Positions 1 through 64,000 are shown, counted from the first letter of the stretch. The stretch is 64,000 nucleotides of DNA from an uncultured delta proteobacterium (GCA_963775425.1 CAVZJB010000005.1:704001-768000); one strand, 5' to 3'. Translations and numbers: made by a program. The notes: generated from the sequence alone by a model not told the origin.

Positions 1-187
1 CACACCGTCATCGTCGACTGCGGCGATCTCGACGCCGACGAAGTCTCCGCCGTGAAATTCTGACGTCCAACGACGCGAACGCTGCCGCGCGCGCCGGGGA
101 CGAGCGCCGCGACGTCGTCGCGCGCAGATCGGGCAGCGCGCGACCTCGTCGGACGCGCCGTGATACGATCGACGCACGAGGTCGGGC

Positions 188-1549
188 ATGGAGCTGAACG
201 ACATCCTCACGGTGGCCATCAAGGGCGGTGCTTCGGACATCCACCTGAAGGCCGGGTTGCCTCCGATGTTCCGCATCGACGGCTCGTTGGTGCCGTTGAA
301 GGACGCCAAGCGGCTCTCCCCCGAGGACATCGGCCGCATGGCGTTCTCCATCATGAACAACTTCCAGAAGGAGAAGTTCAAGGAGGACAACGAGATCGAT
401 CTCGCCTACGGCGTCCCCGGCCTCGGCCGCTTCCGCGTGAACGTGTTCATGCAGCGCGGCACCGTGGGCATCGTCTTCCGCGTCATCCCGTTCAAGATCC
501 TCACCATCGAGCAGCTCAACCTGCCCAAGGTGCTCGAGAAGATCGCCACCGACGAGCGCGGCCTCATCCTCGTCACCGGCACCACCGGCTCCGGCAAGTC
601 CACCACGCTCGCGGCGCTCATCGACTACATCAACACCAACCGCACCGCGCACATCATCACGGTCGAGGACCCCATCGAGTTCCTCATCCGCGACAAGCGC
701 TCCATCGTGAACCAGCGCGAGGTCGGCGTGGACACCAAGTCCTTCGCCCGCGCGCTCCGCAGTGCGCTGCGTGAGGATCCCGACGTCGTGCTCGTCGGCG
801 AGATGCGCGATCTCGAGACCATCGAGATCGCCATGACCGCGGCCGAGACCGGCCACCTCGTGCTCTCCACGCTGCACACGCTCGACGCGCCCGAGACCAT
901 CACGCGCATCGTGGCCGCGTTCCCGCCCTACCAGCAAAAGCAGGTGCGGCTGCAGCTCGGCTCCATCCTGAAGGCGGTGGTGTCGCAGCGCCTCGTGCCG
1001 CGCGCCGACGGCCGCGGCCGCGTCGCGGCCGTCGAGATCATGCGCGCCACCGCTCGCGTGAAGGAGCTCATCGAGGACAAGGACCGCACCAAGGAGCTGC
1101 ACGACGCCATCGCCCAGGGCGTGACGACGTACGGCATGCAGACCTTCGATCAATCCTTGATGCAGCTCCTCACCCACCAGCTCATCAGCTACGACGAGGC
1201 GCTGCGCCAGGCCACCAACGCCGACGACTTCGCGCTGCGCGTGAGCGGCGTCGGCGGCACCTCCGACAGCCAGTGGGACCAGTTCGACGCCAGCGCAGGC
1301 GGCATGCGCCCGGGCATGCGCGCCGGCCAGCAGCAGTTCACGCCGCAGTCGCAGCCGCAGGCGCCTGCGCCGCCGCAGCAGCGCGCGTCGACCAACCCGT
1401 TCCAGCAGCAGATCCCGTCGCGGCCGGGCGGCGCTCCCGTGCCGGCCCCGGCCGTCGCGCAGCCCGCGCCGGTGGCGCGGCCCGGGGCGCCGCAGCAGAC
1501 GCAGCAGCAGCCGAAGTCCGACGACGACTTCCAGATCGAGCGCTTCTGA
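188..1549 (+). CDS. pilT: PilT/PilU-family type IV pilus retraction ATPase (stand-alone paralog) with Gln/Pro-rich C-terminal tail
   Basis: ASDIHL, Walker A GTTGSGKST, TVEDPIE, LREDPDVVLVGEMRD, AETGHLVLSTLHT, GMQTFDQ; no adjacent pilB/pilC. Confidence 0.93.
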   Translation: MELNDILTVAIKGGASDIHLKAGLPPMFRIDGSLVPLKDAKRLSPEDIGRMAFSIMNNFQKEKFKEDNEIDLAYGVPGLGRFRVNVFMQRGTVGIVFRVIPFKILTIEQLNLPKVLEKIATDERGLILVTGTTGSGKSTTLAALIDYINTNRTAHIITVEDPIEFLIRDKRSIVNQREVGVDTKSFARALRSALREDPDVVLVGEMRDLETIEIAMTAAETGHLVLSTLHTLDAPETITRIVAAFPPYQQKQVRLQLGSILKAVVSQRLVPRADGRGRVAAVEIMRATARVKELIEDKDRTKELHDAIAQGVTTYGMQTFDQSLMQLLTHQLISYDEALRQATNADDFALRVSGVGGTSDSQWDQFDASAGGMRPGMRAGQQQFTPQSQPQAPAPPQQRASTNPFQQQIPSRPGGAPVPAPAVAQPAPVARPGAPQQTQQQPKSDDDFQIERF

Positions 1550-1680
1550 CGCCGGCGCGTGCCGCGGGCGGCGCCGGCGCCGACGAGCAACACGCTCGGT
1601 GGCTGTCCGATATGTCTGTGAGCGGGATCAAGGGGCGCGGGGCCCCCCGTCGTGGCACCATGGATCCTTCGGAGGTTCGG

Positions 1681-2250
1681 ATGAAGCGCGCGCTCTTGAC
1701 CCTCGCCGCCCTCGCGGCTCTCACCGGCTGCATGGTGGAGCGTCCCTACGTCTCGCCGCCGGACGGCAGCGACGGCCAGGACCCGATCGCGCCCGGCGCC
1801 ACCAACCTCAGCGCCACCGACGGCCGCGTCTTCGGCGACATCGGCGCCGTGCGCAACTTCGACGCGCCCGTCGATCAGGTCGACGCGTGGTTCAACCCCG
1901 ACTGGCAGTCCACGAGCATCACGCTGACCGCCAACGACCCCCAGGGGCGCATGGGCATGGTCATCCTCGACATCGACGGCGTGGACCTCCGCAACGTCCG
2001 TCCGGGCACGTACACGTACACCACGCAGAGCGTGGACGCGTCGCTCGACGGCGGGTACGTGAACGTCACGGGCTGCTCCAGCTCGGTCGACTCCTACTAC
2101 GACGAGCCCGGACAGCAGGGCACCATCACGGTGCAGGACACCAACGCCGGCCGCAAGATCACCGTGGACAGCGAGCTCCCCATGGTGGACGGCGACGGCG
2201 CCTTCACCACCAGCACCAGCGTCGCCCACGGCAGCTTCACCCTCGAATAA
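1681..2250 (+). CDS. Hypothetical lipoprotein
   Basis: GGAGG SD before ATG 1681; MKRALLTLAALAALTG-C lipobox; codon usage typical of the genome. Confidence 0.85.
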   Translation: MKRALLTLAALAALTGCMVERPYVSPPDGSDGQDPIAPGATNLSATDGRVFGDIGAVRNFDAPVDQVDAWFNPDWQSTSITLTANDPQGRMGMVILDIDGVDLRNVRPGTYTYTTQSVDASLDGGYVNVTGCSSSVDSYYDEPGQQGTITVQDTNAGRKITVDSELPMVDGDGAFTTSTSVAHGSFTLE

Positions 2251-2259
2251 TCTCCCCGG

Positions 2260-3933
2260 GTGCTGCCCGGCCCGCCTCTGTTCGGCGCCCACCCCTGTGC
2301 CCTCACCGGCACCGTGGTGGGCGGTCGCTATGAGATCCTCGGCTCGCTGGCGCGCGGCGGCATGGCCGAGGTCTTCCTCGCCAAGCAGACAGGCTTCGAC
2401 GGCTTCGAGAAGCTCGTCGCGGTGAAGACCATCGCCGGCCGGCACGCCGACGACGAGTACTTCGTGGCCATGTTCCTCGACGAGGCGCGCACGGCGGCGG
2501 ACCTGCGCCACCCGAACGTCGTGCAGACCTACGAGGTGGGCGTCGACGGCGACACGTACTTCATCGCCATGGAGTTCCTGCAGGGGCTGTCGCTCGCGCG
2601 CATCCAGCAGTCGCTCGACGAAAGCGGCAGAAGCGCGCCGCTCGACGTGGCGGTGCAGATCATCCGGGAGGCCGCGGCGGGCCTCCACCACGCGCACAAA
2701 AAGACCGACCTCCAGGGCAAGCCGCTCGGCATCGTGCACCGGGACGTGTCGCCGCAAAACGTGCTCGTCACCGTCGACGGCGTCACGAAGATCGTCGACT
2801 TCGGCATCGCGCTCGCCAACCAACGCTCCATCGTGACGTCGACGGGCGGGCTCAAGGGCAAGTACCCGTACATGTCCCCGGAGCAGGCGCGCGGCGAGAA
2901 CATCGACGCCCGCAGCGACCTGTTCGCGCTCGGCGTGATGCTGTGGGAGCTCACCGTCCGGCGCACGCTGTTTCGCCGCGACAACGAGATCCAGACGCTC
3001 GACGCCGTGCGCGGCTGCGAGGTGCCGAAGCCGTCGTCGCTGGTGGCGGACTATCCCCGCGTGCTCGAGGACGCCGTGCTCGCGCTCCTCGACAAGGACC
3101 CCGACGCGCGGCCGGCCGACGGCGCCCGCGTCGTCGCCATGCTCGAGCACGTGGAGCTTCAGCTCGGCTTCACGCCGCGCACGTCCAAGCTCGCGTCGTT
3201 CCTCGAGGATGCGTCGACGGAGCGCTCGCAGGACCCGCTCGCGCGGATGGCCAACGCGCCCACGGCCCTGGGCTCCGCGTCGCTGCGAAGCGGCCCCGCC
3301 GTGGCGGTGCGCCCGGCGACGTCGCCGAGCGCCACGCTCACGTTCGGCGCGTCGCCGAAGAAGAACCGACGCGGGCTGTTCGCCGCGGCGGCGCTCGGGG
3401 TGGCCGCGCTCGTCGTCGGCGTCGCCATCGCCGTGCCGGAGGGTCGCGCGCCGCAACCAGCCGACGCGGGCGTCGCGCGCGCGGGCGACGCCGGCGCGAT
3501 CGTGATGGCCGCCGCGCCTGCCGGCGTCGTCGACGCGGGCGCCGACCAGGGCACCGTCGCGGGCGCCAGCGGCGCGGGCGCCGGCGACGCGGCCGTCACG
3601 GACGCGGCCGGCATCGGGGCGGCCGTCGTCGACGCGGGGAGGAAGGCGCGGGGGCACGAGCACCACGCGAAGCACCGCGCCCCGGTGCCGCCGCGCGTCG
3701 TCGACGCGGGCACGGCGCCGGCGGGCTTCGGCGTCCTGCGCTTCACCGACGGCAACCCGTATTACGAGGTGCACCTCGACGGCAGAGACGTGGGCCCCAC
3801 GCCGCGCTTCATCAAGCACGTGCCCGCGGGGACGCACCGCGTGCAGCTCCTCGCCGCCGACACCGGCGCCGTCGTCCTCGACCGCAGCGTCGAGATCCAG
3901 GCCGACAGGACGCAGACCGTCTCGGCGCGCTGA
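2260..3933 (+). CDS. Membrane Hanks-type Ser/Thr protein kinase with C-terminal PEGA-like domain
   Basis: RGGMAEVF, VAVK, HRDVSPQN, DFG, YMSPE, DLFALG; TM helix, Ala/Asp-rich linker, then VHLDG..VGPTP..VPAGTHRV PEGA-like segment. Confidence 0.93.
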   Translation: MLPGPPLFGAHPCALTGTVVGGRYEILGSLARGGMAEVFLAKQTGFDGFEKLVAVKTIAGRHADDEYFVAMFLDEARTAADLRHPNVVQTYEVGVDGDTYFIAMEFLQGLSLARIQQSLDESGRSAPLDVAVQIIREAAAGLHHAHKKTDLQGKPLGIVHRDVSPQNVLVTVDGVTKIVDFGIALANQRSIVTSTGGLKGKYPYMSPEQARGENIDARSDLFALGVMLWELTVRRTLFRRDNEIQTLDAVRGCEVPKPSSLVADYPRVLEDAVLALLDKDPDARPADGARVVAMLEHVELQLGFTPRTSKLASFLEDASTERSQDPLARMANAPTALGSASLRSGPAVAVRPATSPSATLTFGASPKKNRRGLFAAAALGVAALVVGVAIAVPEGRAPQPADAGVARAGDAGAIVMAAAPAGVVDAGADQGTVAGASGAGAGDAAVTDAAGIGAAVVDAGRKARGHEHHAKHRAPVPPRVVDAGTAPAGFGVLRFTDGNPYYEVHLDGRDVGPTPRFIKHVPAGTHRVQLLAADTGAVVLDRSVEIQADRTQTVSAR

Positions 3934-3948
3934 CGGCGCCCCACGACG

Positions 3949-5862
3949 TCAGCCGGGGTTGCCGAAGCGGAAGATCTCGGCGTGGGCGCCGTTGTCGTCG
4001 AGGCGGCCGACCAGGACCTCATCGACGCCGTCGCCGTCGACGTCGGCGGCGATCATGCGGCAGCGCCCGGGCGCCACGCAGCCGAGCGGCAGCGCCCCCG
4101 CCACCCGCGCGCCGTCCGCGCCCTTGGGCCCGGCGATGATGAGCTGCGCGTCGTCGCGGCCGCCGGTGTCGTCGTCGGGGCCGGGCACGACGAGCACCGC
4201 GAGCTCGGCGTCCGAGTCGTCGCCGGGCCGCGTGAAGTGACCGGGCGCGATGGCCACCGGCCGGAAGGGCACGCGGAGCTCGGCGGTGGTCTCGAACGCC
4301 TCGGCGCCGTCGAGCGTGAAGCTGCCGACCTCGAAGCCGCCGAGGCTCGCGACCGGGAGCAGCAACAGGCCGGTCGCCGGATCGGTGGCGATGGCGGGGC
4401 CGCTGGCGAGCCCGGGCGCGCTGACGGCGTTGACGTCGATGGGCGTCGCCGGATCGACGACGCCGCCGTGGGCGTCGATGAGGAACGAGGCCGTGAAGCC
4501 CACGGCGCTCAGGTCCAGCGTGCTGCGCACGAAGCGGTGCAGCTCGCCGCCCTCGACGGTGGCGGCGCACGCGGAGCCGTCCACGCGCGAGCTCGCGAGC
4601 GACGTGTTGCCGGTGAACGACACCGGCTCGAGCGCCGGCGGCGAGCCGGTGATCGCGAGCAAGTCGCTCTCGGCGGCGATGACGAAGGGGCTGTCGCCCG
4701 GGCACGCGCCGCCGGCCACCGCGCCCGCGCGCGGCGTCACCGCGCCGAGCGCCGCGCCGCCGGGGACCACGACGGCGCACCTGGATCCGACGGTGCCGCA
4801 GATGGGCTCGCCGAGGACGCTCTGGGCGTTCACCACCGCGCGGGTGGCGCCGCCGTCGACGAAGGTGCCGACGAAGGCGGTGACGGCGGCGTCGCGCGCA
4901 GGGGGCACGTCGGCGCTCTCGCTCGACGTCGTGAAGGCGCCGGCGCTGCCGGAGACGGTGGCCACCGAGACGTGCGCGTGGTTGGCGTCGCCGGCGGCGG
5001 GGCCGAGCGTGACGAAGGCCGCGGGCGCGGCGGGGATGACGGCCTGCGCGGCGGCGAGGCCGTCGACGTCGACGTCCGGGTTGGCGAACGCGACGATGCC
5101 CTGGACCGGCGGCGGGTCGGCGCCGGCGGCGAAGCGCGCGCGGGCGGTGACGACGAACGGTCCGGCGCGGGTGAGGCGGAGCTTGGTGAGGTCGACCGCG
5201 GCGGCGCCGCCCTTGACGTCGACGAGGAGCGATCCGAGCGCGGCGCCCTCGGCGTCGAGCGCGGTGAGGCGCACGGTGCCGTCCACGGGGGCGCCGTCGG
5301 CCTCGAGCACGAGATCGAGGCTGCCCAGGGTGCGCCCGTCGGTGGCGTCCTCGACGTGCGCGAAGGACGTGCCGCCGGTGAAGTCGCGCACGACGAGCAG
5401 CGCGGTGGGGTCCGAGAAGGAGGCGACCGCGCCGCGCTCGAGCGTGACGTCGACGACGGGCGCGCCCACCTTGATGGGCGGGACGGCGCCGCAGCCGGAG
5501 GCGACGACGCCGCCGGCTGCGTCGATGGCGTCGACGAGGACGAGCTTGTCGCCGGTGCGGGGCACGCGGCCGACGTCGCCGCCGTCGGTGACCTCGGCCT
5601 CGAGCACCTTGGATGAAAAGAGCGCGTCGCGGCCGACGTCGCCGAAGGCGATCTTGTCGCAGTCGATGCCCGCCTGCGCCGCGGGCGCGAACACGGAGGC
5701 GCGCAGCGTGACGTCGCCGGCGTCGACGCCCGCCGGCAGCGTGATGACGAGCTGCACGGGGGCGTAGTCGCAGCCGGCGAGGGCGGCGACGCACGCGACG
5801 GCGGCGGCGATTGCGGTCGCGGGCGGGCGCGCCTCCCGCCTGCGGGGCGTCGATCGGCTCAT
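3949..5862 (-). CDS. Exported lipoprotein with C-terminal FG-GAP/VCBS-like repeats
   Basis: ATG 5862 overlaps upstream stop (ATGA); lipobox AALAG-C; GHFTRPGDD..ELAV and [14 protein letters not shown] motifs. Confidence 0.78.
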   Translation of the reverse strand: MSRSTPRRREARPPATAIAAAVACVAALAGCDYAPVQLVITLPAGVDAGDVTLRASVFAPAAQAGIDCDKIAFGDVGRDALFSSKVLEAEVTDGGDVGRVPRTGDKLVLVDAIDAAGGVVASGCGAVPPIKVGAPVVDVTLERGAVASFSDPTALLVVRDFTGGTSFAHVEDATDGRTLGSLDLVLEADGAPVDGTVRLTALDAEGAALGSLLVDVKGGAAAVDLTKLRLTRAGPFVVTARARFAAGADPPPVQGIVAFANPDVDVDGLAAAQAVIPAAPAAFVTLGPAAGDANHAHVSVATVSGSAGAFTTSSESADVPPARDAAVTAFVGTFVDGGATRAVVNAQSVLGEPICGTVGSRCAVVVPGGAALGAVTPRAGAVAGGACPGDSPFVIAAESDLLAITGSPPALEPVSFTGNTSLASSRVDGSACAATVEGGELHRFVRSTLDLSAVGFTASFLIDAHGGVVDPATPIDVNAVSAPGLASGPAIATDPATGLLLLPVASLGGFEVGSFTLDGAEAFETTAELRVPFRPVAIAPGHFTRPGDDSDAELAVLVVPGPDDDTGGRDDAQLIIAGPKGADGARVAGALPLGCVAPGRCRMIAADVDGDGVDEVLVGRLDDNGAHAEIFRFGNPG

Positions 5863-6752
5863 GGGCTCTTCACGATGGCCTTCACGGGGCTGGTGGAGGG
5901 GCGGAGCACCGTGAGCGCGGCGATGGCGACGGTGGTGCCGACGACGGCGGCGCCGACGTAGCCGCCGATGGCGATGGGGCTCAGGTACCACGGGGGCGCG
6001 GTGGCGAAGCCGACCGGGAGCTCGCGCGGCCGCTCGGGCGTAGGGCCGCGCCAGACCTCGGAGCCGGCGGCGTCTGTGGCGACGAGGGACACCTGGAGAT
6101 AGACACCCTCGTCGTCGCCCAGGGAAGGCGGCCGCGTGACGGCAGGCACGTCGACGGTGATGTGGCCGCCGAGGGCGGGGGCGGGCGTGGTGGAGCACGA
6201 CGGCGGCGCGTCGGCGCCCTTCACGTGCGCGCACACGCGAACGGACGAGACCATGGCGAGCGGATCGGAGACGCGCGCGACGTCGAGGCGCACGGGCTCG
6301 TCGAAGCCATAGACGTCCTCGGGCTCGAGCTCGAGCTCGAGCGCCGGCTGCCCGGCGAGCGCGCGGCGCGCGCGCTCGAAGGGGAACGTGGCCTTGGGCG
6401 ACATCGTGTACGGCAGCGCGGCGCCCGGCGCGAGGATGAGCAGCGTCTTGAAGGCCTCCTCTGCGCCGGCGGCGTCGTCGGAGTAGGCGCGCGCGACGCC
6501 GAGGATCTGGTAACGCGCGAGCACGTCGTCGAACGACAACGGCCCGCTCACCGCCGCCAACGCCGACAGCGCGCCGTCGACGTCTCCGGCGGCGAGCTTG
6601 TCGCGCGCCTGCGCGATCCCCGGCGCTCCCGCCGGCGCCGGATCCGCGCGCGGGGCGTCCGCCGGCGTCGGGGCCGCCGCCGGCGCATCGGCGCGCGCGG
6701 CAGGCGCGCCCCAGACGAGGGCGGCGACGACGAGGGTGGCTGCGCGTGTCAT
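5859..6752 (-). CDS. Exported TPR-like protein with C-terminal membrane anchor
   Basis: ATGA-coupled to both neighbours; signal peptide ending ARA; helical TPR-like segment ([20 protein letters not shown]); PPWY followed by TM helix. Confidence 0.75.
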
Positions 6753-8236
6753 GGGTCGGTGCCGATGCCGAAGTCCTTCATCTTTTTCAACAAGGTGTTG
6801 CGCGCGATGCCGAGCTCGCGCGCGGCGGCGCTCTGGTTTCCGCCGTGGCGATCGAGCGCGCCTCTGACGTCGACGGCGGTGAGGTAGCGCGGGTTGGGCT
6901 TCACCGCGGCGGCGGGCGCCGGCTCGGGCGCGGCGAAGGCGGCCGCGCGCTCGCCGAGGTGCCGCTCGACGTCGTCCTTCGAGACCGTCACCGCGCGCGT
7001 GCCCTCGGGCAGCTTGGCGAGCGCGACGTGCGCGCACGTGGACACCGCGGCGCGCAACTGGCGGAGCTGCCCCGGCCAGCTCGCCTCGCTGAGCACGTCC
7101 ATGGCCTCGGGCGCGACGTCGACGTCGACGCCGAGCATGCGGCCCTGCTCGTCGGCGAACGCGTGCACGAGGGCCGGGATGTCCTGCCTCCTGTCGTCGA
7201 GCGTGGGCAGCTTGATCATGTGCCCCTCGGCGAGGCGCTCGCACAGGTCGTTGCGCAAGCCGCTCTGCGACAGCGCCCGCTTGGAGGCCGAGATGAGCCG
7301 AAAGCGCACGGGCCCCGGCGCGCGCGACCCCTGCGCGCCGAGCGGCGCCTGGCCCGTGCCCTCGAGGACGTCGAGGAGGAAGCCCTGCGCCACCTCCGGC
7401 AGCGACTCCACCTCGTCGAGGAACAGCGTGCCGCCGTCCGCCGCCTGCAGCTTGCCGAGGCGATCGGCCTGCGCGCCGGTGAACGCGCCCTTCACGTGCC
7501 CGAGCAATTCGCTCTGGAGCGCGACGGGGTCCACGGGCAGGCGCGCGCAGTTGACGGCGACGAACGCGCCGCGCGCGCCGCTTCGGTCGTGCACCGCGCG
7601 CGCCGCGTGCGTCTTGCCGGCGCCGGACGGCCCGAGGAGGAACACGGGCAGCGGCGTGCGCGCGGCGACGGCGATCGCCTGCTCGAGGGCGCGCGCCGCA
7701 GGCGACGTCGCGCCCCCGGCCCGGTCCCCGTCGCCGCGGCCCGGCGAGCTGTTCGACGCGCTGTGCGGCGCACCGTTCGACGCACCGTGCGAGGCGCTGC
7801 CGTCGGCGGGCGCCGCCGCGGGGGACACCGGGGGAGCGGCGAGGAGCTCGAGCCGGCACGCGCTGTCGCCGACGATGACGACGTCGCCGACCTCGAGCGC
7901 GGTCTTTTCGAGCGCGCGCAGGGCGATGCGTGCGCCGGCGCGCTCCAGGGCGCTGCCGTTGCTCGAGCCGAGGTCCTGGTACAGCCAGCGATCGTGGTCG
8001 CACGACAGCGCCCCGTGCAGCCGCGACACCTCCGCGGCGTCGAAGGCGACGTCGGCGGCGTCGTGGCGGCCGATGACGGTGCGCGCCTCGTCGTCGAGCG
8101 CGACGTCCACGGGCGGCGCGTCCGCGCGATGGATGCGCAGGCCGCGCGGCTTCGGAGGCGGCGCCGGCCGCGCCGGGGGCGGGCGCTTCAGGACCCGGCC
8201 CCGGGCCGCCGCCGTGGGCTTGTCGTCGTCGGTCAC
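6749..8236 (-). CDS. FHA-domain sigma54-dependent enhancer-binding protein (FHA-AAA+-Fis HTH)
   Basis: FHA GR..SRLH..DLGSSNG; Walker A GPSGAGKT; GAFTGA; LFLDEVE; WPGQLRQL; [17 protein letters not shown]. Confidence 0.93.
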
Positions 8237-8348
8237 GGCGCCATCTTACAGCCAACCCCGGGGCTTGACGGAGGCGCCGCGCTCGCCCTCGCTCATCGTC
8301 GAGGAGCGGCACCAGGGGGCATGACCCGTCGTCGCCCGCCGCCGCGGC

Positions 8349-9053
8349 TCAGGGCGCCTTCCCGCCGACCGGCGCGGCCTCGCCGGCGGCCTTCTTCCCG
8401 GCGCCGCACGTGACCTTCACGTCCGCGGCGGCGACCTTGACGTCCTGCCGACACAGCACGGCGCCCGGCGCGCTCTCGACGACGAGGCTCCACGTGCCGG
8501 GGCCGACGCCGGGGACGTCGACGTGGGCGCTGCCGTCGGCGGCGGCGTCGGCGGAGGCGCTGACGGTGCTCTTGCCCTGGTGGAGCGTGGCGCGCGCCGA
8601 GCCCGTGCTCGAGCGGAGCGCGCGCACCATGGCGACGAGCGCCTTCACCACCGCGGGCTTCTCCTTGAGATCGAGGTTCGGCAGCATGAGCGGCGAGAGC
8701 TTGCGCGCAGGGCCGCCCTCGACGATGACGGCGGCGATGTCGTCGTCCGAGACCGACGCTTGCCAGACGGCGTCGCTGAAGCGGCGCGGGCGCGTGGGGT
8801 AACCCTGCGCGGCCGGGCCGTCGCCCTGGCCGCCGGGCCCGTGGCACATGGCGCAGCGCGTCTGGAAGATGCTGGTGGCGTCCGTCTGCGCGGCGGCGTC
8901 GACGGCGCCGGCCGTCTTGCCGGCGGCGGGGGCCTTGGGGACGCCGCGGACGTCGACGACGACGTGGACACCGGCCGCGCCGATGACCTGCGAGGTGAGG
9001 AGGAGAGCGGTGAGCACGACGCGCTTATGCCTCGGGCGCCGCGCTCGGGACAA
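8349..9053 (-). CDS. c-type cytochrome with additional beta-sandwich domain (start uncertain)
   Basis: CAMCH heme motif, GDGP, distal Met in SPLM; hydrophobic N-terminus. Confidence 0.85.
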   Translation of the reverse strand: MSRARRPRHKRVVLTALLLTSQVIGAAGVHVVVDVRGVPKAPAAGKTAGAVDAAAQTDATSIFQTRCAMCHGPGGQGDGPAAQGYPTRPRRFSDAVWQASVSDDDIAAVIVEGGPARKLSPLMLPNLDLKEKPAVVKALVAMVRALRSSTGSARATLHQGKSTVSASADAAADGSAHVDVPGVGPGTWSLVVESAPGAVLCRQDVKVAAADVKVTCGAGKKAAGEAAPVGGKAP

Positions 9054-9068
9054 GGGTGCGCGCCGGCG

Positions 9069-10163
9069 TCAGGGTGCGGCGGTGGGCTCGCCCGGGGGCA
9101 GGTCGACCGGTGCGGAGGCGTCGCGCCAGGGGCTCTCGCCGTACCGGGTGGCGTCGACGGGCTTGTCGCGCACGCGCAGGATGTAGTGCAGGTGCGGTCC
9201 GGTGACGCGGCCGGTGGCGCCGGACAGACCAATCTCCTGCTTGCGCGTCACCGGCGCGCCCTCTTTCACCTCGGGCTCGCTGAGGTGGCAGTACGTGGTC
9301 TGGATGCCGAGGCCGAGGTCGAGGATGACGTAGTTGCCGCTGATGGAGTCGCGGCTCTGGCGCTTGACGCGCCCCTTGGCGGCGGCGAGCAGCGGCGTCC
9401 CCGTGGGCACGCCGATGTCCGTCCCGTTGTGGAAGCTCCGCTCGCCCGTGACGGGGTGAACGCGCTCGCCGAACGGCGACGTCACCCGGAACTTCGGGTC
9501 GGCCGGCCACGCCAGCGTTCGCAGGCGATAGACCGCGAGCACCGCCAGCGCCCCTTGCAGCGGGCCGCGCCGCGCGCTCGGCGCGAGGAACTCGGCGTGG
9601 TGCTCGACGTCGGCAGGGTCGGGGCTGCTGCTCCGCTGCGCCTGCTCGACCGCGAGCCGCACGGCGATGGGCCCGAGCCACATCGCCTCGATGGCGAGCT
9701 CGGGGTTGTGGCCGAGCTGTTTTTCGCCGGCGGCGACCATCGCGGCGGCGTCATCGGCGTCGAGCTTCTGCTTGTGCGCGAGCGCGGGCAGGACCGCGCC
9801 TGCGCGCGGCGGCGCGTCCATCTCGCACGACGTCGGCGTGCACGCGCCGCGGGTCTGCACGAGCGCGGCGACGGCCTCGGGGTTCACCTTGGCCTTCTCC
9901 GCCGCCGCCACGATCGGGGCGGGGAGCGCCCCCTGCGCCGCCTGCGCGTTCTTCGCGGCGTCTGCGGGCGTGGACACGGCGATCTCGCGGCCCTTGAACG
10001 TCGCGAGCCACGACGGGTGCTCCTTCTGGCCGCGCGCGATGTTCACCGCGGTCTCGGCGATGGCCCCGAGCGGCGTCTTTGCGTAGACGGCGTAGACCAG
10101 CACCACCATCAAGAGCCCGTCGAGGAGGCCGCGGCGTCGACGAGGGATCTCCGTGGTGGTCAC
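9069..10163 (-). CDS. M23 family metallopeptidase with N-terminal TM and degenerate SLT-like domain
   Basis: GTG 10163 coupled (GTGA); TSPFGER.HP, HNGTD, YCHL, SGATG..TGPHLH. Confidence 0.9.
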   Translation of the reverse strand: MTTTEIPRRRRGLLDGLLMVVLVYAVYAKTPLGAIAETAVNIARGQKEHPSWLATFKGREIAVSTPADAAKNAQAAQGALPAPIVAAAEKAKVNPEAVAALVQTRGACTPTSCEMDAPPRAGAVLPALAHKQKLDADDAAAMVAAGEKQLGHNPELAIEAMWLGPIAVRLAVEQAQRSSSPDPADVEHHAEFLAPSARRGPLQGALAVLAVYRLRTLAWPADPKFRVTSPFGERVHPVTGERSFHNGTDIGVPTGTPLLAAAKGRVKRQSRDSISGNYVILDLGLGIQTTYCHLSEPEVKEGAPVTRKQEIGLSGATGRVTGPHLHYILRVRDKPVDATRYGESPWRDASAPVDLPPGEPTAAP

Positions 10164-11017
10164 GGCGCCACCTGCACGCGCTGCACGAGCGCGAAGATGT
10201 CGTGCGACGTGAGGCCGGCCACGGCGAGCGGGAGCGCGACGACGAGCAGCCACCAGCCGCGCGCATGCAGCCGCGCGAACGCGAGCGCGAGGGCGGCCCG
10301 CGGGAAGCGATGCGGTTTGGTCCGGCGCGCGGCCGCCTTGTCGCGCGCCTTGTCGAAGCGGGCGCGTGAGCGCAGCAACGCGCCGTGGAGGAGGTCGGGC
10401 AGGAAGCGCCACACGAGGAGCGCGGCGGCGAGGATGCCCGCGCCGGCGGCGACGTGGCCGGACCAGAGGAGCTCGGGGAACAAGCGCTGCAGGGCGTGGC
10501 GCGTGAAGCCCTCGACGGCGAGGGCGGCGGTGGCGGCGCCGCCGAAGGCGAAGCAGAAGAGCGTGGGGATGACGGCGAGGCGCTCGACGTCGAGGGGCGA
10601 CAGCGCCGCTCTCATCTGCCGCGCGCTGGCGACGACCTCCGGCAGGAGCCCCTGCGGGTCGTCGTCGACGTGGCGGCCCCAGGCGAGGTCGATGAGGAGG
10701 ATGTCGAGCAGGAGCTCCGCGACGAGCGCGAGGCCGAGGGCGAGCTTGTCCTTCTCGCCGAGGTCGATGAACGTGGCGAACGACGCCGACGCCTTGAGCG
10801 CGGTCTCCTGAGCGATGGCGCCGCCCTGCGCGAGCCAGTCGAAGAAGCCGGCGGCGGTGTTGTCGACGGCGAGGTCGACGGCGTCGACGATGTCGTAGAC
10901 GACGTCGTCGAGGTGGTCGGCGGCGAGGTGGACGCCCATGAACACCAGGCAGATGGCGGCGACGCGGCGCACGAGGCGCCGCTGGGAGCCGATGGCGTGG
11001 CTGATGCCGTTCAGCAC
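10160..11017 (-). CDS. Hypothetical multi-pass membrane protein
   Basis: GGAGG SD before GTG 11017; several hydrophobic helices; stop overlaps M23 gene start. Confidence 0.75.
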   Translation of the reverse strand: MLNGISHAIGSQRRLVRRVAAICLVFMGVHLAADHLDDVVYDIVDAVDLAVDNTAAGFFDWLAQGGAIAQETALKASASFATFIDLGEKDKLALGLALVAELLLDILLIDLAWGRHVDDDPQGLLPEVVASARQMRAALSPLDVERLAVIPTLFCFAFGGAATAALAVEGFTRHALQRLFPELLWSGHVAAGAGILAAALLVWRFLPDLLHGALLRSRARFDKARDKAAARRTKPHRFPRAALALAFARLHARGWWLLVVALPLAVAGLTSHDIFALVQRVQVAP

Positions 11018-11173
11018 GGAGCCTCCCCGCGGCAGGCAACGAGCCTTGGGCGTATGGTCTCGCCGGTCATCAAGCGCGCCTCTCCCTCGGTGGAACGCGC
11101 GGGATCGCGCGGAGTTCCGGTGCTGATGCAAAAATCCCAGATCTGCGACGGATATTCGTAGAGGAGCCTGCTT

Positions 11174-14100
11174 TTGTCCGCCTCCGAGGCAAGTCCGCGC
11201 CGTGTCCTGGTCGTCGTGCGTGATACCGCGCACGCCCGAGACGACGTCGCGCCCGTGTGGACGCTGCGCGAGCTGTTCGACCGGCTGATCGCGTGGGCGC
11301 TGCTCGCCGACGGCGGCGTGCGCGACAATCGGGCGGCGCTGTGGGCGACGGCGGAGGCGCTGGCGCAGGGCGGGGCGCTCCTGCCGCGCATCGCGCACGA
11401 CGCCGACGACCTGCGGCGCGCGTTGCTCCACGGCGGAGCGTCCGCCGCCGAGGTCGCGCGCGCGCTCGACGACGGCGACAGCGGGCGCGCCGGGGAGCTC
11501 GCGACGCTGTTTGCGACGCTGGCGGCGGCGGAGCGTCGTTTGGCGGCGGCGGAGCGCGTCGACGGCGCGGCGGCGCTCGCGCGGGCGGTGCAAATGCTCG
11601 AGCGCGGCGAGGTGCCGGCGGCGCTGCGGGCGTTCGACGCCGTCGAGGTGCGCGAGCTCGTGGAGCCGAGCGACCTGGAGCTGCGGGCGTTGGTGGCGCT
11701 CGCGCGCGGGGGGATCTCCGTGCGCGCGTCCGTGCCCATCGATTCGCTCGGCCGGGGGCTCCTGGCCGGCGTGGAGCCCGTGCTGCGCGCCCTCGAGGCC
11801 GCCGACGACGCCGACCTCGAGCTCGAGCTCGTCGACGTCGCGGAGGGCGCGCGCGCCGACGGCACCTCCGGCTTCGCGCGGGCCTGGTACGGGGGCGGCG
11901 TGGCGCCGGGGGCGTCCGTCGAGGTCGCGCTGTGCGCCGACGAGGCCGCCGAGGCGCGCGACATCGCTTCGGTGGTCGCGGCGTGGCGCCGCGAGCGCCC
12001 GGGCGCGCGCGTCGCCGTCGCGTTGCGCACCGTCGACGACGGCGCCGCGCGCATCGCCGACGCGTTGTCCGCGCACGGGACCCCGGTGCGCATCGGTCGC
12101 CGCACGCTCCTCGCGGCTCCCGCGGCGCGGCTGCTCCTCGACGTCGTCGCCCTCGCCCGCGACGGCGCGCCGCGCGACCGGCTCGTCGCCGTCCTCGCGA
12201 GCCCGGCGCTCACCGGCGCGCTGTCGTCCGCCGAGGGCGCGCGCGTGCTGCGCGTGCTGCGGCTCGCCGCCGCGCGCACCGACGTCGAAGACGCGCAGCG
12301 CCCACGCGGCGGCTACCGCCACCGCCTCGAGCGCTACCGGAGCGGCCTCGAGCTCGAGCAGGAGCGCCACGAGGTAGACGTCGCCCTCGGCCACGTCGAG
12401 CGCGCCCTCGGCTTCGCCGCCCGCCTCCCGAAAGAGGCCACGCTCCTGCAGCACCTCGAGGCCCTCCGCGCCGTCGCCGGTGTGATCTTCGAGGACGGTG
12501 ACCGCCTCGGCTGCGCCGACGTCGTCGACCTCCTCGACGAGTCCCTGCGCGCCTGCGCCGCCGTCGCCGGCGACGCAGGGGATCGCGTCGCGCTCGCCGC
12601 CGTCGCCACGCTCCTCGAGCGCGCGCTCGAGCGCGCCCCCGGACCCGCGCCCGCCGTCGACGCCGACGACGCCGTGGAGATCCTCGCGCTCCCCGAGCTC
12701 GTCGGGCGCGCCCTCGATCACGTCGTCATCGCCGGCTGTGTCGAGGGCCGCCTCCCGCGCACCGAGCGCAAGGAGCGGCTGCTCGCCGACGCCGACCGCG
12801 CCCTCGTCAACAAGGCGCTCGGCCGGCGCGCGCTGCGGCTCATCGACGACGACCCGCTCGAGCCGTCGCCGGTCGCGCGGGCCCAGGCGCTCGAGCCGCT
12901 GTGGTTCCTCGGCGCCGTGCGCGCCGCCGGCCGCTCGCTCCTCCTCAGCGCGCCGCGGCGCGACGGCCGCGGGCGCGAGCTGTCGCCGAGCGTCTTCCTC
13001 CTCGAGAGCGAGCGCGCCCTCGCAGGGCAGGGCGCCCGCTTCGCGCGGGAGCCGTCGCCGCGGGCGGTGGCGGTGCGCGCGGCGGGCCTGCGCGCCGGGG
13101 GCGCGCTCGACGACGACCACGCGCGCGCGCTCGGCTTGTCGCCGGGCCTCGTCGCGCACATCGACCTCTGCAAGCGCATCGCCGACGAGCGCGCGCGCTT
13201 CTTCTTCCACAAGGGCAGCCGGCCGCTGTCGGCGGTGCGCGCGCCGTTCGCGTTCGCGGTCGACCCCGAGCGCATCAGCACGACCTTCGCTGGCTCGTTC
13301 GGGCTCTCCGCCGCGCGCCCGCTGACGCCCACGCGGCTCGAGGCGCTCGCGTCGTGTCGCATGCACGGCTTCCTGCAGCACGTGCTCAAGGTCGACGTCG
13401 ACGCGCCCGCGGGCAACGCCGCGGACGCCCGCGTGATCGGGACGCTCGCGCACGCCGTGATGGAGCGCTTCTTTCGCGAGCGCAAGGCGAGGAACGTCCC
13501 CGCCTCCCGTGTCACCGACGCGGACCGCGAACGCGTGCGCGCGCTGCTCGCCGAGGAGGCCGCGCCCGTCATCGCCTTTCGCGCCACCGGACACCTCGGC
13601 GCCATTCGCGCGCAGATCGAGTGGCTGGAGACCGCGCTGGTGCGCGCGGTGTCGATGCTCGCGCGCGACCCGCGCGTGGGAGGTGTGGAGCCCGTGGACT
13701 TCGAGGTCGCCGTCGGCGTCGGAGAGGGCGCACTGCCGGCCTCGTCGCTCGAGGTGGGCGGGCGCACGCTGTGGCTCGGCGGCGTCATCGATCGCATCGA
13801 CGAGGGCGCGGGCGCGCGGGCGGTGATCGACTACAAGACGTCGAGCACGGGGGCCATTCGCAGGAAGGCGCGCGTCGACGCGCTGTTCGAGAAGCACTTC
13901 CAGTTGCTGCTCTACCTGCGCATCCTCGAGGCGCATCGGCCTACGCCGGAGGGCACGTCGCTGCACGGGTACCTGGTGTCCTTGCGCGACGGCACCACCA
14001 GCAGCGACGTGGCCGAGGTCCCCGATCTCCGCGCGCGCGTCCTCGACGACGCGCGCGAGGACGGCCTCGCCGCGGGCGTCGGCCGCGTGGTGCTGCCCGT

Positions 14101-14233
14101 CCTCGAAGGCACGTTGCCGCCCGACGCCGGCGACCGCTGCGACACCTGCCGCCTGCAGCGCATCTGCCGCATCCCGTTGGCGCCCGAATTCGCCCCGGAC
14201 ATCGACGACGTCGACGAGGGGAGCGGCGTATGA
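11174..14233 (+). CDS. addB: AddB-like subunit: inactive helicase fold plus PD-(D/E)xK nuclease with 4-Cys Fe-S motif
   Basis: GAGGAG SD, TTG start; SPSVF; TPTRLEALASC, IGTLAH, GVIDRID, VIDYKT, FQLLLY, CDTCRLQRIC. Confidence 0.85.
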   Translation: MSASEASPRRVLVVVRDTAHARDDVAPVWTLRELFDRLIAWALLADGGVRDNRAALWATAEALAQGGALLPRIAHDADDLRRALLHGGASAAEVARALDDGDSGRAGELATLFATLAAAERRLAAAERVDGAAALARAVQMLERGEVPAALRAFDAVEVRELVEPSDLELRALVALARGGISVRASVPIDSLGRGLLAGVEPVLRALEAADDADLELELVDVAEGARADGTSGFARAWYGGGVAPGASVEVALCADEAAEARDIASVVAAWRRERPGARVAVALRTVDDGAARIADALSAHGTPVRIGRRTLLAAPAARLLLDVVALARDGAPRDRLVAVLASPALTGALSSAEGARVLRVLRLAAARTDVEDAQRPRGGYRHRLERYRSGLELEQERHEVDVALGHVERALGFAARLPKEATLLQHLEALRAVAGVIFEDGDRLGCADVVDLLDESLRACAAVAGDAGDRVALAAVATLLERALERAPGPAPAVDADDAVEILALPELVGRALDHVVIAGCVEGRLPRTERKERLLADADRALVNKALGRRALRLIDDDPLEPSPVARAQALEPLWFLGAVRAAGRSLLLSAPRRDGRGRELSPSVFLLESERALAGQGARFAREPSPRAVAVRAAGLRAGGALDDDHARALGLSPGLVAHIDLCKRIADERARFFFHKGSRPLSAVRAPFAFAVDPERISTTFAGSFGLSAARPLTPTRLEALASCRMHGFLQHVLKVDVDAPAGNAADARVIGTLAHAVMERFFRERKARNVPASRVTDADRERVRALLAEEAAPVIAFRATGHLGAIRAQIEWLETALVRAVSMLARDPRVGGVEPVDFEVAVGVGEGALPASSLEVGGRTLWLGGVIDRIDEGAGARAVIDYKTSSTGAIRRKARVDALFEKHFQLLLYLRILEAHRPTPEGTSLHGYLVSLRDGTTSSDVAEVPDLRARVLDDAREDGLAAGVGRVVLPVLEGTLPPDAGDRCDTCRLQRICRIPLAPEFAPDIDDVDEGSGV

Positions 14234-17200
14234 CCCTGAACGACCGCGGGCGCGACGATGAGGGCGCCACGGCTGAGGGCGCCGCCGCCCGCAACGTCGT
14301 CGTCGTCGCCGGGGCGGGGACGGGGAAGACGCACGCGCTCGTCGAGGCGTACCTGGAGTGTCTCCTCGGGCTCGACGACGCCGCGCGCCCGCGCTCGCCC
14401 GAGCAGGTCCTCGCCATCACCTTCACCGAGAAGGCGGCCGCCGAGATGCGCGCGCGGGTGCAGCGCCGCCTCGGCGACCTGATCTTCCAGACCGCGCGCG
14501 AGGAGACGCTCGCCGCGCGCCTCGAGGCGCAGCGCGGGCGCGGCGGCTTCGACGTCGACACCCGCGTCCTCGAGGGGCTGCGCCGCGCCGTCAGCGGCGC
14601 CCCGATCCACACGTTCCACGCGTTTTGCGCGCGCGTGCTGCGCGACCACGCCCTCGCCGCCGACCTCGATCCGGCGTTCTCCATCCTCGAGCCCGACGAC
14701 GAGCGCCGCCTCCTCCACGAGAGCGCCGAGGCGTGCGTCCTCGACGCGCTCGCCGCCGGCGCGTCTCGCGGCGTCGCGGAGCTGGTCGCGCGCGTGGCGC
14801 TGCGCGGCTTCGGCGAGCGCAAGGGCCTCGTCGAGTGCCTGGTGGACCTCCACGGCACGCTCGCCGAGCGCGGCTTGTCCGCCGGGGACCTCGGGCTCGC
14901 CGCCGACGCCAGCGGCGGCGTCGACGACGCGCTCGTCGCCATCGACACCGCCCTCGACGCGGTGCGCGCCCGCGCCACCGGCAACGGCGTCGCGCGCTGC
15001 GCCTTCGTCACCCACGCCAAGGCCGCGCTCGTCGCTGCCTGGGCCGACACCTCGGACGACCCGGAGCCCCGGGTGGCCCGCGCCTTCACCGAGCTTCGCG
15101 ACGCCGCCGGCGGCAACTGGGGCGGCAACCGCGTCGCCGAAGAGCGCAGGAGCCTCGTCGCCGCCGTCGACGCCGCCGGCGCCGCGCTCGTCGACGCGTT
15201 CACGCGCAATCTCGCGCCGGTGGTGCGCGAGCTGCTCGTCGCCCTCGACGAGCGGCAGCGGCGCGAGAAGCAGGCCCGCGGCTTCCTCGCGTTCGGCGAT
15301 CTCCTCGTGCGTACGCGCGACCTCCTCGCGTCGAGCCCCAGCGTGCGCGCGCGGGTGAAGGGGCGCTTCGCGCGCGTGCTCGTCGACGAGTACCAGGACA
15401 CGAGCCCCGTGCAGGAAGACGTGCTCGCGCTGCTCCTCGAGGATCCGACGCGCGGCGCGCCGCTCGCCTCGAGCGTCCGCGCGCCCGGCGGCGCGGCCAC
15501 GCTGCTCGGCGCCGTGGCGCTCGGCGCGGGGCGCGGGTTCCTCGTCGGCGACCCCAAGCAGAGCATCTACGGCTTCCGCGGCGCCGACGCCGGCGTCTTC
15601 GGGCGCGCGCTCGACGTCGTCGCGGCGTCGCCCGCGGGCGAGCGCCGGGAGCTGGCGGCGTGCCGCCGATCCCTCGCGCCGGTCGTCGACGTCGCCAACC
15701 TCGTGGCGTCGGTGGCGCTGCCGCGCGGCCGCTACGGCGTGGACCCGGCGCAGATCGTCCCGCTCGCGGCCGTGCGCGGCGGCGACGGCGCGGCGGGCGA
15801 GCACTGGCGCGTGGCGCCGCTCGAGGAGACGGGCGGCGCAGGGGAGCAAGCGGGACCGCGGCTGTCGCCGCACGAGCTCGAGTCGCTCGTGGTGGCGCGC
15901 CGGCTGCGCGAGCTGTTCGACGCCGGCGTGCACGCGCCTCGCGACGTCGCCGTGCTCGTGCGCCGCGGCAAAGCGGCGGTGCCGTTGGCGCGCGCGCTGT
16001 CGCGCGCGGGGATCCCGTCCGTCGTCGTCGGCGGCGACGGCTTCTACCAGCGCCCCGAGGTGAGCGACGTGGTCGCCGCGCTCACGCTCGCCGCCGATCC
16101 CACCGACGAAGTCGCGCTGTGGACGGTGCTGCGCTCGCCGCTCGTGGGCGTGCCCGACGACCAGATCCTGGCGCTGTACGCGCAGCTCGAGAAGGCACGC
16201 GGCCTCACCTGGGAGCGCGCGCTCGTCGCCGCCACCCGCACCGACGCGATCCACGCCGACGTGCGCGAGCGCTTGCGCGCGTTCGGCGCCGTCCTCACCA
16301 CCGTGCAGAACCGGCTGCACGAGCCCGCCTTCGATCGCACCGGCCTCGCGCGCGCAGTCGACACGTTGCTCGACGACGGCGGCTACGCGGCCGCCTGCGC
16401 CGTCGAGCGCGACGCCGCGCTGCGCCTGCGCAACCTGGAGAAGCTGCGCGCGCTGGTGGAGGGGAAGCGCGAGAGCGCGCTGGTGGCGCTCGCGCGTCTG
16501 GCGTCGTCCGTCGACGAACAGCCGCCGGAGCCGTTGGCGGCGGCGCTCGACGGGCCCGAGACCGAGGCGGTGCGCATCATGACCATCCACCAGGCGAAGG
16601 GGCTCGAGTTTCCCGTCGTGGTCCTCGCCGACGCCGGCTCCGGCCTGCGCGGCGAGACCGACGACGTGTGCTTCGACGCCGCCGCCGGCCTCGCCGTCAC
16701 CGCCCGCGGCCGGCCCATCGCCGCGTGCGCGCAGAAGGCCGCGCGCGCTTCGGGCTCGCTGTCGGCCACGGCAATCCAACGCGTGCGCCGCGCGCTGCGC
16801 GAACGAAGCGAGTGCGAGCTCGCGCGCCTGCTCTACGTCGCCGTCACGCGCGCACGCGACAAGCTCTACGTCGTGGGCGCGCCGCGGCGAAAGGGCGCCG
16901 GCTCGCTCCTGGGCATCCTCGACGTCGTGCGCGCGTCGGACACCCCGCGCTTCGACGCGTTGCTGCCGCGCATCGAGGTCGTCCCCACGGTGGCACCTCG
17001 CGCACCCGCTCCGGTCGTCCCCGCCGGCGAGGGCGCCCCCGCCGGCGAGGGCGCCCCCGTCCGCGAACGCCCCGCGGAGGGGCTGGCGTCGCAGGCCCCG
17101 GTTGCGTCGGCGCGCCGGCGGCTGCGCGCGTCGGACATCGGGCGCGCGCTCGAGCGTCAGCCGGGCTTGTTCGGGCAGGCGTCGTCGCCGGGGTTCGAGG

Positions 17201-17754
17201 CCGTCGACGAGCGGGACCGGCTGCCGCCCCGCGTGGCCGGTCGCCTGGCCCACGCCGTCATCGCCCTCGTCGCCACCGAGGCCGCGCCGCTGGTGCGCGC
17301 CGAAGGCGACGACGCCGGCTCGCTGCGCGCGGTGATCGGGCGCGCCGCGCGCGCCTGCGGCGTCGCCGACGCGCCCGCCTCGCTGCTGGAGCGCTGTGAG
17401 GCGACGCTGCGCGGGCCGGTGCGCGCGCTCCTCGCCGCCGGGCTCGCGCTGTCGTTCGAGGAGTCCGTGCGGCTCGAGCGGGGCGGCGTCGTCGTCGAGG
17501 GGAAGGCCGATCTCGTCGCGCGCGGCGCGGCGCAGACCGTCGTCGTCGAGCTCAAGCTCGCGGAGGCGCGCGCGCGGGGCGACGCGGCCGCCCTCCAGGT
17601 CAGCAGCTACGCGGCCTCGCTCGAAGAGCGCGGGGCGCCGGGGGTACACATCGCTACGTGGACCCTCGGCGACGAGGCGCCGTCGCCGGCGACGCCGTTC
17701 GGCCGCGCGCTCAAGGGCAAGCTCGAGCGCGCCCTCGGCGCCCTCGGGGCCTGA
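14230..17754 (+). CDS. addA: AddA-like UvrD/SF1A helicase-nuclease
   Basis: ATGA coupling; AGAGTGKT, ITFTEKAAAEM, TFHAFC, VDEYQDT, VGDPKQSIYGFRGAD, MTIHQAKGLEF, LYVAVTRARD; C-terminal GKADL..VVELK..QVSSY. Confidence 0.9.
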   Translation: MTLNDRGRDDEGATAEGAAARNVVVVAGAGTGKTHALVEAYLECLLGLDDAARPRSPEQVLAITFTEKAAAEMRARVQRRLGDLIFQTAREETLAARLEAQRGRGGFDVDTRVLEGLRRAVSGAPIHTFHAFCARVLRDHALAADLDPAFSILEPDDERRLLHESAEACVLDALAAGASRGVAELVARVALRGFGERKGLVECLVDLHGTLAERGLSAGDLGLAADASGGVDDALVAIDTALDAVRARATGNGVARCAFVTHAKAALVAAWADTSDDPEPRVARAFTELRDAAGGNWGGNRVAEERRSLVAAVDAAGAALVDAFTRNLAPVVRELLVALDERQRREKQARGFLAFGDLLVRTRDLLASSPSVRARVKGRFARVLVDEYQDTSPVQEDVLALLLEDPTRGAPLASSVRAPGGAATLLGAVALGAGRGFLVGDPKQSIYGFRGADAGVFGRALDVVAASPAGERRELAACRRSLAPVVDVANLVASVALPRGRYGVDPAQIVPLAAVRGGDGAAGEHWRVAPLEETGGAGEQAGPRLSPHELESLVVARRLRELFDAGVHAPRDVAVLVRRGKAAVPLARALSRAGIPSVVVGGDGFYQRPEVSDVVAALTLAADPTDEVALWTVLRSPLVGVPDDQILALYAQLEKARGLTWERALVAATRTDAIHADVRERLRAFGAVLTTVQNRLHEPAFDRTGLARAVDTLLDDGGYAAACAVERDAALRLRNLEKLRALVEGKRESALVALARLASSVDEQPPEPLAAALDGPETEAVRIMTIHQAKGLEFPVVVLADAGSGLRGETDDVCFDAAAGLAVTARGRPIAACAQKAARASGSLSATAIQRVRRALRERSECELARLLYVAVTRARDKLYVVGAPRRKGAGSLLGILDVVRASDTPRFDALLPRIEVVPTVAPRAPAPVVPAGEGAPAGEGAPVRERPAEGLASQAPVASARRRLRASDIGRALERQPGLFGQASSPGFEAVDERDRLPPRVAGRLAHAVIALVATEAAPLVRAEGDDAGSLRAVIGRAARACGVADAPASLLERCEATLRGPVRALLAAGLALSFEESVRLERGGVVVEGKADLVARGAAQTVVVELKLAEARARGDAAALQVSSYAASLEERGAPGVHIATWTLGDEAPSPATPFGRALKGKLERALGALGA

Positions 17755-17835
17755 GGCCCGCGCGGACGTCGACAACGCGGCGGGAGGGATTCCGGCGGGG
17801 TGTCGTGCCGCGGGGTGCCCTGCTAAAGAAGATGG

Positions 17836-19266
17836 ATGCGTAAGCCGCTGCCGCCGGGGTTCGCGTCGAGGCTCGAGCAGATCGTCGGGTCGCGCTACGC
17901 GCTCACCGATGACGAGGCGCTCGGCCGCGCCAGCCGCGACGAGACACCGAACCTCACGCCGTCGCTGCCGGACATCGTGGTGCGCCCCGAGGACGCCGCC
18001 CAGACCGCCGACGTCGTGCGCGCCTGCGCCGAGGCCGGCGTCCCCGTCACGCCGCGCGGCGCGGGCTCCGGCAAGTCCGGCGGCTGCGTGCCCGTCGACG
18101 GCGGCGTCGTCCTTCAGCTCGACCGGCTCGCGTCCATCACCCGCATCGAAAAGGGTGACGGCACCTGCACCGTGGAGCCCGGCGTCATCCTGGAGACCCT
18201 GCAGCAGGCGGTGGAGGCGGAGGGCATGTTCTATCCGCCCGACCCGGCGTCGCTGTCGATGTGCACCATCGGCGGCAACGTCGCCGAGAACGCGGGCGGC
18301 CCGCGCGCGCTCAAGTACGGCGTCACCAGCACCTACGTCCTCGGCCTGGAGGCGGTGCTCCCCACCGGCGAGCGGATCAAGACCGGCAAGGCCACCACCA
18401 AGGGTGTCGCCGGCTACGACCTCACGTCGCTCCTCGTCGGCAGCGAGGGCACGCTCGCGGTCATCACGTCGGTCACGCTCAAGCTGTTGCCCAACCCGCG
18501 GTACGTGCAGACGGCCATCGCGGTGTTTCCGTCGTCGGAGCACGCGGTGAAGGCCACGAGCGCGGTGCTCGCCGCGGGGATCCTCCCGCGGACGCTCGAG
18601 TACCTCGACAAGGACTCCATCGCCGCCGTTCGCGCGCTCAACCCGCCGTACCGCTTCCCCAAGGACGCCGGCGCGGCGCTGCTGCTCGAGACCGACGGCG
18701 AGAGCGAGGCCGGCACGCTCGAGGCGCTCGAGCGCGCCTTGCAGGTCTGTTCGGAGCACGGCTCGCTCGACGCGCTGCTCGCCGTCGACGCGCGGCAGCG
18801 GCGCGACATCTGGCAGAGCCGCCGGTTGTTGTCCGAGGCCACGCGCAAGATCAAGAAGCGCAAGGTCTCCGAGGACATCGTGGTGCCACGGAGCAAGATC
18901 CCCGAGATGGTCGCGCGCACGGGCGCCCTCGGGGAAAAGCACGGACTGGCGACCTGCAGCTTCGGCCACGCCGGCGACGGCAACCTGCACACGCAGATCC
19001 TCTTCGACGACGAGAGCGAGCTGCCGCACGTGGACGCGCTGCTCGACGACCTCTTCGCGACGGTCATCTCGCTCGGCGGCACCATCACCGGCGAGCACGG
19101 CGTGGGGCTGTCGAAGAAGAAGTACCTGCCGCTCGAGCTGTCGCCGGACGTGCTCGCGCTCTCGCAGCGCATCAAGGACGCGTTCGACCCCGCGGGCATC
19201 CTGAACCCCGGCAAGTTCCTCCCCGACAAGATCGCGATGCGCGCGGCCAAGAGGGCGGCGACGTGA
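17836..19266 (+). CDS. glcD: FAD-linked oxidase, glycolate oxidase GlcD / D-lactate dehydrogenase family
   Basis: PRGAGSG.SGG, PPDPAS, TIGGNVAENAGG..LKYG, GYDL, GSEGTL, GHAGDGNLH, GEHGVG, LNPGK. Confidence 0.88.
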   Translation: MRKPLPPGFASRLEQIVGSRYALTDDEALGRASRDETPNLTPSLPDIVVRPEDAAQTADVVRACAEAGVPVTPRGAGSGKSGGCVPVDGGVVLQLDRLASITRIEKGDGTCTVEPGVILETLQQAVEAEGMFYPPDPASLSMCTIGGNVAENAGGPRALKYGVTSTYVLGLEAVLPTGERIKTGKATTKGVAGYDLTSLLVGSEGTLAVITSVTLKLLPNPRYVQTAIAVFPSSEHAVKATSAVLAAGILPRTLEYLDKDSIAAVRALNPPYRFPKDAGAALLLETDGESEAGTLEALERALQVCSEHGSLDALLAVDARQRRDIWQSRRLLSEATRKIKKRKVSEDIVVPRSKIPEMVARTGALGEKHGLATCSFGHAGDGNLHTQILFDDESELPHVDALLDDLFATVISLGGTITGEHGVGLSKKKYLPLELSPDVLALSQRIKDAFDPAGILNPGKFLPDKIAMRAAKRAAT

Positions 19267-19388
19267 TCCCGGCGGTGCTCGAAGGCGTCCACAGCGCCAC
19301 CGGCCTCGCCGTAGACAACGCCGCCCGCACGTTGTGGGTGCTCGACGACGCCCGCGTGTCGATCTTCTCGCTCGACGACGTCCCCTAG
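19263..19388 (+). other. 41-codon ORF, possible beta-propeller blade remnant or microprotein
   Basis: GTGA-coupled to glcD stop; ATGLAVD..RTLWVLD..RVSIFSL resembles one NHL/propeller blade. Confidence 0.35.
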
Positions 19389-19492
19389 AGAAGTGATCCG
19401 CATAGCGGAACAGGGTCAGCCGAGCCCGCGCCGGGTCCCGCCGGCGACGGGCCTGGCGCGCGTGCCCAGAGGGCAGCCCGACGTCGACCGCC

Positions 19493-20797
19493 TCAGGCCA
19501 TGCGCTTGGCGTCCGAGGGACAGTTCGGGTGCTGCTTGATGAGCGTGCGCAGGTGTTGCTGCCGCTTGACCACCGGCTGCCGCATCAGGTGCGCGAGCAC
19601 CGGCGGCGGCGTGGCGCCGAAGCGCGCGAGGTTCTGGATGAGCAGCGTCGACGTGTAGGTCTTCTGGCACAACAGCGACGTGGTCTGGCTGTCGAAGGGC
19701 AGGCCGGTGAGCTGCTGCAGGCAACGCCCCTCCGTGGTGAACACCAGCCCGGCGCGCTCCTCGCCGTCGGAGGTGGACCACTTGCTGCGCAACACGTAGC
19801 GCGACTTCTGCCGGTTCCGCTCGGGGATCTCGCGGTTGATGGTGACCTTGTAGACCTCGGCGAGGCGCTTGCTCTGCAACAGCCGCTTGAGCTGCGGCTC
19901 CTGCAACATGGTGTTTTGGAGGAGGAAGCGCTGTACCTGCAGGTCCCGGAAGAACTCGGCTCGCGCGATGATGACGTCGAGGCCCTGCGGCGTGCGGTGG
20001 TGCCGCGCGACCATGCGCGCGTGCGCCATGCCCGCGCGTGAGTTGTCGAAGATGCCGCGGATGACGGCGGGCAGGGGATCGAAGCACAGCGCCATCAACT
20101 GCGGGTCCTGGCCCGAGTGCGCCATGGCTTCCCGCTCCGGCGCCTCGAGCTTGCTGAGCGTCTCGTTGAAGAGCTTGCGGTAGTTGGCCTCCTCGGCCTC
20201 GCCCTTGCCGTCCGGGCTCTTGTCGTCGTCGCTCTTGCCGTCCCCGCTGTTGTCGTCCCCGCTGTTGTCGGGGCGGTCTTCGTCGTCGGTGGCGTGCGCG
20301 CGGTGCGGGCGCTCCGGCTCCTCCGGCGCGTCAATCTGTGCCTCGGGGGCGTCGGGCAGCGCGACGTCGGCCGGCACCGAGGCCAGCGCAGCGGGCGGCT
20401 CCATCTCCTCGGTGGCGCCGCCGCCGATGTCGTCGTCGCCGTCGATGGTGTTGTCCGCGAGGATGGCGCGGAGCTCCTCCGGGCTGATCTCGTCGATCTC
20501 GGTGACCGAGGACCCGCCGCCGCCGCGGTGCTGCGGCTCGGGTGGCTGCGGCGGGCGCGCGGCGCGCGCGGGGCCCACCGACGGCGGCGGCTCCGCCGCG
20601 GCAGCCTCGATGGCGCCCTGGCGCACGAGCTTGTGGACGATCTGCTTGACCCGCCCCTCAGGCAGGCCGGTGACGTGCGCGAGGTTGGTGACGGACGTGA
20701 AGCCGTCGATGCGCGAGAGCACGAACCCCTCTTCGCCGGTGAGGTTCAAATCCTCCGTCTTGGCGTCTGGCTTCGGCTTCGGCTTCCACTCGGTCAC
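19493..20797 (-). CDS. Myxobacterial-type hypothetical protein (N-terminal wHTH-like module, acidic linker, helical-repeat C-domain)
   Basis: LTGEEGFVLSRIDG..LVRQGAI motif; D/E/P-rich linker; TAAGCT 7 nt before GTG; typical codon usage. Confidence 0.8.
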   Translation of the reverse strand: MTEWKPKPKPDAKTEDLNLTGEEGFVLSRIDGFTSVTNLAHVTGLPEGRVKQIVHKLVRQGAIEAAAAEPPPSVGPARAARPPQPPEPQHRGGGGSSVTEIDEISPEELRAILADNTIDGDDDIGGGATEEMEPPAALASVPADVALPDAPEAQIDAPEEPERPHRAHATDDEDRPDNSGDDNSGDGKSDDDKSPDGKGEAEEANYRKLFNETLSKLEAPEREAMAHSGQDPQLMALCFDPLPAVIRGIFDNSRAGMAHARMVARHHRTPQGLDVIIARAEFFRDLQVQRFLLQNTMLQEPQLKRLLQSKRLAEVYKVTINREIPERNRQKSRYVLRSKWSTSDGEERAGLVFTTEGRCLQQLTGLPFDSQTTSLLCQKTYTSTLLIQNLARFGATPPPVLAHLMRQPVVKRQQHLRTLIKQHPNCPSDAKRMA

Positions 20798-20899
20798 GCG
20801 CCCCAGCTTACCGCCGACGCCGGTGTGTGTGGAATCGTGAGACGTTCATGGGACAGGGATCACGCTCGTTTGCAGGACCCGGGCTGGTACCTTGATCGC

Positions 20900-22159
20900 A
20901 TGCTGCTGTCTCGACTGCGCGCCCTCCGCATCCCGCGTCCCGTCGGTGTCCGCCTGCGCCAGGCAGCCGCCGTCACGCTCCCGGTGGCGGCCGTGGCCGC
21001 CGCCCTCTCCCTGAGCAACGCGACGGGACAGCGCTTCTTTCCGCCGGATCCGCCCACGCCGTCGCCGTACATCATCGCCCCCGCCGCCAACTCCGTGCCC
21101 GGCGCCTGCCAGGTGGGCGCGCTCGTCACCGACGGCGGCGCCGCCCGTGGCGACGTCCTCCTCCGCCTCGCGCGCGTCACCGCCGAGGGCAGCGCCGAGG
21201 TGTGGCAGGCCATCACCGACGGCACCGGCGTGCATCGCTTCCTCGATCTCCCGGCGGGCAGCTATCAGCTCACGGCGCTCACCGACAATCGCGCGCCCGC
21301 CGCCGCCGACTTCCGCTGCGGCGGTGACGACGGCCGCGCCTTCCTGACGCTCGACCTCGTGAGAGCCGACCACGTGTTGTCGGGGCGCGTGACGTCCAGC
21401 GGCGGCGCCCCCGCGCCCGGCGCCGAGATCGCCATCGGCCAGGACGTCGACGCGCGCACGTCGCTGGCAGGCACGGCGCGCATCCCCGTCGACCAGGACG
21501 GCTCGTTCCACGTGCGCATGGCGCCGGGCGACTACGTCGTCCTCGTGCAGGCGCCCAACCACGCGCCGCTCCTGCGCAAGCTGCACTTCGACGGCAGCGC
21601 GCCCGCCTCCGTCGCGCGCTTCACGCTGGTGCCCACCCCGCACGTGCGTGGCCGCGTCGTCGACGAAGACGGCGCTCCGCTGGCGGGCGCGCGCGTCTCG
21701 GTCGGCGGCATGTTCGACCCGACCCAGCGGGTGGCGAGCGTGACCACGGATGCGGACGGCACGTTCTCGCTCCCCGTCGCCGACGGCCAGGACGTCGACG
21801 TCACCGCCCACTCGGCGAAGGGCCTCGTGGCGCGCGTGTCGCTCGGCGTCGTCCACGGCGCGTACGGTCTCAGCGGCGTCAACGTCGTCGCCCGCGCCGG
21901 CCGCGCCGTCGAGGGCGTGGTGATGAAGCCCGACGGCTCCGCGTGGTCGTTCGGCGAGGTGCGCTACCGCGTCCGCGATCTCGGCCTCACCGGCGTCGAG
22001 AAGGCCGACGCCGACGGCCACTTCGTCGTCGACGGTATGCCCACGGACGCCGACGTCGAGGTCTGGGCCGAGGGCAACGCCAGCGGCGCGTGGGGGGCCC
22101 AGGTGGCCAGCCCGGGGAACAATCGTCTCGCGCTCGTGTACACCCCTCCCGCGTATTGA
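20900..22159 (+). CDS. Carboxypeptidase-regulatory-like (prealbumin-fold) repeat exported protein
   Basis: Repeated GRV.D..G.P..GA.V and TD.DG.F motifs; N-terminal hydrophobic helix; TACCTT 6 nt before ATG. Confidence 0.82.
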   Translation: MLLSRLRALRIPRPVGVRLRQAAAVTLPVAAVAAALSLSNATGQRFFPPDPPTPSPYIIAPAANSVPGACQVGALVTDGGAARGDVLLRLARVTAEGSAEVWQAITDGTGVHRFLDLPAGSYQLTALTDNRAPAAADFRCGGDDGRAFLTLDLVRADHVLSGRVTSSGGAPAPGAEIAIGQDVDARTSLAGTARIPVDQDGSFHVRMAPGDYVVLVQAPNHAPLLRKLHFDGSAPASVARFTLVPTPHVRGRVVDEDGAPLAGARVSVGGMFDPTQRVASVTTDADGTFSLPVADGQDVDVTAHSAKGLVARVSLGVVHGAYGLSGVNVVARAGRAVEGVVMKPDGSAWSFGEVRYRVRDLGLTGVEKADADGHFVVDGMPTDADVEVWAEGNASGAWGAQVASPGNNRLALVYTPPAY

Positions 22160-22233
22160 CGCAGCGCGCGCCCGACGCCGGGCGGTGACAGGGCCATGAC
22201 GGCACCCGGACCCGAGGTGCCTATTGTATCGAC

Positions 22234-23349
22234 ATGAGCACAACGAGAGTCCGCTTCACCGGCGGTTCGCCGTTCCTCGCAGACGTGCGCCAACGGGTCG
22301 ACGCGCACTTCGAGCGGAGCGGACTCGCGACCACCGCCGACGGCGCCATGCGCCGAAAGACCGTCGTGTGGCTCGGGCTCGCGGTTTCGCTCTTCGTCGT
22401 CGCCGCCGGCGCGCTCGTGCCGTTTCCGTTCTCGCTCCTGGTGTGGTCGGCGCTCGGCTTCGTGCTCGCGGGGATCGGCTTCAACATCGGCCACGACGCC
22501 ATCCACGGCAGCTACTCGAAGACGCCCTGGGTGAACCGCGTGCTCGCGCGCACCTTCGACGTCATGGGCGCGTCGGCGGACACCTGGGAGGTGTCGCACA
22601 ACCAGGTGCACCACAGCTTCACCAACATCAAAGGGCTGGACGCCGACCTCGAGCCCGGGCCCTTCATGCGCTTTTATCCGCAGGCGACGCCGCCGGCGTT
22701 CGTGCATCGCTTCCAGCACCTGTACGCGTGGCTCCTGTACGGGCTCACCGGCGTCGTGTGGGTCTTCAAGAAGGACTTCGCGCAGCTCCGCTCCCAGGAG
22801 CGCTCCCGCAAGGTGGCGCTCAAGGTGATCGCGGGGAAGCTCGCGCACTTCGGGATCTTCCTCGGCGTGCCCCTCCTCCTCGGCGCGCCGCTGTGGGTCG
22901 CGCTCGTCTCCTACGTGGTGATGCTGGCCACCGCGGGCGTCACCCTCGCCGTCGTCTTCCAGCTCGCCCACGTCGTCGAGGGCGTGTCGTTCCCGGAGGC
23001 GCCCGCCGACGGCGTCATGGACACGCCGTGGGCGGAAAACGAGATGCACACCACCGCGAATTTCGGCCGCACCGCGCTGACGACGTTCATCACCGGCGGC
23101 CTCGATCACCAGATCGAGCACCACCTGTTCCCACGCATCTGCCACATCCACTATCCGGCCATCGCGCCCATCGTCGAGGCATGCGCGCGTGACCACGGGT
23201 TGCCGTACACGCACAGCGGGAGCTTCCTGCAGGCGCTCTCGTCACACGCCCGCCTCCTGAAGCGACTCGGAGCGGGAGAAGATGTCTGCGCCGACGACGA
23301 GGCGCGACATCGGCCGGTGATGGCGGTTGACGACGCCAGCCTCGCGTGA
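22234..23349 (+). CDS. Membrane fatty acyl-CoA desaturase (linoleoyl-CoA desaturase-like)
   Basis: His boxes [19 protein letters not shown]; FQLAH; TM helices. Confidence 0.93.
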
Positions 23350-23363
23350 AACGTCGAAGATCC

Positions 23364-24992
23364 ATGGCGCCTCGAAAAACGAAGCTCATCTTCATCACAG
23401 GCGGCGTGGTCAGCTCATTGGGGAAGGGAATCACCGCGTCGTCCCTGGGCGCGCTTCTCGAGAACCGTGGCCTCGACATCAGCATCCTGAAGCTCGACCC
23501 GTACCTCAACGTGGATCCGGGCACCATGAGCCCGTTTCAGCACGGCGAGGTGTTCGTCACCGACGACGGCGCCGAGACGGACCTCGACCTGGGGCACTAC
23601 GAGCGCTTCACCCAGGCCACGCTGAGCAAGCTCAATTCGGTGAGCGCCGGGCAGATCTACTCGCGCGTCCTCGAGGCCGAGCGGCGCGGCGACTACCTCG
23701 GCAAGACCGTCCAGGTGATCCCCCACGTCACCGACGAGATCAAGCGCGCCATCAAGGCCTGCGCGAGCGCGGCCGGCCGCGGCGGACACGATCTGTTGAT
23801 CGTGGAGATCGGCGGCACCGTCGGCGACATCGAGTCGCTCCCGTTCCTCGAGGCGGTGCGCCAGATCAAGGCCGAAGAGGGCGCCGACAACGCCATCGCC
23901 ATCCACGTCAGCTACGTCCCCTTCATCAAGAGCGCCGGCGAGCTCAAGTCCAAGCCGACGCAGCACTCGGTGAAGGAGCTGCTCTCCATCGGCATCCAGC
24001 CCGACGTGCTCGTGCTGCGCAGCGACATCGCCGTCCCCCGCGACATGAAGCAGAAGATCGCCCTGTTCTGCAACGTGCCCGTGGAGGCGGTGGTGTCGTG
24101 CCCGGACCTCGAGACCATCTACGAGGTCCCGCTCTATCTCCGCAAAGAGGGGCTCGACGATCAGGTCACCGAGCTCCTGAACATCTGGAGCCGCGCCCCG
24201 CGCCTCGAGCGCTGGGAGAAGATCGTCGAGGCGTTCAAGGAGCCCAAGCACGAGGTCACCATCGGCATCGTCGGCAAGTACGTGGACTTGAAGGAGAGCT
24301 ACAAGTCCATCAACGAGGCCATGGTCCACGCCGGCATCGCCCACCGCACCAAGGTGGTGCTCAAGCACATCGACGCCGAGGAGATCGAGGTCAAGGGACC
24401 CGACCAGGCCCTGGCCGGCTGCCACGGCATCCTCGTCCCCGGCGGCTTCGGCGAGCGCGGCACCCAGGGGAAGATCGCGGCGGTGAAGTACGCGCGCGAG
24501 AGGAAGGTGCCCTTCTTCGGCATCTGCCTCGGGCTGCAGATCGCCGTCATCGAGTTCGCGCGCCACGTCGCCGGCATCCCCGACGCCACGTCCGAGGAGA
24601 TCTCACCCGACGCCGACAACAAGGTGATCCACATGATGGAGCACCAAAAGGGCATCCAACGCAAAGGCGGCTCCATGCGCCTCGGCGCCTATCCGTGCGC
24701 GCTCAAGGCCGGGTCGCTCGCGCGCCGGGTCTACGGTGTCGACGAGGTCAACGAGCGCCACCGGCATCGCTTCGAGGTGAACAACGCCTTCCGCGGGCAG
24801 CTCCAGGACTGCGGCATGGTGTTCTCCGGCCTCTCGCCCGACGGCAACCTCGTCGAGATGATCGAGGTCCCGAACCACCCCTTCTTCATCGGCTGCCAAT
24901 TCCACCCGGAATTCCTCTCGCGGCCCTACAAGCCCCACCCGCTGTTCGCCTCCCTCGTCGAGGCCGCGCTGCGGAACAAAGGCCTGCGCTGA
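23364..24992 (+). CDS. pyrG: CTP synthase
   Basis: [56 protein letters not shown]. Confidence 0.98.
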
Positions 24993-25336
24993 AAGGCTGA
25001 CGAAAGAAAAGGCTCGTAGCAGCACTCGGCGAAGCCGCCGACAAGGTGGCTCGCCGCGCGGAGTACGTGGCGAGGCACGTCGGCGCGCAAGAAGAACCGC
25101 TGCAGGTTGTGAGGTGGCTCGGATCAACGGTCCATCCCTCGTCGCCACTCGCGGCGCTCTCGATGACGCGGATCCCGATGGGCGTTCCGCGCCCCCTCGT
25201 GGGTCGTCGACGGAGCCGTCGTCGCGCGGGCGGCATCGCACCGATCGTGTGCGGTTTGACCCGCCGGTTGTGCGGCGCCGGCGGCGCGGTCGCACGGGCG
25301 AATGGGGCGAAGGGGCACGGGGCCTCTTCGGGCACG

Positions 25337-25353
25337 TGGGCACGCGCTTCGCA
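25337..25353 (+). promoter_or_regulatory. Putative sigma54 (-24/-12) promoter of the ABC exporter operon
   Basis: TGGGCACGCGCTTCGCA: GG (25339-40), 10 nt, GC (25351-52), with GGCACG core. Confidence 0.45.
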
Positions 25354-25365
25354 GGAATGCCGTTC

Positions 25366-26349
25366 ATGAAGCGCGTGAAGCGGGCCGTGCTCGGCGTCCT
25401 GGTCCTGACGATCCTCTCGGCGGTGGCGGTGCTGGTGTGGCAGCGGGTGCTCCGCGCGCGCGCGCCCGACGAGTCCGTGCATGGCTCCGGGAGCATCGAG
25501 GCCACCGAGGTCGTCGTCGCGCCCAAGGTGAGCGCGCGGATCGCGACCCTCGGGGCGGACGAGGGCGACCACGTCAAAGCCGGCCAGCGCCTCGCGACGC
25601 TCGAGTGCGACACGATGCGCGTGGCGCTCAAGCAGGCGCGGGCACAGGTGCAGGCGGCGGACGCGATGAAGAACGAAGCGCTCGCGCGCCAGCGCCAGGC
25701 ACAGGACGCCGACGCGCCGCTCCTCGTGCAATACGACCTCGCCAAGCGGGAGCATGCGCGCGCCGCGAAGCTCTTCGCGTCCGGGGGGATCACCCGCTCG
25801 GCGCTCGACGAGGCCACCACGCATGACGAGGCGCTCAAGGCGCAGCTCGATCAGACCGGGCGCGCCGTCAGCGTCGCCCGCGCCGGCGTGCGCGTGGCCG
25901 CGTCGCAGGTGGACCTCGCCCGGACCGCCGTGGACCAGACGGAGGCGCAGCTCGAGGAGTGCTTCATCGACGCCCCCATGACCGGCGTGGTCATGCGCCG
26001 CGTGCACGAGGTGGGGGAGCTCGTCCTCCCCGGCTCCACGCTCTTTCGCATCGGCGACCTCGCCGACATCTACACGTGGATCTACGTGCCCAACGAGGAC
26101 GTCGGCCGCGTGAAGCTCGGGCAGGACGTCGACGTCGTCGCCGACACCTACCCCGGCCGCACCTTCCGCGGCCGCGTGGTGCGCATCAACGAGGAGGCCG
26201 AGTTCACGCCCAAGTCGATCCAGACGCGCAAGGACCGGACGCGCCTGGTGTTCGGCGTGAAGGTCTCCGTCGACAACCGGGACGGCGCGCTGCTGCCGGG
26301 CATGCCGGTGGAGGCGACCATCCACGCCGAGCCTCCGGGCTCGAGGTGA
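25366..26349 (+). CDS. HlyD-family periplasmic adaptor (YbhG-like)
   Basis: N-terminal TM; SGSIEA.EV; EGD.VKAGQ; EAEFTPKSIQT; LLPGMP. Confidence 0.92.
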   Translation: MKRVKRAVLGVLVLTILSAVAVLVWQRVLRARAPDESVHGSGSIEATEVVVAPKVSARIATLGADEGDHVKAGQRLATLECDTMRVALKQARAQVQAADAMKNEALARQRQAQDADAPLLVQYDLAKREHARAAKLFASGGITRSALDEATTHDEALKAQLDQTGRAVSVARAGVRVAASQVDLARTAVDQTEAQLEECFIDAPMTGVVMRRVHEVGELVLPGSTLFRIGDLADIYTWIYVPNEDVGRVKLGQDVDVVADTYPGRTFRGRVVRINEEAEFTPKSIQTRKDRTRLVFGVKVSVDNRDGALLPGMPVEATIHAEPPGSR

Positions 26350-26352
26350 CCC

Positions 26353-27462
26353 GTGGAGGTCCTCGCGCTCAGTGACGTCGTCAAGCGCTTCGGCGACCGC
26401 GCCGTCGTGGGCGGGGTCTCGCTCGACGTCGGCGAGGGCGAGGTGGTCGGGCTCATCGGGCCCGACGGCGCCGGCAAGACGACCACCATGCGCCTCGCGG
26501 CAGGGTTGAGCACGCCTTCGTCGGGGACCGTGACGATCCTCGGCGAGGCGCTCGACGACGACGACGGCCACGCAGGCTTGTTCGCCGCGTTTCGTCGAGG
26601 ACGGACCGTGCGGGGGCGCCTCGGCTATATGCCGCAGAGCTTCAGCCTCTACTCCGACCTCTCGGTGCAGGAGAACCTGCGTTTCTTCGGCGGCATGTAC
26701 GGCGTGCGGAAGGCGGTGATGCGCGAGCGGGAGAAGCGCCTGCTCGGCATCGCGCGGCTCGAGGACTTCCGCGACCGCCCGGCGGGCGCGCTCTCCGGCG
26801 GCATGTACAAGAAGCTCGCGCTTTCGTGCGCGCTCATCCACGAGCCGCGGCTGCTCCTGCTCGACGAGCCGACCAACGGCGTCGATCCCATCAGCCGGCG
26901 GGAGCTGTGGGCGTTCCTCAAGGAGCAGGTCGGTGGCGGCGTCGGCGTCCTGTACTCGACGCCCTACATGGACGAGGCCGCGCGTTGCGATCGCGTGGGC
27001 CTGCTCGTCGAGGGACACCTGGTGGCGCTCGATACGCCCGCGGCCCTCACCGCGCGCTTCGACGCCACGGTCTTCGAGATCGTCCTGGTGGCCGGTCCCG
27101 GCGCGGGCTCCGAAGGAGCCGCGGCCCCCGTCGCCGGGGACGGCGCAGCGGGCGCGTCTTCGGCGACGACCCCGGCGGAGCCGGAGGAGCGCCCGGGTCA
27201 TCGCCGGGGGCCGTCGGTGCCGGCGGCGCTGCTCGCGGCGCCGGGCGTCGACGAGGTCTACACCGTGGGGCGCAAGCTCCACGTCGTCACCCGGCGCGGG
27301 CCCGCGTTCAGGGACGCCATCGAGGCGGCGCTGGCCTCCGTGGGGGCGCACGCAGCGTCCGTCGAGGTGGTGCCGCCCACGTTCGAGGACGTCTTCCTCC
27401 ATCTGACGGCGCACGTCGACGAGGCCGCAGGCGACGCGGACGGAGGTGCGCATGGCCACTGA
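26353..27462 (+). CDS. ABC transporter ATPase (resembles N-terminal NBD of YbhF)
   Basis: GPDGAGKTT, LSGGM, LLLLDEPT.GVDP, STPYMDE. Confidence 0.92.
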   Translation: MEVLALSDVVKRFGDRAVVGGVSLDVGEGEVVGLIGPDGAGKTTTMRLAAGLSTPSSGTVTILGEALDDDDGHAGLFAAFRRGRTVRGRLGYMPQSFSLYSDLSVQENLRFFGGMYGVRKAVMREREKRLLGIARLEDFRDRPAGALSGGMYKKLALSCALIHEPRLLLLDEPTNGVDPISRRELWAFLKEQVGGGVGVLYSTPYMDEAARCDRVGLLVEGHLVALDTPAALTARFDATVFEIVLVAGPGAGSEGAAAPVAGDGAAGASSATTPAEPEERPGHRRGPSVPAALLAAPGVDEVYTVGRKLHVVTRRGPAFRDAIEAALASVGAHAASVEVVPPTFEDVFLHLTAHVDEAAGDADGGAHGH

Positions 27463-28249
27463 GGGCGAGGACCTCGTCATCGACGTCGATGGGCTCACGC
27501 GCACGTTCGGCGACTTCCGCGCCGTCGACGCCATCTCGTTCTCCGTCAAGCGCGGTGAGGTGTTCGGCTTCCTCGGCGCCAACGGCGCCGGCAAGTCCAC
27601 CACCATCCGCATGCTGTGCGGGCTCCTCGCGCCCACCGGCGGCGCGGGCCGCGTCCTCCACTACGACATCCTGCGCGAGTGGGAGCGCGTGAAGCCGCAC
27701 GTCGGCTACATGTCCCAGAAGTTCTCGCTGTATCCCGACCTCACCGTCTCCGAGAACCTCGACTTCTTCGGCGGCATCCACGGCCTGTCCGGAAAGACGC
27801 TCGCGCGGCGCCGCGCCTGGGCCGTCGCGATGAGCGGCCTGCAGGGGCACGAGAGGGACATCACCGCGTCCCTCGCCGCAGCCTTCAAGCAGCGCCTGGC
27901 CCTCGGCGCCGCCCTCCTGCACGAGCCCGTGCTGCTGTTCCTCGACGAGCCCACCGCCGGCGTGGCGCCGCTCGCCCGTCGCGCGTTCTGGGACCTCATC
28001 CACGACCTCGCCGCCGAGGGCACCACCATCTTCGTCACCAGCCACTACATGGACGAGGTCGAGCAGTGTGATCGCATCGCGCTGATGCACCGCGGCCGCA
28101 TCGAGGCCCTGGACACGCCCGCGCGCCTCAAGCGCGATCCGCGCGTCCCCAAGGGCGCCGGCGAGCCGTCCCTCGAGGACGTCTTCGTCGCCGTGCTCGG
28201 CAGCGCCGACGCCCGGCGTGCCGCCGCCGGCGAAGGAGGCGCGCGATGA
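27452..28249 (+). CDS. ABC transporter ATPase (resembles C-terminal NBD of YbhF)
   Basis: GGAGG SD; GANGAGKST, YMSQKFSLY, degenerate signature LAAAFKQR, FLDEPT, SHYMDE. Confidence 0.92.
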   Translation: MATEGEDLVIDVDGLTRTFGDFRAVDAISFSVKRGEVFGFLGANGAGKSTTIRMLCGLLAPTGGAGRVLHYDILREWERVKPHVGYMSQKFSLYPDLTVSENLDFFGGIHGLSGKTLARRRAWAVAMSGLQGHERDITASLAAAFKQRLALGAALLHEPVLLFLDEPTAGVAPLARRAFWDLIHDLAAEGTTIFVTSHYMDEVEQCDRIALMHRGRIEALDTPARLKRDPRVPKGAGEPSLEDVFVAVLGSADARRAAAGEGGAR

Positions 28250-29385
28250 TTCGCAGGATCGGCCTCATGGCGTGGAAGGAGACCCGGCACATCCTGCGCG
28301 ACGTGAGCACGCTCTACATGGCGTTCGGCGTGCCGCTCGTGCTCCTCGCGCTCTTCGGCTACGCGCTCACGCTCGACGTCGAGCACATCGCCATGGTCGT
28401 CGTCGACGACGACCACACCGCCGAGTCGCGCGACCTCGTCGGCCGCTTTGAGCGCACCGGCTTCTTCGACGTGGTGGGCCGCCCCGACGACCCTGCCGCC
28501 GTCCTCGGGGCCTTCCGGCGCGGAGACGCCCGCGCGGCGCTCTTCGTGCCCCGCGGCACCGCCCGCGCCCTCGACCGCGGGGAGCGCGCCCACGTGCAGC
28601 TCGTCGTCGACGGCACCAACGCCAACGTCGCCTCCATCGCCATCGCCTACGGCGAAGCGGCGGGCGAGGTGATGTCCCTCGACGTCGACCTTCAGACGCT
28701 CGACCGGCTCGGTATCGCCGGCGGGCAACGCATCGGCCCGCCGCTCAACGTCACCAGCCGCAACTGGTTCAACCCCGACCTGCGCTCGCAGTGGTACCTC
28801 GTGCCCGGCCTGGTCGCCGTCATCATGGCGATGATGAGCGCCATCCTCATGGCCCTCACCGTGGCGCGCGAGTGGGAGCGCGGGACCATGGAGCAGCTCC
28901 TCGTCACGCCCGCGCGGCCCATCGAGATCCTCCTCGGCAAGCTCATCCCGTACTTCGTCATCGGGCTCGGCCAGCTCACCCTCGTGGCCGGCGCCGGCGT
29001 CTTGCTGTTCGGCGTCCCCATCGCCGGCAGCCTCGCGCTTCTCTACGGGCTGTCGTCGCTGTTCCTCGTGGGCGCGCTCGGGCAGGGCCTCCTCATCTCG
29101 GTGATCACGCGGCAGCAGCAGCTCGCGATGCAGATCTCGCTCATCACCTCGCTCCTGCCCGCCATCCTCCTGTCGGGCTTCATGGCGCCGGTGAGCTCGA
29201 TGCCCGAGGTCCTGCAGTGGCTCTCGCGGATCATCCCCGCGCGCTATCTCCTCGTCGTCACGCGCACGCTCTTCCTCAAGGGCAGCGGCCTGTCCACGCT
29301 GTGGCCACAGGCGGTGGCGCTCCTGGTGTTCGCCACCGTCGTGATGTTCCTCGGCGTCACCCGCATGAAGACGAGGCTCGACTGA
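28246..29385 (+). CDS. ABC-2 type permease (YbhS-like)
   Basis: KE..HI.RD, WFNP, AREWERGTMEQL..TP, GKLIPY; six TM segments. Confidence 0.92.
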   Translation: MIRRIGLMAWKETRHILRDVSTLYMAFGVPLVLLALFGYALTLDVEHIAMVVVDDDHTAESRDLVGRFERTGFFDVVGRPDDPAAVLGAFRRGDARAALFVPRGTARALDRGERAHVQLVVDGTNANVASIAIAYGEAAGEVMSLDVDLQTLDRLGIAGGQRIGPPLNVTSRNWFNPDLRSQWYLVPGLVAVIMAMMSAILMALTVAREWERGTMEQLLVTPARPIEILLGKLIPYFVIGLGQLTLVAGAGVLLFGVPIAGSLALLYGLSSLFLVGALGQGLLISVITRQQQLAMQISLITSLLPAILLSGFMAPVSSMPEVLQWLSRIIPARYLLVVTRTLFLKGSGLSTLWPQAVALLVFATVVMFLGVTRMKTRLD

Positions 29386-30527
29386 TGGCGTCCGCGATCC
29401 CGCACCTGATGAAGAAGGAGCTCATCCAGACGCGGCGGGACAAGCGCATGCTCATGATCCTGCTGGTGGCGCCGGTGCTCCAGGTGATCGTGTTCGGCTT
29501 CGCCGTGAACCTCGACCTCAAGGGCCAGCCCATCGTCATCGGCGACCGCGACATGAGCGAGCAGAGCCGCTCGCTCGTCGACGCGCTCGCGGCGGACGAC
29601 AGCTTCCACATCGTCGGCGACACCGTGTCGCACGACGCCGCGGAGGACGCCGTGCTCAGCGGCGAGGCCGTCATGGCGCTCCTCATCCCGCGCGACTTCT
29701 CCCGGGACCTCGACCGCGGCAACGGCAGCGTGATGCTGGTGGTGGACGGCTCGGACTCGAACACGGCGCTGCGCGCGGAGCAGGAGGCGACCTCCATCCT
29801 CACGCGGCGCGCCGTTAGCCTCGAGCGCGCGCGGCTGAAGGATCTGCTCGCGGCGCGCGGCGTCGACATGGACGCCGTGGTCCCGGACTTCGGCGTCGTC
29901 ACGCGCGCGTGGTTCAACCCCGAGATGCGCACGGCCATCTTCCTGGTGCCTGCGGTGTTCGCGCTGGTGTTGATGGTGATCACCATGGTGCTCACGTCGA
30001 TGGGGCTCGTGCGTGAGAAGGAGATGGGCACGCTCGAGCAGATCATGGTGAGCCCCATCAAGCCCATCGAGCTCATGGCGGGAAAGACCCTGCCGTACGC
30101 GTTGCTCGGCCTCGTCGACGTCACCTTCGTGGTCATCGCCGCCGTGGTGATCTTCCATGTGCCCGTGCGTGGCAGCCTGCTGGAGCTCTACGTCGCGAGC
30201 GGGCTGTTCCTGCTCACCACGCTGGGCCTCGGGTTGTTCGTGTCGACGATCTCCAAGACGCAGCAGCAGGCGATGCTCACGGCGTTCTTCTTCCTTTTGC
30301 CCGCGTTGATGCTGTCGGGCTACGTGTTTCCCGTCGAGAACATGCCGGAGCCCGTCCAGTGGCTCACGGTGGTGAACCCGCTCCGCTACTACATCGAGCT
30401 GACGCGCGGGATCATGGTGAAGGGCGCCGACCTCCACGATCTGTGGCGACAGGCGCTCTCCCTCCTCGGCCTCGGCGCCGCCGTGCTCGTCGGTGCGGCG
30501 TCGCTGTTCCGCAAACGCCTCGCGTGA
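29385..30527 (+). CDS. ABC-2 type permease (YbhR-like)
   Basis: TGATG coupling; KE.IQ.RRD, WFNP, REKEMGTLEQ, LSGYVFPVENMP. Confidence 0.92.
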   Translation: MASAIPHLMKKELIQTRRDKRMLMILLVAPVLQVIVFGFAVNLDLKGQPIVIGDRDMSEQSRSLVDALAADDSFHIVGDTVSHDAAEDAVLSGEAVMALLIPRDFSRDLDRGNGSVMLVVDGSDSNTALRAEQEATSILTRRAVSLERARLKDLLAARGVDMDAVVPDFGVVTRAWFNPEMRTAIFLVPAVFALVLMVITMVLTSMGLVREKEMGTLEQIMVSPIKPIELMAGKTLPYALLGLVDVTFVVIAAVVIFHVPVRGSLLELYVASGLFLLTTLGLGLFVSTISKTQQQAMLTAFFFLLPALMLSGYVFPVENMPEPVQWLTVVNPLRYYIELTRGIMVKGADLHDLWRQALSLLGLGAAVLVGAASLFRKRLA

Positions 30528-30568
30528 CGGCCGACGCGGGGCCGCGGGGATCGGGATAGAAGCGGGCG

Positions 30569-31579
30569 ATGAAGGTGGGCGTGATGGGTGCGGGGGCCAT
30601 CGGCTGCTACGTGGGCGGCCGGCTGCTCGCGTCCGGTGTCGACGTCGTGCTGGTGGCCCGGGCCGCGCTCGTCGAGGAGCTGTCGCGCTTCGGCCTGCGC
30701 CTCACGGACCTCTACGGCGCCTCGCTCGACGTCGACGCGGCGCGCCTGTCGGAGTCCGGCGCGCTCGCCACCGACGCCGCCGCGCTCGCCGGCTGCGACG
30801 TCGTCATCGTCACGGTGAAGAGCGGCGACACCGCCGCCGCCGGCGCCGCGCTCGCGCCCGTGATGAAGGAGGGGGCCGTCGTCGTCAGCCTGCAAAACGG
30901 GGTGAGCAACCCGGCCGTGTTGAGGGAGGCGCTGCCGGGCCGCCGGGTGTTGGCGGCGATGGTGCCGTTCAACGTGCTGCGCAAGGGCGAGGGGCGCTTC
31001 CACCAGGGCACCGGCGGCGCCATCGCCGTCGAGCCCGGCGCCGGTGACCTCGTGGCGGCGCTCGTGAAGGCGGGTTTGCCGGCGGCGTCGCGTGCGGACA
31101 TCGAGCGCGTGCAGTGGGGGAAGCTCGTCGTCAACCTCAACAACGTCGTGAACGCGCTCGCCGGCGTCCCCATCCGCGAGATGCTGTTCGACATCGGCTA
31201 CCGGCGCGTGATGGCGGCCATGGTGCGCGAAGCGCTCGACGTGCTCGACGCCGCGGGCGTCGCCCCGCGCCTGGACCCGCCGCTGCCGCCGCCGTGGATC
31301 CCACGCATGCTCACGCTTCCGACCGCGCTGTTCCGCCTGGCCGCGCGGCCGATGCTCCGGGTGGACCCGCAGGCGCGCTCGTCCATGTGGGACGACCTGC
31401 AGCGCGGCCGCGTCACCGAGGTCGACGCGCTCAACGGCGCCGTCGTCGCGCTCGCGCGGAAGGTCGGCGCGGCGGCGCCGATCAACGAGCGTCTGGTGGC
31501 GCTCGCGAAGGCGGCGGAGGGCAAGGGCTCGCCGGGGCTGTCCGCCGAGGCGCTGGCGCGAGCGCTCGAGCCGACCTGA
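30569..31579 (+). CDS. panE: 2-dehydropantoate 2-reductase (ketopantoate reductase family)
   Basis: GAGAIG, TVKS, LQNG, WGKLVVNLNN, SSMWDDL, TEVDALNG. Confidence 0.9.
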   Translation: MKVGVMGAGAIGCYVGGRLLASGVDVVLVARAALVEELSRFGLRLTDLYGASLDVDAARLSESGALATDAAALAGCDVVIVTVKSGDTAAAGAALAPVMKEGAVVVSLQNGVSNPAVLREALPGRRVLAAMVPFNVLRKGEGRFHQGTGGAIAVEPGAGDLVAALVKAGLPAASRADIERVQWGKLVVNLNNVVNALAGVPIREMLFDIGYRRVMAAMVREALDVLDAAGVAPRLDPPLPPPWIPRMLTLPTALFRLAARPMLRVDPQARSSMWDDLQRGRVTEVDALNGAVVALARKVGAAAPINERLVALAKAAEGKGSPGLSAEALARALEPT

Positions 31580-31627
31580 GGGATCTCGCCCGCTCGACGT
31601 CGACGACGGCGTGCCTACGGTCCACCC

Positions 31628-32050
31628 ATGATCCGCACGTGTCCTTCCTGCGGCAAGAAGAACCGCGTCCCTGCCTCCCACCTCGCCGACAACGGCACGT
31701 GTGGGAGCTGCAAGAGCCCGCTGCCGGCGCTGGACGTGCCCATCGACGCGGACGCCACGCTCTTCGACGAGATCACGCGCGACGCCAAGGTGCCCGTGCT
31801 CGTCGACTTCTGGGCGGCGTGGTGCGGCCCGTGCCGCACGGCCGCGCCGCACGTGAAGGCCGTCGCCCACAAGATGAAGGGACGCGCGCTGGTGCTCAAG
31901 GTGGACACCGATCGCGACGGCGCGCTCGCCCAGCGCTTCGGCGTGCGCGGCATCCCGAACTTCGTGGTGCTCAAAGGCGGGCGCCCCGTGATGCAGCAGG
32001 CGGGCGCCGTGGACGCGGCGACGCTCGAGCGGTGGCTCGCAGGGGCGTGA
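31628..32050 (+). CDS. trxC: Thioredoxin 2 with N-terminal zinc finger
   Basis: CPSC..KNR..CGSC, VDFWAAWCGPC, VRGIP. Confidence 0.93.
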   Translation: MIRTCPSCGKKNRVPASHLADNGTCGSCKSPLPALDVPIDADATLFDEITRDAKVPVLVDFWAAWCGPCRTAAPHVKAVAHKMKGRALVLKVDTDRDGALAQRFGVRGIPNFVVLKGGRPVMQQAGAVDAATLERWLAGA

Positions 32051-32089
32051 CGCTTTGTCGGTCGCCGACGCGAGCGTGGCGCGCGCCGA

Positions 32090-32602
32090 TCAGCCGCGGA
32101 TCAGGTTCCGCGTGATCTCGATGAACAGCGCGCCGTCGAGGAACGACAGGTGGACGTCGCCGAACGCGACGTGCGCCCCCGGCTTGACCAGCACGGCCGC
32201 GCCCTCCTTCTGACCGGGGACGACGGCGTCGTCGACCTTGGTGCCGTTTTGCGAGCCGGCGTCCTGCAGGTAGAGGGCGCCTCCCTGCGGACGGAAGAAC
32301 GCGTGGAAGCGGGAGATGCTCGCCTCCGGGAGGTGGACGTCGTTGTTTTCGTGCCGTCCGACGGAGACGAACTCGAAGGTGGACTCGAGCCGGCGCCGCA
32401 CCGGATAGACCAACACCGGCGCCGCAGGAGAGCCCGGCCCGGCGAGGCTGCGCGTGCGCTGCTCCGCAGACGCCTGGCGGAGCTTGTCGGTGTCGAGGAG
32501 CAGGAACGCATCGCCGTGCCGGCGAATGAACGCCGCCGCGTCCAGGGTGCGCGCGTCGTCGGCGAGCGGCCCCAAAGCCGCGCCATTTCCGAACTGAACC
32601 AT
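32090..32602 (-). CDS. FHA domain-containing protein
   Basis: VGR..NND..SISRFHA..DAGSQNGT; TATGGT 6 nt before ATG 32602. Confidence 0.88.
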   Translation of the reverse strand: MVQFGNGAALGPLADDARTLDAAAFIRRHGDAFLLLDTDKLRQASAEQRTRSLAGPGSPAAPVLVYPVRRRLESTFEFVSVGRHENNDVHLPEASISRFHAFFRPQGGALYLQDAGSQNGTKVDDAVVPGQKEGAAVLVKPGAHVAFGDVHLSFLDGALFIEITRNLIRG

Positions 32603-32681
32603 GAGCGGACCATAGCGCGGCTGTCTCGTCGTGGTCCTCGTGGAAACACCCGCCGGCGGCGGCTCTGCTATGCGAAGCCAC

Positions 32682-33518
32682 ATGCGCGCTTCGCTCTTCC
32701 TCCTCGCTCCGCTCTGGGTCGCGTGTGGGCCCGTCGACGAGGCGCCGGGTGCGCCTGTCGCCCGCGGCGCCGCCGTCGGTCGCGCGTGCCTGTTCGGCGC
32801 GTGCACGCCGGCCGTGCGCGAGCCGTCCGTCGACGACGGCGCGCCCGTCGACGACGGCGCGCCCGTCGACGACGACGGCGGCGACGCGCTCACGAACAAC
32901 CGCCGCCGGCTCCTCGACGGCTACGCGGCCTCCCACGGCCTCGTCGACCGGTGCGGCGCGTGGGGCGCGCTCGACGACGGACAGCGCGGCGTGTTCCTCA
33001 CCATCACCGATCAGCTCGGCAGGCGATCGTGGCTCGGGCCCGGCGACAGCGCGCTCGACCATGTCGTTTCGCTGTACGCGGTGAACGGGAAGAAGCCGGG
33101 GGCGTTCGGCGGCTGCGGCGGCGGCGAGTACAACCGCGTCTTCTACGAGGCCGACGCCGCGCTGCTCGCCGCGTTCCGCGCGTCGGGCGACGGCCTGCCC
33201 GGGTGGCGCGACAGCCACGACCTCGCCGGCCCGCACGCGCCGTTCGATCAGAGCGACGAGACCGAGGCGGGCCAGCCCCGCGGACAGATCCAGTTCTTCA
33301 GCGCCGACGCCGCCGTCGTGGCGCTCGACCGAAACGGCGTCGAGGGCGTGGTGGACCCGCACGTCGTCGAGCACGACATCGACTACGACATCATCCACGA
33401 CAGTTGCCCGACGTGCCGTTACCTCGGCGGTACCGGCACCGAGCTGTACGCGGCGGTGTGGTCGTCGCTCGGCGACGGCGGCGATCCCGAATTCGACTAC
33501 AGCCCCACCTGCCCCTGA
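32682..33518 (+). CDS. Hypothetical Cys/His/Asp-rich lipoprotein
   Basis: MRASLFLLAPLWVA-C lipobox-like; VDDGAP repeats; globular C-domain with typical codon usage. Confidence 0.75.
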   Translation: MRASLFLLAPLWVACGPVDEAPGAPVARGAAVGRACLFGACTPAVREPSVDDGAPVDDGAPVDDDGGDALTNNRRRLLDGYAASHGLVDRCGAWGALDDGQRGVFLTITDQLGRRSWLGPGDSALDHVVSLYAVNGKKPGAFGGCGGGEYNRVFYEADAALLAAFRASGDGLPGWRDSHDLAGPHAPFDQSDETEAGQPRGQIQFFSADAAVVALDRNGVEGVVDPHVVEHDIDYDIIHDSCPTCRYLGGTGTELYAAVWSSLGDGGDPEFDYSPTCP

Positions 33519-33579
33519 CGCGCCTGGGCCGACCCGCGCCCGCTCCCTCCGGTCGCGTGACCCGCGCGAGCGCCGGCGA

Positions 33580-34614
33580 TCACCTCAAGGCGATGACGAA
33601 GTCGACGCGGCGGGCGTGCTCGACCGCGCCGCGGCCGACGGCGGACAGGCGGCGGGAGTCGAGCTTGGTCTTGTCGGCCAGCGCCCGGACGACGCTGGTG
33701 GCGCGGGCGGCGCTCTTGCCCCACTCGCTCTCGTTGCGGCGCGCGGTGTGGTCCGTGTGCGCGACGACGTCGATGTGGCCGCCGACGGGGCTGAGGGCGT
33801 CGCCGATCTCTTCGACGAGCGCCTCGCCGCGTCCCGTGAGCGCGGTGTGGTTGCCGGAGAACAGCGCCGCCGCCGGCACGCGCAAGCGCACGCCGGCGTC
33901 GTCGACGTCGATCCTGGCGCCGCTGCGCTCGAGGTCGCGCCCGAGCTTGGTCGTGAGCGCGTCGACGACGGCCTTCGCCTTCGCGCCCTTGTCCCCGGCG
34001 CCCTTGTCCCCGGCGCCCTTGTCCCCGGCGCCCTTGTCCCCGGCGCCCTTGTCCTCGGCGCCCGGCCGCTGCGGGACCGTCGCCGGCGCCGCGGGCTTGT
34101 CCGCCGCCGCGCGCAGGGACGCGATCTCCGCGTCCCTTTGCGCGAGCGCGTCGGTGAGGCTCTCGCGGTCGACGACGAGCGCGAGCACGGCCGCGACGCC
34201 GACGAGGACGGCGGCGCCCGTGGCGAGCCACGCCTGCGACGTGCGCTCGATGACCATCACGCCGCTCACCTCCGGGAGCGGGCGGGGCGCGGGCGCGGCG
34301 AAGAACGCGCGGGCCTTTCCCGTCACCGGGCCGGTGGGCCGCGCCAGCCGCGGGCGCTCGATCTTGTCGGTCTGAAACGGCACCGCCACCGTCGGCGCGG
34401 CCTCCTCGGGCGGGACGCTGTCCCCGTCGTGGCCGCCCTCCGCCACAGCGGCGTCGTCGGGGGCGGGGACCTTGTCGGTGGGCGACGCGTCGTCGTCGGC
34501 GACGATCTCGTCCGTGTCCCGGGGCGCGGCGTCGACGGGCGGCTCGCTGGCGTCCGCGCCCGGCGGGGGCGTCGACGGTTCAGGGGCCCGCTTGCCCGGA
34601 TCGCTCAGCTCCAT
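33580..34614 (-). CDS. OmpA/MotB-like peptidoglycan-binding membrane protein
   Basis: GGAGG SD; acidic N-terminus, TM, coiled coil, then LF..G..L, VAHTD, SAARA.SV, GRG, RRVDF. Confidence 0.82.
   Translation of the reverse strand: MELSDPGKRAPEPSTPPPGADASEPPVDAAPRDTDEIVADDDASPTDKVPAPDDAAVAEGGHDGDSVPPEEAAPTVAVPFQTDKIERPRLARPTGPVTGKARAFFAAPAPRPLPEVSGVMVIERTSQAWLATGAAVLVGVAAVLALVVDRESLTDALAQRDAEIASLRAAADKPAAPATVPQRPGAEDKGAGDKGAGDKGAGDKGAGDKGAKAKAVVDALTTKLGRDLERSGARIDVDDAGVRLRVPAAALFSGNHTALTGRGEALVEEIGDALSPVGGHIDVVAHTDHTARRNESEWGKSAARATSVVRALADKTKLDSRRLSAVGRGAVEHARRVDFVIALR
33986..34060. repeat. 15-bp tandem repeat x5 (CCCTTGTCCCCGGCG) encoding GDKGA repeats
   Basis: Four perfect copies plus one with a single mismatch. 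Confidence 0.95.
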
Positions 34615-34707
34615 GTCCCACCTCCGGCGCGGATGAAAGCGCGCTCACCGGCGCTCGGCCTCGGTGAAGAGGGGGACCCGAAGCGCGGCCGGAGGAGCGG
34701 CCGCCGC

Positions 34708-35247
34708 TCAGCGGTGAAATTCCGCCACGGACTCGACGGGGTGGAGCGTCTCGTACACACGGGTCCAGGCGATGCCGACGCCGAGCTTGTCGGCGGCGAC
34801 GTCGTAGAGCCACGCAGCGAGCCGCTCGCTCGTCGGCGAAAACGGGAACACGGCGACCTTCATGCCGCCGGCAAAGCGGTTCTCGGCGCCGCCGAGGCGC
34901 GTCACCACCGCGGGCGGTCCGGCGGTGCCCATCCCTGACGGGCGCGGGCCGTGCACGGCCGCGCGGCTGTCGACGAGCTTCTTGCCGAGCGCCTCGAGCT
35001 CCGCGGCCGTCTCGTCCCACGTCGCGGCGCCGACGGCCAACGCGTGATCGAGCAGGGCGTGCGCCGGCTGCAGCACCTCGGCGACGATGCGCTTGAAGTC
35101 GACGACGAAGCCCTCCTCGTCGAGGGACTCCGCCTCCGCGCAGATCTCGAGCTTCCACGTGTGGCCGTGCAGGTTGACGCACGCGCCGCTGTGGCCGCGC
35201 ACGTGGTGCGCGAAGCTGACATCGATGCTGCGCCAGATGCGATACAC
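34708..35247 (-). CDS. queD: 6-carboxytetrahydropterin / 6-pyruvoyl-tetrahydropterin synthase
   Basis: FAHH..H.GAC.NLHGHTW, VVDFK, LDH, PTSE.LA, VYET; long insertion after LDH. Confidence 0.88.
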   Translation of the reverse strand: MYRIWRSIDVSFAHHVRGHSGACVNLHGHTWKLEICAEAESLDEEGFVVDFKRIVAEVLQPAHALLDHALAVGAATWDETAAELEALGKKLVDSRAAVHGPRPSGMGTAGPPAVVTRLGGAENRFAGGMKVAVFPFSPTSERLAAWLYDVAADKLGVGIAWTRVYETLHPVESVAEFHR

Positions 35248-35301
35248 GCCCGGCAGCCTGGCATCTCGCTCGCCGCCCGCAACGGGGTTACTCTCGCTGC
35301 C

Positions 35302-36867
35302 GTGAACGCCGCCGCCGCCGTCGTCTTCGTGCTCCTGGCCGGACAGGTGCATTTCCCCTCGGACGAGCCCGCCGATCCGTTCGCCGGCAAGACCGAGGCC
35401 GACGCGCTCGCGTCGCTGCGCTCCCTCGAGGCGCGGCTCTCCCTCGGGCAGACGGCGCCGCCGGCGGAGGCGGCGCAGCTCGTCGCCGCGCTGCACGCGA
35501 GCCCGTACACGTCGGTGCGCGCGCTGTCGGGCGCGGTGCTCGCGTGGCTCGACCCGTCCACCGCGCAGAAGCCTCTCGTCGACGCGCTCAAGGACAAAGA
35601 GCCCCGCGTGCGCGCCGTCGCCGCGCAGTCGCTCCTGTCGCTCGCCCGCCGCTTCGACGAGGAGCAGCGGCGCGACGTCGTCACCGCTGCGCTCGCCGCC
35701 CTCGACGACCCCTCCGACGAGGTCGCCTGCGCCGCCAGCGAGCTCCTGGGCGCGCTGTCGCCGTCGGCGGCGGCGGACGCCATGCGCGCGCGCGCCGATC
35801 ACGCCGACGACGTCCGCTACGCCTGCTTCAGCCGCGTCGCCGGCCTGCCCACGCGCGCGGTGGAGCTGCCGCCGCTGCCGTCGTTGGCGCCGGAGAAGCC
35901 GGAGGAGCCCAAGAAGTCCCCCGCGCCGCGCCCGGAGAAGCCCGCGGCGCCGCCCGACGACGGCACGTGGTTGTTCGTCGGCGCGGCGGCGTCGGCAGGG
36001 CTCGTGGCGGGAGGCGTCCTGCCGAGCGCGTTCCTGCCGTCGCGCGACGTGCTGCTCTACACGGAGGCGCGGACCAAGCTGACCCACGAGGAGGTCGCCT
36101 TTCCGTCGCAGGCCGGGGCCGGCCTCCTCGGCGCGGCGGCGCTCGGCGGCGGCGCATACGCGCTGTCGACGTTCGTCAGGCCGCTGTCCCTCGACGAGGC
36201 CGGCGCCGTCGCCATCGGCGCGGGCGCGCTCGGTCTCGCGGGCGCGTCGTCGCAGCTCGCGTTCGCGCTGCGCGAGGGGCCGGCGTCGTTCGTCATCGCG
36301 GGCAGCCTCGTGGCCGGCGTCTTCGGCTCGGCCGGGCTCGCCTACGGCTTCAGGCTCGACGCCGACGACGAGGTGCTCGCGGCGTCGTTCGCGGGCGTGG
36401 GCGCGCTCGCGGCGGGGACCGCGGTGTTCGCGGCGGTGCCCGTGGGCCTCGCCAACGTCGGCGGCGCGCAGCGCATCGACTTCGGCCTCGGCGTCATCGG
36501 CCTGGGCGCCGGCGCCACGTCGTTTTTCGCCCTCGCGAGCGGCGCGTTCCTCGACGTGAGGCCGGCGCGATCGTTCGCCATCCTCGCCGGCGCCGCGGCC
36601 GGGGGCGGGCTCGGCCTCGCGGGCGGCTTCCTGTTGACGCCCACCAGCGACGTCAAGTCGCGCATCGCCTGCGGCATCGGCCTCGGTGGCGAGCTCCTCG
36701 GCATCACCGCGGCCCTCCTCGTCCCCGACGATTGGCTGCCGCACGACGTCGTCCCGGCCGTGGGCACCGCCGTGTCCGTCGACGGCGGCAAGGTCGCGCT
36801 CGGCATTCCCCTGATCGTCGCCGTCGACGACGGCGTCGGCGCCACGCTCGTGCGCGCGCGGTTTTGA
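35302..36867 (+). CDS. Exported HEAT-repeat protein with Gly/Ala-rich hydrophobic C-terminal region
   Basis: Signal-like N-terminus; LVDALKDKEPRVR.VAA and ALDDPSDEV HEAT repeats; Pro/Lys linker; many Gly-rich helices; TACTCT 7 nt before GTG. Confidence 0.78.
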   Translation: MNAAAAVVFVLLAGQVHFPSDEPADPFAGKTEADALASLRSLEARLSLGQTAPPAEAAQLVAALHASPYTSVRALSGAVLAWLDPSTAQKPLVDALKDKEPRVRAVAAQSLLSLARRFDEEQRRDVVTAALAALDDPSDEVACAASELLGALSPSAAADAMRARADHADDVRYACFSRVAGLPTRAVELPPLPSLAPEKPEEPKKSPAPRPEKPAAPPDDGTWLFVGAAASAGLVAGGVLPSAFLPSRDVLLYTEARTKLTHEEVAFPSQAGAGLLGAAALGGGAYALSTFVRPLSLDEAGAVAIGAGALGLAGASSQLAFALREGPASFVIAGSLVAGVFGSAGLAYGFRLDADDEVLAASFAGVGALAAGTAVFAAVPVGLANVGGAQRIDFGLGVIGLGAGATSFFALASGAFLDVRPARSFAILAGAAAGGGLGLAGGFLLTPTSDVKSRIACGIGLGGELLGITAALLVPDDWLPHDVVPAVGTAVSVDGGKVALGIPLIVAVDDGVGATLVRARF

Positions 36868-36868
36868 G

Positions 36869-37342
36869 GTGAAGCGCTTTTCGCGCCCTCTCGGCGGAGT
36901 CGCGTGCGCCGCCGCGAGCGTCGCCCTGTGCGCCTGCGCGCCCGCCGGCGACGGCCCCGGCGAGACGGTGGCCACCATCCAGGTGTTCACGCCGCTGCCG
37001 GCCTCGCTCACGCCGACGACGCCGCTCACCTTCCACCTCGAGCTCATCGCGCCCGGCGACGCGCAGCTCTCGGCGCGCTTGCACTTCCTGGGCGCGCACC
37101 GCGACGACACCCTCGACCTGACGCCGACGGACGGGCCGGCTCGCTCCGCCAACCTCCAGGTGGAGGCCGGCGACCTCGGCGTCGACGAGCAGACCTTCAT
37201 CGGCGCCACGCCGGTGGCCATCTTCCAAGACGCCGAAGACGAGGGGGACGAGCTCGACTACCTCGTGGCCACGCCGGCCGAAGAGGGCCTCGTCGACGTG
37301 CGGCGCTCGCGCCCCGACGAAGCGCCGCCGAGCCGAACGTGA
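36869..37342 (+). CDS. Hypothetical lipoprotein
   Basis: Starts 1 nt after upstream stop; VALCA-C lipobox-like. Confidence 0.65.
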   Translation: MKRFSRPLGGVACAAASVALCACAPAGDGPGETVATIQVFTPLPASLTPTTPLTFHLELIAPGDAQLSARLHFLGAHRDDTLDLTPTDGPARSANLQVEAGDLGVDEQTFIGATPVAIFQDAEDEGDELDYLVATPAEEGLVDVRRSRPDEAPPSRT

Positions 37343-37392
37343 GGGCGCCGGCGGCGTTGGCGCTCGCTCGTTGGCGGGGTAGACAAGGGACC

Positions 37393-38895
37393 ATGTGGAG
37401 CAGATGCATCCCCGTCGTCGCCGCCGTCGCCGTCACCGGCGTTGTCGTCGCAGGCGCGTGCCAGACGGCGGCGCCGGCCCCGCAGGTGGTCGCCGCGCCG
37501 GCCGCTCCGCCGCCGCCCGACGTCGATGCCGCCGCGCTGTGCCAGGTGAAGGCCGAGATCGACGACGCCGCGAGCCGCTTGAAGCTCGCCGAGCTGCGCA
37601 CCCGCCTCGAGCGAAGGGCGCCCACCGACCGGGCCGCGCAGTTCGGCGCGTACCTGAGCATCCAAAACGAGCAGGACCGCTTCCACGCGTTCCACGACGA
37701 CGGCGTGCAGCACCCCGCGAGCGCGGTGGGCCCGCTCGGCGAGTGCTTCGTGTACTCCGCGTGGAAGATGGGCGACCAGGCCACCGGCCGCTGCCAGATG
37801 GCCGACGACCGCCTGCAGGGCGCCGCCATCGTCGACGTCGCCCGCGCCGAGCTCAACCGCAAGAAGGGCGCGCTCGACCAGGCGCAGACCCTCATCGACA
37901 ACGCCCTGTCCAACGACGCCGGCTGCGCGGCCGCGCTCATCGAGGCCGCGCGCATCCAGCAGGCGAGGGGTGACAACGACAAGGCGCTCGCGCAGTGGGA
38001 GCGCGCGCGCAAGGCGTGGCCGGGCTGCTTCCTGTGCGCCGTCGAGGCCGCCAAGCTCACCGAGCGCGGCAGCGGCGGCAAGCAGGCGGCGGTGCCGCTG
38101 TGGGAGGCGGCCCTCGCGCTCCAGCCGGACTCGGGCGAGGCGCTCAAGCGCTACGGCGCCGCGCTCGCGGGCAGCGACGACGACAAGGCGCTCGCGGCCT
38201 ACGAGCGGGCCATCGCCGCCGGCCAGAACGACGTCGCCACGTACATGGGCGCGGCGCAGCTCGCGGCCGGCAAGGGCGACGTCGACAAGGCGATGGCGCT
38301 CGCCGAGGAGGCCGCCAAGGTCCAGCCCAACGAGATCGACGCGTGGCGCGAGGTGCTCGCGCTCGCGCAGAACAAGGGCGACGGCGACAGGGCGGTGGCG
38401 GCGGCCAAGGAGATCCTGCGGCTCGTCGACGAAGACGTGCCCGCGCTCCTGGTGCTCGGCGCCGACGCCCGCGCCAAGGGCGACCTCGTGAACGCCGTCA
38501 TCCGCTACGACAAGGCCGCCGCCGCCATCGCCGCCGGCCGCACCGGCTCCCTCCCCGCCGACGCGCTCGAGAAGGCCAAGGCCGATCACGACCAGCTCTT
38601 GAAGGATCTGAACGTCGCGGACCGGCCCGCCAAGGGCAGCGCCGGCGGCGTGGTGAGCGCGGTGAAACGAACGGTGCAGGGCCTGTACGTCTCGCGGCTC
38701 AAGAAAAAGAAGGGCATGAAGGGGAGTATCGAGGTGGCCGTGGTGGTTTCCGAGGCCGGCACGGTGGACGACGTCGAGATCACCAAGGACACTCTCGGCG
38801 ACCCCCCGGTCACCGCCAGCGTCGTCGCGAACCTCCGGCGGGCGACGATCACGGGCGGGGCAAAACGGTATTCGTTTCAAATGGACTTCCAATGA
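37393..38895 (+). CDS. TPR-repeat lipoprotein with TonB-C/AgmX-PglI-like C-terminal domain
   Basis: VVAGA-C lipobox; tandem TPR helices; Y..RLK....GSIEV.VVV...G.V.DVEI C-terminal domain. Confidence 0.82.
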   Translation: MWSRCIPVVAAVAVTGVVVAGACQTAAPAPQVVAAPAAPPPPDVDAAALCQVKAEIDDAASRLKLAELRTRLERRAPTDRAAQFGAYLSIQNEQDRFHAFHDDGVQHPASAVGPLGECFVYSAWKMGDQATGRCQMADDRLQGAAIVDVARAELNRKKGALDQAQTLIDNALSNDAGCAAALIEAARIQQARGDNDKALAQWERARKAWPGCFLCAVEAAKLTERGSGGKQAAVPLWEAALALQPDSGEALKRYGAALAGSDDDKALAAYERAIAAGQNDVATYMGAAQLAAGKGDVDKAMALAEEAAKVQPNEIDAWREVLALAQNKGDGDRAVAAAKEILRLVDEDVPALLVLGADARAKGDLVNAVIRYDKAAAAIAAGRTGSLPADALEKAKADHDQLLKDLNVADRPAKGSAGGVVSAVKRTVQGLYVSRLKKKKGMKGSIEVAVVVSEAGTVDDVEITKDTLGDPPVTASVVANLRRATITGGAKRYSFQMDFQ

Positions 38896-39986
38896 GCAGC
38901 CTCGAGAAGAAGATCGGCGTCTCCGTGGTCAAGCACGAGACCAAGAAGGTGCCGAAGCGCCCCATGCGCGTGGCCGTCGTCGGCGCCACCGGTGTGGTCG
39001 GTCGGGAGACGCTCTCCATCCTCCACGCGCGCGCGTTCCCGCTGCGGTCCTTGACGGCGTACGCCTCGGAGCGCTCCGCCGGGGAGCGCGTGCCGTTCGG
39101 CGACAGCGAGCTCGAGGTGAAGAAGCTCGAGGGTGACGCGTTCAAGGACACGGACCTCGTGTTCTTCGCCGCGTCCGGCGGCATCTCGAAGACGTGGGCG
39201 CCGCGGGCGGCGGAGGCGGGAGCCGTGTGCATCGACAAGTCGTCGAGCTTCCGCATGGATCCCGACGTGCCGCTGGTCGTCCCCGAGGTGAACGGCTACG
39301 CCCTCGCGGACTTCAAGAAGAAGCGCATCATCGCCACGCCCAACTGCTCGACCATCCAGATGGTGCAGGCGTTGGCGCCGTTGCACAGGAAGGCCCGCGT
39401 CGAGCGCGTGGTCGTCTGCACCTACCAGGCCGTGAGCGGCGCCGGCCGCGGCGGCATCGACGAGCTCGAGACGCAGGTGCGCGACATGTTCAATCTGCGC
39501 GAGCCCAAGATCGCCGTGTTCGATCAGCGCATCGCGTTCAACGCGTTGCCGCGCATCCCGGCCAAGGACCCCATCCCCGCCGACGGCACCACCGGCGAAG
39601 AGAAGAAGATGATCGAGGAGACCAGGAAGATCCTCGAGGCGCCGGCCATGCGCGTGGGTGTCACGTGCGTGCGCGTGCCGGTGTTCAACGCGCACTCGGA
39701 GGCCGTGCACGTCGAGCTGTCGCAGGCGCTGTCGGCGGAGGAGGCGCGCGCTCTCATCGGCGCCGAGCCCAACGTCCTCGTCGTCGACGACCGCGCGCTC
39801 GGCCTGTACCCCACGGCGGAGGACGCGAGCGGCGAGGACAAGACCCTCGTCGGGCGCGTCCGCCAGGACGACAGCGTGCCCGACGGCAAGGGCATCGCCT
39901 TCTGGGTGGTGAGCGACAACCTGCGCACGGGCGCCGCGCTCAACGCCGTTCGCATCGCGGAGGCCTTGTGCGCAGAACACCTCTGA
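38892..39986 (+). CDS. asd: Aspartate-semialdehyde dehydrogenase
   Basis: VVGATGVVG, ID.SS.FRM..DVPLVVPEVN, PNCST, TYQAVSGAG, CVRVPV..HSE, DNLR.GAA.N. Confidence 0.97.
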   Translation: MSSLEKKIGVSVVKHETKKVPKRPMRVAVVGATGVVGRETLSILHARAFPLRSLTAYASERSAGERVPFGDSELEVKKLEGDAFKDTDLVFFAASGGISKTWAPRAAEAGAVCIDKSSSFRMDPDVPLVVPEVNGYALADFKKKRIIATPNCSTIQMVQALAPLHRKARVERVVVCTYQAVSGAGRGGIDELETQVRDMFNLREPKIAVFDQRIAFNALPRIPAKDPIPADGTTGEEKKMIEETRKILEAPAMRVGVTCVRVPVFNAHSEAVHVELSQALSAEEARALIGAEPNVLVVDDRALGLYPTAEDASGEDKTLVGRVRQDDSVPDGKGIAFWVVSDNLRTGAALNAVRIAEALCAEHL

Positions 39987-41858
39987 CCACGCAAGCGGCG
40001 GTGCTCGCGTTCGCCGCCGTCGCGCTCGCGTCCGCCGCGGGGCACGCGGCGAGCACCGACCTGCTCCAGGTCGACGGCAACAACGACCTCCTCGGCGTCA
40101 ACGGCTTCAACCGCGCCGACTGCCTCGACAACGCCGACCACAACCTCGTGCTGCGCATCGTCGACCTGACGCAGCCCACCTACACCTTGAGCTTCTTCCA
40201 GTACCCGACGGACGGGCCGGGCGCGCCGTGCCCCACCGACCTCCTCGACCCGCTCATCGTGTCGCTCCTCCCCGAGCGCCAGATCGATCCCGTCGGCGGC
40301 GAGTTCGACATCGACGAGAACATCAGCACGGCGCACCTCCTCGGCATCGACGCCTGCGATCCCGCCAACGTCGACTTCACGGGCGTGCGCGCGAACACCT
40401 ATTTCTGTTACGCGCTCACCGTCTTCCCCGGCGACACCGAGGCGGTGTTCTCCGACGGCATCGGCTTCGACTACGACACCGAGCTCCCTCCGCTGCCCAC
40501 CGTCGCCAGCGTCACTCCCGCGGAGACCTCCCTCGAGATCACCGTCGACGAGCCGCCGGCCGGCAGCGGCGACGTCTTCACCTTCGTCGCCCAGTACCGC
40601 GTGTGCCCGACCTCGTCGGCAGGCGAGGGCGAGGGCGAGGGAGAAGGGGAAGGGCGAGGGCGAGGGCGAGGGCGAGGGCGAGGGCGACGGCGACGCGCTG
40701 TGCGGCGCCACCGGCGACTTCCACGAGGCGACCTCCGAAAACGACCCGGTCATCGACATCGGCTCTCTCCCCAAGGAGAGCGACGTCGAATTCCGCGTGC
40801 TGCTCGAGGACGACTTCGGCAACCGCGGGCCGGCCACGGAGCTGCAGATCGCCTCCACCATCCCCTCCGTCACCGCGCTCGACCTCTACGACGGCGGCGG
40901 CAGCGCCATCTCCTGCAGCCCCTCCTGCGACGACACGGCGTCGTCGACGTCGACGGCGTCGGGCCTCGCGGCGGTGCTGTTCTTCCTCTCGCGCCGCGGC
41001 CGCCGCCTCTTGCGCCGCGCGGGCCGGCTCGCCCGCCGCCGCATCACCGGCGAGACCGGCCGGGGGCCGCGGTCTGCGGGGCCGCCGGGAGCGCTCGTGC
41101 TGCTGCTCGTGGCGGGCGCCCTCGGGGCGGCCGCGCCGGCGCGCGCGGACCTCGGGCAGCTCACGGTGGGGATGGGCATCTCGCCGTACAAGCCCGCCAT
41201 CGACAGCGAGACGGTCGGCGGCAAGGCCATCTTCCCCATCTACCAGTGCATCTATGACGACAAGACGCTCACCGAGATCGGCGGCGAGGTGGACGAGCAC
41301 CTGCTCGATCAGTTCGGCAGCCTCCAGGTGTCCATCGGCTTGTCCGCCACGCAGGCGCAGGGGCACGCGCAGTCCACCGCCATCCTCACGACGCACAAGT
41401 GCGGCGCGCAGACCAAGACCGACGTACAGCTCACGATGGCCAAGCTCCGCCCCGGCATCACCTATCGCCTCGATCCGCTGCTCGACCTCTACGGCGTGCC
41501 CCTCGTGCCCTATGCGCGGCTCGGCCTCGTCGTCGAGGGCTACGCCTTCACCAGCGGTGGCGCGTTCGAGACGGGCAAGAGCGTGGACCCGGTGGGCGTC
41601 CGCTTTGGCTGGGAGGCCGCGGGCGGCCTGATGCTCGCCCTCGACTTCCTCGACTCGATCAATCCGTTCCTCCCCGACACCACGCGCCGCGGCCGGGCCA
41701 ACGGCACCTTCAATCACACGTTCCTCTTCGCGGAGGCGGCGTGGCAGCCGGTGGACTCGTTCGGCACCAAGGGCTTCGTGTTCTCGAACGACGACACCTT
41801 CATCGGTACGGGCCAGCCGATCCTGTGGACGCTCGGGATCGCCGTCGAGCTCTTGTGA
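39968..41858 (+). CDS. Frameshifted gene: Fn3-like surface protein with MYXO-CTERM-like anchor fused to an MXAN_2562-like outer-membrane beta-barrel (about 629 aa if the extra G at 40652-40654 is removed)
   Basis: GGAGG SD then GTG 39968 and signal peptide; frame breaks inside the GE repeat; the +1 frame is open from 40653 to 41858; barrel motifs PYKPAIDSE, PYARLGL, GL.LALDFLD, NHTFLFAE. Confidence 0.75.
40622..40688 (+). repeat. (Gly-Glu)n-coding GGNGAR repeat containing a 1-nt insertion
   Basis: ggc gag ggc gag ggc gag gga gaa ggg gaa G ggc gag x5 ggc gac. Confidence 0.92.
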
Positions 41859-42763
41859 CCCATCGGCGGCTGGGGATCGTCCTCGCGTCGCCGCTGCTCC
41901 TGGCGCTCGCGTTCTCCTGGGTGCGGCTCGCCGGCGCGCTCTTCGACGTGCCGAGCGACGAGGACTACGTCGTGGCGCGCAAGATCCTGGACGAAGCCGG
42001 CTTCGACCGGCAGCGCGACGCGCTCGTGATCCTCCCGCCCTGGTCCCTGCGCCCTCTCAAGACCGTCGGGGACCTCGATCCCATCTCCGGCGACGACATC
42101 GCCCACCGTCCGCTCCACCGCTACGCGCGCCTGTGGGCGCTGGTGGAGCCCGGGGCCGAGCGCGATCACCGGACGCTCGTCGAGCGGCGGGGGGCGCCGG
42201 CGTTTTCGCGCAAGGCCGGCCGCGTCACGGTGGAGCGCTTCGACCTGCCGGCGCCGTCGGTGGTCTACGACCTGCGCGAGCACATCGGGGACGCGTCGGT
42301 GCGCATCGTCGACGACAGCGACGTCGCCGAACCGTGCACCATCCCCATCGACGGTGGCGTGTCGTGCGGGCGTGAGCCGTGGCAGCGCGTGAACCGCGCG
42401 TGGCTCCTCGTGAGCGAGAACGCCGACGACGCCGTCTGGTCGCACCCGCCGCCGCGGGGAAAGCGCCTCGAGATCTCCTGGAAGGACGTGCCCATCGGCA
42501 GCGCGGTCGTGGTGCAGGCGGGCTTCCTCCGCGAGGGCGCCGACGCGGCCAAGGCGGCGGTGCGCCTGCGGGTGCTGGTCGACGGCGAGGTCGCGGGCAC
42601 GGTGATCAGGAAGCCCGAGGCGCTCGGCGGAACGTTCTCGTTCTACGCCGACGTCGTCAGCACGGCGCAGTTCCAGGGGAGGACCGCCACGCTCACCTTC
42701 GTCGTCGACACCGACGACAACGCCAGCGCCCACTTCGCCTGGGACGCCACGGTGGTCCGATGA
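41855..42763 (+). CDS. Hypothetical membrane-anchored periplasmic protein
   Basis: GTGA/ATGA coupling on both sides; N-terminal TM; beta-rich C-domain. Confidence 0.78.
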   Translation: MTHRRLGIVLASPLLLALAFSWVRLAGALFDVPSDEDYVVARKILDEAGFDRQRDALVILPPWSLRPLKTVGDLDPISGDDIAHRPLHRYARLWALVEPGAERDHRTLVERRGAPAFSRKAGRVTVERFDLPAPSVVYDLREHIGDASVRIVDDSDVAEPCTIPIDGGVSCGREPWQRVNRAWLLVSENADDAVWSHPPPRGKRLEISWKDVPIGSAVVVQAGFLREGADAAKAAVRLRVLVDGEVAGTVIRKPEALGGTFSFYADVVSTAQFQGRTATLTFVVDTDDNASAHFAWDATVVR

Positions 42764-44424
42764 ACGCGGGCGTGGCGCGGCGGCTCGTCCGCCCCGCGGG
42801 GCCACCGCGCGCCGACGTCGTCGTGGCGCTCTCGCTCGGGGTGGCGACCACCGTCCTCGTCGGGGTCACCGCGCAGAGCCTGGGGTTCACGCGCGACGAG
42901 GGCTACTACTTCAAGGCCGCCGAGCTGTACTGGGGCTGGTTCCGCGAGCTGTTCACGCACCCGTCGCTCGCGCTGACGGCGGCGGGCATCGACCAGCACT
43001 GGTCGTACAACCACGAGCACCCCGCGCTGTTGAAGACGCTCTTCGCGCTCTCGTACGGCGCACGCGAGGTGCTCGGCTTGCCGGTGCAGGTGCACAACGC
43101 GCTGCGGTTCCCCGCCTGGTGCGTGGCCGGCTTCACCACCGTCCTCGTCTACGCGTTCGCGCGCTCGCTGCTCCCGCGGCGCGCCGCCGTCATCGCTGCG
43201 CTCATGTGGGTCGCGATGCCGCGCGTCTTCTGGCACATGCACCTGTCGTGCTTCGACGTCGGCGTCGCCGGCGCGCACGTCGCGCTCGTGCTCGCCTACT
43301 GGCGGTGGCGAAGGACGGTGCGCGGCGCGCTCGCCGTCGGCGTCGTCTTCGGCCTGTGCGCGGCCGTGAAGCACAACGTGCTGCCGGTGCCGGCCATCCT
43401 CGTGCTCCACTGGGTCCTCGTCGAGGCCAAGGGGTCGCGGCGCATCCCGCTCGCGTTCTTCTCGATGGCGTTCGTGGGGCCCCTCGTCTACCTCGCGCAC
43501 TGGCCGTGGCTGTGGCCGCATCCCCTCGAGCGGTTCGGCGCGTACGTCGCCTACCACCTGAGCCACGAGAACTACCCGATCCTCTACTTCGGCGATCTCC
43601 TCACGCACCCGCCGTTCCCCTTCGCGTTCCCGTTCGTGATGTCGGCGGTGACCATCCCCGTGCCCATCCTGTGCGCGCTGGTCCTCGGCTTCTGCCTCGC
43701 GGTCGCCGTCGTCGTGCGCCTCGCCGTGCGGCGCATGAGCCGCGGCGCCACCAAGGGGGAGGCCGAGCTGACCATGGTCCCGCTCGGCGACGTCTCGCGG
43801 GACCCGTCCGCCTCCGCAGCGCTCATGCTGCTCCTGAACGCGCTGTACCCCTTTGTGCTCATCGCGCTGCCCACCACACCCATCTTCGGCGGCACCAAGC
43901 ACTGGATGAACGGGCTCCCGTTCCTCTGCATCCTCGGGGCGTGGGCCCTCGAGGAGGCCGCGCGGCGGCTCGAGGTGAGGCGCGCGTTCGCCGCGCTCGC
44001 CGTCTTTGTGGTGCTGCCCGGCGTCATCATCAGCGCGCGCACGTGGCCCTACGGGCTCGGGGCGTACAACGAGCTCATCGGCTTCGCCCGCGGGGCCGCC
44101 ACCGTCGGGATGCAGCGCACGTTCTGGGGGTACGAGCCCATGGCCGCGCTCCCGTTCATCAACGACAAGACGCCGCGCGGGGGCCGCATCCACTTCGGCG
44201 ACACCAACCACGACGACTGGCGCATGTACCGCCGCGACCATCTCTTGCGGGAGGACATCGACTTTTCGGGGACGGTGCGGGGCGCCGCGGTGGCCTCGGT
44301 GCAGCCGCAGGGAGAGTTCAAAGAGCAGTGGATGGACGTGTGGAACGAGTGGAAGGATCGGACGCCCGACGTGGTGCTCGGACCGGAGGGCGTCCCCTTC
44401 TTGACGGTTACGCTGCATGAGTGA
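42760..44424 (+). CDS. GT-C fold glycosyltransferase (GT39/PMT/ArnT-like)
   Basis: TRDEGYY acidic motif after TM1, EHP.L.K, about 11 TM helices, C-terminal periplasmic domain. Confidence 0.85.
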   Translation: MNAGVARRLVRPAGPPRADVVVALSLGVATTVLVGVTAQSLGFTRDEGYYFKAAELYWGWFRELFTHPSLALTAAGIDQHWSYNHEHPALLKTLFALSYGAREVLGLPVQVHNALRFPAWCVAGFTTVLVYAFARSLLPRRAAVIAALMWVAMPRVFWHMHLSCFDVGVAGAHVALVLAYWRWRRTVRGALAVGVVFGLCAAVKHNVLPVPAILVLHWVLVEAKGSRRIPLAFFSMAFVGPLVYLAHWPWLWPHPLERFGAYVAYHLSHENYPILYFGDLLTHPPFPFAFPFVMSAVTIPVPILCALVLGFCLAVAVVVRLAVRRMSRGATKGEAELTMVPLGDVSRDPSASAALMLLLNALYPFVLIALPTTPIFGGTKHWMNGLPFLCILGAWALEEAARRLEVRRAFAALAVFVVLPGVIISARTWPYGLGAYNELIGFARGAATVGMQRTFWGYEPMAALPFINDKTPRGGRIHFGDTNHDDWRMYRRDHLLREDIDFSGTVRGAAVASVQPQGEFKEQWMDVWNEWKDRTPDVVLGPEGVPFLTVTLHE

Positions 44425-46894
44425 CGACGTCCTGCCGGAGCCGCTGGAGAGCGAGGTGCGGACGCTGCTGCGACGCGGGGAGCACGCCGCCGCCGCCGCC
44501 GCGCTGTGGGCCCACGGCTACCCGCGACGCGCCGGGGCGATCTACGAGCACATCTTCGAGCACAAAAAGGCCCTCAACGCCTACGAGGCCGGCGGCGACA
44601 TCGTCGGCGCCGTCCGCGCGGCGCTCGAGCTCGGCGACGTCACCGCGCTCGATCGGCTCGTGACGCTCGCGATCGCGTCGGGGCAGGGCGACGCGCTCAT
44701 CGCATCCCTGCAGCGCGCCGGGCGCGACGCCGAGGTCGCGCGGGTGCACATCGCGCGCGGTGACCCGCTCGCGGCGGCGGAGCTCTTCGAGAAGGCCGGC
44801 CAGCTCGACCGCGCCGCCGAGTGCCTCGAGGAGGCGGGCAAGGCGCGCGAGGCGGGCGTGCTCCTGGAGCGCCACCTGGAGACGCACCCCGGAGACATCG
44901 AGGCCGGGCTGCTCCTCGGCCGCGTCGTGGCCCGCTTCGGCCGCCACGACGACGCCATCGCCATCCTCCAGCGCGCGGTGTCGTCGTCACCGGAGCCCGA
45001 CGTCACCCTCGCGCGGGCGGCGCCCACGCTCATGGTCTCGTTCGTCCAGCTCGGCTACGAGGAGGCCGCGCGGACCGTGCTGCAGCGCTGGCAGGGCGCG
45101 TGGGGGCGCTTGCAGCAGGCCGAGCGCACGGCGCCCGCCGACGTCGTCGACGCCCCGCCGGAGAGCTTCGACCTGTTCCTGCGCTCGGAGCGGGCGGCGG
45201 CCCTCGCCGCCATCCAGACCGGCACCCCGGGGGTCGGCTTCGATTCGAAAGATGCACAAGCGTCGCAGGCAGACCTCGACGCCCTCTTCGGCACGGCTGG
45301 GCCCGGCGCCGGCGCCGGCCCCGAAGCCGGGCGCGAGCCGGGCGCCGCCGCGGCGGGTCAGGACACGCTGCTCCTCGCGGGCCGCTACCTCCTCGGCGAG
45401 CCCCTGGGCGGCGGCGGCGTCGGGCAGGTGTTTCGCGCGTTCGACGCCTTCGGCGACCGCCCTGTCGCCGTGAAGATCTTCGGCGCGCAGGTGTTGTCGT
45501 CGGAGGCGGTGCAACATTACGCCCGCGAGGCGCGCGCCTTCGCCAGCCTTCGCCACCCGGCCATCACGCCGCTCGTCGAGCTCAACATGGCGCAGGGGTT
45601 CGTGGTCACCGAGCTGGTGAACGCGCCCACCGTCGAGGAGCGCCTGCGCCAGGGCGGCGACGGCGGCTGGCTGATGCCGGCCGCGCGCGCGCTGCTCGAT
45701 CTCCTGGCGAGCTGCCACCGCACCGGCCTCGTCCACGGCGGGCTCAAGCCCACCAACGTGTTCCTGATGCCCGCGGGCGTGCGCGTCGTCGACGTCGGCG
45801 CCCATCGATTGCTTGCTTTGAGAAGTACCGAAACCGGAGGGCTCTCGTCGGTGTGGCCCTACCTCGCGCCCGAGCAGCTCTTCGGCGCGCCCGCCGCCGC
45901 CGCCGGCGACCTCTACGCCGTGGGCGCCATCCTCTACCGCGCGCTCACCGGGCGGCCGCCCTTCGCCCGCGCCGAGGACGATCGGCGCGAGCCCCCGCCG
46001 CGCGCGTCCACCGTGAACCCCGCGCTGCCGCCGGCGTGGGACGCGTTCCTCGAGCGCGCGCTCGAGCCCGACGCCGCCAAGCGCTTCGTCGACGCCGCCG
46101 AGATGGACGCGGCGCTGCCGCCGCTGCCGGCCGGCTTCGCGCTGCCCGCGGCCGCGTCGCTCGGCGGCGATGCCGTGGGCGGCCAGGTGGTCGGCGCGTC
46201 GTCGCGCTACGCCAAGGGCGCGCTGGTGTTTCGCGAAGGGAAGAGCGTGCGCGTGTACGAGGGCACCGACCTCCTGCTCGAGCGCGCCGTGTGGCTCGTC
46301 GAGGCCGACGACTTCGAGGCGTTGGGCTCGCTCGTGGTCTGTGCGCGGCTGTGGCGCGGCGTTCAGCCGGTGTACGACGTCATCCCCGAGAAGAACCGCG
46401 TGGTCGTCGCCCGCGACCGCGGCGGCCGCCGCGCGGACCTCGAGGCGCTGCGCGCGGTGCCGCAGGGCTTGATGCGCGACCTCAACGGCGTGGCGCACGC
46501 GCTCGAGTGGTTCCACGAGCAGAGCCTGTGCTTCGGCGGCTTCCCCATCGAGCGCGCGCTCGGCCCCATCGGCCCGCGCCTGGCGCTGGCGCCGGCGCAC
46601 CTGCCGCACGCCGCCACCGAGGAGGGCAAGCAGGCGGACTGGGACGCCTTCGGCGCGCTCGTCGACACCGCCCTCGACCTCGCCCCCGACCCCACGCTCG
46701 ACGGCCGCGGGCGCGTGCTCGCCATGCTCCACGATCGCCGCCTGCTCGATCGCACCGACCTCGAGTCCCTCGGCGCCGAGGCGCAGTCGTTGACCAAGTG
46801 GCCGGCGTTCCTCGACGCCACCACCCAGCGCCTGGTGCAGGGCGCCTCGGCCCGCGTGGTCGCTCGCCTCGTGGCCAACGTGCTGCGCGGGTGA
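44417..46894 (+). CDS. TPR plus Ser/Thr kinase-like protein, probable pseudokinase
   Basis: N-terminal TPR-like helices; LGGGGVGQVF, VAVK, HGGLKPTN, DVG, YLAPE, DLYAVG; second degenerate kinase-like region. Confidence 0.85.
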   Translation: MSDDVLPEPLESEVRTLLRRGEHAAAAAALWAHGYPRRAGAIYEHIFEHKKALNAYEAGGDIVGAVRAALELGDVTALDRLVTLAIASGQGDALIASLQRAGRDAEVARVHIARGDPLAAAELFEKAGQLDRAAECLEEAGKAREAGVLLERHLETHPGDIEAGLLLGRVVARFGRHDDAIAILQRAVSSSPEPDVTLARAAPTLMVSFVQLGYEEAARTVLQRWQGAWGRLQQAERTAPADVVDAPPESFDLFLRSERAAALAAIQTGTPGVGFDSKDAQASQADLDALFGTAGPGAGAGPEAGREPGAAAAGQDTLLLAGRYLLGEPLGGGGVGQVFRAFDAFGDRPVAVKIFGAQVLSSEAVQHYAREARAFASLRHPAITPLVELNMAQGFVVTELVNAPTVEERLRQGGDGGWLMPAARALLDLLASCHRTGLVHGGLKPTNVFLMPAGVRVVDVGAHRLLALRSTETGGLSSVWPYLAPEQLFGAPAAAAGDLYAVGAILYRALTGRPPFARAEDDRREPPPRASTVNPALPPAWDAFLERALEPDAAKRFVDAAEMDAALPPLPAGFALPAAASLGGDAVGGQVVGASSRYAKGALVFREGKSVRVYEGTDLLLERAVWLVEADDFEALGSLVVCARLWRGVQPVYDVIPEKNRVVVARDRGGRRADLEALRAVPQGLMRDLNGVAHALEWFHEQSLCFGGFPIERALGPIGPRLALAPAHLPHAATEEGKQADWDAFGALVDTALDLAPDPTLDGRGRVLAMLHDRRLLDRTDLESLGAEAQSLTKWPAFLDATTQRLVQGASARVVARLVANVLRG

Positions 46895-46969
46895 GCGCCG
46901 CGGGGCGCGTGGATCGCACGCGCCGGCGCCCGCGGCGGTTCGTACACGCTCTCCCCGGGGGACGTGGCC

Positions 46970-47686
46970 ATGACGCAAGCTCGCAGCCTCGCCGGCGGCA
47001 TCATCGGGGTGGTCGGCGCCGTCGCGTTCATCGCGCTGGCGCTCGGGGCGTCGGTCCCGGCCCCGGCGTCGCATCGCGGCCCGTCGGCCGCGGCGGGGCA
47101 GGGCTCGCCGGCGACGGCGACGTCGACGTCGACGCAGGCGGCGCGCGCGATGCGCGTCGCGCGCGGCGACTACCTGGCGACGACGATGGGCTGCAAGGAC
47201 TGCCACACGCCGGGCTACTTCTACGGGGCCAGCGATCGCACGCGCGAGCTGTCGGGCAGCGAGCTCGGCTGGAGCGGGCCGTGGGGGACGAGCTACCCCT
47301 CGAACCTCACGCCCGACATCCAGACCGGCCTCGGGAGCTGGAGCGACGCCGACATCGTGCGCGCCATCCGGACCGGCATCCGCCCCGACAGGACGGTGCT
47401 GCGCCCGCCGATGCCGTGGCCGAATTTCGCCGTGCTCACCGACGACGACGTCAACGCCATCGTCGCCTACCTCCGCACGCTCAAGCCCATCCGGCACCAG
47501 GAGCTGCCGGCGTTGCCGCCGAGCGTGGAGCCGCGGGGGCCGGCGTTCACGCTGCCGCCGCCGCCGCCGTGGGACGCCCCGCGCGCCGCCACCGGCACCG
47601 GCAGCGGCGCCGCCAATCCCGCCGACCGCGCCGGCGCCGCCGCCGTCGCCCCGAAGAAGGCGCCGCCGCACCGTGCGCGCCGGTGA
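46970..47686 (+). CDS. Monoheme c-type cytochrome
   Basis: RG.YL...GCKDCHTP, SNLTPD..TGLG.WS, PPMPW, DV.AIVAYLRTL; N-terminal TM. Confidence 0.9.
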   Translation: MTQARSLAGGIIGVVGAVAFIALALGASVPAPASHRGPSAAAGQGSPATATSTSTQAARAMRVARGDYLATTMGCKDCHTPGYFYGASDRTRELSGSELGWSGPWGTSYPSNLTPDIQTGLGSWSDADIVRAIRTGIRPDRTVLRPPMPWPNFAVLTDDDVNAIVAYLRTLKPIRHQELPALPPSVEPRGPAFTLPPPPPWDAPRAATGTGSGAANPADRAGAAAVAPKKAPPHRARR

Positions 47687-47753
47687 CGACGTCGACGAGC
47701 GGCGCACGATCGGTGGGAATGCGCTCCCTGCGCCGAGCGCTGCACGGGGTCGA

Positions 47754-48389
47754 ATGCGGCTCACCGTCGTCGCCGGAAGCGCGGTCGCGCTGCTGCTCCT
47801 CGCGGGGCGCATCGCCTGGACCGGCTCGACGCTGTTCTCGTTCCTCGCGTGGAACCTCGCCCTCGCGTGGCTGCCGCTGTTGACGTCGACGGCGCTGTCG
47901 CGTTGGGCGCCGCGGGGGAAGGCGGGCGCGCCGGTGCTCGTGGCGGCCGCCGTGGTGTGGCTGCTGTTGTTCCCGAACGCGCCCTACGTCGTGACCGACT
48001 TCATGCACCTGCACCAGCACGCCAAGGTGCCGCTGTGGTTCGACCTCGCGATGCTGTTCGCGTTCGCGTGGGCGGCGGGCGCGTGCGGCCTGGTGTCGCT
48101 CCGCCAGATGCACGGCCTCGTGCGCGCGCGCGCCGGCGAGCTCGCCGGCGTCGCCTTCGTCGGCGCCACGGCGCTGTTGACGGGCTTCGGCATCTACCTC
48201 GGCCGCTTCGATCGCTGGAACAGTTGGGACGTTGTGACGCGCCCGCGGGCGCTGTTCGGCGGCGTCGTCGAGATCCTCGTCGATCCCGTGCACCACGCGC
48301 GCGCATACGGCGTCACCGCCGTGTTCGCCGCGCTGCTGCTCGTCGCCTACGCCGCCGCCGCGCCGCCGGCGCCGCGCTCGAAGGGCTGA
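47754..48389 (+). CDS. DUF1361-family membrane protein
   Basis: FLAWNL.LAWLP, WLLLFPNAPYVVTDF.HL, GIYLGRF.RWNSWD. Confidence 0.9.
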   Translation: MRLTVVAGSAVALLLLAGRIAWTGSTLFSFLAWNLALAWLPLLTSTALSRWAPRGKAGAPVLVAAAVVWLLLFPNAPYVVTDFMHLHQHAKVPLWFDLAMLFAFAWAAGACGLVSLRQMHGLVRARAGELAGVAFVGATALLTGFGIYLGRFDRWNSWDVVTRPRALFGGVVEILVDPVHHARAYGVTAVFAALLLVAYAAAAPPAPRSKG

Positions 48390-48641
48390 CGCGGGGGGCG
48401 CGGTGGAGGGCTTCGGGCTTTTGCGCGCCGGTGGATCGCGGGGCGCCTCCGGGCCTGGAAGATCCGCTCATCGTGCTCGCCGTCCTTCGGTGCTCGCCGG
48501 CGCGTGTCGCCGGTCCGTCGCGTATCGGCCGGCGGCGGGAGCGGTTGCGCCGACGCGATCATGGCGCCGCTGTAGGTGTGACGCGCTTCAGCGGCGGACG
48601 CACGTCGACGGCGTGCCCAACCCGTCGTTCAGGCACCCCTC

Positions 48642-49445
48642 GGGCGCTACATCACCCTGCAAAACGCGCCCGACGCCGGCGGCCACGGTGACTTCATCCC
48701 GTTCTTCCTCGACGACATCGCCGCGGAGGAGCAGGCGCAGGGCAGGCGCCTCGTCGACGTCCTCGACCTGCATTGGTACCCCGAGGCCGTCGGCGACGGC
48801 GTCCGCATCAGCGACGTCGAAGACGCCACGGCGGCCGCCGCGCGTGTCCAGGCGCCGCGCTCGCTGTGGGACCCGAGCTACGCCGAGGACAGTTGGATCG
48901 TGAACGACTACCTCGGCGGCCCCATCGACCTGCTGCCCACGCTCTTCGCGCTCATCGACGAGCACGACCCGGGCGTGAAGCTCTCCTTCTCCGAGTGGAA
49001 CTACGGCGGCGGCGACGACGTCTCCGGCGCCCTCGCCGCCGCCGACGTCCTCGGCGTCTTCGGGCGCGAAGGCGTGTTCGCCGCCACCTTCTTCCCCCTG
49101 CGCGGCGGCGAGCCCTTCAGCCACGCCGGCATCCGCGTGTTCACCAACTACGACGGCGCCGGCGCGTCCTTCGGCGCCACCTCGGTGCAGGCCGACACCA
49201 GCGACCTCGAGCGCGTCACGGTCTACGCCTCCGACGACCCGCTCGTCATCGTCGCCGTCAACAAGTCCGCGTCCGCGTTGACCGCCGGCCTCACCGTGGC
49301 CGGGCCGCCGCTCGCGACGCTGCGCCGCTTCGTCCTCGACGGCGCCGCGCCCGCCATCGGCGCCGGCGACGCGGTCCAGGCGGCGGCGACGAACGCGTTC
49401 CTCGTGACGCTGCCGGCGTCGTCGGTGACCGTCTTCGCCCCGTAG
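48642..49445 (+). pseudogene. 5'-truncated glycoside hydrolase family 44 (endoglucanase/xyloglucanase) fragment
   Basis: LQNAPD, GRRLVDVLDLHWYPEA, RVQAPRSLWDPSYAEDSWI, KLSFSEWNYGG, ADVLGVFGREG; in-frame stops at 48573 and 48579 and no start codon before the homology begins. Confidence 0.82.
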
Positions 49446-49558
49446 CCTGGTCGTGATCGGGATGTGAATCCTCCGTTCCCGGATCGGTGTGCGCTCGATC
49501 GCGCCACGGTCCTCCGGGTGGCTGCGTAATCACGCCACCACCTGCAAGGAGGACCGTG

Positions 49559-50833
49559 ATGCGAACTCTCACCTCTCTCTGGCTCGCCCTTCCCCTCGTC
49601 TCCGCGCTCGCCGCCGCCTGCGCCGGCCCCGCCGGCCCCCAGGGCCCCGCGGGCCCCGCCGGCGCGGACGGCGCGGACGGCGCAGACGGCACGAACGGCA
49701 CGAACGGCGCGGACGGCGCCGACGGCGCCGACGGGCAAAACGGCGCGGACGGCCAAAACGGCGCCGACGGCCAGAACGGCCAGGACGGCGGCCTCAGCGC
49801 GTCGCCGGCGGTCTACGTGATGACCAACGACCCGACCGGCAACGGCATCATGGCGTTCGAGCGCGCGCCCGACGGCTCGCTCTACCTCATCGACACCTTC
49901 CCCACCGGCGGCCTCGGCAGCGGCGGCGGCCTCGGCGACCAGTACGCCTTCGCGTTCGACGAGGCGCTCCAGCGCTTCTTCGTGGTGAACGCGGGCGACA
50001 GCACCATCTCCATGCTCCAGTTGCTCGACTCCGACGGCAGCCTGCGCATCGTCGACGTCGTCGACGCCGGGGGCGTCGCGCCCGTCAGCATCACGGTGGA
50101 CGGCGACCGCGTGTTCGTGGTCAACGCCGGTGACGCCGGGAACGCCGTGAACGCCAACATCGCCGGCTTCTCCGTCGACACCTACTCGCTCACGCCCATC
50201 GCGAATTCGAGCCTGCCGCTGTCCGCCGCGAACCCCGGACCGGCCGCCATCCAGTTCACGCCCGACGGCACGCACCTCGTCGTCACCGAGAAGGGCACCA
50301 ACCTCATCGACACCTTCGCCGTCGCCGCCGACGGCACCACGAGCGCCTTCCACGGGAACACCTCCGCGGGCCAGACCCCGTTCGGCTTCAGCTTCTCCGC
50401 CGACGGCCAGCTCCTCGTCTCCGAGGCCGCGGGCGGCACCGCCGGGGCCTCCACCGTGAGCTCCTACACCATCGCCAGCAACGGCACGCTCACGCCGGTG
50501 ACGAGCGCGCTGGCGCTGCAGCAGTCGGCGGCGTGCTGGGTGGCCGTGTCCGGGCCCTACGCCTGGACCACCAACACCGCCAGCGGCAACGTGAGCGGGC
50601 TCAACATCGCCAGCGACGGCACCCTCAGCCTCATCGACGCCGACGGCAACAGCGGCGCCACGGGCGCGGGCCCCATCGACGAGGCCGTGAGCCCCGACGG
50701 CAAGTTCCTCTACGTCCTCGACAACGGCGCCCACGCCATCTCGAGCTTCGCCATCAACGCCGACGGCAGCCTCGACAAGCTCCCCGACGTCACCGACCTC
50801 CCCGCCGGCGTGCTCGGCCTCGTCGCCCGCTGA
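49559..50833 (+). CDS. Lipoprotein with collagen-like Gly-X-Y stalk and lactonase-like (6-phosphogluconolactonase-type) beta-propeller
   Basis: AAGGAGG SD; LAAA-C lipobox; 18 GXY triplets; AVYVMTND, FVVNAGD, FTPDG..LVVTEK, AACWV, SPDGKFLYV. Confidence 0.88.
   Translation: MRTLTSLWLALPLVSALAAACAGPAGPQGPAGPAGADGADGADGTNGTNGADGADGADGQNGADGQNGADGQNGQDGGLSASPAVYVMTNDPTGNGIMAFERAPDGSLYLIDTFPTGGLGSGGGLGDQYAFAFDEALQRFFVVNAGDSTISMLQLLDSDGSLRIVDVVDAGGVAPVSITVDGDRVFVVNAGDAGNAVNANIAGFSVDTYSLTPIANSSLPLSAANPGPAAIQFTPDGTHLVVTEKGTNLIDTFAVAADGTTSAFHGNTSAGQTPFGFSFSADGQLLVSEAAGGTAGASTVSSYTIASNGTLTPVTSALALQQSAACWVAVSGPYAWTTNTASGNVSGLNIASDGTLSLIDADGNSGATGAGPIDEAVSPDGKFLYVLDNGAHAISSFAINADGSLDKLPDVTDLPAGVLGLVAR
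49625..49786 (+). repeat. Collagen-like 9-bp-period repeat (GPA/GAD/GTN/GQN)
   Basis: 18 consecutive Gly-X-Y triplets. Confidence 0.92.
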
Positions 50834-50858
50834 CAGAGGGCGGGCGCGTCCCGCTCGC

Positions 50859-50900
50859 GAACGCACCGAGGCGGGGCCTGGTCCCCGCCTCGGTGCGTTC
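50859..50900. terminator. Perfect 18-bp inverted repeat between convergent genes (probable bidirectional terminator)
   Basis: GAACGCACCGAGGCGGGG-cctggt-CCCCGCCTCGGTGCGTTC; no strong U-tract. Confidence 0.7.
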
Positions 50901-50920
50901 ACCGTTACGACGGGCGCGCG

Positions 50921-53686
50921 TCACAGGCCGGCGTAGGAGAAGACGCCCGTGGCGGTGCCGACGACCTTGGTGTGGTCGGCGAGCACGGCGATGGCGCGGC
51001 AGTCGTTGCTGGGCAGGCCGTCGGCGGTGGTGATGGCCACCACGCTCGGGATCCCGGCGTCGACCCGGCCGAGGCCGTTGGTCGTCGCCGCCCAGGCCAC
51101 CTCGTGGGCGGCGCCGCCGACGTCGACGAGGTCGACGGCGATGGCCCGGACGTCGTTCGAGGGCATGCCGTCCTGGGTGCGGAAGCAATCGTTGGCGCCC
51201 GTGATCACGTCATGGCGCACCGCGCCCGCCTGCGTGGAGAACCACGCGTCGCCCGAGGGCGCCACCGTGACCGCGCGGACGCCGTCGCCGCCCGGGATGT
51301 CGACATTGGTGAACGTGGTGCCGTCGGCGCTCACGCTCGGCGCGGCCGGCGGCGTCATGGTCTGGACGCCCTGCGACGTCACCACCCAGACATCGCCGGT
51401 CACGGGATCGAACGCCACGTCGAGGACGCTCGAGCTGCGGAGCCGATCGCCCAGGCCGTCGCCCTGGCAGATCTGCTGGTGGGTGTCGCTCGCCCAGTCC
51501 GAGAACATCAGGCACTGGCTCGTCGCCGTCACCGTGCGCCCGTCGGGGAGGACGGCGACCGCGCGGATGCTGTCGGTGTTGAGCGCGAGATCTCCTTCGC
51601 GGAACACCTGGCAGCTCTGCAGCGTGGCGTCGCAGCCGAAGCCGAGGCCGTTCGACGTCGACACCATGATGGTGCCGTCGACGTAGACGGCCACGTCGCG
51701 CACGGTGTTGCCGGGGATGTCGGAGCTCCCCGTCGTGAACACGGTCGCGCCGCCGAGGTCGAGCGCCACGTCCACCGCGCCGTCGTTGGTCGAGGCCCAC
51801 AGCGTGGCGCTGGCGGGGTCGAACAGCAGATCGTTCACCTGCGACCCCAGCGACCGCGCCTGAAACAGCGAAGAAAACGGCGCGCCGCCCGGCGTGGCGA
51901 AGAAGCTCACGGCGTCCGAGGCCGTGACGCCCGCGGAGTCGGTGGCGGCGAGCGTGACCGTGTGCTTGCCGGTGAGCATGCCGTTCGCGCTGATGCTCGC
52001 GCCGCTCCCGAGCGCGCCGTTTTGCGAGTCCGTCCACGACGGGACCAGGGCGCCGTCCTCGGCGTCCGTGGCCGTGCCCGCGAGGGCCACGGCCGCGCTG
52101 TTGTCGACGGTGCTCCCGTTCGTCGGCGACGGCGGTGAATCGATGGTCACCACGGGCGCGCTGTTGACGACGACGACCACGGCGTCGCTGGCGGTGTCGG
52201 CCCCGGCGGTGACCGTGAGCGTGACGGTGTGCGTGCCGCCGGACAGGTTGGCGAAGATGGTGTTGCCGGTGCCGAGCGCGCCGTCGAGGCTCGAGCTCCA
52301 CGAGAGCGCGGCGCCGTTTTGCTGCCCGCCGGGCAGGGCGCAGCCCTCGCCGCTGAAGCGTTGGTTGTCGCCGAGGGCGATCACCGTCCCCGACGACGGG
52401 CTCGTGATCAGCGCCGCCGGTGACGTCAGAGTCAGGTTCACCGTCTGCGTCGCCGACGCGCCACGGCTGTCGGTGGCCTCGCACGTGAGCGCGTGCGCTC
52501 CGGCGATGCTCGGGCGGTACTGCGTGTTGCGCGACGTTGCGATCTCCGCGCCGTCCTCGAGCCAGCGGAAGGTCACGGCCTGGTTTTCGGGATCGACGGC
52601 GTTGCACGACAGCGAGATGGGCACGTCACACGCGCTGAAGATGGCGCCGTCGTTGGGCGCGTTGACGGTGACGGCGGGAGGTTGGTTCGGCTGCACCGTC
52701 ACCTCCACCGACGCGCAGCCGGTGACGTTCTGCGGATCCACGGTGTCCGGCGCGCACACGGTCACCGTGAAGGTGCCGACGTCGACGAGGGCCTGTGTGA
52801 CGGTGGCGCCGAAGCCCAGGGACGCGAGGCTCGGCATGTCGCTTTGCCAGTGGTAGTCCTGATTCGCGATGGCGCCGCTGCCGTCGCGGTCCACGCAGGT
52901 CGCCGTGAACGTCGCCGAGTCGCCCTGCACCACCACCGTGCCGTCCGGCGGCGCCGTGATGGTGCACAGGGGCGGCACGTTGTCGACGACGTGCACGATG
53001 ATCGACGTCGTCGCGGTGGCGCTGGCGGAGTCGGTGGCGGCGAGCGCGATGGTGTGGTCGCCGAGCGGCAGCGCCGTGGAGACCAGGGCGCCGGTGCCGA
53101 GGCTCTGCCCGTTGTCGGTCCACACCAGGGACGTCCCCGTGAGCGCGCCGTCCTCCGGATCCACGGCGGTGCCGTTGAACGTGATGGTCTCGCTCGACAG
53201 GAAGAAGCTGCCGTCGGCGGGCGCCGTGATGCTCACCGTGGGCAGTGCGTTTTCGAGCACGTCGACGGAGACGGAGGCTGTGCCGACGTTGCCGGCGCTG
53301 TCGGTGGCAGCGCAGGTGATGATGTGGGTGCCCGCGGTGATCAGGGCGTTCTGCACCGTGCCGCCGGTGCCGATGTGCCCCTCGAGATCCGAGGACCAAT
53401 CGATGGCGGCGTTGTCGAGGGGGCCGTCCTCGGCGTCGACGGCGGTGCAGGTGAACAGGATGCTCTCCCCCTGTGCGAAGCTCGCGCCGTCCGTCGGGGC
53501 CGTGATGGTGACGACGGGGACGGTGTCTCCCTCTCCCTCGCCTTCCCCTTCGCCTTCCCCCTCGCCTTCGCCTTCTCCTTCTCCCTCCCCCTCGCCTTCT
53601 CCTTCGGCGGCGACGGGCGCCTCACAACTGCACCCCCAGAACGACGACAACGCGACAACGCAAACAGCAAGAGCAACAGCACGCAT
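50921..53686 (-). CDS. Large lipoprotein: (EG)13 linker, about six Ig/PKD-like repeats, C-terminal two-component-regulator-type beta-propeller
   Basis: GGAGG SD; WG-C lipobox; repeated P.V.IT.P.DG..A.D.EDG.L..W..G.H.ITL.ATDS; W..T..G and DGLPSN blades. Confidence 0.88.
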   Translation of the reverse strand: MRAVALAVCVVALSSFWGCSCEAPVAAEGEGEGEGEGEGEGEGEGEGEGEGEGDTVPVVTITAPTDGASFAQGESILFTCTAVDAEDGPLDNAAIDWSSDLEGHIGTGGTVQNALITAGTHIITCAATDSAGNVGTASVSVDVLENALPTVSITAPADGSFFLSSETITFNGTAVDPEDGALTGTSLVWTDNGQSLGTGALVSTALPLGDHTIALAATDSASATATTSIIVHVVDNVPPLCTITAPPDGTVVVQGDSATFTATCVDRDGSGAIANQDYHWQSDMPSLASLGFGATVTQALVDVGTFTVTVCAPDTVDPQNVTGCASVEVTVQPNQPPAVTVNAPNDGAIFSACDVPISLSCNAVDPENQAVTFRWLEDGAEIATSRNTQYRPSIAGAHALTCEATDSRGASATQTVNLTLTSPAALITSPSSGTVIALGDNQRFSGEGCALPGGQQNGAALSWSSSLDGALGTGNTIFANLSGGTHTVTLTVTAGADTASDAVVVVVNSAPVVTIDSPPSPTNGSTVDNSAAVALAGTATDAEDGALVPSWTDSQNGALGSGASISANGMLTGKHTVTLAATDSAGVTASDAVSFFATPGGAPFSSLFQARSLGSQVNDLLFDPASATLWASTNDGAVDVALDLGGATVFTTGSSDIPGNTVRDVAVYVDGTIMVSTSNGLGFGCDATLQSCQVFREGDLALNTDSIRAVAVLPDGRTVTATSQCLMFSDWASDTHQQICQGDGLGDRLRSSSVLDVAFDPVTGDVWVVTSQGVQTMTPPAAPSVSADGTTFTNVDIPGGDGVRAVTVAPSGDAWFSTQAGAVRHDVITGANDCFRTQDGMPSNDVRAIAVDLVDVGGAAHEVAWAATTNGLGRVDAGIPSVVAITTADGLPSNDCRAIAVLADHTKVVGTATGVFSYAGL
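53528..53605 (-). repeat. (Glu-Gly)13-coding repeat
   Basis: 78 nt with mixed synonymous codons. Confidence 0.92.
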
Positions 53687-53706
53687 GGTGACCTCCACCT
53701 TGGGCT

Positions 53707-53734
53707 GCTACGCATGCTGTTGCATGCTGCGATC
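53707..53734 (-). promoter_or_regulatory. Putative ECF-sigma promoter of the large lipoprotein gene (GATCGC-N15-GCGTAGC)
   Basis: Minus strand GATCGC agcatgcaacagcat GCGTAGC; same boxes and spacing as upstream of the ECF gene. Confidence 0.7.
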
Positions 53735-53770
53735 TCACACGCTGTTTACATACGCACGGGGACTTCCGTC

Positions 53771-53798
53771 GATCGCGATCGGCGTCGTCTCGCGTAGC
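53771..53798 (+). promoter_or_regulatory. Putative autoregulatory ECF-sigma promoter (GATCGC-N15-GCGTAGC)
   Basis: GATCGC gatcggcgtcgtctc GCGTAGC, followed by GAGGT SD and GTG 53813. Confidence 0.7.
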
Positions 53799-53812
53799 TC
53801 TCGAGGTACTGC

Positions 53813-54472
53813 GTGACTCTCGAGGAAGACCGGGCGCTGTTGGACAACTATCGCCGCGGCGACCGCGCAGCGATGGCCGCGGTGTTTCGCATGTACGTCG
53901 ACGACGTCGCGCGCACGATCCGCGCCGGTGTCGTCGTCAACGTCGAAGGACGACGCACCCGGCTCGGCGTGCGCATGCCCGAGCACGACGTGGAGGTGCT
54001 CATCCAGGAGACCTTCACGCGCGCCTTCGCCCCCAGGGCGCGGGAGAGCTACGACGGGCTGCGCCCCTTCGGCGCCTACCTGGCCACCATCGCGCGGAAC
54101 CTGATCGTCGATCGCGGACGCAAAGAGGTGCGTGCGCAAAAGAGCTTCGTGGCCGTGGCCGACATCGCCGACCTCGCGGACCCGGATGAGGAAGATCCCA
54201 CCTGGCGCCTGGAGGAGCAGAGCCTCGCGCGCATCGTGTCGGAGATGAAGGACTCCCTCGAAGAGCCGGACAAGTCGATCTTCATCTGTCGCGTGGAGCG
54301 GCGGATGTCCTTCAAGGAGGCGGCGGCGGCGGTGTCCCTGTCCGAGATCGTCGTCCGCCGGCGCGACACGCGCATGCGCTCGGAGCTCCTCGCTCGCCTG
54401 CGCAGCCATGGTTTTCTCGAGAACGCCAGAGTCCGGATCGGGACCAGCCTCCTGCCGCGTAGGAGCCGGTGA
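53813..54472 (+). CDS. ECF-type RNA polymerase sigma-70 factor
   Basis: D..LL..YRRGD.AAM..V, DVE.LIQETF.RAF, F.AYL.TIARNL.VD..R (region 2), MSFKEAA...S...V (region 4). Confidence 0.9.
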   Translation: MTLEEDRALLDNYRRGDRAAMAAVFRMYVDDVARTIRAGVVVNVEGRRTRLGVRMPEHDVEVLIQETFTRAFAPRARESYDGLRPFGAYLATIARNLIVDRGRKEVRAQKSFVAVADIADLADPDEEDPTWRLEEQSLARIVSEMKDSLEEPDKSIFICRVERRMSFKEAAAAVSLSEIVVRRRDTRMRSELLARLRSHGFLENARVRIGTSLLPRRSR

Positions 54473-55299
54473 TGCGCCTGATGTCCCTCCTTTTGCCCCG
54501 CTACGCCGCCGGAACGCTCTCGCCGTTCCTGGCGCGCCGGGTGCGCGCGGCGCTGGCGGCGGATCCGGCGCTCGCCGCCGCGTACGACGCGCTGCGTCGC
54601 GCCGAGCGTGCGGCCTCGGGGCAGCCGCTGTCGTCGGGGCAACGAGAGACCCTCGAGGCGCTCCTGTTCTCTGGGCCCCTCTCTGGGGAGTCCCCGGCGC
54701 CGGCCGTGGCGCGCGGGCGGGTCGGGTGGAGCGCCTGGGGCTCCGCGCTCGCCGCGGCCGCCGTCGTCGCCTTCGCCGTGGTGCGGGTGGACCCGCCGGC
54801 GCACGGGCCCGGCAGCGTCGGCGCGCTCGAGGCCCGCGGCGCGCACATCGCCAAGGACCCCGTGGGCGTGAAGGTCTCGTGCCTGACCCGCGACAACGCC
54901 ATCGTCGACACCGCCACCGCCGGCGCCCGCCGCGCGCTCGACGTCCTGCGCTGCCCGGCGTCGAGCCTCCTGGCCTTCTCCACCACCAACCTGAGCCATG
55001 AGACGCGCCAGGTGTTCGTGGTCGGCGTCGCCCCCGACGGCAGCCGCCGCTGGTACGCCCCCTTCACCGGCGCGTCGGTGGCCGTCGGCCCCGGCGTCAT
55101 CGACAACGTGTTGCCGTCGCTCGCCGACACCTTGGGGATGCCGGGCGGCGACGTCACCCTGTTCGTCCTCGTGTCCGACACGGCGTTCTCCGCCGACCAG
55201 CTCGAGCGCCAGCTCAAAAAGAGCGCGCTCCCCCTGGGCCATCTCGACCGCCTGCCCGTCGACGTTCCGCTGCAGGCGCGCATCGAGCTGACGCCGTAG
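54469..55299 (+). CDS. Putative membrane-spanning anti-sigma factor (ZAS-like N-domain without zinc ligands, TM, periplasmic beta-domain)
   Basis: Coupled to the sigma gene; L.RY..G.LS...R.V...L...P pattern; single TM; LEARG then a DUF4384-like beta-rich domain. Confidence 0.72.
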   Translation: MMRLMSLLLPRYAAGTLSPFLARRVRAALAADPALAAAYDALRRAERAASGQPLSSGQRETLEALLFSGPLSGESPAPAVARGRVGWSAWGSALAAAAVVAFAVVRVDPPAHGPGSVGALEARGAHIAKDPVGVKVSCLTRDNAIVDTATAGARRALDVLRCPASSLLAFSTTNLSHETRQVFVVGVAPDGSRRWYAPFTGASVAVGPGVIDNVLPSLADTLGMPGGDVTLFVLVSDTAFSADQLERQLKKSALPLGHLDRLPVDVPLQARIELTP

Positions 55300-55308
55300 G
55301 ATCCCCAC

Positions 55309-56880
55309 GTGCTGCTGCTCGCGCTCCTGGTGGCCGCCGCCCCCGCGCCCCCCGGCGGCGGGGGGCCCGCGGCGCTCTCGGGCGAGGCCGACACGGCCCG
55401 CTACGTCGTCGTCATGGGCTACAACGGCGGCGCCCCCGACCCGCGCGCCCCGCTGCGCTTCAGCGACGACGACGCCGCCCGCCTGTTCGAGCTCCTCTCG
55501 CCGTCGTCGGAGCGCGCGTTCCTGCTCGCCACCTTCGACGCCGAGAGCGCCAAGCTCTTCCCCGAGCTCACCGACGTCGCCCGCGAGCCCACCCGCGAGC
55601 AGCTCGCGCAGGTGCTCGGCGAGGTGCAGTGGCTCGTGCGCGCCAAGAAGAAGCAGGGGGTGCGCACGGAGCTCGTGTTCGCCTTCGCCGGCCACGGCGA
55701 CGTCAACGACGCCGGCGAGGGCTACGTGGTCCTCGCCGACGGCCCGTTTACGCGCACGGACCTCGAGACGCAGGTCATCGACCCGTCGCCCGCCGACGTG
55801 AACCACGTCATCATCGACGCGTGCTCGTCGTACTTCATGGTGTCCCGCGGCGGCGACGCCAAGAGCGGCGTGGTCGCGCTCACGCCCAAGGTCCTCAACG
55901 TCCTCAAGGGGACCACCGCGTCATCGGCGGCGGCGCGGGCGCGGACCGGCGTGTTGGTGTCGACGTCGGGCGCCGCCGAGGTGCACGAGTCCGGCGAGCT
56001 CGAAAGCGGCGTGTTCTCGTTCCTGCTGCGCTCTGCGCTCGCCGGGGCGGCCGACAACAACGGCGACGGCCGCGTCGAGTACGCCGAGGCCGCCGCCTTC
56101 ATCTCCGCCGCCAGCGCCGGCCTCGACGACCCGCGCGCCAAGCTCTCCGTGCACGCGGAGGCGCCGCTGCAGCGCCCCCACGTCGCGCTCATGGACCTCG
56201 CGCGCTCCGGCGCCACCCGTTTTTTGAAGGTCGACGGCAAGCAGGCGGTGCACGTGCGCATCCTCGACGCCCACGGCGTCCCCTATGCCGAGCTCAACCG
56301 CGCGGCGGGCCACGGGCCCGTGGTGCTCGCCCTGCAGCGCGACCCGTTCTACGTCGTGCAAGAGGGACAAAAGGAGGCGCTCCTCGTTCCGCGCGCCGCC
56401 GGCGCCTACGCCCTGTCCTCGCTGTCGTTCGAGGACTCGCCCGCGCCGCGCGCGGCGTCGGAGCACCTGCGCGGCCTGTTCGCTACGCCCTACGGTGACG
56501 ACGTCGTGACCGGCTTCCTCGGCGCCTCCGAGATGGCGCCGCCTTTGGACGGCACGGTGTTCGATCCGCCGTACGCCGAAAAGGGAACGCCGCCGCTGCG
56601 GCTGCCGCTGAGCACCGTGGCGCTGGTGACGCTCGGCGTCGCGGGCGCGGTCGGCCTCGCCGCCGGCGGCGCCGTCGTCGGCAACGAGCTGTCGTTCAGC
56701 AAGCTGCAGGCGGACTTCGCGCGCACCGGCACGCTCGACCCGCAGACCTCGCTCCAGGTGGAGAGCTGGCGCACCGGCGCCACCGCGCTCACGCTCGGCG
56801 CCGTCGCCCTCGGCCTCGCCGGCGGCGGGCTGTATCTTTGGTCGACGACGCTGCCGGAGGGGGAGGTCGAGCTTCGATGA
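55309..56880 (+). CDS. Exported caspase-family (peptidase C14-like) protease with C-terminal membrane helices
   Basis: Signal peptide; VVVMGYN, LRFSDDDA, FAFAGHG (H129), VIIDACSS (C172), GVFS..L..AL.GAADNNGDG.V; two C-terminal hydrophobic helices. Confidence 0.88.
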   Translation: MLLLALLVAAAPAPPGGGGPAALSGEADTARYVVVMGYNGGAPDPRAPLRFSDDDAARLFELLSPSSERAFLLATFDAESAKLFPELTDVAREPTREQLAQVLGEVQWLVRAKKKQGVRTELVFAFAGHGDVNDAGEGYVVLADGPFTRTDLETQVIDPSPADVNHVIIDACSSYFMVSRGGDAKSGVVALTPKVLNVLKGTTASSAAARARTGVLVSTSGAAEVHESGELESGVFSFLLRSALAGAADNNGDGRVEYAEAAAFISAASAGLDDPRAKLSVHAEAPLQRPHVALMDLARSGATRFLKVDGKQAVHVRILDAHGVPYAELNRAAGHGPVVLALQRDPFYVVQEGQKEALLVPRAAGAYALSSLSFEDSPAPRAASEHLRGLFATPYGDDVVTGFLGASEMAPPLDGTVFDPPYAEKGTPPLRLPLSTVALVTLGVAGAVGLAAGGAVVGNELSFSKLQADFARTGTLDPQTSLQVESWRTGATALTLGAVALGLAGGGLYLWSTTLPEGEVELR

Positions 56881-57656
56881 CGTACCTGGCTCGCCCCGAC
56901 GTCGCCCTCCTCCGCGCGCTCGCCGGCGCGGGCGCGCTCGTCGTCGCCACCACCGCGTGCCCCTTGCTGCCGGGCGTCGGCGACCTCGAGAACAAGATCA
57001 ACGCACAGGTCGTCGTCACCGACGTGGGCGCGCACCGCACGGTGCACATCGCCGTCGCCGGGCAGAAGATCGACTCCAAGGAGACGTCGCGGCGCCAGGA
57101 CGTCACCGTCGACCTCATCATCGACGACCCGGGCGACTACGACGGCGTGGTGACCATCGCGCGCGCCGGCCGCGACGGCTTCGAGCGCTGCGGCGCCTTC
57201 TCGCTCCACGTCGACGACGACGGCGACACCGATCACGTCTTCGTCGCCGCCGGCGACATCCCCGCGTGCTCGCCGCCCGGCGAAGGGGAAGGCGAAGGCG
57301 AAGGAGAGGGCGAAGGAGAGGGCGATGAGGGCGAAGGCGAAGGCGAGGGCGAGGGCGATCCGCCCCAGGTGACCCTCGAGTCTCCCGACGACGGCACGCA
57401 CTACGGCGAGGCCGAGCCGTTCGAGGGGCTGTGCTCCGCGTCCGATCGCGAGGACGGCCAGTTGCCTCCGGGCAGCTTCTTTTGGACCATCGACGGCATC
57501 GACAACGTGTTCGCCCACGGCGTCCACGTGGTCACGCTGCTGCTCGTGCGCGACGGGCCCCACGACATCCAGTGCTGCGTCACCGACAGCGACGGCAACA
57601 CCGCGTGCGACGCCATCACCGTCTGCATCGGCGACGACGACTGCCCCGGGACCTGA
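56877..57656 (+). CDS. Lipoprotein with (GE)n linker and one Ig/PKD-like domain
   Basis: ATGA-coupled to caspase gene; TTA-C lipobox-like; PQVTLESPDDG..CSASDREDG.L..W..G.H.I.C.VTDSDGN. Confidence 0.82.
   Translation: MTYLARPDVALLRALAGAGALVVATTACPLLPGVGDLENKINAQVVVTDVGAHRTVHIAVAGQKIDSKETSRRQDVTVDLIIDDPGDYDGVVTIARAGRDGFERCGAFSLHVDDDGDTDHVFVAAGDIPACSPPGEGEGEGEGEGEGEGDEGEGEGEGEGDPPQVTLESPDDGTHYGEAEPFEGLCSASDREDGQLPPGSFFWTIDGIDNVFAHGVHVVTLLLVRDGPHDIQCCVTDSDGNTACDAITVCIGDDDCPGT
57279..57359 (+). repeat. (Gly-Glu)n-coding repeat
   Basis: GEGEGEGEGEGEGEGDEGEGEGEGEGD with mixed codons. Confidence 0.92.
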
Positions 57657-57705
57657 GCGGCAAGAGCCGCTGACCTGCCGGCGCCGGCCGTGCTAAGCGG
57701 CGCGC

Positions 57706-58845
<1,140 letters not shown>

Positions 58846-58914
58846 CCGGCCCGCGTCCTCGACCGGCGGGCCCGCCCCTGTGGCGCGCGGCGGCGGCGCG
58901 GTATGCCTCGGGGC

Positions 58915-59868
58915 ATGACAAGCGAAGCGTCGCTGATCGGGCGTATCCGCAAGGTGTTCGGCGGGCTGGTGGCGCCGGGGGCGTACGAGTTCGTCGACGA
59001 CGCCGCCATGATCCCCCCCGTCGTCGGCCACCGCGCGCGCGTGATCACCACGGACATGGTGGTCGAGGGCGTCGACTTCGATCGCGCGCTCTACCCGCTC
59101 GCGTACGCCGGCTTTCGCGCGCTCGCGCAGAACCTCTCCGACGTCGCGGCCATGGGCGCCGTGCCGGTGGGCTTCGTGTGGTCGCTCGCAGTGCCGCCGT
59201 CGTTCAGCGACGACGACGTCGAGGAATTCGCGCGCGGCGCCGCCATCCTCGCCAAGATCCGCAGGGTGCCGATCTACGGCGGCGACTTCTCGTCGACGCC
59301 CGGCCCCATGGTCTGCGCCGTCACCGCCTTCGGCGACGTCGAGGGCGTCCCCGTGCGCAGGAGCGGCGCGCGCCCCGGCGACGAGGTGTGGCTGAGCGGC
59401 CCCGTCGGCGCCAGCGCGGCGGGCCTGCGCCTCCTCGGCGGGCGCGCGCTCGAGCAGGGCGGCGGCCCCGTCGACACGGACGCCTTCGAGTCCTGGCTGC
59501 GCGCGCTCCCCGACGACGCCGCCGCCTGCGTCCGCGCCCATGTCCGCCCCGTCCCCGGCGACGGCGCGCCGCTCGCGGGCGTCGCCACCGCGTGCATCGA
59601 CGTCAGCGACGGCCTCGCCCTCGACGCCGCGCGCCTCGCGCAGGCCTCGGGCGTGCGCCTCGACCTCGACGAGGTGCCGGTGGCGCCCGGCGCCACCCAC
59701 GATGAGGCGTGGCACGGCGGCGAGGACTTCAAGCTCCTCGTCACCGCGCCGCCGCGCCAGAGGATCGAAGACGCCGTCCGCGTCGGGGTCGTGGCCGCCG
59801 GCGCCGGCGTCACCGAGAAGGGCGCGCGCGTGGAGCCGCGCGGCTGGGATCACTTCTCGAGCAGGTAG
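58915..59868 (+). CDS. thiL: Thiamine-monophosphate kinase
   Basis: DDAA, TTDM.VEGVDF, NLSDVAAMGA, GGD, RRSGA.PGD, IDVSDGL, GGEDF, GWDHF (alternative ATG at 58903). Confidence 0.93.
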   Translation: MTSEASLIGRIRKVFGGLVAPGAYEFVDDAAMIPPVVGHRARVITTDMVVEGVDFDRALYPLAYAGFRALAQNLSDVAAMGAVPVGFVWSLAVPPSFSDDDVEEFARGAAILAKIRRVPIYGGDFSSTPGPMVCAVTAFGDVEGVPVRRSGARPGDEVWLSGPVGASAAGLRLLGGRALEQGGGPVDTDAFESWLRALPDDAAACVRAHVRPVPGDGAPLAGVATACIDVSDGLALDAARLAQASGVRLDLDEVPVAPGATHDEAWHGGEDFKLLVTAPPRQRIEDAVRVGVVAAGAGVTEKGARVEPRGWDHFSSR

Positions 59869-60227
59869 GCCTCGGCCTCCGCGCGGTCGCGCGCCACCTT
59901 GATGTCGCGGCGGCCGGCGCCGCGCAGCACGGCCCCGATGAGCAGGCGCATGGTGGGGCTCACGCCGTAGACGGCGCTCCGCTTGATGAGGTGCGCCTGC
60001 GACTTCACGTGACGCGCGAGGGCCCAACGGGCGGAGAGGGAGCCGTCGCCGACGTCGGTGACGTCGGTGAGGTGCAACAGCGGCGCGAGCTGCTCCATGA
60101 GCGGCAGCGCGTCCGCGCGGTACGCCTCGACGGTGGCCGGCGTGAAGTCGCCGCGCAGCGTGACGAAGTAGATGCCGTCGTCGGTGTGCTCGACGACGTA
60201 GTTGTCCCGCTCGACCAAGACAGCCAT
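59850..60227 (-). CDS. Small STAS/SpoIIAA-like (STAS/SEC14) domain protein
   Basis: 125 aa alpha/beta pattern ending ..AVYG.....R....AV......EAEAYL; 3' end overlaps thiL by 19 nt. Confidence 0.7.
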   Translation of the reverse strand: MAVLVERDNYVVEHTDDGIYFVTLRGDFTPATVEAYRADALPLMEQLAPLLHLTDVTDVGDGSLSARWALARHVKSQAHLIKRSAVYGVSPTMRLLIGAVLRGAGRRDIKVARDRAEAEAYLLEK

Positions 60228-60340
60228 GGCGCGCCCCCCGGCACCGGCGCTTACCACGACCCGGCCCCGCGCGCCCCCGCGTCGACGCGCGCGGCGGGCG
60301 CCCCGGGGACGGGGCCGGGCAAACGTGGCATCTGCGCACG

Positions 60341-61951
60341 GTGTCGACCGAAGCTGAGCGCCGGCGCGCGCGCGCCCTCGAAAACGCCCTCATCGCCAAC
60401 GTGGTCGTCCACGTCCTCGCGCTCGCGTCGATGGCGCTCCTCCTCCTGCCCGCGCTGCCGGGGGGAACCTCCGCCGCCGCCGGCGCGCGCGTGGCCTGTA
60501 TCGGGGAGCACCCGTGGCTGTTCCGCCTCGGTTGGCTCCCCTGGCAGCTCTGCGCCGCCGCCGACCTCGCCCTCGCCGTCACCATGGTGCGCGCGCGCTT
60601 CCTGCCGCGGACATCAGCGGTGCTCGCCCTCGTCTTCACGGCGATCGCCGTGGTCCCCGACCAGACCGCGGAGGCCCTGTGGGTCACGCGCGGCGTCTCC
60701 CTCGCCGGCGCCGGTGACGTCGACGCGTACCTGTCGTTCGAGCGCGCGATCTTTCCGTGGAGCGCCGGCGTGGGCGCGCTCTTTTATACGCTCGGCGCGC
60801 TCGCCGAGACGGCGTGCTTCGTCCGCGCGCGCACCTGGTCGCGCGCGCTCACCGTCGTCAGCGTGCCGCTGTGGGCGGCGATGCTCCTGGCGTCGCTGTC
60901 GCCGCTCGCCGCGGCCGTCGTGCCCGCCGCGTGGAGGCCGTCGGCGGGCTTCGTCGCCGGAGCCAACGCGGTCGGCTTCGCGCTGCTCGTGCCCTGGCTC
61001 GTCCTCGTCAGCGAGCAGGTGCTGCGGCGCGCGCGCCCCGACACGCCGTCGGGCCGCCGCGCGCGCTGGCGCTACCCGCGGCCCCCGCAAGGAGCGCTGC
61101 GGGGCGCGCTCGCGGCCGGGTGCGACGCCGTCGCCAACAGCCGCTTCCTCGAGCGGGCGCTCGGACTGCTGCCCGTGCCCGAGATGCTGAGCGACATCAC
61201 CGACGTCATCTACGTCAACTACCTCGTCCCCGCCGCCGCCGCGGAGCCGTTCGTCCCCGAGGGCCTCGCGCTGCAGCGGCTCGGCCCCGGTAAAGACCAC
61301 GCGCTCTTCACCTTCCTGAGCTACCGCCACGGCGGCTTCGGCCCCGGCCTCCTCGGGCCGCTGAGGCGGCTCCTGCCGTCGCCCGTCCAATCCAACTGGC
61401 GCGTCCACGTCGTGGACCCCGTGAGCGGGCGGCGCGGCGTCACGTTCCTCACCAACGCCGTGAGCATGCTGCCGCACGCGCTCGGGGCGAGGCTCTTGTC
61501 CGGCGGCATGCCCATGCACCTGTTCGATCGCGCCTCGATCACGCGCGCGGACGACGGCGCGACAATCCTCGTTCTCGACCCCGGCACCGGCAGCGCGCCC
61601 GACGCCCGCTGCGCGCTGCGCCCGTCGTCACAGCCGCCGGCGCTGTCGGGCGCGTGGCAGGCGTGCTTCGGGGACTTCCGCGGCTTCCTCGCCTATTGCG
61701 TGCCGCAGGATCGCGCGCTGTCGAGCGACCCGCTGCTGTCACGGGTGGTGCGCCAGGAGATCCACCTCGGCATCCCCCTCGACGCCTGCACGCCGCTCGA
61801 GGGCACCGTGGTCTCCGCCGCCGCGCGCGCCATCGCCGGAGACGCGGCGCCGCTGTGCTTCCACGTCGCGGCCGTGTCGTTTCGCTTCGCCGGCGAGCAC
61901 CACGACCCGCTCGGCCCTCAGCCGGCGCCGGCGGCGGGCGTGAACCAGTAG
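60341..61951 (+). CDS. Membrane protein fused to DUF2071/YqjF-like (acetoacetate-decarboxylase-like fold) domain
   Basis: About five N-terminal TMs; DVIYVNYLVP...VPEGL.L, QSNWR.HV, GVTFL. Confidence 0.75.
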   Translation: MSTEAERRRARALENALIANVVVHVLALASMALLLLPALPGGTSAAAGARVACIGEHPWLFRLGWLPWQLCAAADLALAVTMVRARFLPRTSAVLALVFTAIAVVPDQTAEALWVTRGVSLAGAGDVDAYLSFERAIFPWSAGVGALFYTLGALAETACFVRARTWSRALTVVSVPLWAAMLLASLSPLAAAVVPAAWRPSAGFVAGANAVGFALLVPWLVLVSEQVLRRARPDTPSGRRARWRYPRPPQGALRGALAAGCDAVANSRFLERALGLLPVPEMLSDITDVIYVNYLVPAAAAEPFVPEGLALQRLGPGKDHALFTFLSYRHGGFGPGLLGPLRRLLPSPVQSNWRVHVVDPVSGRRGVTFLTNAVSMLPHALGARLLSGGMPMHLFDRASITRADDGATILVLDPGTGSAPDARCALRPSSQPPALSGAWQACFGDFRGFLAYCVPQDRALSSDPLLSRVVRQEIHLGIPLDACTPLEGTVVSAAARAIAGDAAPLCFHVAAVSFRFAGEHHDPLGPQPAPAAGVNQ

Positions 61952-62703
61952 TCGTGCGTCACGAACAGCACACCGAAGAGGCGCTGCTCGTGGCGCCCGA
62001 CGAGGACGGTGCCGGGGACGCGGGCGGCGTCGGGGGCGCCCGGGGCGCCGGGCGGAAAGAGCGCGAGGCGCTCGGAGAAGGGTGAGGGGATTGGGAGCCC
62101 GCCGACGACGAGCCAGACGCCGGCGCCGTCGCCGCGCCCCGAGGAGCTGAGCACCACGCCGATGCCCGCGTCGTCGCCGGCGTCACCTTGCGGGTCGAGC
62201 CGCAAGAAGCCCGCGACGTGTCCGCCGGGCTGCGGGAACGCCGCGCTCATCAGGTGCACGCCGCCACGCACGCACACGGCGTACGCGACGGCCTGAAACG
62301 GCGCGCCGTCGTCGTAGGTGCGCACCACCGCCCGGGCGCCGGGGCGGCCGTCGCGGGCGGCGTCGAGGGCGGCGACGCGGGTGACGATGCGCCCGCGCGC
62401 CACCGGCAGGACGAATTGGCCGATGGCGCGCGCCGCGGGGCGCGCGACGCGCCACAGGAGGGAGAACGGGAAGCGCCAGTGGCTCTCGACGTCGAGGACG
62501 AGGCCCGCCGTGTCCTCGAAGAAGCGCGCCACGGCCGGGTGCACGCGCGCCGTGTCGATGCCCGGGTGCGAGAGGTCGGCGAGCGCGTCGACGACGCCGC
62601 GCGGGTCGGCGCCGGACGGCGCGCGGGCGACGGCGCCGCGACGCTCGAAGAAGTCCGCGCCGATGCGCGGCCCTCCAATCCAGCGGCTGAAGCGGCGCGG
62701 CAC
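61918..62703 (-). CDS. Hypothetical protein, resembling the soluble domain of YndJ-like proteins
   Basis: VHP.V.RFFE.T, W..PF, VAFP.PGG-like motif, HEQR.FG..F.T.DY; TACCCT 6 nt before GTG 62703. Confidence 0.6.
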
Positions 62704-62780
62704 CCAGCGAGGGTACGCCGCCGCCGACGCCGCCGGCGCGGATTTGCCTCGCCGGGCACCGGCCACATACGCTCCGGCGC

Positions 62781-64000
62781 ATGCAGCGTGGGCGGCTCGC
62801 ACTCAAGATCCTCCTCGGCAACGCCATCACGGTGGTCGCCGCCGTGGGGCTCTACGTCGTCGTCCAGTGGGGCCTGCAGACGGCGCCGCTCGAGTTCCAG
62901 TCGGTGGCCATCTTCGCCGGCCTCCTCGCCGTCGTCGCCCTCGCCCTGTCGTTTTGGTACTCGCGCGTCATCACCAAGAACATCGAGACGCTCTACGAGT
63001 CGGCGTCGTCGATCTCGCGCGGCGACCTCTCGCGCCTCGTGCAGTTCGAGGTCCCCTCGCGCATGCCCGACGAGGTCGACTCCCTCGCCGGCGCCATCAA
63101 CCAGATGCTCGAGAACCTGCGCGAGCTGGTGTCCCGCCTGCAAAAGACCGCCCGCCACGTCGCCTCCAGCGCCAACACGCTGTCGGCCGCCGCCGAGCGG
63201 GTGACCACCGCCAACAACGGCGTCGCCACGTCGGTGAGCTCCATCGCGCGCTCCGCCGAGCTTCAGCGCGAATTGGTGCTCAAGGCCTCGCAGCTCATGA
63301 AGGAGATCGCCGACGGCATCGAGAAGTCGGCGGCCGCCGCCGAGGCCGCCGCCCGCGCCGTGGCCGAGACGCACACGGCGGCGCGCACGGGCACCGAGGT
63401 CGCCAACCTCGCCGTCGAGAAGCTCCACCAGGTGTTCGAGAAGGTGGAGCAGGCGAGCGAGCGCGTGTTCGCGTTCGGCGAGAAGAGCCAGGCCATCGGC
63501 AAGATCGTCGACGTCATCACGCAGATCTCGCAGCGCACCAACCTGCTCGCGCTGAACGCCACCATCGAGGCCGCGCGCGCCGGCGAGTACGGCCGCGGCT
63601 TCGCCGTCGTCGCCGACGAGGTGCGCAAGCTCGCCGAGTCGTCGGGGCGATCCGCCGATCAGATCACGGTGCTCTTGAGCGATTTGCGCAAGGACGCCGA
63701 TCTCGCCGTGCAGGGCATGAGCGACTCCACCAGCGATCTGCAAGCCAGCCGTGAGGACCTCCGCTCCATCATCCAGTCGCTCGACGGCATCGTGGCGTCC
63801 GCGCTCCGCGGCGCCGAGAAGGCCGAGCAGATCGCGCGCTCGTCGTCGGGGCAGTTGCAGGGCTCGCAGGAGATGGTCACCGCCATCGGCCACATCTCGG
63901 ACCTCGCCAAGCAGAACGCGTCGTCGACGGAAGAGGTGCAAAAGGCCACCGCGAACCAGACGGTGGTGATGGAGAGGCTGTCGTCGTCGGCGCTGGAGCT
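62781..64000 (+). CDS. difA: DifA-like methyl-accepting chemotaxis protein (partial, runs off the window end)
   Basis: Absent from the ORF track because it has no stop in the window; translated by hand: [13 protein letters not shown], two TMs with a short loop, HAMP ([28 protein letters not shown]), [41 protein letters not shown]. Confidence 0.88.

Follow-up and report, generated by a model that had tools for sequence, protein, structure and literature searches.

The window, i.e. the whole stretch of 64,000 nucleotides analysed here from an uncultured delta proteobacterium (GCA_963775425.1, CAVZJB010000005.1:704001-768000), harbours on its plus strand, at 53813-57656, four coupled genes successively encoding an ECF sigma factor, a predicted anti-sigma factor, a C14 caspase-fold protein and a lipoprotein, all joined by start/stop overlaps or by a 9-nt gap. 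A gene for a larger lipoprotein lies upstream on the minus strand (50921-53686), beyond a divergent intergenic region of 126 bp (53687-53812). All five genes proposed in a preliminary description of this DNA were confirmed at their positions, each lying in the reading frame whose GC3 is 0.88-0.96. The product of the first gene (53813-54472, 219 aa) was matched above cut-off by three sigma models, namely TIGR02937 (53.6 bits for a cut-off of 42.9), Sigma70_r2 (29 bits for 24) and Sigma70_ECF (21.5 bits for 21.1); with sigma-2 and sigma-4 regions only and a match to the ECF model, it is classified from its sequence as an ECF (group 4) sigma factor, as initially proposed.

The anti-sigma factor and its juxtamembrane arginine

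The second gene (54469-55299, plus strand, 276 aa) has a start that overlaps the stop codon of the sigma gene (GTGA; alternatively, an ATG at 54472). In the AF2 model of its product (pLDDT 82.6), an N-terminal domain of four helices (residues 2-67, pLDDT 86-96) is followed by a single hydrophobic TM helix (residues 87-103), a flexible linker and a presumably periplasmic beta-sandwich of about 145 residues (residues 132-275, positions 54862-55293, pLDDT >90). Similarity to anti-sigma models is weak, both for NF052375 antisigma (24.4 bits, under the cut-off of 100) and for zf-HC2 (E 0.025, homologues reaching E 8.5e-4), and the HxxxCxxC zinc motif is missing from this protein and its close relatives and carried by distant homologues. 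The protein is read as a putative class I anti-sigma factor with a zinc-less ASD, predicted to bind and inhibit the sigma factor, which agrees with the zinc-less, coupled, single-TM anti-sigma factor first envisaged. Regarding the sandwich, no Pfam family was matched and the resemblance to PDE6-delta/RhoGDI sandwiches is weak (Foldseek, E about 1e-3); Cys138 and Cys162 are each kept in 143/150 aligned sequences and the domain is probably disulfide-bonded.

The linker varies in length and sequence around a single unvarying residue, R123, which belongs to the L120-E-A-R|G stretch singled out in the preliminary description as a candidate cleavage site (Arg123-Gly124 codons at 54835-54840, plus strand), its scissile role being a prediction. 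R123 forms one of only three invariant columns among 31 anti-sigma homologues down to 19% identity. Among the best 150 sequences retrieved with a profile from 1.84 billion representatives, 147 representative homologues cover the site and the P1 column holds R in 146 and K in 1, the other 3 being N-truncated fragments that are gapped there; at P1', G occurs in 116, S in 21 and A in 7, P2 is A in 85 and P in 21, and P4 is L, F, W or Y in 136, resulting in the consensus hydrophobic-x-Ala/Pro-Arg-Gly/Ser. The conservation of R/K-G past the TM helix, named as a check in the preliminary description, is borne out, with P1' mostly G. The motif lies 5-35 residues past the TM helix in 21/21 anti-sigma-like ORFs upstream of caspase homologues and is also present in 2/2 divergently arranged Myxococcaceae-type loci inspected. 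In the model, R123 is part of a short helix (residues 118-129) and not of fully disordered sequence; the segment around it, flanked by a disordered stretch on one side and the sandwich on the other, is of low confidence (pLDDT 51-72). Judging from this conservation, R123 probably marks the predicted point of protease cleavage in the anti-sigma factor; the operon architecture was already tabulated for Myxococcus xanthus in 2012 (PMC3501461), and this invariant Arg as a candidate site constitutes the strongest new evidence presented here.

The caspase-fold protein

The product of the third gene (55309-56880, plus strand, 523 aa) matches Peptidase_C14 (PF00656) marginally (24.4 bits for a cut-off of 21.4, residues 47-243), and a precomputed PF00656 match is found in just 5 among the 120 caspase homologues listed. 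In its AF2 model (pLDDT 90.6, pTM 0.87), the caspase domain is followed by an Ig-like sandwich and an EF-hand loop is present; the top Foldseek matches are MALT1 caspase-Ig3 (E 1.8e-7) and metacaspases, the matches including Yca1 (4f6p), TbMCA2 (4afp), AtMC9 (8a53) and GSU0716 (3bij). As modelled, the protein has a caspase-hemoglobinase fold, whose nearest relatives are Arg-specific; its Arg/Lys-specific structural neighbours hint indirectly at a putative activity with Arg or Lys at P1. Within the stretch running from the His129 codon (55693-55695, GHG) to the Cys172 codon (55822-55824, DAC), both dyad residues as well as D170 are invariant in 71/71 aligned caspase homologues. D170, placed two residues ahead of the Cys (D-x-C) as in the motif of metacaspases and MALT1, is a further indirect hint of this kind and, together with D53 and D55, is assigned by motif resemblance to a putative S1 pocket. 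DUF4384, which had been named for this locus, gave no match in any of the proteins, including the anti-sigma factor (E up to 5) and the caspase (E up to 1).

Further along the polypeptide, residues 249-260 (D249-N-N-G-D-G-R-V-E-Y-A-E260, positions 56053-56088) fit the 12-residue EF-hand pattern DxNxDGxVxxxE; D249 and E260 are invariant and D253 and G254 at least 90% conserved in 71 sequences. Among solved structures, the family profile best matches EF-hand proteins, over positions 241-264 (2jnx, E 1.1e-4), and the EF-hand Pfam matches in caspase homologues (EF-hand_5) are weak, i.e. under cut-off. By its sequence, the protein carries an EF-hand loop for which calcium binding is predicted. Past the catalytic Cys, the same 71 sequences keep R180 without exception and G181 in at least 90% of cases, residues 181-188 forming a disordered loop (pLDDT <50), and Arg180-Gly181 (55846-55851) is a possible autoprocessing site. 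At the C-terminus, two helices with hydrophobic segments (residues 434-473 and 478-512, positions 56608-56844, pLDDT about 97) form a hairpin that is, on the model, a likely inner-membrane anchor; in some distant relatives, this hairpin is replaced by other C-terminal modules, including one ending in aromatic residues.

As for its localisation, caspase homologues start with classical signal peptides and the window protein has a signal-peptide-like N-terminus, but without a basic n-region; its export is likely from the sequence, if not certain. Because of the signal peptides of the homologues and the conserved Cys pair of the anti-sigma sandwich, the caspase and this sandwich are both probably periplasmic. 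Of the exported caspase with an H129/C172 dyad and C-terminal membrane helices initially depicted, the dyad, the fold and the hairpin are thus recovered and the export is likely.

Conservation of the module and a candidate site-1 protease

Caspase homologues are present in 218/401 genomes of the phylum, a tally that takes in one unpublished genome (G195). A sigma gene lies at most 1.5 kb from the caspase homologue at 24/29 loci, the other five loci having none within 1.5 kb, one of them on a contig too short to tell. In the genome of the window, the anti-sigma family has exactly two members, and both full-length caspases have one of them directly upstream; across 21 related genomes, 10/10 anti-sigma matches are directly upstream of a caspase match on the same strand, and 6/16 strong caspase matches in relatives have no anti-sigma match at E <= 1e-10. 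The pairing persists where the caspase is on the strand opposite to the sigma and anti-sigma genes. No natural anti-sigma/caspase fusion or longer fused anti-sigma homologue was found, which constitutes weak evidence. The sigma/anti-sigma/caspase trio is therefore a conserved module across the phylum. The initial suggestion of comparable trios in further myxobacteria falls short of what is known, this operon type having been printed in 2012 for M. xanthus and other genera (PMC3501461), and the gene neighbourhoods bring out the co-occurrence then anticipated.

From the gene order and coupling, the identified domains and modelled folds, the unvarying residues and the co-occurrence shown here, the four genes are read as an envelope signalling module, for which a mechanism can be put forward with binding, cleavage, signal and regulon inferred. 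The zinc-less N-domain of the anti-sigma factor would hold the sigma factor at the inner membrane, while its flexible linker would present Leu-x-Ala-Arg123-Gly outside the membrane, ahead of the probably disulfide-bonded beta-sandwich. The co-translated protease, with its His/Cys dyad and EF-hand, would cross the inner membrane and stay anchored to it through its C-terminal hairpin. Upon activation by a signal, for which calcium, envelope damage or a lipoprotein partner are candidates, and possibly upon self-cleavage at its Ser-Arg180-Gly loop as an activating step, it would cut the anti-sigma factor after Arg123; an RseP-type site-2 protease and cytoplasmic proteases would then remove the stub, freeing the sigma factor, which would probably transcribe its own operon and envelope genes. 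M50 site-2 proteases are encoded in the genome of the window, with PF02163 above cut-off at C16 and C7, the match at C7 being RseP-like, with an insert that splits it inside a frame of 680 aa. That the caspase is a dedicated site-1 protease for the neighbouring anti-sigma factor is given an even chance. Its extension to the whole of the Myxococcota, where exported calcium-sensitive C14 caspases would be trans-acting site-1 proteases, each dedicated to the neighbouring anti-sigma factor and cutting after the invariant Arg in hydrophobic-x-Ala/Pro-Arg|Gly by MALT1-like subsites, is proposed more tentatively, with a little under an even chance. In the literature searched, no paper demonstrating caspase cleavage of a neighbouring anti-sigma factor was found.

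It is unlikely, albeit worth weighing, that the three proteins act jointly but without cleavage of the anti-sigma factor, where the caspase-like protein would be a sensor or co-regulator binding the anti-sigma sandwich (RseB-like or as signal receiver), or would cut other envelope proteins, e.g. the neighbouring lipoproteins, Arg123 being structural or a general periplasmic protease site. Synteny would suit any functional partnership, lipoprotein or Ig/PKD genes recurrently adjoin the module, and R123 is modelled in a helix packed beside the sandwich; at a domain boundary, an Arg that never varies could have a structural role or be the site of another protease. In addition, proteases with a different, possibly outer-membrane, anchor would be far from a juxtamembrane site, and for the aromatic-ended modules of distant relatives, the reach to a site 9-35 residues away from the inner membrane is hard to explain. 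Yet, a dyad invariant in 71/71 sequences would be superfluous in a non-catalytic partner, the P4, P2, P1 and P1' positions of the linker motif look like those of an Arg-specific clan CD substrate, and the free variation of the remaining linker in length and sequence is unusual for a structural element. Less probable still is that the sigma factor controls the caspase and the lipoprotein as mere effectors, serving to remodel the envelope, to prey or to bring about programmed cell death, with no feedback on an anti-sigma factor inactivated by a different stimulus: while ECF operons frequently include target genes of their own, cell death has long featured in the discussion of metacaspases (PMC3501461) and the downstream envelope genes are variable, this leaves the invariant Arg unexplained and the anti-sigma and caspase families pair one-to-one in adjacent genes, even on opposite strands, which speaks for a specific relation between these two rather than one of sigma factor to cargo.

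The reading as a site-1 protease can be compared with several known systems. The 2012 survey (Asplund-Samuelsson et al., PMC3501461) tabulates sigma-factor/metacaspase operons of Myxococcus xanthus DK1622, which by architecture alone resemble the operon in the window, with an ECF sigma factor, a one-TM hypothetical protein (MXAN_4950, 6682, 7215 and 7455) and a metacaspase, as well as a lipoprotein in two operons, one of which also has a PKD protein; the same operon type is reported in Anaeromyxobacter, Haliangium, Sorangium, Ralstonia and Fibrobacter. In the sections of the survey dealing with these operons, they are tabulated without naming the one-TM protein as an anti-sigma factor and without substrate, site or mechanism. 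In the DdvS/DdvA system of M. xanthus, as in the present proposal, an ECF sigma factor is held by a single-pass anti-sigma factor, and a periplasmic caspase-superfamily His/Cys module is proposed as site-1 protease on the juxtamembrane linker, followed by RseP, which degrades truncated DdvA (PMC11506125, PMC6061681). In DdvA, however, a TPR-CHAT is fused to the anti-sigma factor, for which autoproteolysis in trans between the partners of a dimer is proposed; the active site is incomplete and cleavage was not observed as far as PMC11506125 recounts, whereas in the window the protease is encoded apart from the anti-sigma factor as a C14-type protein, which has an EF-hand and a membrane anchor of its own and no TPR, and the periplasmic part of the anti-sigma factor is a small beta-sandwich. 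A DdvA-type TPR-CHAT in the window anti-sigma factor is ruled out, its periplasmic part being a 145-residue beta-sandwich.

The RpoE/RseA/DegS/RseP pathway of E. coli likewise has a single-pass anti-sigma factor that is cut initially in the periplasm, by a membrane-anchored dedicated site-1 protease, and then by an M50 site-2 protease (PMC7826278), but DegS is a PDZ serine protease encoded outside the sigma operon, whereas the window candidate is a caspase-fold cysteine protease encoded beside its presumed substrate. MALT1 (4i1p, 3uo8), the top structural match at 12-14% sequence identity, shares a caspase domain followed by an Ig-like domain, and its preferred sequence is Leu-Val-Ser-Arg, in which the Arg at P1 is near-absolute and P4 is Leu (PMC3304489); hydrophobic-x-Ala/Pro-Arg followed by Gly/Ser in the anti-sigma factor resembles this Leu-x-Ser-Arg preference, but MALT1 is a cytoplasmic protein of eukaryotes that has death and Ig domains, and neither an EF-hand nor a membrane anchor is seen in the MALT1 constructs and passages concerned. 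In the type III-E Craspase/Csx30/CASP-sigma system, a caspase-superfamily protease also frees an ECF-type sigma factor by cutting its inhibitor, but this system is cytoplasmic, RNA-guided, CHAT-type and CRISPR-linked, none of which applies to the window.

The role of bacterial caspase homologues is a long-open question, debated mostly in terms of cell death. The module offers a concrete test, since the protease, its presumed substrate and one predicted scissile bond can all be named, and the module type is tabulated in the genetically tractable model M. xanthus. If the site-1 protease reading is true, a new protease class would join the site-1 proteases releasing ECF sigma factors, as a separated-protein counterpart of the still unproven model of DdvA CHAT autoproteolysis; under the extension to the whole of the Myxococcota, bacterial caspase homologues would gain a first defined physiological substrate, with a role in signalling rather than cell death. 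Paralogous switches (two intact here and four M. xanthus operons) would then need exosites on the two beta-sandwiches for orthogonality, and could possibly supply orthogonal sigma/anti-sigma/protease sets for synthetic circuits.

The lipoproteins and the divergent intergenic region

The small lipoprotein (56877-57656, plus strand, 259 aa) comprises an N-domain, a (GE)n linker and one Ig (Big_7-like) domain; no Pfam family was matched. It starts with the ATG at 56877, which overlaps the stop of the caspase gene (ATGA), in accordance with the coupling first described, and in four family relatives (G026, G120, G137 and G084) its N-domain has homologues encoded immediately after caspase homologues. 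The large lipoprotein (50921-53686, minus strand, 921 aa) begins at an ATG, has a lipobox and comprises (GE)n, several Big_7/PKD Ig repeats (Big_7, E 1.4e-17; PKD, E 6.5e-12) and a C-terminal repeat region. Of the two features thought to tie both lipoproteins together, the Ig likeness holds, the first Ig repeat of the large one sharing 45% identity with the single Ig domain of the other (E 3e-21), but the (GE)n linker does not: the small lipoprotein retrieves 28 matches in the genome of the window and 12-37 in family relatives, and among those listed most span the (GE)n stretch only. This linker is lineage-wide and no specific tie between both lipoproteins, for which reason the sensor and output roles first proposed for them are unsupported. 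The small one as sensor or inhibitor comes down to the synteny of its N-domain in the four relatives. For the large one as output, no motif common with relatives and no sigma-70-like promoter was found in the intergenic region (53687-53812), and a homologue in the same divergent position is kept in one relative, G026; its membership of the caspase-sigma system is unproven. More generally, lipoprotein or Ig/PKD genes repeatedly adjoin the module, and the envelope genes downstream of it vary, including those for TSP3-OmpA and MopE-like proteins. Of note, a perfect palindrome, CGATCGCGATCG, is located at 53770-53781, inside the 126-bp divergent intergenic region.

Organisation and conservation of the module

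With a G+C content of about 73% in the window, the real reading frames were picked by the G+C of third codon positions. The ECF sigma gene (53813-54472, plus strand; TIGR02937, 53.6 bits vs. 42.9, together with Sigma70_r2 and Sigma70_ECF) is followed on the same strand by the gene of a 276-aa anti-sigma-like protein (54469-55299), its start overlapping the stop of sigma, and, nine bases beyond its own stop, by the gene of a 523-aa caspase-fold protein (55309-56880; Peptidase_C14, 24.4 bits vs. 21.4), whose stop is in turn overlapped by the ATG (56877, plus strand) of a 259-aa small lipoprotein. Divergently upstream lies the gene of a 921-aa large lipoprotein (50921-53686, minus strand), which combines a (GE)n linker with Big_7/PKD repeats. 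Each element of this five-gene layout, first proposed from the sequence alone, was found where the preliminary description had placed it.

The module is real and conserved, and sigma factor, anti-sigma and caspase very probably form one functional unit. Counts of caspase and sigma loci rest on tblastn and profile hits rather than on automatic gene calls, because several caspase or sigma genes escaped the gene caller. Of the 401 sampled genomes of the phylum, 218 have a caspase homologue (E <= 1e-10), a tally taking in one unpublished genome, G195, on which no other result depends. A sigma homologue stands within the 1.5-kb flanks of 24 of the 29 best caspase loci outside the source genome, one of the five sigma-less loci being on a contig too short for a decision. 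Four loci have the sigma/anti-sigma pair and the caspase gene in divergent orientation. Among 21 genomes (the source genome and 20 relatives, each at least 90% complete), each of the ten anti-sigma hits immediately precedes a caspase hit of the same strand. The co-occurrence of the trio anticipated in other genomes is borne out. Six of 16 strong caspase hits are without an anti-sigma hit at E <= 1e-10; one of the six stands at the edge of a contig, and the other five belong to a single genome. Anti-sigma/caspase fusions were not found among longer proteins, which is weak evidence.

In the source genome (G000), the anti-sigma family has two members (contigs C5 and C4), and each is followed immediately by one of the two full-length caspases of the genome. 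The second complete trio (G000:C4:50083-54549; L002, L042) shares 45%, 37% and 49% identity with the sigma, anti-sigma and caspase of the window, respectively. A decayed paralogous locus (G000:C18:26700-27760; L003), in which the codon-bias filter left no intact ORF, has a sigma fragment abutting a caspase remnant of which just the C-terminal hairpin region is present, with a paralogue of the small lipoprotein N-domain after it. A distant caspase paralogue (G000:C11:249000-251579; L004) possesses the dyad (SGH, DSC), an EF-hand-like loop and the C-terminus WFDF, and the one-TM protein preceding it has neither the Arg-Gly motif nor the Cys pair. No natural experiment pairing a dyad-less protease with an Arg-less anti-sigma was found, the C11 paralogue retaining its dyad. 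In a family relative (G074:C385:1301-3140; L006), a TAG interrupts the caspase gene and just a fragment of the anti-sigma is detectable.

The gene architecture of the module is already in print. In M. xanthus, four of five metacaspases are reported in operons with ECF sigma factors, the tabulated operons comprising sigma factor, one-TM protein, metacaspase and lipoprotein, and the same structure is given for four other deltaproteobacterial genera, Ralstonia and Fibrobacter; no mechanism is proposed in the part of the paper dealing with these operons (Asplund-Samuelsson et al., 2012, PMC3501461). In two of the M. xanthus operons, a lipoprotein comes after the metacaspase, a likeness to the window at the level of table entries (PMC3501461). 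Besides, CHAT, subtilase and carboxypeptidase genes are noted in the vicinity of ECF54 in a review (PMC8999054). Searches of the literature on ECF sigma/anti-sigma pairs and caspase-type proteases found no paper in which a C14 protease is shown to act on an anti-sigma. Regarding the group of the window sigma, the Myxococcales-only ECF216, with EF-hands in its gene context, provides a lead (PMC7826278, supplement); the terms "caspase" and "C14" are absent from the earlier portion of this supplement, and later groups may bear on the matter.

The anti-sigma and its invariant arginine

The AlphaFold model of the anti-sigma (pLDDT 82.6) opens with four helices (residues 2-67); a disordered stretch leads to the membrane helix (87-103) and another (105-114) to a short helix of low confidence holding Arg123 (118-129), after which comes a confident beta-sandwich (132-275). 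In keeping with the zinc-less anti-sigma first described, the protein would belong to a family derived from ZAS as a form that has lost the zinc, because the zinc ligands are missing in its close relatives and distant homologues have HxxxCxxC and match zf-HC2. DUF4384, for which a search had been suggested, did not come up in the profile search of the anti-sigma, and no Pfam family was found for the sandwich. The fold search with the sandwich gave weak PDE6-delta/RhoGDI-like matches at best, from which no function is drawn, and the protein atlas returned just unnamed Myxococcota clusters or scores <0.9 for both the sandwich and the small lipoprotein N-domain.

In 31 anti-sigma homologues, down to 19% identity, just three columns are invariant, namely R123, C138 and C162. 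ORFs upstream of the caspase gene were surveyed at 31 non-redundant caspase-homologue loci, three further loci being without such an ORF. One-TM anti-sigma-like ORFs were present at 21 of the 31, and all 21 carry a hydrophobic-x-small-Arg-Gly/Ser/Ala motif 5 to 35 residues past the membrane helix; at seven loci the chosen frame gave no TM protein, and the remaining ORFs are the weak paralogue at L004, which is without the motif, and two unrelated proteins. The motif also occurs in both Myxococcaceae-type divergent loci inspected separately, and as HARG in the C4 anti-sigma.

A profile search with the anti-sigma across 1.84 billion representative proteins yielded 4114 matches at E <= 1e-3, 1000 at E <= 1e-10 and 101 at E <= 1e-30. 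In the alignment of the best 150 sequences, the R123 column holds Arg in 146, Lys in one and a gap in three, these last being N-terminally truncated fragments; P1' is Gly in 116, Ser in 21 and Ala in seven, P2 is Ala in 85 and Pro in 21, P4 is Leu, Phe, Trp or Tyr in 136, and the flanking linker varies in both length and sequence. The Arg of the Arg/Lys-Gly step looked for after the membrane helix is conserved, and Arg123 stands out as a candidate cleavage site that is sharply delimited and almost invariant. An invariant Arg can also be structural. MALT1, the closest structural match of the window protease model, has a near-absolute requirement for P1 Arg and favours P4 Leu, with Leu-Val-Ser-Arg as its optimum (PMC3304489).

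The caspase-fold protease and the proposed proteolytic control

The model of the protease is confident (pLDDT 90.6, pTM 0.87) and displays a hydrophobic N-terminus, a disordered stretch and the caspase domain, with a disordered loop just past the catalytic Cys (residues 181-188), then an EF-hand loop (249-260), an Ig-like sandwich (about 280-370) and a long helical hairpin (434-512). Searched against solved structures, the family profile matched EF-hand proteins at positions 241-264 (E 1.1e-4) and recovered no caspase by sequence, so that a fold search was required; Foldseek placed MALT1 caspase-Ig3 at the top (E 1.8e-7), with further matches to yeast, Candida, trypanosome and plant metacaspases and to Geobacter GSU0716. 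Among 71 homologues, down to 33% identity, the dyad residues H129 and C172 are invariant, as are D170, D53, D55, R180, D249 and E260. The EF-hand suggests that the protease may depend on calcium. The region after the catalytic Cys is commonly a site of processing in caspase-family enzymes, and Arg180-Gly181, with its invariant Arg180 at the start of the disordered loop, could be an autoprocessing site.

The N-terminus of the window protease has no basic n-region; export is nonetheless likely, because distant homologues begin with textbook signal peptides. Judging from the aromatic C-termini in part of the family, a different C-terminal anchor seems to be used there, which makes protease access to the juxtamembrane site less obvious. 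In the Myxococcaceae-type loci L048 (8250-8996) and L053 (8094-9029), the caspase is without the C-terminal hairpin; a hairpin of two helices much like it is encoded by a gene of its own further downstream, together with a signal peptide and a periplasmic domain, and the anchor looks as though it had split off from the caspase.

Regulated proteolysis, with the protease cutting the anti-sigma after Arg123, is the best-supported reading and is given about an even chance of being right. The exported, membrane-tethered protease would cut after Arg123, an M50 site-2 protease, a type present in the source genome, would then cut the membrane helix, and cytoplasmic proteases would remove the N-domain, whereupon the sigma factor would be freed. 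Such a scheme falls into the known kind of site-1/site-2 control of ECF sigma factors; in M. xanthus, RseP was shown to attack DdvA after loss of the periplasmic domain (PMC11506125). The mechanism, unproven, now has a candidate cleavage site. Complex prediction with caspase residues 25-425 and anti-sigma residues 106-276 scored 0.01 and 0.05 against a mark of 0.32, which speaks neither for nor against binding.

Lipoproteins, promoter region and neighbouring genes

The small lipoprotein is a family-level fourth gene, because N-domain homologues come immediately after the caspase gene in four relatives (G026, G120, G137 and G084) and a paralogue follows the caspase fragment of the decayed C18 locus; it is a candidate partner in signalling. 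Its Ig domain is most like the first Ig repeat of the large lipoprotein (45% identity), which upholds the proposed sharing of this repeat. The (GE)n linker, also taken at first as a link between the two lipoproteins, turned out to be common across the lineage and links nothing specifically: the small-lipoprotein query matched 28 times in the source genome and 12-37 times in relatives of the family, and the majority of these matches fall on the (GE)n stretch. Such stretches, which either follow the lipobox or separate domains, look like lineage-wide lipoprotein spacers. Several relatives have Asp/Glu/Gly-rich repeats at the end of the gene immediately preceding sigma. The suggestion that the large lipoprotein is the output found no support, its divergent position being kept only in G026 and no promoter evidence linking it to the sigma factor.

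A search for sigma-70-like promoters found no site, and no -35/-10 motif was common to the window and its relatives, or to both sides of the divergent intergenic region. That region contains a perfect 12-bp palindrome, CGATCGCGATCG (53770-53781), 32 bases upstream of the sigma start, which could be an operator; no counterpart was seen in relatives.

Upstream of the module, a TPR-containing Ser/Thr protein kinase gene (44405-46894; Pkinase E 7e-23) precedes a cytochrome c gene and a DUF1361 membrane protein gene, and no tie of these genes to the module was seen. An ORF matching just the C-terminal part of a GH44 EpsB-like hydrolase (48582-49445), which may be a truncated gene, adjoins that of a lactonase-type beta-propeller protein with an N-terminal collagen triple-helix repeat (49487-50833). 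On the 3' side, a PD40/TolB-like propeller protein gene and then thiL both look unrelated. Downstream of the module in other lineages, genes of calcium-binding TSP3-repeat/OmpA proteins and Cys-rich MopE-motif proteins are encountered (L037, 9617-13510; L049, 2135-6457; L051, 5400-6932; L045, 8558-9655), a recurrent calcium/envelope theme beside the EF-hand protease.
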